NCBI RefSeq assembly: GCF_013167455.1
Contig: NZ_CP038328.1
Length of the DNA: 64,000 nucleotides
Origin: Escherichia coli O157:H7
GTDB lineage: Bacteria; Pseudomonadota; Gammaproteobacteria; Enterobacterales; Enterobacteriaceae
Strand: one strand, 5' to 3'
Made by a program: the position numbers and the translations under genes. How positions within the stretch are numbered: position 1 is the stretch's first letter; each line of letters starts with the position of its first letter. Below the pieces are notes generated by a model that was not told where the DNA came from, did no database searches, and saw only the letters and a list, made by a program, of their open reading frames with translations. This document shows positions 1 to 64,000 of this stretch, one piece after another.

Positions 1-52
1 CCAGGTCAAAGGTGAGCGCCGAGATGCGCCCCAAAGGCCGGTAAAAACGCAT
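1..52 (-). CDS. yigB: HAD-family hydrolase YigB, 5' end only (gene runs off the window start)
   Basis: Minus-strand ATG at 50-52 translating [17 protein letters not shown]...; overlaps xerC stop (TAATG); lies directly downstream of xerC as in the dapF-yigA-xerC-yigB operon. Confidence 0.6.
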   Translation of the reverse strand, partial: MRFYRPLGRISALTFDL

Positions 53-948
53 TATTTCCCCCGTTTGGCGCGTGGATGCGCCGCATCGTACACCGAGGCA
101 AGGTGTTGAAAATCAAGATGAGTATAGATTTGCGTGGTGGAGAGGTTGGCATGACCCAGCAGCTCCTGCACACCACGAAGATCGCCGCTCGACTCCAGCA
201 TATGCGTAGCGAACGAGTGACGTAATTTATGCGGGTGAACGTGATTATTCAGCCCTTGTTTTATGCCCCATTCGGCAAAGCGTTTCTGCACATTACGCGC
301 GGAGATACGCTTGCCCAGTTTCGACAGAAAAAGCGCGTCGTCTTCGCTACCAAACAGGTCGCGCAAATCAAGCCAGTGCTCAATCCATGACAAAGCGTTA
401 CGACCAATCGGCAGGCGGCGCTCTTTGCTGCCTTTCCCCATCACCCACACTTCGCCGGACTCCAGGTCGAGGTGTTTGATGTCCAGCCCCACCAGCTCGG
501 AAAGACGCAGGCCCGCGCCGTACATCACTTCCAGCATTGCACGGTCGCGCACAGCGAGGGGATCGTTGATATCAATATCCAACAGGCGATTTATATCATC
601 GACGTCGATATTTTTCGGCAGATGACGTGGCGTTTTCGGTGCCGAAACACCTTTCGCCGGGTTAGCTTTGAGTTCGTTCTGGCTGACCAGCCAGTCAAAA
701 AAGCTACGTAGCGCAGAGAGGCGTAATGCGAGGCTTGCCGCGCCCAGCCCTTTACGGCGACTGCGTACAGCAAAATTGCGCACCATCGCTGCATCGCATT
801 GCTGCCAGTTTTGCAGGCCGTTTTCGCTGGCAAAATTGATGATCGCCTCAAGCTGTCGCTGGTAGTTAAGCAGAGTTATCGGACTAAGCTGCCGCTCCAC
901 GCTCAGATAACGTAGGTAGCGTTCTACATCGGTGTGTAAATCGGTCAT
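52..948 (-). CDS. xerC: Tyrosine site-specific recombinase XerC (chromosome dimer resolution)
   Basis: 298-aa ORF; C-terminal tyrosine-recombinase signature ([10 protein letters not shown]...[14 protein letters not shown]); operon context. Confidence 0.95.
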
Positions 949-1652
949 ACGCGTTCAATCCAACGCTCCAGAAGCTCCGGCAACATCAGCGCAATTTCAT
1001 GAAGTAACTGCGTTCCCTGCCCTTGTTGATAGTGACTGGCATCGCGGCTGGTGAACAGCACCACGCCTAAATCAGCATCGCTTCCCAGCATCGACATCGC
1101 CACCGATCCCACCGCTTTCGCTTCCGGTAGTACCACCAGCAGCTCCGGTCCGTTAAGCGGCCCCAGATAATGCTGCTCCTGCCCCAGACGCTGAATACGC
1201 AGCGGTTCGAAAGACTGACGGCTTAATGCCAGATGAGTGTGGTTCGACGGCGCACCTAAGCGCCAGCGATCCGGAAACAGGCGCAGACTCGCACCTGCCA
1301 GGCCGAGATCACGCGCCCAGCGGTGAAAGCGCATCAGCATATCATCAAGACTGCTGGCGGCGGTGAGACTGCGCTGCAGGTAGAGTAAGCGATAAAACAG
1401 GCCTTCGTTGGCGATAGCCTGTTCCATCAACAGCGCCATGTTCTCTTCCAGAACATGAATATGATTACGTGCGCGGGCCATGTGCCACTCGACCAACGAA
1501 ACGGTACCGCGTACCGGATGCGGCACACGTATCGCTTCTACTGCGCGCGCATTGCGGATAAAAAACTCAGGATTTTTAATCAGATAATCGACAACCACCC
1601 GGTCATCAAGCTCCGTGAGTGTTTCCTGCAGTTCTTCCCCTGGTTGCTTCAT
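945..1652 (-). CDS. yigA: DUF484-family protein YigA
   Basis: 235-aa ORF, 4-nt overlap with xerC start and dapF stop; conserved position between dapF and xerC. Confidence 0.85.
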
Positions 1653-2473
1653 AGATGAATAAATCCGTCGTAGACATGTACCGCCGGGCCAGTCATATAT
1701 AACGGGTGACCCGGACCTTTCCAGGCGATATCAAGACGACCGCCTGGGAGTTCCACGCGTACTTCTTCGGCCAGCAAACCTTGCTGAATCCCTACTGCAA
1801 CCGCCGCACATGCGCCGCTGCCGCAGGCCTGGGTTTCTCCTGCCCCACGCTCATAAACGCGTAAACGAATATGCTCGCGCTTAACCACTTGCATAAAACC
1901 GATATTGGCGCGCTCCGGAAAACGCTCGTGGCTTTCCAGAACAGGCCCCAGTGTTTCTACCGCCGCAGTATCGACATCATCGACCTGAATCACGCAATGT
2001 GGATTTCCCATCGACACCACGCCGCATAAGATTGTCTGCTCGGCGGCGCGCATAATATAGGTCTTTTCCGCTTTGTTAGCGCGAAACGGCACGGCAGAAG
2101 GTTCGAAGTTGGGTTCGCCCATATTTACGCGGACCAGATCATCATCGGTGACGGTAAGAACCATCCGCCCGTTGGCGGTGCTGACGCGGATATCGCGCTT
2201 ATTGGTCAGCCCTTTCAGACGCACAAAACGGGCAAAGCAGCGTGCGCCGTTGCCGCACTGCGCCACTTCACTGCCATCAGCATTGAAAATGCGATAGTGA
2301 AAATCCAGTTCAGGATCATACGGCGGCTCAACCACCAGCAGTTGGTCAAACCCTACCCCCAGGTGCCGATCAGCTAGGCGACGAATCAGCTCCGGTGAAA
2401 AAAAGACATTCTGCGTTACCGCGTCGACGACCATAAAATCGTTGCCAAGGCCATGCATTTTCGAGAACTGCAT
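1649..2473 (-). CDS. dapF: Diaminopimelate epimerase
   Basis: ORF translation [19 protein letters not shown]... with paired active-site Cys regions ([14 protein letters not shown]); track ORF has one extra upstream Met, second ATG chosen. Confidence 0.92.
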
Positions 2474-2509
2474 CATTTACTCCAATCACGCGGGTACAGA
2501 AACTGACTT

Positions 2510-2713
2510 TTAGTAATTCACCTGGGATGGACCATCGCCAGTGGCGCGATCGTTTTTATCCGGCACCGTGGATTGCGTTTGCGTCTCTACCGGTTTGGTC
2601 GGCGGCGGTGCATTTTTATCTGCAGGCGGGAAATAGAGCGGACCTTTCAGACCGCAGCCCGTCAGGCTGAAGAGAGTAAGTAATACAGTGAGTGCCTTAA
2701 ACACGTTTTTCAT
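2510..2713 (-). CDS. yifL: Small lipoprotein YifL
   Basis: 67-aa ORF with signal peptide and lipobox (LTGC); immediately upstream of dapF. Confidence 0.8.
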   Translation of the reverse strand: MKNVFKALTVLLTLFSLTGCGLKGPLYFPPADKNAPPPTKPVETQTQSTVPDKNDRATGDGPSQVNY

Positions 2714-3175
2714 TATGGATTGCCTGTAAAGTTCATCGCTTTCTGCTTTCTATCATCGCAGGAGAAGGCGTAAAAGCAAGCGTTTAGCGACTCTTTATGA
2801 AGTCTGAAAAGTGAGGAAATGCTGCGAGTATAACGCTTACTCGTGAGGATTTATGTTCTGCTGGCAGTTTCGTGATCAACACCTCACGCCAGGATGGCTT
2901 TATGCACTATCGCAATGTGGTTTGTTTGTTGGCTTTTTTAGTTCCGTCAGCGTGAGGATGCTCGCTCGGTAAACCTGATCATAATGTTTACCAGAAACAG
3001 GGAAAGGCGTGGTGTAACTGCGCCCTAATGAAGAGACAAATCTTTCGCTACACAGAGACATCATTATTCCGGTGACGGATGAATCATGCCGTAACGCAGC
3101 CGCAGAGGTGCAAACTTTGAAGCCCTGACCCCATGCCGCTATACTGCCGCCATCACTTAAAAACAGGATACAACA

Positions 3176-3496
3176 ATGAACGACAGTGAATTTCATCGCC
3201 TGGCTGATCAACTGTGGCTGACCATTGAAGAGCGTCTGGACGACTGGGATGGCGACAGCGATATCGACTGCGAAATCAACGGCGGCGTGCTGACCATTAC
3301 CTTTGAGAATGGCAGCAAAATCATTATCAACCGCCAGGAACCGCTGCACCAGGTATGGCTGGCAACCAAACAAGGCGGCTACCATTTTGATCTGAAAGGC
3401 GATGAGTGGATTTGCGATCGCAGCGGCGAAACCTTCCGGGATTTGCTGGAACAGGCGGCGACGCAGCAGGCGGGTGAAACAGTCAGTTTCCGCTAA
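3176..3496 (+). CDS. cyaY: Frataxin homolog CyaY (iron-sulfur cluster assembly)
   Basis: 106-aa [36 protein letters not shown]...; acidic N-terminal ridge typical of frataxin. Confidence 0.92.
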
Positions 3497-3535
3497 GATT
3501 GCATGCCGGATAAGCCTCGCTTTCCGGCACGTTCA

Positions 3536-6082
3536 TCACGAAAAATACTGCTGTAATAGCGGCGTATCGTGATCCTGATTGGCAGGCGGCATGTTACCGA
3601 TAGATTTTGTGCGGAACGGAATCACCTGTTCACGACCATCAACCTTCACAATCTGATAGAACTGCGGCAGGTTGAAGTTGATGAAGCTTGAGCCGTAGGT
3701 AAAACGGTCATGCGATGACGAGTAGAAGCGACTGACGTCACGTACCAGCTCCTCTTTGCTGCCTTCGCAGTGGTGATACACCTCAACCCGATTGCTTTCG
3801 TCGAGAATGTAGATATTAAAGCCATTCTCATCTTGCGTTTCTTCGAAAAAGAACTGGATGATCCCTTCGCTGGCAAAGCCGTCCACCACCGCCGGTAATT
3901 TGACGTGATTGGTTTCAACCTGCACTGACAGGCCGTGCAGTTTGTTATGCGAAATAGCGCCATAAAACTCGATGGCGTTCTCCAGTTTCTGTACCGATAC
4001 ATTCAGGCGTTCGAAGAACAAGCCCCAGGTTTGACCAGAAACGCGCAGCGCCTTGAAACGCCCGGTTTCCTGGCGGGTGCTGGAAAGACGCAATTCAATA
4101 CACTCAGAAACCAGTTGCTGCACGCGAGTACGAATTAAGCCGCGCAGATGCTGGCTATAACAGAAGACTTCCACGCTATCTGGCGGTGCGGCGTCCTGAT
4201 GCATTTTGCCGAGAATAGTTTTCAGGGCTTCGATCATCGATTGCTCGCCGTTGAAGTGCAGCGTACGCACTTCATTCCACGAGTTGCGATACAGCAGGTC
4301 AACGCTACCTACCAGGCAATTTTGATTCTCGCCAAAGCTGAAGACATCCAGCTTACGGAAATCAAAATGCACCACCTGATTGCGGAACGCAGCTGTCGGG
4401 TCATATTCCAGGTTAACGATAATCGCCAGATGGCGGATCTCACACGGGCTGTAGAGCGCCTTCGGTGTCGGTGCAGGTAAGCGCAACGGGAAATGGTGCG
4501 ACACGTCGGCGACCATCTCCTGCAACTTAGGCAAATCGACAATGCCGTTACCTTTAATATACAAGCGGGTGCGCGAGGTCAGCAGGCCGTTAAACCATGC
4601 CCACGCCACCAGTTTATTCAGGTAACGGTTATATTCCAGCGGCTGATGGCTGATGATCGACTCAATATTTGGCGCGCGGTTATACAGATACCAACCTGAA
4701 CGGTTAGCCCGGCCCGGCGGCACATAAATAAAGGTCAGATTCGGTTCCGAGAGATCGGGTGAAATCTGCGGGTTTACCAGCGTCACTTTACCTGGTAATG
4801 CTTCAAACGCGGCATACAGCTTACGCGTCAGCACGCCGATATCCTGCGGACTGGCGGAGACGCTAAGGTTATTGCGACGCGCAAAGCGGATCAGATTACG
4901 GTAGCTCTGCATCATCGCGTCGAGCAACTCGTTGTGCGCCTCACGCACCTGATCAATCTTCCAGTTAGCGCGGTTATCGAGCATTGCCAGACGAGCTTCG
5001 TCCCACCCCCACTCGCTCACTAACTGGCTCAACACTGCGCGACGCCAGCCTACGCAGGCGCGTTCACGGCTGAGCTTTTCGCACACTTTTAAATAGAAGC
5101 AGCGACGTACTAAATCCAGACGGGTGAAATCTTCAATCGCCGTCAGGTATTCAGTAACACGCTCCAGCATCATGCAGTAAGGATCGAGGCCAAACGATAC
5201 AATCTCGCCGTCGTGCAAACGCTGTTTGATATCTTTCGCCAGCAGGCGTGGGTTCGGGTATTCCCAGGAATAGGCTTCCAGCAGCAGTGTCTTCAGCACC
5301 GCTTTGTATGGAGAATCGATACTCTTGTAGAGTTGCCAAAGGCTGGCACCGAAGTATTCTTCAGCGGAAAGCGAGCTTAAGCCGCCGAGATCCAGCCATT
5401 CATTTGGCGTCAGCACGCCTTGTGCGTAGAGCGTCATTACGTAGTCATCGTAATGCTCTTCTTCGTCGCACGGCACCATATTCCACAGAATACGCTTACC
5501 GGCGAGACGCACGGCGGTACGATAAAATTCATCAAGCAGCAGTATATGCTGGGTGGAGCCACAATCTTCGCCCCCCAGACTGCCACTCTCGTTGTGGCGA
5601 AAACGGTTTTCATCAATCAGGAAGAAGCTAACTTCCACACCCAGCGAGGCGGCCCAGCTTTCCAGCAGGCTGCATTTACGTTGTAGCAACTGGCGCTCTT
5701 CGCTATCGAGCCAGGATTGATGACAGACCCAGATATCCAGGTCAGAGGAACAACTTTGCCCTACGGACGAGGTGCTGCCCATGGTGTATACACCAGTAAT
5801 TGGAAGCTCACCTTTCGGCGGGTCCTGTACTGACATTCCACGATACAGTTCAAGCTCGTTCAGGTAGTGGCGTTGAGTTTCATCAGGCGTGTAAAGGCAA
5901 ATGCCTTTGGGAACGTTACCATCAAGGTAACCCGGCATTAGCGGATGGTGATAGTGCAACAATGTCGGCAGTAGACTGTAGACCTGTTGGAATGCAGGCC
6001 CCATAGCAGCAAGCGCGCGATCCACACGCAATTGATTTATGGCATCCAGTCTCTGTTTCAGAGTCTCAATATAGAGGTACAA
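3536..6082 (-). CDS. cyaA: Adenylate cyclase (class I), TTG start
   Basis: 848-aa [21 protein letters not shown]...; start codon at 6080-6082 is TTG on the minus strand (caa on +). Confidence 0.95.
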
Positions 6083-6468
6083 GACGTATCGCCTGATTTG
6101 CTACCCGTCATGACTGTGATTCCGCCAACATCAACGGTAACACGCGGCATTCGGGATATTTCGTATGTCAAAGGTAACCGTTACCACTTTTCGCGCCTGG
6201 TTTTTTTAGTTTCACGACGAAAAAATGGTCTAAAACGTGATCAATTTAACACCTTGCTGATTGACCGTAAAGAAAGATGCGCTACATACAAGTGTAGCAC
6301 CGTTTATTCTCTGTAAATTCCTTATTACGACGGCGTGAAACGCCTGTCAGGATCCACTGCCAGACCTCATTTTACGGTTTGCGCAGGCGTCTACGTTTCA
6401 CCACAACACTGACATCACTCTGGCAAGGATGTTAGGATGGACCACGGATGATAATGACGGTAACAAGC

Positions 6469-7410
6469 ATGTTAGACAATGTTTTAAGAATTGCCACACG
6501 CCAAAGCCCACTTGCACTCTGGCAGGCACACTATGTCAAAGACAAGTTGATGGCGAGCCATCCGGGCCTGGTCGTTGAACTGGTACCGATGGTGACGCGC
6601 GGCGATGTGATTCTTGATACGCCGCTGGCGAAAGTCGGCGGAAAAGGCTTATTTGTAAAAGAGCTGGAAGTCGCGCTCCTCGAAAATCGCGCCGATATCG
6701 CCGTACATTCAATGAAAGATGTGCCGGTTGAATTCCCGCAAGGTCTGGGCCTGGTCACTATTTGTGAGCGTGAAGATCCTCGCGATGCCTTTGTGTCCAA
6801 TAACTATGACAGTCTGGATGCGTTACCGGCAGGCAGTATCGTCGGGACGTCCAGTTTACGTCGCCAGTGCCAACTGGCTGAACGCCGCCCGGATCTGATT
6901 ATCCGCTCCCTGCGCGGCAACGTCGGCACTCGCCTGAGCAAACTGGATAACGGCGAATACGATGCCATCATTCTTGCCGTAGCCGGACTAAAACGTTTAG
7001 GTCTGGAGTCCCGCATTCGCGCCGCGTTGCCACCCGAGATTTCTCTTCCGGCGGTAGGACAAGGTGCAGTCGGTATTGAATGCCGCCTTGATGATACACG
7101 CACTCGCGAGCTGCTTGCCGCGCTGAATCACCACGAAACTGCACTGCGCGTTACCGCAGAACGCGCCATGAATACCCGTCTCGAAGGTGGATGTCAGGTG
7201 CCAATTGGTAGCTACGCCGAGCTTATTGATGGCGAAATCTGGCTGCGTGCGCTGGTCGGCGCGCCGGACGGTTCGCAGATTATTCGCGGTGAACGCCGCG
7301 GTGCGCCGCAAGATGCCGAACAAATGGGGATTTCGCTGGCAGAAGAGCTACTGAATAACGGCGCGCGCGAGATCCTCGCTGAAGTCTATAACGGAGACGC
7401 CCCGGCATGA
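6469..7410 (+). CDS. hemC: Porphobilinogen deaminase (hydroxymethylbilane synthase)
   Basis: Translation [20 protein letters not shown]...; track ORF begins 7 codons upstream at 6448, internal ATG at 6469 matches the known N-terminus. Confidence 0.93.
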
Positions 7411-8147
7411 GTATCCTTGTCACCCGCCCGTCTCCCGCTGGAGAAGAGTTAGTGAGCCGTCTGCGCACACTGGGGCAGGTGGCCTGGCATTTTCCGCTGA
7501 TTGAGTTTTCTCCGGGTCGACAATTACCGCAACTTGCTGATCAACTGGCAGCGCTGGGGGAGAGCGATCTGTTGTTTGCCCTCTCGCAACACGCGGTTGC
7601 TTTTGCCCAATCACAGCTACATCAGCAAGATCGTAAATGGCCCCGACTACCTAATTATTTCGCCATTGGACGCACCACCGCACTGGCACTACATACCGTA
7701 AGCGGACAGAAGATTCTCTACCCGCAGGATCGGGAAATCAGCGAAGTCTTGCTACAATTACCTGAATTACAAAATATTGCGGGCAAACGTGCGCTGATAT
7801 TACGTGGCAATGGCGGTCGTGAGCTAATTGGGGATACCCTGACGGCGCGCGGTGCTGAGGTCACTTTTTGTGAATGTTATCAACGATGCGCAATCCATTA
7901 CGATGGTGCAGAAGAAGCGATGCGCTGGCAATCCCGCGAGGTGACGACGGTCGTTGTTACCAGCGGTGAAATGTTGCAGCAACTCTGGTCGCTGATCCCA
8001 CAATGGTATCGTGAGCACTGGTTACTACACTGTCGACTATTGGTCGTCAGTGAGCGTTTGGCGAAACTCGCCCGGGAACTGGGCTGGCAAGACATTAAGG
8101 TCGCCGATAACGCTGACAACGATGCGCTTTTACGGGCATTACAATAA
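7407..8147 (+). CDS. hemD: Uroporphyrinogen-III synthase
   Basis: 246-aa ORF, ATGA overlap with hemC stop; hemCDXY operon context. Confidence 0.9.
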
Positions 8148-8168
8148 CTCTCATAACAGGAAGCCATA

Positions 8169-9428
8169 ATGACGGAACAAGAAAAAACCTCCGCCGTGGT
8201 TGAAGAGACCAGGGAGGCCGTGGACACCACGTCACAACCTGTCGCAACAGAAAAAAAGAGTAAGAACAATACCGCATTGATTCTCAGCGCGGTGGCTATC
8301 GCTATTGCTCTGGCGGCGGGCGTCGGTTTGTATGGCTGGGGTAAACAACAGGCCGTCAATCAGACCGCCACCAGCGATGCCCTGGCTAACCAACTGACGG
8401 CATTGCAAAAAGCCCAGGAGAGCCAAAAAGTCGAGCTGGAAGGCATTATTAAGCAACAAGCTGCACAGCTTAAGCAGGCGAATCGTCAGCAAGAAACGCT
8501 GGCAAAACAGTTGGATGAAGTCCAACAAAAGGTCGCCACCATTTCCGGCAGCGATGCTAAAACCTGGCTGCTGGCTCAGGCCGATTTTCTGGTGAAACTC
8601 GCCGGACGGAAGCTGTGGAGCGATCAGGACGTCACGACCGCTGCAGCGTTGCTGAAAAGTGCAGACGCCAGCCTGGCGGATATGAATGACCCGAGTCTGA
8701 TTACCGTTCGTCGGGCAATTACCGATGATATCGCCAGCCTTTCTGCAGTATCGCAGGTGGATTATGACGGCATCATCCTTAAGCTTAATCAGCTTTCAAA
8801 TCAGGTAGATAACCTGCGTCTGGCCGATAATGACAGCGATGGTTCGCCGATGGATTCCGACGGTGAAGAGCTTTCCAGTTCCATCAGCGAATGGCGTATC
8901 AATCTGCAAAAAAGCTGGCAGAACTTTATGGACAACTTCATTACGATTCGCCGTCGTGATGACACCGCCGTACCGCTGTTAGCGCCAAATCAGGATATCT
9001 ATCTGCGCGAAAATATTCGCTCTCGCCTGCTGGTCGCAGCACAAGCTGTACCGCGTCACCAGCAAGAGACTTATCGCCAGGCGCTGGAGAACGTCTCCAC
9101 CTGGGTACGTGCTTACTACGATACTGATGATGCCACCACCAAAGCGTTCCTCGACGAGGTAGACCAGTTAAGCCAGCAAAATATCTCGATGGATCTTCCG
9201 GAAACCCTGCAAAGCCAGGCGATGCTGGAAAAACTGATGCAGACTCGCGTGCGTAACCTGCTGGCACAACCGGCAGCGGGGACAACGGAAGCTAAACCTG
9301 CACCTGCACCTGCACCTGCACCTGCACCTGCACCTGCACCTGCACCTGCACCTGCACCTGCACCTGCACCTGCACCTGCACCTGCACCGCAAGCTGATAC
9401 TCCGGCAGCCGCGCCGCAAGGAGAATAA
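8169..9428 (+). CDS. hemX: HemX membrane protein with expanded C-terminal (Pro-Ala)15 tract
   Basis: 419-aa [21 protein letters not shown]..., single TM segment, coiled-coil rich; C-terminal PA repeat. Confidence 0.88.
9297..9386 (+). repeat. Perfect hexanucleotide microsatellite (CCTGCA)15, in frame within hemX
   Basis: 15 uninterrupted CCTGCA units read directly from the sequence, codon-aligned to hemX (cct gca = Pro-Ala). Confidence 0.95.
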
Positions 9429-9430
9429 CC

Positions 9431-10627
9431 ATGCTAAAAGTGTTATTGCTCTTTGTGTTGCTGATTGCGGGGATCGTGGTTGGCCCGATGATTGCCGGTC
9501 ATCAGGGTTATGTGCTGATCCAGACCGACAACTACAATATCGAAACCAGCGTCACGGGCCTGGCGATCATATTGATTCTGGCGATGGTAGTGCTGTTTGC
9601 CATTGAGTGGCTACTGCGGCGGATCTTCCGCACTGGCGCGCACACCCGTGGGTGGTTTGTCGGGCGTAAGCGTCGCCGTGCACGTAAGCAGACCGAACAG
9701 GCGCTGCTGAAACTGGCGGAAGGCGATTATCAGCAAGTTGAAAAGCTGATGGCGAAAAATGCCGATCACGCTGAACAACCGGTGGTGAACTATCTACTGG
9801 CTGCCGAAGCCGCGCAACAACGTGGTGATGAAGCGCGCGCCAACCAACATCTGGAACGCGCAGCGGAGCTGGCCGGCAATGACACCATTCCGGTAGAAAT
9901 CACCCGTGTACGTCTGCAACTGGCCCGTAATGAAAACCATGCTGCACGCCACGGCGTGGATAAGCTGCTGGAAGTTACGCCACGCCATCCGGAAGTATTA
10001 CGTCTGGCGGAACAGGCGTATATCCGCACAGGTGCATGGAGTTCGCTGCTGGATATTATCCCATCAATGGCGAAAGCCCATGTTGGTGATGAAGAACATC
10101 GTGCAATGCTGGAACAACAGGCATGGATTGGCCTGATGGATCAGGCGCGTGCCGATAACGGTAGCGAAGGTTTGCGTAACTGGTGGAAAAACCAAAGCCG
10201 GAAAACGCGTCATCAGGTAGCGTTGCAGGTGGCAATGGCGGAACATCTTATTGAATGTGACGATCATGATACTGCCCAGCAAATTATCATCGATGGCCTG
10301 AAACGCCAGTACGACGATCGCCTACTGCTGCCGATTCCTCGACTGAAAACAAACAATCCGGAACAGCTGGAAAAAGTGCTGCGCCAGCAAATCAAAAACG
10401 TCGGCGATCGCCCGCTGTTGTGGAGCACACTGGGCCAGTCACTGATGAAGCACGGAGAATGGCAGGAAGCATCGCTCGCCTTCCGCGCAGCGCTGAAACA
10501 ACGTCCGGACGCCTACGATTACGCATGGCTTGCCGACGCGCTGGACAGACTGCACAAGCCGGAAGAAGCTGCAGCGATGCGTCGCGACGGTTTGATGTTA
10601 ACGTTGCAGAACAACCCACCACAGTAG
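9431..10627 (+). CDS. hemY: HemY protein (TPR-containing inner-membrane protein)
   Basis: 398-aa ORF MLKVLLLFVLLIAGIVVGPMIAGHQGYVLIQTDNYNIE...; 2-nt gap after hemX. Confidence 0.9.
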   Translation: MLKVLLLFVLLIAGIVVGPMIAGHQGYVLIQTDNYNIETSVTGLAIILILAMVVLFAIEWLLRRIFRTGAHTRGWFVGRKRRRARKQTEQALLKLAEGDYQQVEKLMAKNADHAEQPVVNYLLAAEAAQQRGDEARANQHLERAAELAGNDTIPVEITRVRLQLARNENHAARHGVDKLLEVTPRHPEVLRLAEQAYIRTGAWSSLLDIIPSMAKAHVGDEEHRAMLEQQAWIGLMDQARADNGSEGLRNWWKNQSRKTRHQVALQVAMAEHLIECDDHDTAQQIIIDGLKRQYDDRLLLPIPRLKTNNPEQLEKVLRQQIKNVGDRPLLWSTLGQSLMKHGEWQEASLAFRAALKQRPDAYDYAWLADALDRLHKPEEAAAMRRDGLMLTLQNNPPQ

Positions 10628-10673
10628 TTCCTTCTCACCCGGAGGCAAGCACCTCCGGGACCTTCCTGACACA

Positions 10674-10880
10674 TAAAAAAACGCCTGCTCTTATTACGGA
10701 GCAGGCGTTAAAACAGGTCTGTATGACAACAAGTGGGTGCTTCACTCAACGTTGTGTCCATGGTGTCTGATGAGGCATAAGCGACATCTGTCAGTGGACG
10801 ATAAGCACCGTAAACGGCTCTGCGTCATTCCGGAGTTTATGAGGCACTAAGGCGAACATAAGAGATGGAATGAGCATCTA
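10674..10880 (-). ncRNA. glmZ: GlmZ small RNA (Hfq/RapZ-dependent activator of glmS)
   Basis: Minus-strand sequence GTAGATGCTCATTCCATCTCTTATGTTCGCC...CGCCTGCTCCGTAATAAGAGCAGGCGTTTTTTT matches the GlmZ sequence as I recall it; ends in an 11-bp perfect stem plus U7 terminator; hemY-aslA intergenic location. Confidence 0.85.
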
Positions 10881-11305
10881 CTCGTTTATTATGCCACAGA
10901 GAATCGGGAAATAACATCCCTTAACACTTGTTATGAGATAATTCTGTAATCCTCTTTGCTTCCTGAGTAATAACTTCCTGAGTGAATATTTAACCTGAGC
11001 TTGATCCTACACATACTTATTATGAATGATAAAATTCATTCAATTAATAACACATATATTAATTGCCGTTAAAACTAAAAACAGCATCAATAATCAACGC
11101 GATATAATAAACCTGCCTTACATATCAACTGCGCCAGAGGTAGGATTGAAAACGCTCTCCTGATTTTTAAATTCATTTCTTGGATAAATAAATAATTTAT
11201 TTTTATCACTATTATTTATGTAATCATCCTGTCAGGGAGAGGGATCTCAATTATCAATGCTTAATTACGTCATCATTTTGTTGACATGAAACCGGAGCAT
11301 TTTGC

Positions 11306-12961
11306 ATGGAATTTTCGTTTTCACCCAAACTTCTTGTTGTTGCTGTCGCCGCCGCTCTTCCTCTCATGGCCAGCGCAGCAGATACCCCGTCAACTGCCAC
11401 CGCGCGCAAAGGCTTTGCCGGATACGATCACCCAAACCAGTATCTGGTTAAACCGGCGACCACTATTGCCGACAACATGATGCCAGTAATGCAGCATCCG
11501 GCGCAGGATAAAGAACCCCAGCAGAAGCTGGCAGAACTTGAGAAAAAAACCGGTAAGAAACCGAATGTGGTTGTTTTCTTGCTGGACGATGTGGGCTGGA
11601 TGGACGTCGGTTTTAACGGTGGCGGCGTGGCGGTGGGTAACCCTACACCAGATATCGACGCCGTTGCCAGCCAGGGGCTGATTTTAACTTCGGCGTATTC
11701 TCAACCAAGCTCTTCCCCAACCCGCGCCACCATTCTCACCGGACAATACTCCATCCACCACGGCATTCTGATGCCGCCAATGTACGGGCAACCGGGCGGG
11801 CTGCAAGGGTTAACCACGCTGCCGCAGTTGCTGCACGATCAGGGCTACGTCACTCAGGCCATCGGGAAATGGCATATGGGGGAAAACAAAGAGTCGCAGC
11901 CGCAGAACGTTGGCTTTGATGATTTCCGTGGCTTTAACTCGGTGTCTGATATGTACACCGAATGGCGCGACGTTCACGTCAATCCGGAAGTGGCCCTGAG
12001 TCCGGACCGTTCTGAATACATCAAGCAATTACCATTTAGCAAAGATGACGTTCATGCGGTGCGCGGCGGCGAACAACAGGCCATTGCCGACATTACGCCG
12101 AAATATATGGAAGATCTGGATCAACGCTGGATGGAATATGGCGTTAAGTTCCTCGACAAGATGGCGAAGAGTGATAAGCCTTTCTTCCTCTATTACGGCA
12201 CTCGCGGCTGTCACTTCGATAACTACCCGAACGCCAAATATGCGGGTAGCTCTCCGGCACGCACCTCGTATGGCGACTGCATGGTGGAAATGAACGATGT
12301 GTTCGCTAATCTGTATAAAGCACTGGAGAAAAACGGTCAGCTTGATAACACGCTGATTGTCTTTACCTCCGATAACGGACCGGAAGCCGAAGTACCGCCG
12401 CACGGACGCACACCGTTCCGTGGTGCGAAAGGATCTACCTGGGAAGGCGGCGTTCGCGTACCGACTTTCGTTTACTGGAAAGGCATGATCCAACCGCGTA
12501 AATCTGACGGTATTGTTGATCTGGCAGATCTCTTCCCAACAGCACTGGATCTGGCGGGGCATCCTGGTGCGAAAGTGGCGAATTTAGTGCCGAAAACCAC
12601 CTTTATCGATGGTGTGGACCAGACATCTTTCTTCCTGGGAACAAATGGTCAGTCTAACCGTAAGGCCGAGCACTACTTCCTCAACGGTAAACTCGCTGCT
12701 GTGCGTATGGATGAATTCAAGTATCACGTCCTGATTCAGCAACCTTACGCTTATACCCAGAGCGGATATCAGGGTGGATTCACCGGCACAGTAATGCAAA
12801 CAGCCGGATCGTCGGTGTTTAACCTCTACACCGATCCGCAGGAGAGCGACTCTATCGGCGTGCGCCATATTCCGATGGGTGTACCGCTACAGACCGAAAT
12901 GCACGCGTATATGGAGATCCTGAAAAAGTATCCACCACGCGCGCAGATTAAATCTGATTAA
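11306..12961 (+). CDS. aslA: Arylsulfatase-like protein (periplasmic, sulfatase family)
   Basis: 551-aa ORF with signal peptide and sulfatase N-terminal motif region ([11 protein letters not shown]...[11 protein letters not shown]). Confidence 0.9.
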
Positions 12962-12989
12962 GCCGGCGCTATCGCTGAGATCTGCCTTT

Positions 12990-13093
<104 letters not shown>

Positions 13094-13128
13094 AATCAAC
13101 CGCAGGCGACCACAAAATGGCCGCTTTT

Positions 13129-14364
13129 TTACTTACTCACCACCAGCAAATGCGCCTGCATAATGTCGCTGGCCGGGCGACCGTGCGCCAGCAAATCAGC
13201 CATTGCTTTAAGATATGGCGGTAGATGGCGGAAATAACGCTGATACCCGGCACACAAATAATTCAGTCCCGGTTTGCCGCTGGCATCGAGCATGAAGCGG
13301 TGTTTCGGGCAGCCTCCCCAACATGCTTTTAACACGTTACAACTGCGACACTGCGCCGGTAATTGCTTAAATTTATCTTCACCAAACACCTGCTGTTGCG
13401 GGGAATCGATCATTTCTGCAATTGTTTGCTGGTGCATATTCCCCAGTCGATATTGCGGATAAACATAGTGATCGCAGGCGTAAACGTCGCCATTGTGCTC
13501 AACAATCACCGAGCGCCCACAGGTTGGCTGATGATGGCAAACCGCACCCGGCGCACCGACAAAATTGGCAAACGCCCATTCGATATTCATCACGAAAATC
13601 TTGCCGACGTCGCGTTTAATCCAGTGGTCGAATATCGCCACCAGAAATTCACCAAATTCATCGGGGCGCACAGACCATTCCGTCAGTTCCCCCTGAATAT
13701 CACCAGGCGCATGTAGTTTCAGTCCTTCGCGGGCAGTCGTTTCATCAGCCAGGCGCTCGACCACCGGAATAAACTGGATGAATTCGACTCCCGCATCGCA
13801 CAAAAAATCATAAACCTGTAACGGTTGCTGCGCGCTGGTGCGGTTGACGCAGACCAGCACGTTATAGTCGACATGATGTTTTTGCAGGAGCGTCAGGGCA
13901 CGCATCACCAGTTTATGCGTGGGTCTGCCGCCTTTTGTCACGCGATATTGATTGTGGATCTCAGCCGGACCATCCAGCGATAACCCAACAAGAAAATGAT
14001 TTTCTGCCAGAAATGCACACCATTCATCATCGAGCAGTACGCCGTTAGTCTGGAAGCTGTTACTTATCTTCCTGCCAGCACCATATTTCGCCTGTAGCGC
14101 CACGGCACGGCGGTAAAACTCCAGCCCGAGTAGCGTTGGTTCGCCGCCCTGCCAGGTAAAAGCCACTTCGTTTTGCGGTTCGCTGGCAGCGATATAGTGA
14201 CGGACATACGCTTCCAGCGTGTCATCGTCCATATGCGTGACTGGCTTTTCGCGGTAAAGGGATTGTTTTTCGAGATAAAAACAGTAGTCACAGTTCAGAT
14301 TACAATCGGAACCGCTCGGTTTCGCCATCACATGAAAAGCACGCGTTGGAACCTGTTGCAGCAT
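13129..14364 (-). CDS. aslB: Anaerobic sulfatase-maturating enzyme homolog (radical SAM)
   Basis: Translation MLQQVPTRAFHVMAKPSGSDCNLNCDYCFY... (CxxxCxxC radical-SAM motif); track ORF extends 10 codons upstream. Confidence 0.9.
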   Translation of the reverse strand: MLQQVPTRAFHVMAKPSGSDCNLNCDYCFYLEKQSLYREKPVTHMDDDTLEAYVRHYIAASEPQNEVAFTWQGGEPTLLGLEFYRRAVALQAKYGAGRKISNSFQTNGVLLDDEWCAFLAENHFLVGLSLDGPAEIHNQYRVTKGGRPTHKLVMRALTLLQKHHVDYNVLVCVNRTSAQQPLQVYDFLCDAGVEFIQFIPVVERLADETTAREGLKLHAPGDIQGELTEWSVRPDEFGEFLVAIFDHWIKRDVGKIFVMNIEWAFANFVGAPGAVCHHQPTCGRSVIVEHNGDVYACDHYVYPQYRLGNMHQQTIAEMIDSPQQQVFGEDKFKQLPAQCRSCNVLKACWGGCPKHRFMLDASGKPGLNYLCAGYQRYFRHLPPYLKAMADLLAHGRPASDIMQAHLLVVSK

Positions 14365-14475
14365 GGTCGCTCCTTGCCTGAAGTCATCCTTCAATACGTT
14401 AAGGGCGAAATCATACCGTGGGGCAATGAGTTATTACGGGCGTTTATTGCGAAGGGAGGGTGACGAAATGCACAG

Positions 14476-14504
14476 AAAACAAAAAACCCCGCCGAAGCGG
14501 GGTT
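14476..14504 (-). terminator. Intrinsic terminator of the tRNA operon (downstream of proM)
   Basis: Minus-strand hairpin AACCCCGCUUCGGCGGGGUU followed by U-rich run. Confidence 0.7.
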
Positions 14505-14510
14505 CAAAAT

Positions 14511-14587
14511 TGGTCGGCGAGAGAGGATTCGAACCTCCGACCCACTGGTCCCAAACCAGTTGCGCTACCAAGCTGCGCTACTCGCCG
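14511..14587 (-). tRNA. proM: tRNA-Pro (anticodon UGG)
   Basis: 77-nt reverse-complement match to canonical E. coli tRNA-Pro incl. encoded CCA. Confidence 0.95.
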
Positions 14588-14629
14588 AAATACTGCTTTT
14601 TGAATTTTTAGTTCAATTCTTTAAAGTCG

Positions 14630-14716
14630 TGGTGCGAGGGGGGGGACTTGAACCCCCACGTCCGTAAGGACACTAACACCTGAAGCTAGCGCGTCTACCA
14701 ATTCCGCCACCTTCGC
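14630..14716 (-). tRNA. leuT: tRNA-Leu (anticodon CAG), distal copy
   Basis: 87-nt match to E. coli tRNA-Leu(CAG) with long variable arm and CCA. Confidence 0.93.
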
Positions 14717-14736
14717 ATTGTCACAACTTCTAATAA

Positions 14737-14813
14737 TGGGGTGGCTAATGGGATTCGAACCTCCGACCCACTGGTCCCAAACCAGTTGCGCTACCAAGCT
14801 GCGCTACTCGCCG
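14737..14813 (-). pseudogene. Chimeric tRNA-like element: tRNA-Pro(UGG) 5' body fused at the T-loop to the tRNA-His 3' T-stem/acceptor strand
   Basis: Read 5'->3' on minus strand: CGGCGAGTAGCGCAGCTTGGTAGCGCAACTGGTTTGGGACCAGTGGGTCGGAG (proM-identical) + GTTCGAATCCCATTAGCCACCCCA (hisR-identical); acceptor and T stems no longer base-pair. Confidence 0.85.
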
Positions 14814-14855
14814 AAATACTGCTTTTTGAATTTTTAGTTCAATTCTTTAAAGTCG

Positions 14856-14942
14856 TGGTGCGAGGGGGGGGACTTGAACCCCCACGTCCGTAAGGACACT
14901 AACACCTGAAGCTAGCGCGTCTACCAATTCCGCCACCTTCGC
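14856..14942 (-). tRNA. leuT: tRNA-Leu (anticodon CAG), proximal copy
   Basis: Identical 87-nt sequence to the copy at 14630-14716. Confidence 0.93.
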
Positions 14943-14962
14943 ATTGTCACAACTTCTAATAA

Positions 14963-15039
14963 TGGGGTGGCTAATGGGATTCGAACCCACGACAACTGGA
15001 ATCACAATCCAGGGCTCTACCAACTGAGCTATAGCCACC
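14963..15039 (-). tRNA. hisR: tRNA-His (anticodon GUG)
   Basis: 77-nt match to E. coli tRNA-His incl. extra 5' G(-1) and CCA. Confidence 0.95.
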
Positions 15040-15096
15040 ACTACAAATCTTGTTACGCGGTATTACTACCACCGCAGCTCAAGCGCCGGGACTAAA

Positions 15097-15173
<77 letters not shown>

Positions 15174-15186
15174 TTAGCGCCGTTGC

Positions 15187-15240
15187 GGGGGTGGATAATA
15201 CGGACTTCCCCCCCCTCTGTCTAGTCCCTTTTTAAATAAA
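15187..15240 (-). promoter_or_regulatory. Sigma-70 promoter of the tRNA operon (-35 TAGACA, 17-bp spacer, -10 TATTAT, GC-rich discriminator, AT-rich upstream)
   Basis: Minus strand: TAGACA (15218-15223), TATTAT (15195-15200), then CCACCCCCGC before argX 5' end; inference from consensus. Confidence 0.6.
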
Positions 15241-15275
15241 TTGCGCGTTTGGTTACGGTTTGTGCGTTTTGCTGC

Positions 15276-16661
15276 TTATTCCTCCAGTTTATGCGCTTTC
15301 CCGTGGCGATTAAGGCCAAAAACTTTATAAATCGCCGTCACCGCCAGCATAAAGATGATGCCAACAAACAGCGACATACGCGTATCTTCATTAAAGTACA
15401 TGCCGATCAAAACGCAAATCAGGAATGCCATTGTTACGTAGTTGGCCCACGGGAACAGGATTGAGCGGAACGGATGGCTGGCAATCGCCGCTTTATGTGC
15501 ACGCCGAAAACGCAGCTGGCTTATCAATATCACAAACCATGGCACCATCCCCGGAAGCACGCTGGCACTGTAGACGTAGACAAACACACGCTGCGGATTG
15601 GGAATGATGTAGTTCAGGCATGAGCCAATTAGCAGAATAGCAATAGATACTGCCACACCCGCAACCGGTACGCCGTGACGGGAAACTTTCGCCATCGCCG
15701 CCGGTAACTGACGGTTTTTCGCCAGTGCGTAGAGCATACGTCCGCAACTGTACATGCCGCTGTTACAGCCAGAGAGCGCAGCCGTCAGCACCACAAAGTT
15801 GATAATGCCCGCCGCTGCGGTAATACCGATTTTGGCAAAAGTCAGTACGAACGGGCTGCCGTTGCTGCCTATTTCATTCCACGGGAAGATGGTGACGATA
15901 ACGAAAATCGCGCCAACGTAGAAAATCAGGATCCGCCACAGCACCTTGCCTACGGCACTGCGCAGCGTCACCTGCGGATTCTTCGCTTCACCGGCAGTAA
16001 TGCCAATCAGCTCCACGCCCTGGTAGGACGCCACCACAATACACAGCGCGGTCAGGAACCCTTTCCAGCCACCCGCAAAGAAACCGCCATGCTCTGTGAG
16101 ATTGCTAAAACCAATCGACTGCCCGCCATTGCCAAAGCCAAAGAAAATCACGCCCAGGCCAATGACAATCATCACGATAATCGTGGTGACTTTGATCATC
16201 GCGAACCAGAACTCGATTTCGCCGTACAACCGCACCGCTGCCAGATTCGCCAACGCCACCAGCGCCACTGCGATCAATGCGGGTATCCACTGCGCCATCT
16301 CCGGGAACCAGAACTGGACATAAACGCCAATGGCGGTGATTTCAGAGATCCCCACCGCCATCCACATAAACCAGTAAGACCAGGCGGTGAGATAGCCAAA
16401 GAACGGGCTCATATAACGATGCGCATAAACGGCGAACGAACCGGTAACCGGTTCGAGGAACAACATTTCGCCCATTGAACGCATGATGAAAAAGACGAAC
16501 AGCCCGGCGATGATATAGGCCAACAATACGGATGGCCCGGCCCATTTCAGGGTACTGGCGGCCCCCATAAACAGGCCGACGCCAATGGTGCCCCCCAGGG
16601 CGATGAGTTCGATATGTCGAGCTTCCAGCCCACGCTGTAGCTCTGGTTTGTTATCTGCCAT
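15276..16661 (-). CDS. yifK: Amino-acid permease family transporter YifK
   Basis: 461-aa polytopic membrane [36 protein letters not shown]... (APC-type N-terminal motif). Confidence 0.9.
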
Positions 16662-16795
16662 AAATCCTCGTGTTGTGTTTGCATGCTTTCCGGTGTTACC
16701 GGTTATCGTTATGGGTACATCGAGTGTTGCGAATGTTTTCGTAATTCAGGAGAAATGGCAAATAAAGCATTAAAAATTTGAATGCTTTGTGTAAT

Positions 16796-16833
16796 AAAAA
16801 AGCAGACAGGCGACGGAGTGACCACTCCGTCGC
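16796..16833 (-). terminator. Hairpin terminator at the 3' end of the wec cluster
   Basis: Minus-strand stem GCGACGGAGUGGUCACUCCGUCGC followed by CUGUCUGCUUUUUU. Confidence 0.5.
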
Positions 16834-16851
16834 TTTACAAAGAGAGGAAAA

Positions 16852-17592
16852 TCAGAGGTTGCCGGTGTAATGCCAGCGTAAATAACGCAGCAAACGAAGC
16901 TGACGCTTAATGCGGCTCGGCTGCGAAAGCAGGCGGTAGAGCCACTCCAGCCCCAGCGTTTGCCAGATTTTCGGTGCGCGTTTTACGTGACCGGTGAAAA
17001 CATCGTAAGTCCCGCCAACGCCCATATACAGCGCATCTGGATGCACCAGACGGCAGTCGCGCATGAAGATCTCCTGCTTTGGCGATCCCATCGCAACGGT
17101 GACGATTTGCGCTCCGCTGGCATGAATGCGTTCAAACAGCGCCTGACGCTGCTCGGGTTTAAAATAACCATCCTGACTGCCAACGATATTCACATTCCAC
17201 TGGTTGCGCAGTTTAGCTTCAGTTTGCGCCAGCACTTCAGGTTTACCGCCCACAAGAAATACCGTCGTCCCTTCTTTGCCTGCGCGCGCCATCAGCTCTT
17301 CCCAGAGATCGGCACCGGCAACGCGGGAAACCTGCGCCTGCGGGTACTTTTTACGTACTGAACGTACAACGCTGATGCCATCCGCATATTTAAATTCGGC
17401 AGCGTTAATTAACTCCCTGACCTCGGCGTTCTCTTCAATGGTCAGCATTTTTTCAGCATTAATGGCAACCAGCGTTCCCTGCTTAAGCTGCCCGTCAGCA
17501 AACAGATAATCGAGGGCATGCTGCATATCACGCCAACCAATCAACTGTAAGCCACGCAGCGTATAGGTCGGTGCCGTGGTGTTGTTATTCAT
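16852..17592 (-). CDS. wecG: UDP-ManNAcA transferase (ECA lipid III synthesis)
   Basis: 246-aa ORF; WecG/TagA glycosyltransferase family; last gene of wec cluster. Confidence 0.9.
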
Positions 17593-17594
17593 TG

Positions 17595-18947
17595 TTATCC
17601 TTCAACCTGCGTCCGGAGCGATGATTTTGTACGTTTATGAATGAGTCCGGCGCTTTCAAAAAGCCAGTACAACAGTTTTGCGATCATCAGACATGCGCCG
17701 AAGACCACGATAAAAAAGACCACGCGTGAGACAAACGAATCCAGCCCTTCACGCGCCAGCACGATCATATTGAAGATCGCCCCAAAGCAGAAACTGTGCA
17801 ATATCGCAGCCTTATAGCGATTAGTTTCGCGGTTGCCCAGCTCATACAGCCAGTCGAACCATTTGATGATCAGTCCAACCACAATCGCCCCGAGCGGGAT
17901 GAACAACGCGCCGCCCATCACCACCAGTGAGCCTATAAGCGTAGGCGAGATCGCCAGTCCGGAGTGGTTATTCAGCACTTCCCAGGTAAAGTAGTTGGCT
18001 GAGTTCAGCACCATACTCGGGCGACCCGGCCACAGCCAGGAAGGGATAAAGACATAGAAATCGCGGACAATTGGCGCCAGGCCCTGGAAGTCGATGTTGT
18101 CGTAGTTCTGCAACAGCAACGCCAGATTCTCCCACGGCGAGAAGGTGTCGCGAGTGAGATAGAGAAACGTATAGAACGCTTCATCGCCGCTCACATTCAT
18201 TCCATAGCGTTTTAGCGCCAGCCAGAACATGCCAACAATCCCCAGCACGCCCGCCGCCGCCAGCATCCACAACGAAATCCAGCCGCGAATAATGCCAATA
18301 AACAGGAAGATAGCGAATGCGATGATGATATTGGCGCGAGTGCCGCCGACAATCATATAAGTCAGCAAGCCAAAGGCGACCGTGCTGACGAGGAAAAACA
18401 GCCACGCTTTGCTGTCCTGGCGCAGAAAGTAGACCACCAGCATCGCCGGGATGAAAAAGTAAAAGAAGCGTTTTAACGCCACGCCGGAGACTTCACTGGA
18501 AAAGATCTGACTGTAGGAGTTAAGCCGGAACAGCAAAAAGCCGTTGTGCATGAAGAAGATGCCGACGCTTACCAGCGCGATACCCATCAGGATCACCCAC
18601 GTAAGATTGGTTTCCACGCGGTTCATGGTAAACAGCGGACGGCGCGGTACATCAGCAACGCGTTTGCGTAGGCGGGTTTTGTAGGTGACGTAGTAAACCG
18701 CGTAGAAGCAGCCCGCAGAAAGCAACGCCTGCAACAGGATTTCTGGCGGCGCGACACCAACATCAAAGCGAAACACCAGCACGCTGGTCAGCGGGAAGCC
18801 AAAGAAAAAGGTGAGCAGAAACAGCAATGAAAAGAATACATTGAAGTTAAAGCGCACACGACGAAACTCAAACCAGGTCAGCGTGGCAATAAACAGCGTG
18901 CAGAGCAGCCAGACAACAAACAGGCCACTGAATTGCAGCAGACTCAT
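17595..18947 (-). CDS. wzyE: ECA polymerase
   Basis: 450-aa polytopic membrane ORF; position between wecF and wecG. Confidence 0.88.
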
Positions 18948-20023
18948 GCGACCTCCCCGGCGGCAATCGCCAACGCCCGCTGCCAGCCTTGTAGATAGTT
19001 AGGGCTAAAGAAGGCAATGGTGTTTTTATCCACCGACGCCAACTGGCGCTGCGCTTCACGCACAATATCCTCGTTGAGATCGTCGGTAGTAAACAGCACC
19101 GGTAAATGCTGTTCCGTCATATCCTGCCAGAACGGATTTTCCCGGTTAAGCACACAAGGAATGCCCGCCTGAATCAGTAAGCACAGCGTACCAATGCCCT
19201 GCTGGCGGGCAAAAATAAAGTAACCAAGATCGCACTGACGAAGTAGCGTCAGATAGGCGTCAAATTCCAGTTTTTCACTCAGAACTTGCAGATTTTCTTC
19301 GCTGAATAACTCCAGCCCCGCCTGACGAACTTCCTCGATGTACGCTTCGTTATGAGGCGGATATCCCATCGGCACCACCACTTTTACCGTATCGCCAAAT
19401 TGCTGATGAACGGCGCGCAAGGCAGCAATATGCTCATTGCTGCGGTCGCCGGAGTTCCCCACCAGAATGGTCATTTTCCCTTCACGTTGCCGATCGTTCG
19501 CCATCGTATTGAGAGAAGCATCCATCCGCGTCGGGAAGTACAGCAGTTCGCCCCGCACCTTTGGGTGCGTTTTGGCAAAAAAGCTCAAATCACCACGGGT
19601 GGCAAATACACAGCCGACTCGCTTTTGCGCCAGGCGACGTAGTGGGTAAAAAAGCTTATATCTCAAGCCACTGGAAAGCTCGTACAGGTCTGCCCCCCAG
19701 ATATGCCAGTAAAACTGGCTGGGCTTAATGCCACCACTCAGCAGAGCCAGCCACAGTGTGGGATTGAACTGACCGTGGAAGAAAAAACGCTGCTGACGGT
19801 TAGCTTTTGCTTTCGCGATGACCGCTTCCGCCAGCGATTTTTTCCCAGGGAAAAATTGCACAGAAAGCGCCGGACAGCTATCACTTAAGCCGTCGTCCTT
19901 GCCAACAACCATAAACTCGCGCGCGTGCTCGCTCGTCGCGGCCAGCGCGTCATTGAAAAACCGCAAAACGGTTCGGTTATGGTGAGGGATATCCGATCCC
20001 AGTACGTGAATCAGTACAGTCAT
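18944..20023 (-). CDS. wecF: TDP-Fuc4NAc:lipid II Fuc4NAc transferase
   Basis: 359-aa [28 protein letters not shown]...; ATGA overlaps with neighbours. Confidence 0.88.
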
Positions 20024-21270
20024 GCCCGCCTACGCCAGAGTAAAAACACGCCACAACAAAGAGAAAAATAGACGATATAGGTTGCCATATATGCCTGTGC
20101 CGCGCCCAGCGCGCCGTGCGTAGGGATTAGCCAGTGGGCAAATACCATCAATAAAGTGAACTGGCTGACTTCCGCCAGAATATAAAACCGCAGTGAAGCT
20201 TTGGCGATCACCAGATAACCAAAGACATAAGCGCCCACTTTTAACACATCACCCACCAACTGCCAGGCAAAGAGATCGCGCATAGCGGTAAATTTATTCG
20301 ACAACAGCAGCCAGATAGCAAAATCACGCAGCAACCAGACGGTAAAACTCGCCGCCGCCACTGCCGGTAAGACGAATTTCAGCGATTTAACCACTTCCCG
20401 GGTGATATCGCGCTTTTCCGTTAGCCGCGACAACGTGGGCAGCAAATATACGCTGAACGATGCCGTAATAAATTGCAGGTAGGCATCGGAAATACTGCTC
20501 ACCCCTTGCCAGATCCCCACCTCATCCCAGCTATACTGCGCCGCCAGCAGTTTACGCATCATGATGTAAGCAACAGGCAAGGTCACCGACGTAATCAACG
20601 TCATGAGCGTAAATTTGCTCAACTGCCCTGCCAGACCGTTATCCCAGCTGGGTTTCAGATAGCTTAACGGGATAGCACCACGCTTAATTAACATGACGGC
20701 GGCAGGAATCACCACCAGCGCGGGAATCAACGCCAGACCCAGCAACGCCCCTTCATATCCGCCCAAACGGTAACTGACGTAGTACGCAAGAACGCCAATC
20801 AAGCTGCCAACAATCAGAGATAACGCATTACCTGCGGCATCGCGAAAGCCTTTCATCAACGCCAGTAACAGGTTGCCCCAGGCGATCCCCATTTGCACCA
20901 GCGCCACTAAACGCACCAGCCCCTGATAGTCGTGATTACCAAACAATCCCAAGCTGATTGGCGCAGCTGCCAGCACAAAAACCAGCGCCATCAGCGTAGA
21001 GAAGCCAAGTACCATCGCTGATGAAGTGCCGACCACGCGGCGCAGCTGTTGCGGATTATCATGGTACTGGGCAACGTATTTGGTTACACCGTTAAAGATG
21101 CCAGCCCCGGCAAGCACGCCGAGCACGGTAATCAACTGGCGGAAATTTGCCGCCAGCCCAAGCCCCGCCGGACCAAATGACACCGCCAGCAACTTACCGA
21201 CCAGTAACCCGGCACCAATCTTGACCAGTGTACTGGCCGCCGTCCACAAGGACGCTTTTGCCAACGACAT
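20020..21270 (-). CDS. wzxE: ECA lipid III flippase (Wzx family)
   Basis: 416-aa polytopic membrane ORF; wec context. Confidence 0.88.
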
Positions 21271-21271
21271 A

Positions 21272-22402
21272 TCAGGAGAAGTAGTTCAACAAAGTCGCAA
21301 TTACCGTACGCTGATTGACGGGCGACAGGTTGTAGAACAGCGGCAGGCGCAGCAGGCGCTCGCTCTCTTTGGTGGTGTAGCGATCTTCACCGTGGAACTC
21401 ACCAAAGCGTTCCCCCGCAGGGCAACCGTGCAGCGGAATGTAATGGAACACCGCCATGATTTCCGCTTCTTTCAGAAAGTTAATCAACGCGCTCCGGTCA
21501 CCAATATCCCGCAGTTTAATGTAAAACATATGCGCGTTCTGCAAGCAGCCATCGGGAATCGACGGCAGCTCGATACGCCCGGCTTTCGCCAGAGGTGCTA
21601 ACGCATCGTAGTAGTTTTGCCACAGCGCCAGACGTTGCTGGTTGATACGATCCGCTGCTTCCAGTTGCGCCCACAGGTACGCAGCTTGCAGATCGGACAT
21701 CAAATAGCTGGAGCCGATATCGCGCCAGGTATATTTATCGACCTGACCACGGAAGAACTGGCTGCGGTTTGTGCCTTTTTCACGGATGATCTCGGCTCGT
21801 TCGATCAACGCTTTATCGTTAATCAGCGTCGCGCCGCCTTCACCGCCCGCCGTGTAGTTTTTGGTTTCATGGAAGCTAAAGCAGCCAATATGACCAATGG
21901 TTCCCAGTGCACGCCCTTTGTAAGTGGACATCACGCCCTGAGCAGCATCTTCCACCACAAACAGATTATGCTTTTTCGCCAACGCCATAATGGTGTCCAT
22001 TTCGCAGGCCACGCCCGCGTAATGCACCGGCACGATAACGCGCGTTTTGTCGGTGATCGCCGCTTCAATCAACGTTTCGTCGATGTTCATGGTGTCCGGG
22101 CGAACATCCACAAAAACGATTTTTGCGCCACGCAGCACAAAGGCATTGGCGGTGGAGACAAAGGTGTAGCTCGGCATGATCACTTCATCGCCAGGCTGGA
22201 TATCGAGCAGCAGCGCCGCCATCTCCAGCGAAGCGGTGCAGGACGGCGTCAGTAACACTTTGGCGCTGCCAAAACGTTGCTCCAGCCACTGCTGGCAGCG
22301 ACGGGTAAAACCGCCATCGCCACACAGTTTGCCGCTACCCATTGCCGACTGCATATAGTCGAGTTCGGTTCCCACCACCGGCGGTGCGTTAAATGGAATC
22401 AT
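21272..22402 (-). CDS. wecE: dTDP-4-amino-4,6-dideoxygalactose transaminase (DegT/PLP family)
   Basis: 376-aa ORF MIPFNAPPVVGTELDYMQSAM...; PLP aminotransferase fold motifs. Confidence 0.9.
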   Translation of the reverse strand: MIPFNAPPVVGTELDYMQSAMGSGKLCGDGGFTRRCQQWLEQRFGSAKVLLTPSCTASLEMAALLLDIQPGDEVIMPSYTFVSTANAFVLRGAKIVFVDVRPDTMNIDETLIEAAITDKTRVIVPVHYAGVACEMDTIMALAKKHNLFVVEDAAQGVMSTYKGRALGTIGHIGCFSFHETKNYTAGGEGGATLINDKALIERAEIIREKGTNRSQFFRGQVDKYTWRDIGSSYLMSDLQAAYLWAQLEAADRINQQRLALWQNYYDALAPLAKAGRIELPSIPDGCLQNAHMFYIKLRDIGDRSALINFLKEAEIMAVFHYIPLHGCPAGERFGEFHGEDRYTTKESERLLRLPLFYNLSPVNQRTVIATLLNYFS

Positions 22403-22406
22403 GTGA

Positions 22407-23081
22407 TCACCTGTATAACCAGTACGCGGTGCTTTCTACATTCGCACCACTTTGTATGTATCGTTTAAGCGCGGCGGTGTTGCCCATTTGGGTCGCCACC
22501 CGCAAAGTTGTTTTACCGCGAGCATACGCCCAGTTTAGCGCCGTTTGCATCAGCTCAGCACCTGCACCGCGTCCAGCCAGCAGGCCAATTCGCGCATCTG
22601 TAGCATTGAGTTCCCGTAAAGAGACATAACCGCGAATATCGCCGGACGCCGCACGTAAAATCAGACATTGATGATCAAAGGTGCCGCGCACGGCATTTTC
22701 AATCCACTGTGCATAAAAGCGACTGCTGGCGTCAGGCGCATACCACGGCGCACGAAAACGGCTTTGCGCAAATGCGGCGCTGGCTAACTGACGTAATGCG
22801 GGAATATCGGTCTCTTGTGCCACTACAGCACCGCTATCACTGGCATTGTTCACGGGTAGCGCCAAATCAACTTCACCTTCTACCAGGGAGAATCCCAGCT
22901 GTTGCAGGGCATCCAGTTCCCCCGTATTTGATGCCGCAATTTTGGCCTGCACCCGTGACCACGGCGCTAACGCGTCTGGCGTCAGGAACGGTGCTTCAGA
23001 CGTAATGCGCACGATGGCGCTGTTAACACCAAAGAAGGCGTTTTCCCAGGTTAGTGGCTCAATACTGGCGCGGACGGGCAC
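22407..23081 (-). CDS. wecD: dTDP-fucosamine acetyltransferase (GNAT)
   Basis: 224-aa ORF; overlaps rffH 3' end by 23 nt; true start not verified. Confidence 0.8.
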
Positions 23082-23940
23082 GAAGTAACTCCAGCAGATA
23101 TTGGCCGTAGCCAGTTTTCGCTAATGAACTGGCAGCACGCTTCACACCCTCGTCATCGAGCCAGCCGTTACGCCAGGCGATCTCTTCCAGGCAGGCAATC
23201 TTAAAGCCCTGGCGTTTTTCCACCGTCTGTACAAAGGTGCTGGCTTCAATCAGGCTGTCGTGAGTGCCAGTGTCCAGCCAGGCAAATCCGCGCCCGAGCA
23301 GTTCAACGGTCAGGTTGCCCGCCTCGAGGTACATCTGGTTGATGGAGGTAATCTCCAGTTCACCACGCTCCGACGGCTTCACCTGCTTTGCGTACTCCAC
23401 GACTTTACTGTCGTAGAAATAAAGCCCGGTCACCGCCCAGTTTGATTTCGGCTGTTTTGGCTTTTCTTCCAGCGAGATAGCGCGGAAATTATCGTCAAAC
23501 TCCACCACGCCAAAGCGTTCCGGGTCCATCACCTGATAGCCAAAAACCGTCGCCACTTCCGTGCGCGCCGCAACATGACGCAGCTTCGGACTGAAGCCCT
23601 GACCGAAGAAGATGTTATCGCCCAGCACCAGACAAGAAGGTTCACCATTAAGGAAGGTTTCACCGATGATAAAGGCCTGCGCCAGACCGTCCGGGCTGGG
23701 CTGTTCGGCATATTCCAGCTGGATACCGAACTCACTACCATCGCCCAGCAGGCGCTGGAAATAACCTTTATCTTCCGGCGTAGTGATGATGAGAATTTCG
23801 CGGATACCGGCCAGCATCAGCACCGACAGCGGATAGTAAATCATTGGCTTATCGTAAATCGGCAACAGTTGCTTCGATACGCCGCGCGTAATCGGATGCA
23901 ATCGGGTACCGGAACCGCCCGCCAGGATAATACCTTTCAT
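23059..23940 (-). CDS. rffH: Glucose-1-phosphate thymidylyltransferase
   Basis: 293-aa [21 protein letters not shown]... (nucleotidyltransferase G-loop). Confidence 0.92.
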
Positions 23941-23958
23941 GTTTGCCTCCGCTGAAAA

Positions 23959-25026
23959 TTAGCCTTTCAGACCTAAACGCTCGCCCTGATAGCTGCCGTC
24001 CTGCACCTGCTTCCTCCAGCTTTCATTAGCCAGATACCACTGCACCGTTTTACGCATTCCACTTTCAAAGGTTTCCTGCGGCAGCCAGCCAAGTTCACGG
24101 GCAATTTTCGAAGCATCAATGGCATAGCGCAGATCATGCCCCGGACGGTCAGCGACAAAGGTGATCAAGTCACGATAATGCACCACGCCTTGCGGCTTGT
24201 TCGGAGCCAGTTCTTCCAGCAGCTCGCAAATGGTTTCCACAACATCGAGATTCTTACGCTCGTTGTGACCACCAATATTATAGGTTTCACCGACTTTCCC
24301 GGTGGTCGCCACGCAATACAGCGCGCGGGCGTGATCTTCAACATACAGCCAGTCACGGATTTGCTGCCCGTTGCCATATACCGGTAGCGGTTTACCCGCC
24401 AGCGCGTTGAGGATCATCAGCGGGATCAGTTTTTCCGGAAAGTGGTAAGGACCGTAGTTATTCGAGCAGTTGGTGATAAGCGTTGGCAGACCATAGGTTC
24501 GCAGCCAGGCGCGCACCAGATGGTCGCTGCTGGCTTTTGACGCGGAATAAGGGCTGCTCGGCGCATACGGCGTGGTTTCGGTGAAGAAATCATCCGTCGA
24601 GTGCAGGTCACCATATACTTCGTCAGTGGAGATATGATGAAAACGGAACGCTGATTTTTTATCTTCCGTCAGCGCATTCCAGTAAGCCCGCGCCGCTTCA
24701 AGCAATGTATAAGTCCCGACAATGTTGGTTTCAATAAACGCTGCCGGGCCGTCAATAGAACGGTCAACATGGCTTTCGGCTGCCAGATGCATGACACAGT
24801 CTGGCTGATGCTCAGTGAATACGCGCGCCAGTTCTGCCCGATCGCAGATATCAACTTTCTCAAAGGCAAAGCGCTCGCTTTGCGCGACCGGTGCCAGCGA
24901 CATCAGGTTTCCGGCGTAGGTCAGCTTATCGACCACTACCACCGCGTCGCTCGTTTCGTTGATGATATAACGCACCAGCGCCGAGCCAATAAACCCGGCA
25001 CCGCCTGTTATCAGAATCTTTCTCAT
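23959..25026 (-). CDS. rffG: dTDP-glucose 4,6-dehydratase
   Basis: 355-aa [22 protein letters not shown]... (Rossmann GxxGxxG, SDR family). Confidence 0.92.
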
Positions 25027-26288
25027 CAGCGCCAGACTCCTTTAGCATCGACGACATACTGCTGATGGACATTGTCGCCATTGATAACTTTGAACTGACT
25101 ATGATCGACCAGCATCACCAGCACGTCTGCCGTTGCCAGCGCCTCGTCAAGCTGCGCCAGAGTACAAAGCCCGGTCAGTTTTTTCGGCAACTGGTGGATG
25201 TTAGGCTCAACAACCAGAGTTTCGCCGCTATGCCACTGGGCGATCAGTTCAGCGATTTCCATCGCCGGGCTTTCGCGCAGGTCATCAATATTCGGTTTAA
25301 ACGCCAGACCAAAGCAGGCGATTTTCAGTTCACTGGCGCGTTTATCGGTAGCCGCCAGGCAATCAGCCACCGCCGCTTTCACCTGATCGATAACCCAGAA
25401 CGGTTTGTGATCGTTCACTTCGCGCGCGGTACGGATAAGCCGCGCCTGCTGGGGGTTCTGTGCCACGATAAACCACGGATCAACAGCAATGCAGTGACCG
25501 CCCACGCCAGGGCCAGGCTGAAGAATATTAACGCGAGGGTGACGATTCGCCAGGCGAATCAGTTCCCAGACGTTAATCCCCTGATCGGCACAAATCAGCG
25601 ACAATTCATTAGCAAAAGCGATATTCACATCGCGGAAGCTGTTTTCGGTGAGCTTACACATTTCCGCCGTCCGCGAGTTAGTGACGACACACTCACCTTC
25701 GAGGAAAATTTTGTACAGTTCGCTGGCGCGGGCCGAACAAACCGGCGTCATACCACCAATCACGCGATCGTTTTTAATCAGCTCGACCATAACCTGGCCC
25801 GGTAACACGCGTTCCGGGCAGTAAGCAATGTTGACGTCCGCCTGCTCGCCCACCTGCTGTGGGAAAGTGAGATCCGGACGCATCTCTGCTAACCATTCTG
25901 CCATCTTCTCGGTTGACCCCACCGGCGAGGTGGATTCAAGGATCACCAGCGCGCCTTTTTTCAGCACTGGCGCAATGGAGCGAGCAGCCGATTCAACGTA
26001 GGTCATATCTGGCTCATGATCGCCTTTAAACGGCGTGGGTACAGCAATCAGCCAGGCATCCGCTTCAACTGGCGTCGTGCTCGCTCGTAAAAAACCGCCT
26101 TCTACGGCAGTTTTTACTACGCTCGCCAAATCAGGCTCGACGATATGGATTTCGCCACGATTGATGGTATCAACCGCGTGTTGGTTGATATCGACACCAA
26201 TCACCTGTTTTTGCCGTGAGGCAAACGCTGCTGCTGTAGGCAGCCCGATGTAACCCAGTCCGATAACAGAAATGGTCGCAAAACTCAT
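25026..26288 (-). CDS. wecC: UDP-N-acetyl-D-mannosamine dehydrogenase
   Basis: 420-aa [26 protein letters not shown]... (UDP-sugar dehydrogenase family). Confidence 0.92.
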
Positions 26289-27415
26289 AGTGATATCCGA
26301 TTATTTTTTAACGCTTCCAGAATGCGAGAGCATGCCTGACCATCACCATACGGGTTATGGGCGCGGCTCATAGTTTGATATTCGTTTTCGTCTTTTAAAA
26401 GACGCGTCACTTCCTCGACAATTCGCTGCTTATCCGTGCCTACCAGACGCACCGTACCCGCCGTCACCGCTTCCGGACGCTCAGTGGTATCGCGCATCAC
26501 CAGCACCGGTTTCCCCAGCGAAGGCGCTTCTTCCTGAATGCCGCCTGAGTCGGTCAAAATCAGCCAGGCGTGGTTCATCAGCCAGACAAACGGTAAATAC
26601 TCCTGAGGATCGATCAGAATGACATTTTTCACATGCCCCAGAATGCGATTGACCGGCTCTCTGACGTTCGGGTTGAGATGCACCGGATAGACAATCTGGA
26701 TGTCCTGGTGCGTGGTGGCGATGTCTGCCAGCGCGTGGCAGATTTCTTCAAAGCCACGACCGAAGCTTTCACGCCTGTGACCGGTCACCAGAATCATCTT
26801 TTTATCGGGGTCGATAAACGGGTAATTTGCCGCAAGTTCTGAACGCAGCGTGTCGCTGCTCATCACCTGGTCACGCACCCATAACAGTGCATCAATGACT
26901 GTATTACCGGTAATGAAGATTCGGCTATCTGCAACGTTTTCACGCAGCAAGTTTTGCCGGGAAGTTTCGGTTGGAGAGAAATGATACATCGCCAGATGCC
27001 CGGTCAATGTACGGTTAGCCTCTTCCGGCCACGGCGAATAGAGATCGCCCGTGCGTAAACCAGCCTCAACGTGACCAACAGGAATACGCTGATAAAACGC
27101 CGCCAGGCTGGTTGCCAGCGTCGTCGTTGTGTCGCCGTGAACCAGCACGACGTCTGGTTTGAACTCGGCAAGAATAGGTTTTAGCCCTTCCAGAATCCGA
27201 CAGGTTATCTCTGTCAGGCCCTGTCCTGGCTGCATTATGTTGAGATCGTAGTCAGGTACAATGGAAAAGAGTTTCAGCACCTGATCGAGCATCTCCCGAT
27301 GCTGCGCAGTGACGCAAACTTTAGCCTCAAAAAAAGGATCTTTTGCCAACGCATGCACCAACGGAGCCATCTTGATGGCTTCCGGGCGCGTACCAAATAC
27401 AGTCAGTACTTTCAC
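26285..27415 (-). CDS. wecB: UDP-N-acetylglucosamine 2-epimerase, GTG start
   Basis: Translation (V)[19 protein letters not shown]...; track ORF extends to 27457; GTG at 27413-27415 matches the known N-terminus as I recall. Confidence 0.85.
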
Positions 27416-27470
27416 ATCGATTCTCTTCGAATAAGCGGCGAGCGCCTTTGCGCTCACCGCAGCAGTGTTG

Positions 27471-28520
27471 CTATTTCGAGCAACGGCGGGTTAATGCGAC
27501 ACCAGCCCCGATCAGCCCCCCGACAATGCCCCACATAATCATCAGGAAGGCACGACGTGGGCTATCGCGTTTTACCGGTTCTTCCGGCGTACGCAAATAG
27601 CGATAGGTCTGAAAACGCGGATCCAGGGTTGGACCAACATTCAGGGTGTTTAACATGGCCCGATTCTGATCATAGTCGAGATCAAAGGCCGGACCGACGG
27701 CCTGTAAATTTTCCAGTCGAGCCTGGAGCATTGGACGCCCAAGCAGGAACATTTCTGAATCAGGTAATTCCTCGGCAGGCACATCTGTCGCACTGCGCGA
27801 AATATTATGCTGCTCAGCAATTTTCAGCGCCTGCTCAATGCTGTTCATCCGGCGGTCGTAGATGGCTTTCGCCACCTCTTCCTGACGCTTCACCTGTGCT
27901 TTCATCTGGATGGTACGCGCCGCCCATGCGCCTTTCAGCTCATCATTCAGATGGCTGGCTGCACGCTGGCTGGCAAAAGCAACATACTGACGTAACAGGT
28001 TATTAGCGTCAGGCGCGGTTTCGGCAATAAGCTTCACGCTGTCATTGACCGCGCGGGTAAAGTCTCCGGGGATAAACTGGATGTTGTTAATCATTTCATC
28101 CAGCAACGCCGCATCGGCTTTGCTGTTGCCCACCATCCGCTGCTTGTAATAGTCGGTTTGCAGCCAGAACTCTCTGCGGGTATCCCACGAGGCCAGTTGC
28201 ATAACAAACTCTTTATAGGCTTCGTCCATGACCGATGGTTGGTCGGCAGAAGCCATGTTTGAACGGACATCCAGGTTACGCAAAAATTGCTGCTGCGAGT
28301 AATATCCCCCCAGCATATTCACCGTTGGACGATCGGTAATCGCCGTCGAGCTCCACTCCTGACGAGCAAAAAACGTATACGCCAGCGCGATTAACGCAAA
28401 CGCCAGCCCCATGCCAATAATCCATAGCTTCCCAGCCCACAAGGTACGAAACAACCCACGAATATCCAGTTCATTTTCAGCGTCTTCGGCCGGTTTCCCA
28501 GGCATTGGTTGTGTCATCAC
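27471..28520 (-). CDS. wzzE: ECA chain-length regulator (Wzz family)
   Basis: 349-aa ORF with N- and C-terminal TM segments flanking a periplasmic coiled-coil domain. Confidence 0.9.
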
Positions 28521-28528
28521 ATCCTCAT

Positions 28529-29632
28529 TTATTTGGTTAAATTGGGGCTGCCACCACGATTTCTACGCAGTCTGCGTTTTACGCGCTTAATAAAGCGAGC
28601 AACTTTCCAGGCACGCTTAATGCAATATCCATAGAGGAGGAATGCTAGCAAAAAGAGCACCAACATGACCCACTCCGGGACAAAATGAGAATATTCTGCC
28701 AGCACGCCAATGGAAGCGAGCAGTGCTGCGGCAAGGGTAATCAGCACAAACGCCTGGCGGGAAGTAAACCCGGCACGCATGATCAAATGGTGAATATGCT
28801 GACGGTCAGGAGAGAATGGGCTCATGCCTTTACGCAGGCGACGGTACATAATCGCCACCATATCCATTAGCGGAATGGCGATTATCCACAAAGCGGTAAC
28901 CGGGCTGATGGGATGGGTTTTGCCTTGGGTCGTTTCGAGCAGGATCCAGATCACGGTAAAACCAATCAGCGTACTGCCCGCATCACCCATAAAGACTTTG
29001 TAGCGGCGACCCAGGATACCAAGGTTAAGCATGATATATGGCAGGATGGCGGCGATCATCGCAAAGCACCAGATTGCGAGGCTGGTTTGCCCGTCGAACC
29101 ACAAAATCATACCGATTGCTGCAAACGAGACGCAGGACAACCCGCCCAGCAAGCCATCAATGCCATCAACCATGTTGAACGCATTAATGGCCGCCCAGAC
29201 GGCAAATAGCGTCAGGAAGTAACCAAACGGTCCGAGCACCATCTCCCAGGAGCCAAAGATATAACCCAGGCTACTGAGATAAAGGTTGCCAAACACCATC
29301 ATAACAATGCCAACAGCGGCCTGTATGGTGGCACGGATTTTTACGCTGATATCAAAACGGTCATCCAGCGCGCCAATGAAAACAAGCACACCGGCACAAG
29401 CGAGATAGAGAGATGCATGCGGAATATAGTAATCGACAATTCCGAACGTGAAGCAAATCCCTGCGTAAACCGAAATACCCCCAACGAGTGGTATCAACCC
29501 CTGGTGACGTTTGCGGAAGTTTGGTTTATCCACTAAACCGACTTTTTTTGCCACCTTACGGGCAAAAAACAGAAACAGTGTCGTGAATAAAAAAATACTG
29601 ATGAGATCAGTACTCACTGTCAGTAAATTCAC
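28529..29632 (-). CDS. wecA: UDP-GlcNAc:undecaprenyl-phosphate GlcNAc-1-phosphate transferase
   Basis: 367-aa polytopic membrane ORF MNLLTVSTDLISIFLFTTLFLFFARKVAKKVGLVDKPNFRKRH...; first gene of wec cluster. Confidence 0.92.
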   Translation of the reverse strand: MNLLTVSTDLISIFLFTTLFLFFARKVAKKVGLVDKPNFRKRHQGLIPLVGGISVYAGICFTFGIVDYYIPHASLYLACAGVLVFIGALDDRFDISVKIRATIQAAVGIVMMVFGNLYLSSLGYIFGSWEMVLGPFGYFLTLFAVWAAINAFNMVDGIDGLLGGLSCVSFAAIGMILWFDGQTSLAIWCFAMIAAILPYIMLNLGILGRRYKVFMGDAGSTLIGFTVIWILLETTQGKTHPISPVTALWIIAIPLMDMVAIMYRRLRKGMSPFSPDRQHIHHLIMRAGFTSRQAFVLITLAAALLASIGVLAEYSHFVPEWVMLVLFLLAFLLYGYCIKRAWKVARFIKRVKRRLRRNRGGSPNLTK

Positions 29633-29820
29633 AATGCATGCTCTCAGAGAAAATTATTAGCAGAAGTATAACCACGAAGACCTTTATTCAGAAGGGAAAG
29701 TCCGTTCCGAACCCACCAGTCCTGTGCAAAAATTAACCATTTGATATGCAAATTGCATAACATGCCAGCAAATTCCAGGAATTTTCCTAACATCGCCAGC
29801 GCGGCATTAAGATTACAGAT

Positions 29821-29856
29821 ATAAAAGCAAAACGCCACGTAAACACGTGGCGTTTT
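29821..29856 (-). terminator. Intrinsic terminator downstream of rho
   Basis: Minus-strand hairpin AAAACGCCACGUGUUUACGUGGCGUUUU followed by GCUUUUAU. Confidence 0.75.
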
Positions 29857-29871
29857 TGGCATAAGACAAAT

Positions 29872-31131
29872 TTATGAGCGTTTCATCATTTCGAAGAAAT
29901 CGTCATTGGTCTTGGTCATTGCCAGTTTATTAATGAGGAATTCCATTGCATCGATTTCGCCCATCGGGTGAATGATTTTGCGCAGGATCCACATTTTCTG
30001 CAGTTCTTCCTGAGTCGTGAGCAGCTCTTCTTTACGGGTACCGGAACGGTTGTAGTCGATAGCCGGGAAGACGCGTTTTTCAGCGATCTTACGAGAGAGG
30101 TGCAGTTCCATGTTGCCTGTACCTTTAAACTCTTCGTAAATAACTTCGTCCATTTTAGAACCGGTATCGATAAGCGCCGTCGCGATAATGGTCAGGCTGC
30201 CGCCCTCTTCCACGTTACGCGCCGCACCGAAGAAGCGTTTCGGACGATGCAGGGCGTTGGCATCCACACCACCGGTCAACACTTTACCTGACGCCGGAAC
30301 AACGGTGTTGTAAGCGCGCGCCAGACGAGTGATGGAGTCGAGCAGAATGATAACGTCTTTCTTGTGCTCAACCAGGCGTTTCGCCTTCTCGATCACCATT
30401 TCCGCAACCTGAACGTGGCGAGATGCGGGTTCGTCAAAGGTAGAAGCAACAACTTCACCTTTTACCAGTCGCTGCATCTCGGTTACTTCTTCCGGACGTT
30501 CGTCGATCAGCAGAACCATCAGCACACAATCCGGGTGGTTGTAAGCAATGCTCTGAGCAATGTTCTGCAGCAGCATGGTTTTACCGGCTTTCGGCGGTGC
30601 CACAATCAGACCACGCTGACCACGACCGATAGGTGATGCCAGATCCAGTACGCGAGCGGTTAAATCTTCAGTAGAACCGTTACCACGTTCCATACGCAGA
30701 CGAGAGTTTGCGTGCAGCGGGGTTAAGTTCTCAAAGAGGATTTTGTTGCGGGCGTTTTCAGGTTTGTCGAAGTTAACTTCGTTAACTTTCAGCAGCGCAA
30801 AATAGCGTTCACCTTCTTTCGGCGGGCGAATCTTACCAGAGATGGTATCACCAGTGCGGAGGTTGAAACGGCGGATTTGGCTAGGGGAAACGTAGATGTC
30901 ATCAGGACCGGCGAGGTAGGAGCTGTCTGCGGAACGGAGGAAACCAAATCCATCCTGCAATATCTCCAGTACGCCATCACCAAAGATATCTTCGCCACTC
31001 TTTGCGTGCTGCTTCAGGATGGCAAAAATAATGTCCTGCTTACGCATACGAGCCAGGTTTTCCAGCCCCATATTTTCGCCGAGAGTGATCAGCTCAGAAA
31101 CCGGCGTATTCTTTAATTCGGTAAGATTCAT
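29872..31131 (-). CDS. rho: Transcription termination factor Rho
   Basis: Translation [41 protein letters not shown]..., Walker [16 protein letters not shown]; track ORF has a 24-codon upstream extension. Confidence 0.97.
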
Positions 31132-31215
31132 AGTGGTGTGAGTTCTTAAACTTGGGGTAAATCTCGAACTTAATGTTGTGAATGGTATGGCAGGATCATC
31201 CATGCCTGTTTACGG

Positions 31216-31317
31216 TCATCGACTCATGTCTTTTCGCTGCCTGGTCACAGGAGAGTACGCAGAACTGAAACGACAAGACGGATTGAGTGACGAGCCAGAA
31301 ATCTGTTCACTTCGCAT
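31216..31317 (-). CDS. rhoL: rho leader peptide
   Basis: 33-codon minus-strand ORF MRSEQISGSSLNPSCRFSSAYSPVTRQRKDMSR in the rho 5' leader (below the ORF-track size cut-off). Confidence 0.7.
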   Translation of the reverse strand: MRSEQISGSSLNPSCRFSSAYSPVTRQRKDMSR

Positions 31318-31457
31318 TTAAGATAAAACGGGAAGCGTTGGAAATTACAAGATTCAAACTTAATAAGGTATGTTTAATACGAAGTCAACACTAAGTTAGC
31401 ATGACTCACGCCGGGCGTCCAGTTTTTAGCGACGGGGCACCCGAACATGAAATTCCC

Positions 31458-31787
31458 TTACGCCAGGTTAGCGTCGAGGAACTCTTTCAACTGACCTTTA
31501 GACAGTGCGCCCACTTTGGTTGCCGCCACTTCACCGTTTTTGAACAGCAGCAGAGTCGGGATACCACGGATGCCATATTTCGGCGCAGTGCCAGGGTTTT
31601 GATCGATGTTCAGTTTTGCAACGGTCAGTTTGCCCTGATATTCGTCAGCGATTTCATCCAGAATCGGGGCGATCATTTTGCACGGACCGCACCACTCTGC
31701 CCAGAAATCGACGAGGATCGCCCCGTCCGCTTTGAGTACATCCGTGTCAAAACTGTCGTCAGTCAGGTGAATAATTTTATCGCTCAT
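31458..31787 (-). CDS. trxA: Thioredoxin 1
   Basis: Translation [41 protein letters not shown]... (WCGPC active site); track ORF has a 35-codon upstream extension. Confidence 0.97.
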
Positions 31788-31917
31788 ATATAACTCCACA
31801 GGAATAAGCCTGGCGTGTTGGTTTCGTTGTTGGTGTAACATTAACCAACTAAAGGTTGACTTTATTTCACCGGATACGCTTTCGTAAAGCAATAGTAAGC
31901 TGATATTCTACCACACT

Positions 31918-33183
31918 ATGAGCAAAACACATTTAACAGAACAGAAGTTTTCCGACTTCGCCCTGCATCCGAAGGTTGTAGAAGCCCTTGAAAAAAAAGG
32001 GTTTCATAACTGTACGCCCATTCAGGCACTGGCCCTTCCGCTGACGCTGGCGGGTCGTGACGTAGCCGGGCAGGCGCAAACCGGTACCGGGAAAACGATG
32101 GCGTTTCTTACGTCAACGTTTCATTGTCTTCTCTCTCATCCCGCGATTGCCGATCGCAAGGTGAATCAGCCGCGTGCCTTAATTATGGCACCGACGCGTG
32201 AACTTGCCGTGCAGATCCATGCCGATGCGGAACCGCTGGCGGAAGCTACCGGCCTGAAGCTGGGTCTGGCTTACGGTGGTGATGGTTACGACAAACAGCT
32301 GAAAGTGCTGGAAAGCGGCGTTGACATTCTGATTGGCACCACGGGGCGTTTAATTGACTACGCCAAGCAGAACCACATTAACCTCGGTGCCATTCAGGTA
32401 GTGGTACTGGACGAAGCCGATCGCATGTACGATCTGGGCTTTATTAAAGATATCCGCTGGCTGTTCCGCCGTATGCCGCCTGCAAACCAGCGCCTCAACA
32501 TGCTGTTCTCCGCCACGCTTTCGTACCGGGTACGTGAACTGGCGTTCGAGCAGATGAACAATGCCGAATATATTGAAGTGGAACCGGAACAGAAAACGGG
32601 CCACCGTATTAAAGAAGAGCTTTTCTACCCTTCTAACGAAGAAAAAATGCGTTTGCTGCAAACGCTGATCGAAGAAGAGTGGCCAGACAGAGCGATTATT
32701 TTCGCCAATACCAAACACCGTTGTGAAGAGATCTGGGGCCACCTGGCGGCAGATGGTCATCGTGTCGGTTTGTTGACAGGCGATGTCGCGCAGAAAAAAC
32801 GTCTGCGTATTCTTGATGAATTTACCCGTGGCGATCTGGATATTCTGGTTGCCACCGACGTTGCCGCGCGTGGTTTGCATATTCCGGCAGTGACGCACGT
32901 CTTTAACTACGATTTACCCGATGACTGTGAAGATTACGTTCACCGTATTGGTCGTACAGGTCGCGCAGGCGCAAGCGGTCACTCTATTAGCCTGGCGTGT
33001 GAAGAGTATGCATTGAATTTGCCTGCTATTGAGACCTATATTGGTCACTCAATTCCGGTAAGCAAATACAATCCGGACGCATTGATGACCGATCTGCCAA
33101 AACCGCTGCGCCTCACGCGCCCGCGCACAGGCAATGGTCCGCGTCGTACTGGCGCTCCGCGTAATCGTCGTCGTTCAGGTTAA
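31918..33183 (+). CDS. rhlB: ATP-dependent RNA helicase RhlB (degradosome DEAD-box helicase)
   Basis: 421-aa ORF with Q-motif, [23 protein letters not shown] motifs and Arg-rich C-tail. Confidence 0.95.
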
Positions 33184-33318
33184 ATAAAAAATGTCATACT
33201 CAAAATCATTCAAACTGTATCAAGATGGCAAGAGAATGAATCCCGATGAGCTTACTGTAGTAAGTGATTCAGGTGAAAGAATGCAGCCAACACAGAGACA
33301 GATTGAAGGATGAAGAGT

Positions 33319-34803
33319 ATGGGTTCCACCTCATCGCTGTATGCAGCCATTGATCTCGGTTCGAATAGTTTTCATATGCTGGTTGTGCGCGAGGTGGCTG
33401 GAAGCATCCAGACGCTGACGCGAATAAAACGCAAAGTGCGTCTGGCTGCTGGCCTGAATAGCGAAAATGCCCTCTCCAATGAAGCAATGGAGCGCGGTTG
33501 GCAATGTTTGCGCCTGTTTGCTGAACGTCTGCAAGATATTCCTCCCTCGCAAATTCGCGTTGTCGCTACGGCGACGTTACGCCTTGCCGTCAATGCGGGT
33601 GATTTTATTGCCAAAGCGCAGGAAATCCTCGGTTGTCCGGTACAGGTGATCAGCGGTGAAGAGGAAGCACGTCTGATTTATCAGGGTGTTGCTCACACCA
33701 CTGGCGGTGCCGATCAGCGCCTGGTAGTGGATATCGGCGGTGCCAGTACTGAACTGGTAACCGGCACGGGTGCACAAACCACCTCGTTGTTCAGCCTGTC
33801 GATGGGCTGCGTCACCTGGCTGGAACGCTATTTTGCCGATCGTAATCTGGGGCAGGAAAATTTTGATGCTGCAGAAAAAGCGGCACGCGAAGTGTTACGT
33901 CCGGTTGCCGATGAATTACGGTATCACGGCTGGAAAGTGTGCGTTGGTGCTTCCGGCACCGTGCAGGCGTTACAGGAAATCATGATGGCACAGGGGATGG
34001 ATGAACGCATTACCCTGGAAAAGTTGCAGCAATTGAAACAGCGAGCCATTCATTGCGGTCGGCTGGAGGAACTGGAGATTGACGGGCTGACGCTGGAACG
34101 TGCGTTAGTGTTCCCGAGTGGTCTGGCGATCCTGATCGCCATTTTTACCGAACTGAATATTCAGTGTATGACCCTGGCGGGCGGTGCGCTGCGTGAAGGC
34201 CTGGTCTACGGCATGTTGCATCTGGCCGTCGAGCAGGATATTCGCAGCCGTACGCTGCGTAATATTCAACGCCGCTTTATGATCGATATTGATCAGGCAC
34301 AGCGCGTAGCCAAAGTTGCGGCTAACTTCTTCGATCAGGTGGAAAACGAATGGCATCTTGAAGCAATAAGCCGCGATTTGCTCATCAGCGCCTGTCAGCT
34401 TCATGAAATCGGCCTGAGCGTTGACTTCAAACAAGCGCCGCAACACGCTGCTTATCTGGTGCGTAATCTGGATCTTCCCGGTTTTACCCCCGCACAGAAA
34501 AAATTGCTGGCGACGCTACTGCTCAACCAGACTAATCCGGTCGATCTCTCATCGCTGCATCAGCAAAATGCCGTACCGCCGCGCGTCGCAGAACAACTCT
34601 GCCGTTTACTACGCCTGGCCATCATTTTTGCCAGCCGTCGCCGTGACGATCTCGTGCCAGAGATGACATTACAGGCTAACCATGAACTGTTGACCTTGAC
34701 GCTTCCGCAAGGTTGGCTAACCCAACATCCGCTGGGTAAAGAGATTATTGCTCAGGAAAGCCAGTGGCAGAGCTATGTCCACTGGCCGCTGGAAGTGCAT
34801 TAA
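33319..34803 (+). CDS. gppA: Guanosine pentaphosphate phosphohydrolase / exopolyphosphatase family
   Basis: Translation [23 protein letters not shown]... (Ppx/GppA fold); track ORF begins 3 codons upstream. Confidence 0.92.
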
Positions 34804-34812
34804 TGAGTAAGT

Positions 34813-34845
34813 GCCGGATGCGATGCTGACGCATCTTTTCCGGCC
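34813..34845. repeat. REP element in the gppA-rep convergent spacer
   Basis: GCCGGATGCGATGCTGACGCATCTTTTCCGGCC palindromic unit, same family as the aslA-aslB BIME. Confidence 0.7.
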
Positions 34846-34849
34846 TTGA

Positions 34850-47089: not shown

Positions 47090-47188
47090 CTAAGCCTTTC
47101 CTCGTCCAAGTGCAGCCCCGCACGGTGGGATAATAATCACCACCACGCTAATCACGACCAGGCTAATCACTCGTAGAAGGGCTGTCAT
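47090..47188 (-). CDS. ilvL: ilvGMEDA leader peptide (Val/Ile/Leu-rich)
   Basis: 32-codon minus-strand ORF MTALLRVISLVVISVVVIIIPPCGAALGRGKA. Confidence 0.9.
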   Translation of the reverse strand: MTALLRVISLVVISVVVIIIPPCGAALGRGKA

Positions 47189-47540
47189 TTTGTCTTTTCT
47201 TGCATCTTGTTCGAAGGAATGCCTAAAGAGTTACCATAGATTTTGCGAATAGCACAAGATATTTTTTGGCCGTTTTTTATGATGGCTTTAATAATTTCAA
47301 TAGAAATTGTTGTTTTTTAAAAAGAAAATAGTGAGTGAAAAAAATTCAATTTCAGTACGAATGTTGTTCCCTCCCTCGTAGTTCATCCTTTGTCCGCTGC
47401 ATTTTTGCGAGCATCATTCCACCGCCAGAACAACTCAACTTCACTTGCACAAATAAACAGGAATCAGCCACTAAAATTCACGAATTAGCGGGCTACAGCA
47501 GCGATATCTTATGCACATAATGGTGACTCAAGGAGGGCTT

Positions 47541-49061
47541 ATGTCACTGTCAATTGTTCATACCCGCGCAGCCCTGGGAGTAAATGCGCCCCCAATCACT
47601 GTTGAGGTACATATCAGTAAAGGTTTGCCCGGCTTAACGATGGTGGGCTTACCAGAAACAACGGTAAAAGAAGCTCGCGATCGCGTGCGCAGCGCCATTA
47701 TCAATAGCGGATATGAATATCCGGCGAAAAAAATCACCATTAACCTTGCTCCAGCCGATCTACCAAAAGAAGGGGGACGATATGATTTACCTATCGCCAT
47801 TGCGTTGCTGGCGGCCTCAGAACAGCTTACAGCCAATAAGTTAGATGAATATGAATTAGTCGGAGAACTGGCGCTTACAGGCGCTCTGCGTGGCGTTCCC
47901 GGTGCAATCTCCAGTGCAACTGAAGCTATTAAGTCGGGCAGAAAAATTATCGTCGCGAAAGATAACGAAGATGAAGTGGGGCTAATTAACGGTGAAGGAT
48001 GCCTGGTAGCCGATCATCTGCAAGCTGTCTGTGCGTTTCTGGAAGGTAAGCACGCTCTCGAACGCCCGAAACCAACTGATGCAGTATCCCGGGCGCTACA
48101 ACATGATCTCAGTGATGTTGTCGGTCAGGAGCAAGGAAAGCGAGGACTGGAAATTACCGCCGCTGGCGGGCACAACCTTTTACTGATTGGGCCGCCGGGA
48201 ACAGGTAAAACAATGCTCGCCAGCCGTATTAATGGTCTTTTGCCAGATTTAAGCAATGAAGAGGCACTGGAGAGCGCTGCGATATTAAGTCTGGTAAATG
48301 CTGAATCAGTACAAAAACAATGGCGGCAGCGCCCGTTCCGCTCACCTCATCACAGTGCGTCGTTAACGGCGATGGTGGGCGGTGGTGCAATTCCAGGGCC
48401 AGGTGAAATTTCGTTGGCGCATAACGGCGTGCTTTTTCTTGATGAGCTACCTGAATTTGAACGGCGTACACTGGATGCTTTGCGAGAGCCGATTGAATCC
48501 GGGCAGATCCATCTTTCACGCACACGAGCAAAAATAACCTATCCAGCCCGTTTCCAGCTTGTTGCGGCGATGAATCCCAGCCCTACCGGACATTATCAGG
48601 GAAACCATAACCGCTGCACGCCAGAACAGACATTACGTTATCTCAACCGGCTCTCGGGGCCCTTTCTCGACCGCTTCGATCTCTCACTGGAGATCCCATT
48701 ACCACCCCCCGGCATTTTGAGTAAAACGGTAGTGCCGGGAGAAAGCAGCACCACCGTTAAACAACGTGTAATGGCTGCCAGAGAGCGCCAATTTAAGCGG
48801 CAGAATAAGTTGAACGCCTGGCTGGATAGTCCGGAAATACGCAAATTCTGCAAGCTTGAGAGCGAAGATGCGCAGTGGCTGGAAGAAACGCTGATCCATC
48901 TGGGGTTATCGATTCGTGCCTGGCAGCGGTTATTGAAAGTTGCACGAACCATTGCTGATATTGATCAGTCTGACATTATCACACGTCAGCATTTGCAGGA
49001 GGCAGTTAGCTATCGTGCGATTGACCGTTTGCTCATCCATCTGCAAAAACTACTGACATAA
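47541..49061 (+). CDS. comM: Mg-chelatase-like AAA+ ATPase ComM/YifB
   Basis: Translation MSLSIVHTRAALGVNAPPITVEVHISKGLPG... with Walker A GPPGTGKT; RBS AGGAGG before ATG 47541; track ORF begins 10 codons upstream. Confidence 0.9.
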   Translation: MSLSIVHTRAALGVNAPPITVEVHISKGLPGLTMVGLPETTVKEARDRVRSAIINSGYEYPAKKITINLAPADLPKEGGRYDLPIAIALLAASEQLTANKLDEYELVGELALTGALRGVPGAISSATEAIKSGRKIIVAKDNEDEVGLINGEGCLVADHLQAVCAFLEGKHALERPKPTDAVSRALQHDLSDVVGQEQGKRGLEITAAGGHNLLLIGPPGTGKTMLASRINGLLPDLSNEEALESAAILSLVNAESVQKQWRQRPFRSPHHSASLTAMVGGGAIPGPGEISLAHNGVLFLDELPEFERRTLDALREPIESGQIHLSRTRAKITYPARFQLVAAMNPSPTGHYQGNHNRCTPEQTLRYLNRLSGPFLDRFDLSLEIPLPPPGILSKTVVPGESSTTVKQRVMAARERQFKRQNKLNAWLDSPEIRKFCKLESEDAQWLEETLIHLGLSIRAWQRLLKVARTIADIDQSDIITRQHLQEAVSYRAIDRLLIHLQKLLT

Positions 49062-49085
49062 AAAAAGGGCATTTCGCCCTTTTTA
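49061..49085. terminator. Bidirectional terminator between convergent comM and maoP
   Basis: AAAAAAGGGCATTTCGCCCTTTTT: GC stem flanked by complementary A and T runs. Confidence 0.75.
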
Positions 49086-49424
49086 TTAATCGTCAGAATC
49101 GGTGTAGTCTTCAGCACCTTCAACCTGCGGTTTACCGCCGGAAAGGGTGTGAAAACGTTTTGGACGCTTGATACGCGTCATATACTTGGACCACACGCGT
49201 TCTGCTTCTGTCACTGGCTCACGTTCGCCACGGCATACTGCTACGAAGAGTTTCTCTTCCTCGGTAACCGGCTCGCGTTTGCCAAGATCCAACTCATTGA
49301 AGGCATAACCATGACGCTCAAGCAGTTGTGCCTCTTTGATGGTGAAATCACCATGGCGAGAGAATCCACGTGGATAATGTTTATTGTCGAAATATCGATT
49401 AGTCGTCGTAAAGCTTTCCGCCAT
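49086..49424 (-). CDS. maoP: Macrodomain Ori protein MaoP (YifE)
   Basis: 112-aa [45 protein letters not shown]... Confidence 0.88.
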
Positions 49425-49542
49425 CCTGCACGCTCCTAATTCTTTGACCGAGCTAGTTATGGCGCGGAGTATTAGTTACGCTTGACAGAGTGTAAAACAA
49501 AACATTTAAATCATAACGACAAATAATTTTGCGGAGAGCACT

Positions 49543-50382
49543 GTGGATACGGAATTGTTAAAAACTTTCCTGGAAGTTAGCCGAACGCGTCACTTTGGTC
49601 GAGCGGCTGAATCGCTCTATCTGACCCAGTCAGCAGTGAGCTTTCGAATCAGACAACTGGAAAATCAACTGGGTGTGAACCTTTTCACCCGCCACAGAAA
49701 CAATATCCGTTTAACCGCTGCCGGTGAAAAACTACTGCCTTATGCAGAAACGCTCATGAGCACCTGGCAGGCCGCCCGTAAGGAGGTGGCGCATACCTCA
49801 CGACATAACGAGTTTTCTATCGGTGCCAGCGCCTCATTGTGGGAATGTATGCTTAATCAGTGGCTGGGACGTTTGTATCAAAATCAGGATGCCCATACAG
49901 GCTTACAGTTCGAAGCGCGAATTGCCCAACGGCAGTCTCTGGTAAAACAGCTGCATGAACGCCAGCTTGATCTTCTTATTACCACTGAAGCGCCCAAAAT
50001 GGACGAATTTAGTAGTCAGTTGCTGGGGTATTTCACTTTAGCGCTTTATACCAGTGCCCCTTCTAAACTAAAGGGAGATCTTAACTATCTGCGACTGGAG
50101 TGGGGGCCAGATTTTCAACAGCATGAGGCAGGTTTGATCGGTGCTGACGAAGTGCCCATTCTGACAACCAGTTCTGCTGAACTGGCACAGCAACAGATTG
50201 CGATGCTTAATGGTTGCACCTGGCTACCCGTCAGCTGGGCGCGTAAAAAAGGCGGCCTGCATACCGTTGTCGATAGCACAACACTTTCACGGCCGCTTTA
50301 TGCCATATGGCTGCAAAATAGCGATAAAAATACGTTGATTCGCGATCTATTGAAAATTAACGTGCTGGATGAAGTGTATTAA
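49543..50382 (+). CDS. hdfR: LysR-family regulator HdfR, GTG start
   Basis: 279-codon ORF (V)[39 protein letters not shown]...; first codon GTG at 49543. Confidence 0.9.
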
Positions 50383-50442
50383 TCTGAATGGCTGGCAAGG
50401 ATGCCGGTAGAAGGATTTACTTCAGAGAGGGTTATTTCAGAT

Positions 50443-50470
50443 AAAAAAAATCCTTAGCTTTCGCTAAGGA
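50443..50470 (-). terminator. rRNA operon terminator (downstream of trpT)
   Basis: Minus-strand hairpin UCCUUAGCGAAAGCUAAGGA followed by U8. Confidence 0.8.
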
Positions 50471-50477
50471 TGATTTC

Positions 50478-50553
50478 TGGCAGGGGCGGAGAGACTCGAA
50501 CTCCCAACACCCGGTTTTGGAGACCGGTGCTCTACCAATTGAACTACGCCCCT
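50478..50553 (-). tRNA. trpT: tRNA-Trp (anticodon CCA), distal gene of rRNA operon
   Basis: 76-nt reverse-complement match to E. coli tRNA-Trp. Confidence 0.95.
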
Positions 50554-50561
50554 AATTAGGG

Positions 50562-50638
50562 TGGCGGAACGGACGGGACTCGAACCCGCGACCCCCTGCG
50601 TGACAGGCAGGTATTCTAACCGACTGAACTACCGCTCC
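50562..50638 (-). tRNA. aspT: tRNA-Asp (anticodon GUC), distal gene of rRNA operon
   Basis: 77-nt reverse-complement match to E. coli tRNA-Asp. Confidence 0.95.
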
Positions 50639-50690
50639 ACCGAATTCTTTTACAACCACCGGTTTTATGACCGGCTTACTGCTTAATTTG

Positions 50691-50810
50691 ATGCCTGGCA
50701 GTTCCCTACTCTCGCATGGGGAGACCCCACACTACCATCGGCGCTACGGCGTTTCACTTCTGAGTTCGGCATGGGGTCAGGTGGGACCACCGCGCTAAGG
50801 CCGCCAGGCA
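50691..50810 (-). rRNA. rrfC: 5S ribosomal RNA
   Basis: 120-nt match to E. coli 5S rRNA (minus strand begins TGCCTGGCGGC..., ends ...CCAGGCAT). Confidence 0.95.
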
Positions 50811-50902
50811 AATTCTGTTTTATCAGACCGCTTCTGCGTTCTGATTTAATCTGTATCAGGCCGAAAATCTTCTCTCATCCGCCAAAACACCTTCGGCGTT
50901 GT

Positions 50903-53807
<2,905 letters not shown>

Positions 53808-54000
53808 TCACAACCCGAAGATGTTTCTTTCGATTCATCATCGTGTTGCGAAAATTTGAGAGACTCACGAACAACTCTCGTTGTTCAGTGTTTCAATTTT
53901 CAGCTTGATCCAGATTTTTAAAGAGCAAATATCTCAAACATCACCCGAAGATGAGTTTTGAGATATTAAGGTCGGCGACTTTCACTCACAAACCAGCAAG

Positions 54001-54076
54001 TGGCGTCCCCTAGGGGATTCGAACCCCTGTTACCGCCGTGAAAGGGCGGTGTCCTGGGCCTCTAGACGAAGGGGAC
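54001..54076 (-). tRNA. gltU: tRNA-Glu (anticodon UUC) in the 16S-23S spacer
   Basis: 76-nt reverse-complement match to E. coli tRNA-Glu. Confidence 0.95.
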
Positions 54077-54161
54077 GTATCAGTCTGCTTCGCAAGACGC
54101 CTTGCTTTTCACTTTCTATCAGACAATCTGTGTGAGCACTGCAAAGTACGCTTCTTTAAGG

Positions 54162-55703
<1,542 letters not shown>

Positions 55704-55834
55704 AAAAGTTTGATGCTCAAAGAATTAAACTTCGTAATGAATTACGTGTTCACTCTTGAGACTTGGTATTCATTTTTCGTCTTGCGACGTTAAGAATCCG
55801 TATCTTCGAGTGCCCACACAGATTGTCTGATAAA

Positions 55835-55915
55835 TTGTTAAAGAGCAGTGCCGCTTCGCTTTTTCTCAGCGGCGCGGGGTGTGCATAATACGCTTTCCCG
55901 CTACAGAGTCAAGCA
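55835..55915 (-). promoter_or_regulatory. rrn P2 promoter (-35 TTGACT, -10 TATTAT) and leader boxA antitermination element
   Basis: Minus strand TTGACT (55907-55912), TATTAT (55885-55890); boxA TGCTCTTTAACAA at 55835-55847. Confidence 0.8.
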
Positions 55916-55994
55916 TTTATTTTTGCTTTCTCTGCCGGAATTCTCAGGAGAACCCCGCTGACCCGGCGGCGTGCTTGCCGTTGTTCCGTGTCAG

Positions 55995-56056
55995 TGGTGG
56001 CGCATTATAGGGAGTTATTCCGGTCTGACAAGAGGAAATTTAAAATAATTTTCTGA
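55995..56056 (-). promoter_or_regulatory. rrn P1 promoter with UP element
   Basis: Minus strand -35 TTGTCA (56026-56031), 16-bp spacer, -10 TATAAT (56004-56009), GCGCCACCACTG discriminator; upstream AGAAAATTATTTTAAATTTCCT UP-element-like A/T tract. Confidence 0.85.
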
Positions 56057-56183
56057 CCGCGCATTTTTTCAGCAAAAGCCCCGTTAATGTGCCATAAAAC
56101 AAGCAATTTGCCGTTTTTGCAACCGTAATCACACTTCCTGGTGGCATACTAAGGAGGAATAAAAAGAAAAAGGAAGATTAGTA

Positions 56184-56876
56184 ATGCCTTTAAGCGCACA
56201 ACAGTTAGCTGCACAGAAAAACCTTTCGTATGTTCTGGCTGAGAAGCTGGCGCAACGGATCTTAAAAGGTGAATATGAACCCGGCACCATTTTGCCCGGT
56301 GAGATTGAGCTGGGCGAGCAATTTGGAGTGAGTCGTACAGCGGTACGCGAAGCGGTCAAAACGTTAACGGCAAAAGGGATGGTTTTACCGCGACCGCGAA
56401 TTGGTACCCGGGTCATGCCACAATCGAACTGGAATTTTCTTGATCAGGAATTGCTTACCTGGTGGATGACAGAAGAGAACTTTCATCAGGTCATCGATCA
56501 CTTTCTGGTTATGCGTATCTGTCTGGAGCCACAAGCTTGCCTACTGGCAGCAACGGTTGGCACCGCGGAACAGAAAGCGCATCTCAATACGTTAATGGCC
56601 GAAATGGCGGCATTAAAAGAGAACTTTCGCCGTGAACGCTGGATCGAAGTCGATATGGCCTGGCATGAGCATATCTATGAAATGAGCGCCAATCCGTTTT
56701 TGACCTCATTCGCCTCGCTATTCCATTCGGTTTATCACACTTACTTCACGTCAATTACCAGCGACACAGTGATAAAGCTGGATCTGCATCAGGCGATAGT
56801 CGATGCGATTATCCAAAGCGATGGCGACGCGGCATTTAAAGCTTGTCAGGCGCTGCTACGCTCACCTGATAAGTGA
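56184..56876 (+). CDS. yieP: GntR/FadR-family transcriptional regulator YieP
   Basis: 230-aa ORF with N-terminal winged-HTH (GEQFGVSRTAVREAVKTL) and FCD domain. Confidence 0.88.
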   Translation: MPLSAQQLAAQKNLSYVLAEKLAQRILKGEYEPGTILPGEIELGEQFGVSRTAVREAVKTLTAKGMVLPRPRIGTRVMPQSNWNFLDQELLTWWMTEENFHQVIDHFLVMRICLEPQACLLAATVGTAEQKAHLNTLMAEMAALKENFRRERWIEVDMAWHEHIYEMSANPFLTSFASLFHSVYHTYFTSITSDTVIKLDLHQAIVDAIIQSDGDAAFKACQALLRSPDK

Positions 56877-56898
56877 TAACCCGATAACAGGACATTGA

Positions 56899-58326
56899 AT
56901 GAGCGATAAAAAGAAGCGCAGTATGGCGGGTTTGCCGTGGATCGCGGCGATGGCCTTCTTCATGCAGGCACTTGATGCCACTATTCTGAATACCGCCTTA
57001 CCCGCAATCGCTCATAGCCTTAATCGTTCTCCTCTCGCGATGCAATCAGCCATCATCAGTTATACGCTGACGGTGGCGATGCTTATTCCGGTAAGCGGAT
57101 GGCTAGCCGATCGCTTCGGTACGCGTCGCATTTTTACCCTTGCCGTGAGTCTGTTCACATTGGGTTCTCTGGCCTGCGCACTTTCTAATTCGCTACCACA
57201 GCTGGTTGTCTTCCGGGTTATTCAGGGGATAGGCGGCGCAATGATGATGCCTGTTGCTCGGCTGGCCTTACTGCGCGCTTATCCTCGTAATGAACTTCTT
57301 CCAGTATTGAATTTTGTCGCCATGCCGGGTCTGGTGGGGCCAATTTTAGGCCCCATTCTTGGCGGCGTGCTGGTCACCTGGGCAACCTGGCACTGGATAT
57401 TTTTAATCAATATCCCCATAGGTATTGCGGGCCTTCTTTACGCGCGCAAACATATGCCCAATTTCACCACCGCACGACGCAGATTCGATATCACTGGCTT
57501 TTTGCTGTTTGGCCTCAGCCTTGTTCTCTTCTCAAGCGGAATAGAGCTATTCGGGGAAAAGATTGTCGCCAGCTGGATTGCCTTGACGGTAATTGTCACC
57601 AGCATCGGGTTACTGCTTCTCTATATTCTCCATGCACGACGCACGCCAAACCCATTAATTTCATTAGATTTATTTAAAACCCGCACTTTCTCGATCGGTA
57701 TCGTAGGCAATATTGCAACCCGTCTGGGGACCGGCTGTGTACCGTTCCTTATGCCATTAATGTTACAGGTAGGATTTGGTTATCAGGCGTTTATTGCTGG
57801 CTGTATGATGGCACCGACAGCGTTAGGTTCCATTATTGCAAAATCGATGGTTACCCAAGTCTTACGTCGTCTGGGCTATCGCCATACATTAGTGGGGATC
57901 ACGGTGATTATTGGGCTAATGATCGCTCAGTTCTCTTTGCAATCACCGGCAATGGCAATATGGATGCTGATCTTGCCGTTGTTTATATTAGGGATGGCTA
58001 TGTCGACGCAGTTTACCGCGATGAATACCATCACACTTGCCGATCTGACCGATGACAACGCCAGCAGCGGTAACAGTGTTCTGGCGGTCACGCAGCAACT
58101 GTCTATCAGTTTAGGCGTAGCTGTAAGTGCGGCCGTCCTTCGCGTTTATGAAGGAATGGAAGGCACAACGACTGTCGAACAATTCCACTATACGTTTATC
58201 ACAATGGGCATTATTACTGTTGCTTCAGCAGCAATGTTCATGCTTCTGAAAACAACCGATGGTAATAATTTGATCAAAAGACAGCGTAAATCTAAGCCGA
58301 ACCACGTTCCATCAGAATCGGAGTAA
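56899..58326 (+). CDS. hsrA: MFS transporter HsrA (YieO), putative efflux pump
   Basis: 475-aa 14-TM-type [44 protein letters not shown]... Confidence 0.88.
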
Positions 58327-59284
58327 GTTGTAATCGTTGTTGCTGAAGGGTCGGCTGGGTTATCCGATGGATGAGTACATCAATCGCCAGCTCCCCCAGT
58401 TCATCTTTTGGTTGATGGATCGTGGTTAATGGTGGCGTCATAAAGCTTGCCAGTTCGATATCGTCATAGCCAATCACCGCGATATCCTGCGGAACCTGTA
58501 ACTCTGCCTGATATAACGCCTGGTAAACGCCAACAGCCATAGCGTCATTTCCGGTAAAGACGGCCTGAGGACGCAGCGGATGTGATAGCAGTTGGCGCAT
58601 AGCGTCAAACCCGCCGTTAAATTCAAAATCACCAGTGACTTCATAGCCATCAGGAATGTTGAGACCCGCACGTTTCATCGCCGCCCGATAACCTTCCAAC
58701 CGCAGGCGCGCCGGAGTTTTATCCAGCGGGCCGGTAATACAGGCGATACGGGTATGACCTTTATCGATCAGATATTGCGTTGCTAAGTCTCCGCCCAGCA
58801 ACGAGTTATCCTGAATAAGATCGCTGTCGCCATCGAACGGAGCCCAGTCCATCATCACAGTAGGCACTGTCGGATAACGTTGCATGATTTCACGCGAAGG
58901 TTGATGCGTTTCGGTGCACAGTAACAGCAAGCCATCAACGCGTTTTTGCATCAGCGTTTCCAGATTGCGATTCATCCGCTGTTCATCGCCTTCGGTATTG
59001 CAAAGGACGAGACTATAACCGCGTTCGAAGCAGCTGCGTTCAACGCCACGCACCAGTTCTGAATAGAAAGGATTGGTACTGGCAGTGATCAACATGCCAA
59101 TGGTATGTGTTTGATTGAGTTTGAGGCTACGCGCCAGAGCTGATGGCGCGTAATTGAGTTCTTTAATCGCCGCTTCAACTTTGGCGGTAATCGCTTCACT
59201 GACGAAGCGATCTTTATTGATAACGTGAGAAACTGTTGAGGTAGAAACGCCCGCCAGGCGGGCAACATCTTTCATTGTAGCCAA
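58292..59284 (-). CDS. rbsR: Ribose operon repressor (LacI family)
   Basis: 330-aa [34 protein letters not shown]... (LacI HTH). Confidence 0.93.
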
Positions 59285-59287
59285 GCG

Positions 59288-60217
59288 TCACCTCTGCCTG
59301 TCTAAAAATGCGTCGATCTCTTCACGCCACGGTACGGAAGGTTGTGCGCCTTTACGTGTTACGGCAATCGCAGCGGCAGCATGGGCAAACCGAATCGCCT
59401 CTGGCAATGGTTTTTCTTCCAGCAACGCCGTGATTAACGCGCCGTTAAAGGTATCTCCGGCAGCAATGGTATCGACAGCCTGCACCCGGAATCCAGGAAC
59501 GCGCTGACCTTCACCATTCACGCTAGCCCATACACCACGACTTCCTAAAGTAATCAGTACAGTACGGATACCTTTTTCATGCAGTACCTGCGCCGCCTTC
59601 GCTGCATCTTCATCATTTTCAACACGAATACCGGTGAGCTTTTCTGCTTCCGTTTCGTTTGGCGTAATAATGTCCACCAGCGCCAGCAGTTCGTCAGGAA
59701 GTTCGCGAGCCGGAGCCGGGTTAAGCGCAACGATAGTCTTATTTTGATGGGCGATTTTCGCCGCTGCCATCACACTTTCGAGTGGTGATTCCAGCTGCAT
59801 TAATAATGCTGACGCGTTGGCAATACGCTCACGTTGCGCTTCCACCAGCGCCGGGGAAAGGGCAGCATTAGCGCCGGCATGAATACCGATGACATTCTCA
59901 CCTTCGCCATTAACAAAAATCAGCGCCACACCTGTTGATTCGCCTTTGATCACGCTGACCGGAGTAATATCGATGTTATCAGTGGCGAGCTGCTGGCGAA
60001 CGCTCTCGCCAATGCTGTCATCGCCAGTACAGGCAATAAACGCGATATTCGCACCGCTACGCCCAGCAGCCACAGCCTGATTCGCGCCTTTGCCGCCAAA
60101 TGCAACCTGATAGTGGTTACCGGTTACGGTTTCGCCTGGAGTAGGAAAAGATTGAAGATTAAGAATGTGGTCAGCATTAATGCTGCCAAGAACAACGAGG
60201 CTGCCTGCGTTTTGCAT
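59288..60217 (-). CDS. rbsK: Ribokinase
   Basis: Translation MQNAGSLVVLGSINADHILNLQSFPTPGETV... (PfkB family); track ORF has a 9-codon upstream extension. Confidence 0.93.
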   Translation of the reverse strand: MQNAGSLVVLGSINADHILNLQSFPTPGETVTGNHYQVAFGGKGANQAVAAGRSGANIAFIACTGDDSIGESVRQQLATDNIDITPVSVIKGESTGVALIFVNGEGENVIGIHAGANAALSPALVEAQRERIANASALLMQLESPLESVMAAAKIAHQNKTIVALNPAPARELPDELLALVDIITPNETEAEKLTGIRVENDEDAAKAAQVLHEKGIRTVLITLGSRGVWASVNGEGQRVPGFRVQAVDTIAAGDTFNGALITALLEEKPLPEAIRFAHAAAAIAVTRKGAQPSVPWREEIDAFLDRQR

Positions 60218-60342
60218 ATTCGGGATGTCCATAAAATGCGCCACCGTGTTAGGGTGGCGCGTGCCCTGCTTTTCTTTATATTACACGTTCATCTGTCGAT
60301 GACGTATTTATGTCACCATCAGGTCATACAACCTGATTAAAA

Positions 60343-61233
60343 CTACTGCTTAACAACCAGTTTCAGATCAACCGGATACTTAGCCTGAACTTTCTCGCCT
60401 TTCAGCACTTTATCTGCGGTTTCAACGCCTTTCGCGCCAATCTGATCGGGTAGCTGAGCGATAGTCGCTGCTAGTTTGCCATCATTCACCGCTTTTTCGC
60501 CATCCGGTGTACCGTCAAATCCGACGACCATCACATCCGATTTACCGGCAGTTTGCAGTGCGCGCAGCGCGCCCAGCGCCATTTCATCATTCTGCGCGAA
60601 TACAGCCTGAACATCCGGATGAGCGGTCAACAGGTTCTGCATTACGTTCAAACCTTTGGTGCGATCAAAATCTGCTGGCTGGCTGGCAAGAACATTAAAC
60701 TTGTGAGCAGCAACGGCCTGCTGGAAGCCTTCGCCACGTTCACGGGCTGCGGATGTACCAGCAATGCCTTGCAGCTCGATAACTTTGGCACCTTCACCCG
60801 CTTTCTTCGCGATGTAATCACCGGCGATTTTGCCACCCAGTACGTTATCAGAAGCAATGTGGCTCACCACTTCACCTTTCGTTGCCTGGCGGTCAAGAGT
60901 GATAACCGGGATGTTCGCCTGGTTAGCCATCTTCACAGCATTACCTACTGCGTCGGAGTCGGTCGGGTTAATCAGCAGAATTTTGGTGCCGCGAACGGTT
61001 AAGTCCTGCACGTTCGCCAGCTCTTTCGCCGGGTTGTTCTGGGAGTCCAGCACCACCAGGTTATAGCCAAGTTTATCCGCCTCTTTCTGCGCGCCATCTT
61101 TCAGCGATACAAAGAACGGGTTGTTAAGCGTGGAGACCACCAGCGCGATGGTGTCTTTTGCCATCGCATTCGCACTGACGGTGGCGCTTAGCGCAACAGC
61201 GGAAACCAGGGTAGCCAGTTTTTTCATGTTCAT
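60343..61233 (-). CDS. rbsB: Ribose ABC transporter periplasmic binding protein
   Basis: Translation [35 protein letters not shown]...; signal peptide. Confidence 0.95.
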
Positions 61234-61257
61234 ATTCAAGATGTCCTGTAGTCGTTA

Positions 61258-62223
61258 TTACTGCTTTTTGTTGTCTACCAGCACCGCCAGCAAAATCACC
61301 ACCGCTTTGACGATCATCTGGTAATAGGAGGAAACACCTAACAAATTCAATCCATTATTAAGGAAGCCAAGAATTAATGCGCCGATCAACGTCCCAACAA
61401 TGCGACCTTTTCCGCCCGCCAGACTCGTACCGCCCAGAACCACCGCAGCAATAGCATCCAGCTCATAGCCAGTCCCCGCCGTGGGTTGTGCGGAGGAGAG
61501 ACGCGCCACTTCAATGATCCCGGCCAGTGATGCCAGCAGACCACAAAGAGAATAGACGATGATTTTGATTTTATTGACGTTGATACCAGAAAGACGCGTT
61601 GCCGCTTCGTTGCCGCCCAGCGCGTAGATGTAACGCCCCAGACGCGTGTGATGCAGCATGTACCAGGCCGCGAGGAAGACAATCCCCATGATCCAGACTG
61701 GCGTCGGTACGCCCAGCGGACGACCAATACCAAACCAGCCAAACAGATCGGCGTTCTCAGTAAAGCCGGTATTCACTGGGCTACCGTTGGTATAAACCAT
61801 GGTCACGCCGCGCAGTAAAAGCATCATAACCAGCGTAGCGATAAACGCCTGGACGCGACCTTTCGCTACAATCACTCCGGTTACCGCACCAATTGCGGCA
61901 CCTAACGCGAGAGCGGCAGCGACAGCCACCAGCGCATTGACTTCAATGCCGACGATAGATGCAGCAACTGCGCCGGTTAGCGCCAACAGAGAACCTACCG
62001 ACAAGTCGATGCCCGACGTCAGGATCACCAGCGTCATCCCGACCGCCATAATGGCGTTCACTGAGGTTTGCTGGAGAATATTGAATAAGTTATTGATGGT
62101 GAAAAAGTTCGGGCTTAACGTCGAGACAATCGCGATCAGCACCAGCAGAGCGATAAGCGATTTCTGCTCCATCAGCCACGCTTTCGTGAAATAACGGCGA
62201 CCAGAGACAGTCTGGGTTGTCAT
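61258..62223 (-). CDS. rbsC: Ribose ABC transporter permease
   Basis: 321-aa polytopic membrane ORF MTTQTVSGRRYFTKAWLMEQKSLIALLVLIAIVS... Confidence 0.93.
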   Translation of the reverse strand: MTTQTVSGRRYFTKAWLMEQKSLIALLVLIAIVSTLSPNFFTINNLFNILQQTSVNAIMAVGMTLVILTSGIDLSVGSLLALTGAVAASIVGIEVNALVAVAAALALGAAIGAVTGVIVAKGRVQAFIATLVMMLLLRGVTMVYTNGSPVNTGFTENADLFGWFGIGRPLGVPTPVWIMGIVFLAAWYMLHHTRLGRYIYALGGNEAATRLSGINVNKIKIIVYSLCGLLASLAGIIEVARLSSAQPTAGTGYELDAIAAVVLGGTSLAGGKGRIVGTLIGALILGFLNNGLNLLGVSSYYQMIVKAVVILLAVLVDNKKQ

Positions 62224-62227
62224 TTTT

Positions 62228-63733
62228 TTACTCCTGATTCACGCGATTAAGCTTGCCCACAGCGGCAGCCATTAACACTTCCTGGGTGGCCTGCTCACGA
62301 GTAAATTCCCCGCTGAGATGCCCTTCATGCATGACGATGATGCGATCGCTCATGCCTAATACTTCTGGCATCTCCGATGACACCAGAATGATGCTCAAGC
62401 CATCGGCTTTGAACTGGTTAATCAGTTGATAGATCTCTTTTTTCGCGCCGACATCTACGCCACGGGTAGGTTCATCAAGGATCAACACTTTGGGGCGTGT
62501 CATCAGACCGCGGGCAATCGCCACTTTTTGCTGATTGCCACCGGAAAGCAGACCAATTGCCTGCTCCATCGACGGCGTTTTCACATTGAACAGGCGAATA
62601 AAATCACTCACAGCCTGCTGTTCATCGGCATGCTTCAAACTGCCGCCAGCGCGGCTGAAGTAGCGCAGCGCTGTCAGCGACATGTTCTCTTTTACTGACA
62701 TGCCCAACACTAAACCGTCACGTTTACGGTCTTCGGAGATATACACAATGCCGTTTGCCAGGCCATCCTGCGGTGAACGGGTAACGACTTCATGCCCATC
62801 CAGGGTGACGTAACCGCTGGTGCGCGGTAGTGCGCCGTAGAGCACTTTCATCAGTTCGGTACGACCTGCGCCCATCAAACCAGAGACGCCAAGAATTTCG
62901 CCTTTGCGTAAAGTAAAAGAGACATCGTTAACGCCAGGTCCGCAGAGATTATCGACTTTCAGGCGGATATCTCCCGGCGCTTTGTCCAGGTGCGGATATT
63001 GATCTTCCAGCTTGCGACCCACCATCATCTCAATCAGCGAATCTTCGGTCAGTGATGCCACTTCGCGCTCAGCAATAAATTGTCCGTCACGAAAAACGGT
63101 AACGTCATCGCAACTCTCGAAGATTTCTTTCATGCGGTGGGAGATATAGACAATACCGCGGCCTTGCGATTTCAGCTCGCGGATGACGCGGAACAGGGAT
63201 TCGGTTTCGGTATCGGTCAGCGCATCGGTCGGTTCATCCATAATGATGACTTTCGACTCAAAGCTCAGCACTTTGGCTATTTCAACCATTTGCTGGTCAC
63301 CGATGGAAAGATCGCCCACCAGCTTGTCGCTTTTAAAGCGCAGGTTAAGTTTAGCCAGCAATTTATCCGCTTCGGCATACATGGTTTTCCAGTCAATTTT
63401 GCCAAAGCGATTAACAAACTCACGACCGAGGAAAATGTTTTCGGCAATGGTTAACTGCGGGATCAGGTTCAGTTCCTGATGGATAATCCCAATCCCGGCT
63501 TCCTGGGAAGATTTCGGCCCGGTAAATGTCGTTTCTTTCCCCAGCCATAAAAGCGTACCGGCATCGCGAGTATAGATGCCAGTAAGCACTTTCATCATGG
63601 TGGATTTACCCGCGCCGTTTTCGCCCACCAGCGCCATCACGCGGCCCGGATAGACATTTAACGCTGCGCCCGAGAGGGCTTTTACGCCCGGGAAGGCTTT
63701 ATCGATGCCTTTAAGCTGAAGTAATGCTTCCAT
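62228..63733 (-). CDS. rbsA: Ribose ABC transporter ATP-binding protein (tandem ABC domains)
   Basis: 501-aa ORF with two Walker A motifs ([18 protein letters not shown]) and ABC signature LSGGNQQK. Confidence 0.95.
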
Positions 63734-63740
63734 GACGGCC

Positions 63741-64000
63741 TCAGAACGTCACGCCAGCACAGAGAATGATATTCGCATACGGAGAACATTCTCCGCTGCG
63801 AATTACCGCCTGACTTTCTGCGGTTTGTTGTTTGAATTGTTCATGCGTGGTGTAACGAATTTCAATGGTATTTCCCTGGTGTTTTTGCAGCTGCTCAAGG
63901 TGAGTGAGCAACGTTTCGTGGAGTTGCGGATTATGGTGTTTGATCTCTTCCGCGATAATGGCAGCCTCGACCTGCATTTCATTTGTGACGACGCCCAGCA
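63741..64000 (-). CDS. rbsD: D-ribose pyranase, 3' portion only (gene start lies beyond window end)
   Basis: Minus-strand frame ending ...[25 protein letters not shown]; frame continues open to the window edge; rbs operon context. Confidence 0.8.

Follow-up and report, generated by a model that had tools for sequence, protein, structure and literature searches.

Does wecD, a gene of the wec operon, begin inside the coding sequence of its upstream neighbor rffH, or has its start been placed too far upstream? The question arises in a 64,000-nucleotide stretch of Escherichia coli O157:H7 DNA (contig NZ_CP038328.1; hereafter the window), in which the wec operon for enterobacterial common antigen (ECA) lies on the minus strand. 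The rffH gene (positions 23940 to 23059, minus strand), the rmlA paralogue of the ECA cluster, encodes a glucose-1-phosphate thymidylyltransferase of 293 amino acids and is named rfbA by PGAP. It is followed by wecD, also called rffC (23081 to 22407, minus strand), which has a GTG start and encodes a dTDP-4-amino-4,6-dideoxy-D-galactose (dTDP-fucosamine) acetyltransferase of 224 amino acids. Both are open reading frames and PGAP coding sequences, rffH having been identified from its translation as well. The 23 nt that the two genes share (23081 to 23059, minus strand; GTGCCCGTCCGCGCCAGTATTGA) can be read directly: in one frame they encode the RffH tail (R)ARPRQY and its stop codon, and in the frame one base downstream WecD residues M1 to I7. 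The wecD GTG (23081 to 23079, minus strand) lies 20 nt upstream of where the rffH stop codon TGA (23061 to 23059, minus strand) begins, and the wecD frame reads this stop within its codons I7 and E8 (ATT GAG, of the form ATT GAR). We conclude, with a probability of about 0.88, that wecD begins at GTG 23081, that the 23 nt are shared in two frames, that initiation is directed by a Shine–Dalgarno sequence inside the 3′ end of rffH and that constraint on both products keeps the overlap in place.

PGAP calls the same two coding sequences with the same 23-nt overlap in O157:H7 and in K-12, the O157:H7 record used for comparison being that of strain PV15-279, which is 100% identical to the window over the 1.1 kb tested. 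The K-12 junction sequence is likewise identical to that of the window, and a 71-mer centered on the junction was matched exactly in 5314 of the 5405 complete E. coli genomes carrying it. The curated K-12 annotation lists the rffH-rffC pair at −23 (Table S2 of Huber et al. 2023, PMC10666635). The 11 junctions of the wec/rff genes have spacings of −4, −1, −4, −4, +1, +2, +4, +11, +18, +55, and −23 nt. A preliminary description of the window, made from the sequence alone, had presented most of these junctions as tight overlaps of 1–4 nt, with rffH/wecD as the exception. The short overlaps that it named are correct, namely wecB/wecC (−4, 26285 to 26288), wecC/rffG (−1, 25026), wzxE/wecF (−4, 20020 to 20023), and wecF/wzyE (−4, 18944 to 18947), but four of 11 is not most, and the statement was too strong. 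Elsewhere in the operon, the longest reading frame of wecB opens at GTG 27457 (390 aa), and PGAP places the start at GTG 27415 (376 aa), so that the two calls differ over positions 27415 to 27457 of the minus strand.

Local sequence features favor the annotated wecD start. The wecD frame is closed upstream by a TAG (23123 to 23121, minus strand), and no ATG, GTG, or TTG occurs in this frame between that stop and GTG 23081, which is thus the first such codon available. A GGAG Shine–Dalgarno motif (23092 to 23089, minus strand), embedded in Leu-Glu codons of rffH, precedes the GTG with a 7-nt spacer. Its predicted duplex with the 3′ end of 16S rRNA has a free energy of −5.9 kcal/mol, mid-range among 12 wec genes, and on this predicted pairing the GTG qualifies as a canonical Shine–Dalgarno-led initiation site, with the anti-Shine–Dalgarno-matching motif 5–9 nt before the start codon. 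The best value for any other candidate start in the first 45 codons is −2.8 kcal/mol. Stronger matches appear only from codon 48 on, before poor starts (ATT, CTG) or TTG codon 73; starts in this region would remove W12, F16, and F17 from the protein. The first in-frame ATG lies near codon 187. The supplements of three studies, Nakahigashi 2016 (TetRP; PMC4909307), TRAINSPOTTER 2026 (PMC13245402), and Giess 2017 (PMC5576327), list no entry for wecD, rffC, or b3790.

The protein sequence supports the full-length call. Among 1.84 billion cluster representatives searched, residue 1 of WecD homologues with 30–55% identity and lengths of 225–247 aa aligned to residues 1–12 of the query. The preliminary description had proposed an alignment of WecD orthologs as a check, and this bore out the annotated start: across 36 sequences, down to 31% identity, the annotated starts share one column, no sequence departs from W12 or F17, and F16 is present in at least 90%. 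WecD scores 357.3 bits with the NF008212 equivalog model, whose cut-off is 219, residues 1–224 aligning to profile positions 1–231 of 232, and is a member of that family over its whole length. It is also 98–99% identical to the chains of PDB 2FS5 and 2FT0, which cover residues 2–224. In the crystal structure, residues 3–69 are ordered as an N-terminal domain (PMC4964394). As the crystallized protein was a recombinant construct, the structure speaks for the fold of residues 3–69 and not for the cellular start of translation.

We extended the comparison to one genome per species, using 11 closer sequences as the query, and obtained 80 Enterobacteriaceae loci with 64–95% WecD identity. Flanking genes assigned by tblastn divide these loci into three contexts: A (n = 44), in which rffG-rffH-wecD are arranged as in E. 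coli; B (n = 34), in which wecC adjoins wecD and rffG-rffH are absent; and C (n = 2), with rffG next to wecD and, in one of the two species, an rffH remnant. All 44 context A species have a start codon in the column of GTG 23081 (43 GTG and one ATG) and an rffH/wecD overlap of exactly 23 nt; the rffH stop codon is TGA in 41 and TAA in three. Three distant relatives with 41–48% WecD identity, retrieved via their exact proteins (one is GCA_000517425.1), again have 23-nt overlaps (3/3), with rffH at locus positions 642–1523, the wecD start at 1501, and GTG (n = 1) or ATG (n = 2) as the start codon. Over all 47 rffH-wecD junctions, the start column thus holds GTG 44 times and ATG three times. The preliminary description had recorded a 23-nt out-of-frame overlap at 23059 to 23081; its coordinates are exact, PGAP agrees, and since the overlap is exactly 23 nt in every one of the 47 species with rffH upstream, it is neither a chance arrangement nor an annotation artefact.

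The context B loci (L006, L012, L017, L021, L026-L028, L031, L033, L035, L036, L038, L045, L046, L053-L056, L063, L065-L068, L070, L071, L073-L080, and L082, with the junction near locus position 1500) show where wecD begins when rffH is absent. In most of these 34 species the start is the same codon or within one codon of it. Their junctions are GTGA or TTGA overlaps (−4), −1 overlaps, or gaps of 9–78 nt, the latter often followed by ATG. At the gap junctions an in-frame stop occurs 3–26 codons upstream of the wecD start, and in some species there is no room for another start because the stop is only 3–5 codons away. These wecC-wecD junctions share with the rffH-wecD junctions the position of the wecD start and the WecD N-terminus, and differ from them in spacing and in a relaxed constraint on the sequence. 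Remnants of rffH are recognizable in L028 and L033 (gap of +78) and in L044, which points to deletion of rffGH and against ancestral absence in those lineages.

Several loci in the comparison have peculiarities of their own. In L008 (Citrobacter koseri NCTC10786), rffH appears as two overlapping tblastn segments around positions 1332–1381 (RffH residues 1–247 and 231–293), as does wecE at 2340–2575 (WecE residues 1–130 and 53–376); the split genes suggest frameshifts, small duplications, or assembly errors. L062 (CACSKA010000013.1) is titled ‘Chryseobacterium sp. 18061’ and carries an Enterobacteriaceae-type rffG-rffH-wecD-wecE cluster with an RffH 94% identical to that of E. coli; the assembly has probably been mislabelled or contaminated. 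Two of the distant relatives, L084 (2228–2241) and L086 (2201/2231–2244), have a WecD that is longer at the C-terminus (246–247 aa, tail ...GxHDSI), and their wecD overlaps wecE by about 14 nt at its 3′ end. The corresponding E. coli genes are separated by a 4-nt gap (22403 to 22406), making this a second variable junction of the operon.

Selection on both reading frames is visible within the overlap. It was assessed in 43 context A species (the one with a disrupted rffH was left out), whose pairwise DNA identity over the aligned rffH and wecD 5′ region is 78% at the median and never below 72%. When a 23-nt window is slid along rffH and the first 60 codons of wecD, giving 1040 positions, the overlap is the most conserved of them, with a pi of 0.067 against a median of 0.193. 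All seven wecD third positions inside the overlap are invariant, compared with one of 60 downstream; for rffH, three of seven third positions are invariant inside the overlap and 12 of 286 outside it (binomial P = 0.002, uncorrected for phylogeny even though a single tree underlies every column, and based on 7 sites only). The three invariant sites that are silent in rffH are the T of the wecD GTG and the second positions of WecD codons A5 and I7. At the Arg codon containing the GTG, 43 of the 44 context A species have CGT and the other has GAT, which turns the wecD start into ATG; at other sites of rffH, Arg codons are free to be CGT, CGC, CGG, or CGA. When rffH is upstream, the third-position diversity of wecD codons 2–7 is 0.000, compared with 0.570 in the 34 species without it.

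The Shine–Dalgarno sequence is conserved in the same manner. Its GGA core is invariant in all 43 context A species (43/43) and is present also in the junctions of the three distant relatives. At −11, the G occupies an rffH third position at which a change would be synonymous, yet it is invariant while neighboring third positions vary. In the distant relatives the RffH residue encoded at this codon changes (Leu, Met, Gln, Glu), and the codon always ends in G.

The two proteins do not contribute equally to this constraint. First and second codon positions of rffH in the overlap are near-invariant, and the variable sites are rffH-silent changes that alter WecD residues 2, 3, 4, and 6, which indicates that the RffH tail dominates, WecD adding constraint at its start codon, A5, and I7. 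Much of the invariance in the overlap is therefore imposed by the RffH tail and not by WecD. Both frames are nevertheless under selection in the 23 nt, which is a genuine co-directional dual-coding overlap.

The part of RffH encoded in the overlap lies at the edge of the protein family. RffH is a member of the TIGR01207 rmlA family (530.2 bits, cut-off 360.65), residues 2–286 aligning to profile positions 1–285 of 286, and PDB 1MC3 matches residues 1–293. The rmlA model and the solved RmlA structures align only up to residue 286–287, and the overlap encodes precisely the six to seven residues that follow, (R)ARPRQY. Although residues 288–293, ARPRQY (23079 to 23062, minus strand), are outside the RmlA core, RPRQY does not vary in any of the 47 species with rffH. 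A CAG to TAG change in rffH would be silent in wecD and would shorten the overlap to 17 nt; it was never seen among these 47 species. Taken together, the invariance outside the core and the lack of this change suggest that the RffH tail may have a function of its own. Overlaps of this kind are usually proposed to originate when an upstream gene reads into the downstream gene as far as the next stop in its own frame (PMC10666635), and we infer that an rffH stop built from wecD codons I7 and E8 fits such a read-through origin.

The rffH/wecD overlap is already known and annotated and is of an ordinary kind, without a new mechanism. Huber et al. (2023, PMC10666635) found long phase-1 overlaps (−8, −11, −14, and so on) to be several-fold commoner than phase-2 overlaps, for the reason, given by those authors, that no point mutation can turn them into −4 or −1 overlaps. 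The pair belongs to this long phase-1 class, with two real genes on one strand, an overlap of 23 = 3 × 7 + 2 nt, and no route by point mutation to −4 or −1. It does not differ from the class in kind, adding a length fixed at 23 nt across the order and an upstream protein tail outside the family core. Short overlaps of the ATGA or TGATG type, such as trpB-trpA and, in the wec operon, wecB/wecC, wecC/rffG, wzxE/wecF, and wecF/wzyE, resemble it in being co-directional, within one operon, and with the downstream ribosome-binding site in the upstream gene. In rffH/wecD, by contrast, the start lies 20 nt before the stop, so that the two codons are not interlocked and their spacing is beyond the −8 to +6 range in which reinitiation is reported to be efficient. 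The table of Huber et al. includes, within its first ~90 numbered K-12 pairs, ~70 of them co-directional, ftsI-murE at −14, thiP-thiQ at −17, and thiB-thiP at −25 (PMC10666635), which makes a 23-nt overlap unremarkable in E. coli. These pairs are like rffH/wecD in overlap length and in joining established genes, and differ from it in pathway. What the present comparison adds is the fixation of the overlap at 23 nt across the order and a clean dual-coding signature.

Could wecD nonetheless have been mis-called, the overlap being unreal and the true start lying downstream, as the preliminary description offered as one option? Points in favor are that GTG is a weaker start codon than ATG and that long overlaps are sometimes the result of start mis-annotation (Palleja 2008, as cited in PMC10666635). 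A further one is that the older TIGR02382 model begins at residue 44. This legacy wecD_rffC model spans residues 44–224 and so corresponds to the 181-aa form that starts at GTG 22952, which we take to be an early annotation. The candidates themselves fare poorly, all three being without a proper Shine–Dalgarno sequence. GTG codon 24 (23012 to 23010, minus strand) has none (−2.8 kcal/mol at 14-nt spacing) and would remove the invariant W12 and F17, the near-invariant F16, and part of the ordered N-terminal domain; GTG codon 44 (22952 to 22950, minus strand), which yields the 181-aa, non-overlapping product, has a weak one (−2.2 kcal/mol) and would lose these residues together with most of the ordered N-terminal domain (3–69). 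ATT codon 7 (23063 to 23061, minus strand), which would form an ATTGA junction with a −5 overlap, again has none (+0.6 kcal/mol). This last start would keep the conserved aromatic residues and the N-terminal domain, and could be imagined as a reinitiation start; it was rejected as the main start, codon 7 varying across species (ATT, GTT, CTT, TTA, CTG, and GTG, for I, V, and L) while codon 1 stays a start codon, and residues 1–6 being coding. All 47 overlapping junctions have a start codon at codon 1, as do most junctions without overlap, some of them with ATG straight after an in-frame stop, and the T of the GTG is invariant despite being silent in rffH. A downstream start is thus very improbable; GTG 23081 is the true wecD start, and the alternatives, including the legacy 181-aa form, are rejected.

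Less probable still, to the point of being negligible, is a programmed +1 frameshift within the overlap that would give an RffH-WecD fusion. In its favor, wecD is read in the +1 frame of rffH, and +1 shifts like that of prfB take place at stop codons, one of which closes the overlap. The 23 nt, however, hold no slippery or shift-prone motif, no Shine–Dalgarno sequence stands at a prfB-type distance from the stop, and neither an Rfam element nor significant RNA structure was found. RffH and WecD have both been crystallized and are functional as separate chains, and wecD has kept in all species a start codon that a fusion would not need. A third possibility, that of a dedicated coupling, concerns not the start but the ribosomes that use it: WecD would be made mainly by ribosomes that end RffH at the UGA and return to the GUG, about 20 nt back, by termination-reinitiation or 70S scanning, so that its synthesis would be locked to that of RffH. 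The exact conservation of the 23-nt spacing over the order would suit such a device, as would the membership of the genes in one pathway and the −4 and −1 junctions of neighboring wec genes. Adhin and van Duin reportedly found in 1990 that a ribosome that has terminated can get to a start codon nearby on either side. The mechanisms are reviewed in PMC12548453. The same review summarizes a reporter series of Tian and Salis in which, according to that summary, coupling falls as the overlap grows and is absent at −25. Reinitiation has also been described as needing a distance of about −8 to +6 nt, the range used for termination-reinitiation (TeRe) pairs (PMC10666635), and rffH/wecD, at −23, lies outside it. 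In addition, wecD has its own conserved Shine–Dalgarno sequence, the dual-coding constraint alone accounts for the exact conservation, and species without rffH express wecD from varied junctions (−4, −1, and +9 to +78), which indicates that the −23 geometry is not required for WecD function. We regard dedicated coupling as unlikely. The unusual coupling that the preliminary description held out as its other option is unneeded and unsupported, given the Shine–Dalgarno sequence at ideal spacing, the lack of significant RNA structure, and a phase that belongs to a described class.

From the coordinates, start identity, conservation, and dual-coding constraint established above, we infer both a mode of initiation and a reason why the overlap has persisted. 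The predicted ribosome-binding site of wecD (GGAG, 7-nt spacer, GUG) lies in the last codons of rffH, and ribosomes most likely load there in the ordinary way, directed by the Shine–Dalgarno sequence on the polycistronic wec mRNA. While translating rffH, ribosomes would hold the site unfolded, and those finishing rffH would have to occlude it transiently. A minority may reinitiate at wecD after terminating 20 nt downstream; with coupling absent at −25 and an efficient window of about −8 to +6, this contribution is expected to be minor at best. No RNA structure masking the wecD start was predicted (minimum free energy −33.4 kcal/mol, z = −0.28, no different from shuffled sequences). Near the junction there are no promoter-like sites (0), and the one terminator-like site, inside rffH, is within the expectation from shuffled sequences; no Rfam family was detected in positions 21000–25000 at E ≤ 1. 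The persistence of the overlap across Enterobacterales probably has three sources. Each base is under constraint from the RffH tail, from the start and N-terminus of WecD, or from both; overlaps in the phase −8, −11, ... −23 have no route by point mutation to the favored −4 or −1; and nothing would select against the overlap.

The 224-aa WecD call and the overlap are correct, which means that the annotation of the window can be trusted here and that the 181-aa, non-overlapping form should not be revived. Pipelines relying on TIGR02382 could under-call the WecD N-terminus, a region that NF008212, spanning the full 224 aa, includes. Beyond annotation hygiene the importance of the finding is small. 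The junction is a tidy textbook case of dual-coding constraint, as species that have lost rffGH no longer show the constraint. It is also conceivable, though we consider it doubtful and slightly less probable than dedicated coupling, that the length stays at exactly 23 nt not through dual-coding inertia alone but also through tuning of expression by the geometry itself, with ribosomes finishing rffH occluding the GUG or reinitiating backwards at it and thereby fixing the RffH:WecD ratio. If true, the geometry would be a functional device for backward reinitiation or occlusion at long range, over a distance for which coupling is not predicted by current models. The rffH/wecD pair also offers a natural test of whether backward reinitiation over about 20 nt can work.

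Follow-up and report, generated by a model that had tools for sequence, protein, structure and literature searches.

The 35-bp convergent overlap of the hsrA and rbsR coding ends in Escherichia coli O157:H7 and its counterparts across the Enterobacteriaceae

In Escherichia coli O157:H7, the last codons of hsrA and rbsR occupy the same 35 bp of DNA on opposite strands, and we consider it highly probable that this is an incidental convergent coding overlap, made by stop-codon loss and tolerated as a low-cost arrangement. The overlap lies in a 64,000-nt stretch (contig NZ_CP038328.1 of assembly GCF_013167455.1), which is called the window here; positions refer to it unless an MG1655 coordinate is given. 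The 35-bp overlap is already known from standard E. coli annotation and a published overlap catalogue, and is an ordinary member of a well-described class. The added value of the present analysis is a clean series within the Enterobacteriaceae, which runs from a gap of 2-3 nt over overlaps of 4, 9, 24 and 35 bp to one of 53 bp.

Gene ends and geometry of the overlap

ORF calls in the window placed hsrA (yieO), which encodes an MFS transporter of 475 aa, at 56899..58326 on the + strand with its stop codon TAA at 58324-58326, and rbsR, which encodes the LacI-family ribose repressor of 330 aa, at 58292..59284 on the - strand with its stop codon TAG, read as cta on the + strand, at 58292-58294. 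The DNA common to both genes is thus 58292..58326, or 35 bp, and corresponds to about 11 codons of each gene including both stops. The overlap has the phase (123:132), in which hsrA codon positions 1, 2 and 3 face rbsR positions 1, 3 and 2, respectively. The hsrA stop lies inside the rbsR codons for Leu320-Thr321 (CTT ACT), and the rbsR stop inside the hsrA codons for Ser465-Lys466 (tCT Aag). HsrA residues 466-475 (58294..58323, + strand), which are encoded antisense to the last rbsR codons, form a tail that species comparison showed to be lineage-specific.

A sequence-only reading of this DNA had described the 35-bp overlap and had seen no earlier in-frame stop in either gene. Both points were borne out when the ORF ends were recomputed: an earlier stop is impossible for hsrA and rbsR because each ORF ends at its first in-frame stop, and the identical overlap is present in the RefSeq annotation of E. 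coli MG1655 (rbsR 3938227..3939219, hsrA 3939185..3940612), C600 and NJS001. The region was found in 5356 of 5426 complete E. coli genomes, and positions 57800-58800 showed 98.9% identity to K-12 strains. The alignment with MG1655 covered 5301 nt without gaps at 99.3% identity, and the window position equals 3997511 minus the MG1655 coordinate. Within the overlap, the sole difference from MG1655 is at 58304 (A here, G in MG1655), a change that is synonymous in rbsR (Arg CGT/CGC) and replaces His469 by Arg in HsrA. The closest match to the window, with 100% identity over the aligned pieces of 57800-58800, was NJS001, whose rbsR (2993..4045 of locus L002) carries a 60-bp in-frame insertion and encodes 350 aa, compared with 330 aa for the gene at 58292..59284.

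Protein comparison provided evidence for both gene ends. In RbsR, Pfam identified LacI at residues 3-48 and Peripla_BP_3 at residues 170-329 of 330 (profile positions 2-166 of 167), and the PDB entry 9ny7, 'Ribose operon repressor' (330 aa), aligned to residues 2-330 with zero mismatch. The alignment of PurR, which takes in its stretch VHPRLIERRS, also extended to RbsR residue 329. Since both the domain and the PurR alignment reach residue 329, the rbsR codons in the overlap encode the end of a conserved fold, namely the last strand of the LacI/PBP fold. In HsrA, the MFS_1 domain covers residues 17-406 (5.9e-48), and the last 10 residues are outside any conserved domain. Identity to orthologues in 80 species ranged from 81 to 96% for HsrA and from 80 to 97% for RbsR; hsrA and rbsR are genuine conserved genes and not mispredictions.

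Upstream of hsrA, the window contains yieP (56184..56876, + strand), which encodes a FadR/GntR-family regulator, and yieP and hsrA have been reported to be one operon (PMC11340327). Under PGAP/RefSeq, the hsrA product bears the name 'mdtD: multidrug transporter subunit MdtD' in the majority of E. coli genomes and 'putative transporter HsrA' in MG1655. The former name looks like a paralogue-naming error, as mdtD proper is a member of the mdtABCD operon at another locus. Further upstream, a sigma-70 promoter close to consensus (11 of 12 positions; TTGTCA-16 nt-TATAAT) was observed at 56004..56031 on the - strand, aimed at a 16S rRNA gene, and we take it to be the core of the rrn P1 promoter (rrnC). 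An Rfam scan over 56000-60500 gave a single match, which has no bearing on the overlap: a part of Ysr197 at 56000-56078, within the same rrn leader, which scored 31 bits and so stayed below the gathering score of 167.

Overlap length among the Enterobacteriaceae

Scanning with HsrA, one genome per species, yielded 80 other Enterobacteriaceae loci (the top 80), and a convergent rbsR followed hsrA in all 80, with the two genes abutting or overlapping in every case. In most draft assemblies among these loci (L003-L082), the contig ended about 0.8-1.3 kb 5′ of hsrA, just past yieP, which is consistent with an assembly break at a neighbouring rRNA operon; the position of these contig ends indicates that rrn-yieP-hsrA-rbsR synteny has been kept across the family.

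Overlap classes were assigned from first in-frame stops at 83 loci, made up of the 80 other species, the window, C600 and NJS001. None of the 83 had an hsrA-rbsR spacer longer than 3 nt. The 35-bp overlap was the state of 37 loci (34 other species together with the window, C600 and NJS001), found in Escherichia, Salmonella, Citrobacter, several Enterobacter, Leclercia and Intestinirhabdus. The longest overlap, 53 bp, was seen at 5 loci of Lelliottia and Huaxiibacter, and a single locus, that of Kosakonia oryzendophytica, had 24 bp. Shorter overlaps were found at 6 loci with 9 bp (five species of Kosakonia, and Enterobacter sp. Bisph1) and at 25 loci with 4 bp (Pseudocitrobacter, Pluralibacter, Trabulsiella, Yokenella, Buttiauxella, Franconibacter, Siccibacter and others), leaving 9 loci with a gap of 2-3 nt (Kluyvera, Phytobacter, Atlantibacter and others).

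The rbsR end was constant across loci (330 aa, ...LTPxLxxRGS[AV]*), and the length of HsrA varied from 461 to 477 aa. The conserved core of HsrA closes with KDGRNLIKERHK, and the sequence beyond it differs among loci. In basal genera, HsrA ends at about residue 463-467, often with interlocked stops in a 4-bp overlap, and has no tail. The interlocked stops of the 4-bp class read, for example, ...cac aaa gcT TAa. At the 35-bp loci, a 1-nt displacement of hsrA against the rbsR stop (for example ...cat aaa cCT Aaa ccg) takes the old stop out of the reading frame, and about 10 more codons are read before the tail closes at a TAA or TGA facing the rbsR codons for Leu320-Thr321. In Lelliottia and Huaxiibacter, the rbsR stop TAG has become TCG, which adds 6 RbsR codons and gives the 53-bp overlap.

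A midpoint-rooted neighbour-joining tree was made from both proteins without their C-terminal ends. Its basal clades (Siccibacter, Franconibacter, Buttiauxella, Atlantibacter, Kosakonia and Phytobacter) have overlaps of at most 9 bp, except for one Kosakonia at 24 bp, so that the long overlap is most simply regarded as the derived state, by parsimony on a tree built from the same two genes. The 35/53-bp state occurs in two clades, one of Escherichia-Salmonella-Citrobacter and the other of Enterobacter-Leclercia-Lelliottia, and between them lies a clade whose members have a 4-bp overlap or a gap of 2 nt. The long overlap therefore arose twice, or reverted once, or the tree is wrong.

The sequence of events suggested by this comparison would begin with an ancestor in which hsrA and rbsR abutted with interlocked stops (TTAA/CTAA type, 4 bp) or stood 2-3 nt apart. 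A shift of 1 nt at the extreme end of hsrA would then have removed its stop in the Escherichia-Salmonella-Citrobacter and Enterobacter-Leclercia lineages, after which translation of hsrA would run about 10 codons on, antisense to rbsR, to the next TAA facing Leu320-Thr321. The length of such an extension was compared with the frequency of stops in the (123:132) antisense phase of 42 long ORFs of the window, which was 4.5% per codon, with open runs averaging 22 codons; a run of 10 or more codons without a stop has a probability of 0.63 in this phase. The 35-bp length is thus the outcome expected by chance after loss of an interlocked stop. What departs from chance is the layout itself: hsrA and rbsR abut or overlap throughout the 80 other species.

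Termination and antisense transcription

The same sequence-only reading had noted that no room is left for a terminator between the two genes, and our analysis agrees: the genes leave no DNA between them, and a search for a hairpin followed by a T-run found none at or near the junction on either strand. Terminator consensus scans over 57600-59000 and 55900-61500 gave no intrinsic or bidirectional site around the junction on the strands in question, and no - strand terminator-like site within hsrA, the stretch downstream of the rbsR stop. The nearest + strand terminator-like sites downstream of the hsrA stop were about 770-870 nt off, and the total of terminator-like sites equalled the shuffle expectation. 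RNA folding of 191 nt spanning the junction showed no significant structure (z = +0.65 for the + and -0.68 for the - strand). A bidirectional intrinsic terminator at the junction, considered as a candidate, was ruled out, there being no G+C-rich hairpin flanked by A- and T-tracts. The C/G ratio past the hsrA stop was 1.4-1.6 at +120..+220 and 1.7-1.9 at +280..+380, and the enrichment of C over G downstream of both stops is unremarkable, being within the 90th-97th percentile of window background.

A junction without space for a terminator is not a junction without termination, and for the hsrA strand, at least, published data point to Rho acting within the partner gene. Adams et al. 2021 defined Rho regions by DirectRNA-seq with and without bicyclomycin (Suppl. 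file 2) and 3′ ends by Term-seq (Suppl. file 1) (PMC7815308). Their data include a bicyclomycin-sensitive region at MG1655 3938923 on the - strand, classed as 'antisense rbsR', where coverage fell from 102 upstream to 32 downstream in untreated samples and from 164 to 143 in those given bicyclomycin (Rho score 2.78, p = 7.6e-6); the resolution of this position is coarse, as the score was computed on 800-nt windows at low coverage (PMC7815308). By gap-free coordinate conversion, 3938923 corresponds to window position 58588 or thereabouts, about 262 nt beyond the hsrA stop. We infer from this mapping a 3′ untranslated readthrough of hsrA at 58327..58588 (+ strand), antisense to rbsR and extending up to the Rho region (PMC7815308).

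Since there is neither intergenic DNA nor a terminator, a transcript that covers either stop is antisense to the other gene. In the proposed mechanism, each transcript would run into the partner gene for want of an intrinsic terminator; Rho would end the hsrA-strand transcript about 260 nt inside antisense rbsR, as the published data suggest, and the end of the rbsR-strand transcript may likewise be Rho-dependent. The supplementary 3′-end and Rho lists of Adams et al. 2021 have no entry antisense to hsrA (PMC7815308). ExcludonFinder placed rbsR-hsrA among 165 convergent overlaps found in at least 50% of 58 MG1655 RNA-seq sets (PMC12288877). Antisense transcript overlap, the first of two consequences that had been drawn from the sequence, is thus supported by the shared stop DNA, by the ExcludonFinder entry and by the Rho region antisense to rbsR. 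The second, transcriptional interference between the end of the rbs operon and hsrA, we can only infer. Read coverage was low on both strands, at about 100-170 reads per 800 nt (PMC7815308), and the antisense overlap would be short; because both genes have such low coverage, any interference is probably weak.

On the rbs strand, the dominant 3′ end in LB and in M63-glucose was that of the rbsZ terminator between rbsB and rbsK (3937278, 84,576 reads), and a Term-seq 3′ end inside rbsR at MG1655 3938325 had 865 reads (PMC7815308). Given 84,576 reads against 865, transcription of the rbs operon would seldom extend as far as the overlap under these two conditions. A strong hairpin, GCGCCACCCTAACACGGTGGCGC, followed by ATTTT, is located between rbsB and rbsK at 60233..60260 (- strand); the annotated sRNA RbsZ (MG1655 3937045..3937278) has its 3′ end at this hairpin, where the 84,576-read Term-seq 3′ end also falls.

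Two other sites of possible termination were observed within the genes themselves. The 3′ end at 3938325 lies in the 5′ region of rbsR, 98 nt into the gene (window 59186), and a Rho region internal to rbsR was reported at MG1655 3938387 on the + strand (window position about 59124) (PMC7815308). An inverted repeat, ATCGCTTC-n6-GAAGCGAT, at 59190-59211 adjoins this 3′ end and the Rho region, and the cluster (about 59124..59211) may represent premature termination or attenuation. A Rho region internal to hsrA, at MG1655 3940281 on the - strand (score 2.16; window position about 57230), lies about 330 nt into the ORF (PMC7815308), which suggests partial premature termination of yieP-hsrA transcripts.

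These data bear on an alternative that we regard as unlikely, namely that the pair is a functional excludon, in which the zero-spacer layout is kept to make expression of yieP-hsrA and rbsK-rbsR mutually exclusive through RNA polymerase collision and RNase III duplex cleavage. hsrA and rbsR do resemble excludons, being adjacent convergent genes with overlapping transcripts and a pair named in the MG1655 core set (PMC12288877); the spacer, never above 3 nt in the 80 other species, and the reach of hsrA-strand transcripts into antisense rbsR before Rho termination (PMC7815308) could be read in the same way. However, the pair was catalogued by coverage criteria, and any overlapping convergent CDS pair qualifies once both genes are transcribed. 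Coverage is low on both strands, the main 3′ end of the rbs strand in LB and M63-glucose lies upstream of rbsK, and literature searches found no reciprocal-expression data for hsrA/rbsR, so mutual exclusivity or an RNase III outcome is only putative for this pair. Inertia, too, accounts for the kept layout, because interlocked stops leave no neutral insertion site. Programmed head-on collision termination, moreover, needs a stem-loop to position the collision (Wang et al. 2022 bioRxiv 10.1101/2022.10.23.513370). The hsrA/rbsR pair is like the bidirectional terminator/RNAP collision pairs of that study in that convergent genes need two-way termination, but its junction has no stem-loop, no U/A tracts and no significant structure, and the published termination is by Rho in the partner gene instead.

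Constraint on the two frames and place among known overlaps

We looked at variation in the 35 loci with a 35-bp overlap (34 other species and the window). Column entropy by rbsR codon position was highest at position 3 (0.54 bits) and lower at positions 1 (0.14) and 2 (0.22), and the most variable hsrA position in the overlap was the second codon position. As variation tracks the codon periodicity of rbsR, it is rbsR that dictates the overlap and the hsrA tail is mainly a passenger: the rbsR frame sets the sequence, and the HsrA tail largely drifts with rbsR synonymous changes.

Some features of the overlap nevertheless leave room for a tail that is not wholly neutral. The hsrA stop requires an rbsR Leu320 codon ending in a pyrimidine, and this codon was CTT or CTC in 40 of 40 loci with a 35- or 53-bp overlap (39 other species and the window), as against 18 of the 41 remaining species, in which CTG dominates. 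Loss of this hsrA stop would add 16-77 codons. The synonymous variability of conserved rbsR codons was 0.62 bits in the overlap against 0.97 (Mann-Whitney p = 0.057; 4% of sliding windows), a comparison based on 7 codons in related species. Taken together, these values, from seven codons and phylogenetically related species, hint that the place where hsrA ends may be under some selection.

A stronger claim would be dual-coding constraint, in which the HsrA tail (KPxxxPSxxE) is functional, for example in sorting, stability or regulation, and both frames of 58292..58326 are under purifying selection. The preservation of the hsrA stop through minor Leu codons in all 40 long-overlap loci, the terminal Glu in 39 of the 40, and the borderline low synonymous variability of rbsR (p ~0.04-0.06, 7 codons) would fit this claim. 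We think it quite improbable, though, as the tail is missing in about half of the genera and lies outside the MFS domain, its residues vary widely, the second codon position of hsrA is the most variable of the overlap, and the species are phylogenetically non-independent with only 7 testable codons. A combined proposal takes the uninterrupted junction of the 80 species together with the strict keeping of the hsrA stop through minor rbsR Leu codons, and holds that selection maintains the junction as a dual-coding and antisense module coupling the ribose repressor and kinase to a YieP-HsrA membrane-stress unit via Rho-limited antisense readthrough; this is in our judgement very improbable. That the overlap is an annotation artefact, with hsrA or rbsR truly ending earlier and no translated overlap, is effectively refuted by the first in-frame stops, the 330 residues of 9ny7, the domain reaching residue 329 and the conservation of the ends across species.

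The properties of the hsrA/rbsR overlap are those of the convergent class described by Lillo & Krakauer 2007, who counted 58 convergent overlaps in E. coli (PMC2174442); hsrA/rbsR is presumably one of these. In that work, phase (123:132) had the largest share (49%) of convergent overlaps of 5 nt or more, mutation of a stop codon was the best-fitting origin, and terminators of such pairs must sit within the coding sequence of the partner (PMC2174442). Like the pairs of that study, hsrA and rbsR are two real genes on opposite strands with common 3′ ends in phase (123:132), their relatives show the classic 4-nt interlocked-stop class (TTAA/CTAA/TTAG/CTAG), and a stop was lost with extension to the next stop (PMC2174442). 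The hsrA stop differs from the usual origin in that it was lost by a frame change of 1 nt and not by point mutation, whereas the rbsR stop of Lelliottia was lost by the point mutation TAG to TCG; nothing essential differs.

The overlap of hsrA and rbsR by itself matters little and opens no new question. The locus could offer a modest natural system in which to test how Rho terminates transcripts within an antisense gene, and the series found in the Enterobacteriaceae is a textbook case of convergent overlap by stop loss, in which the older, structurally constrained frame dictates the newer tail.
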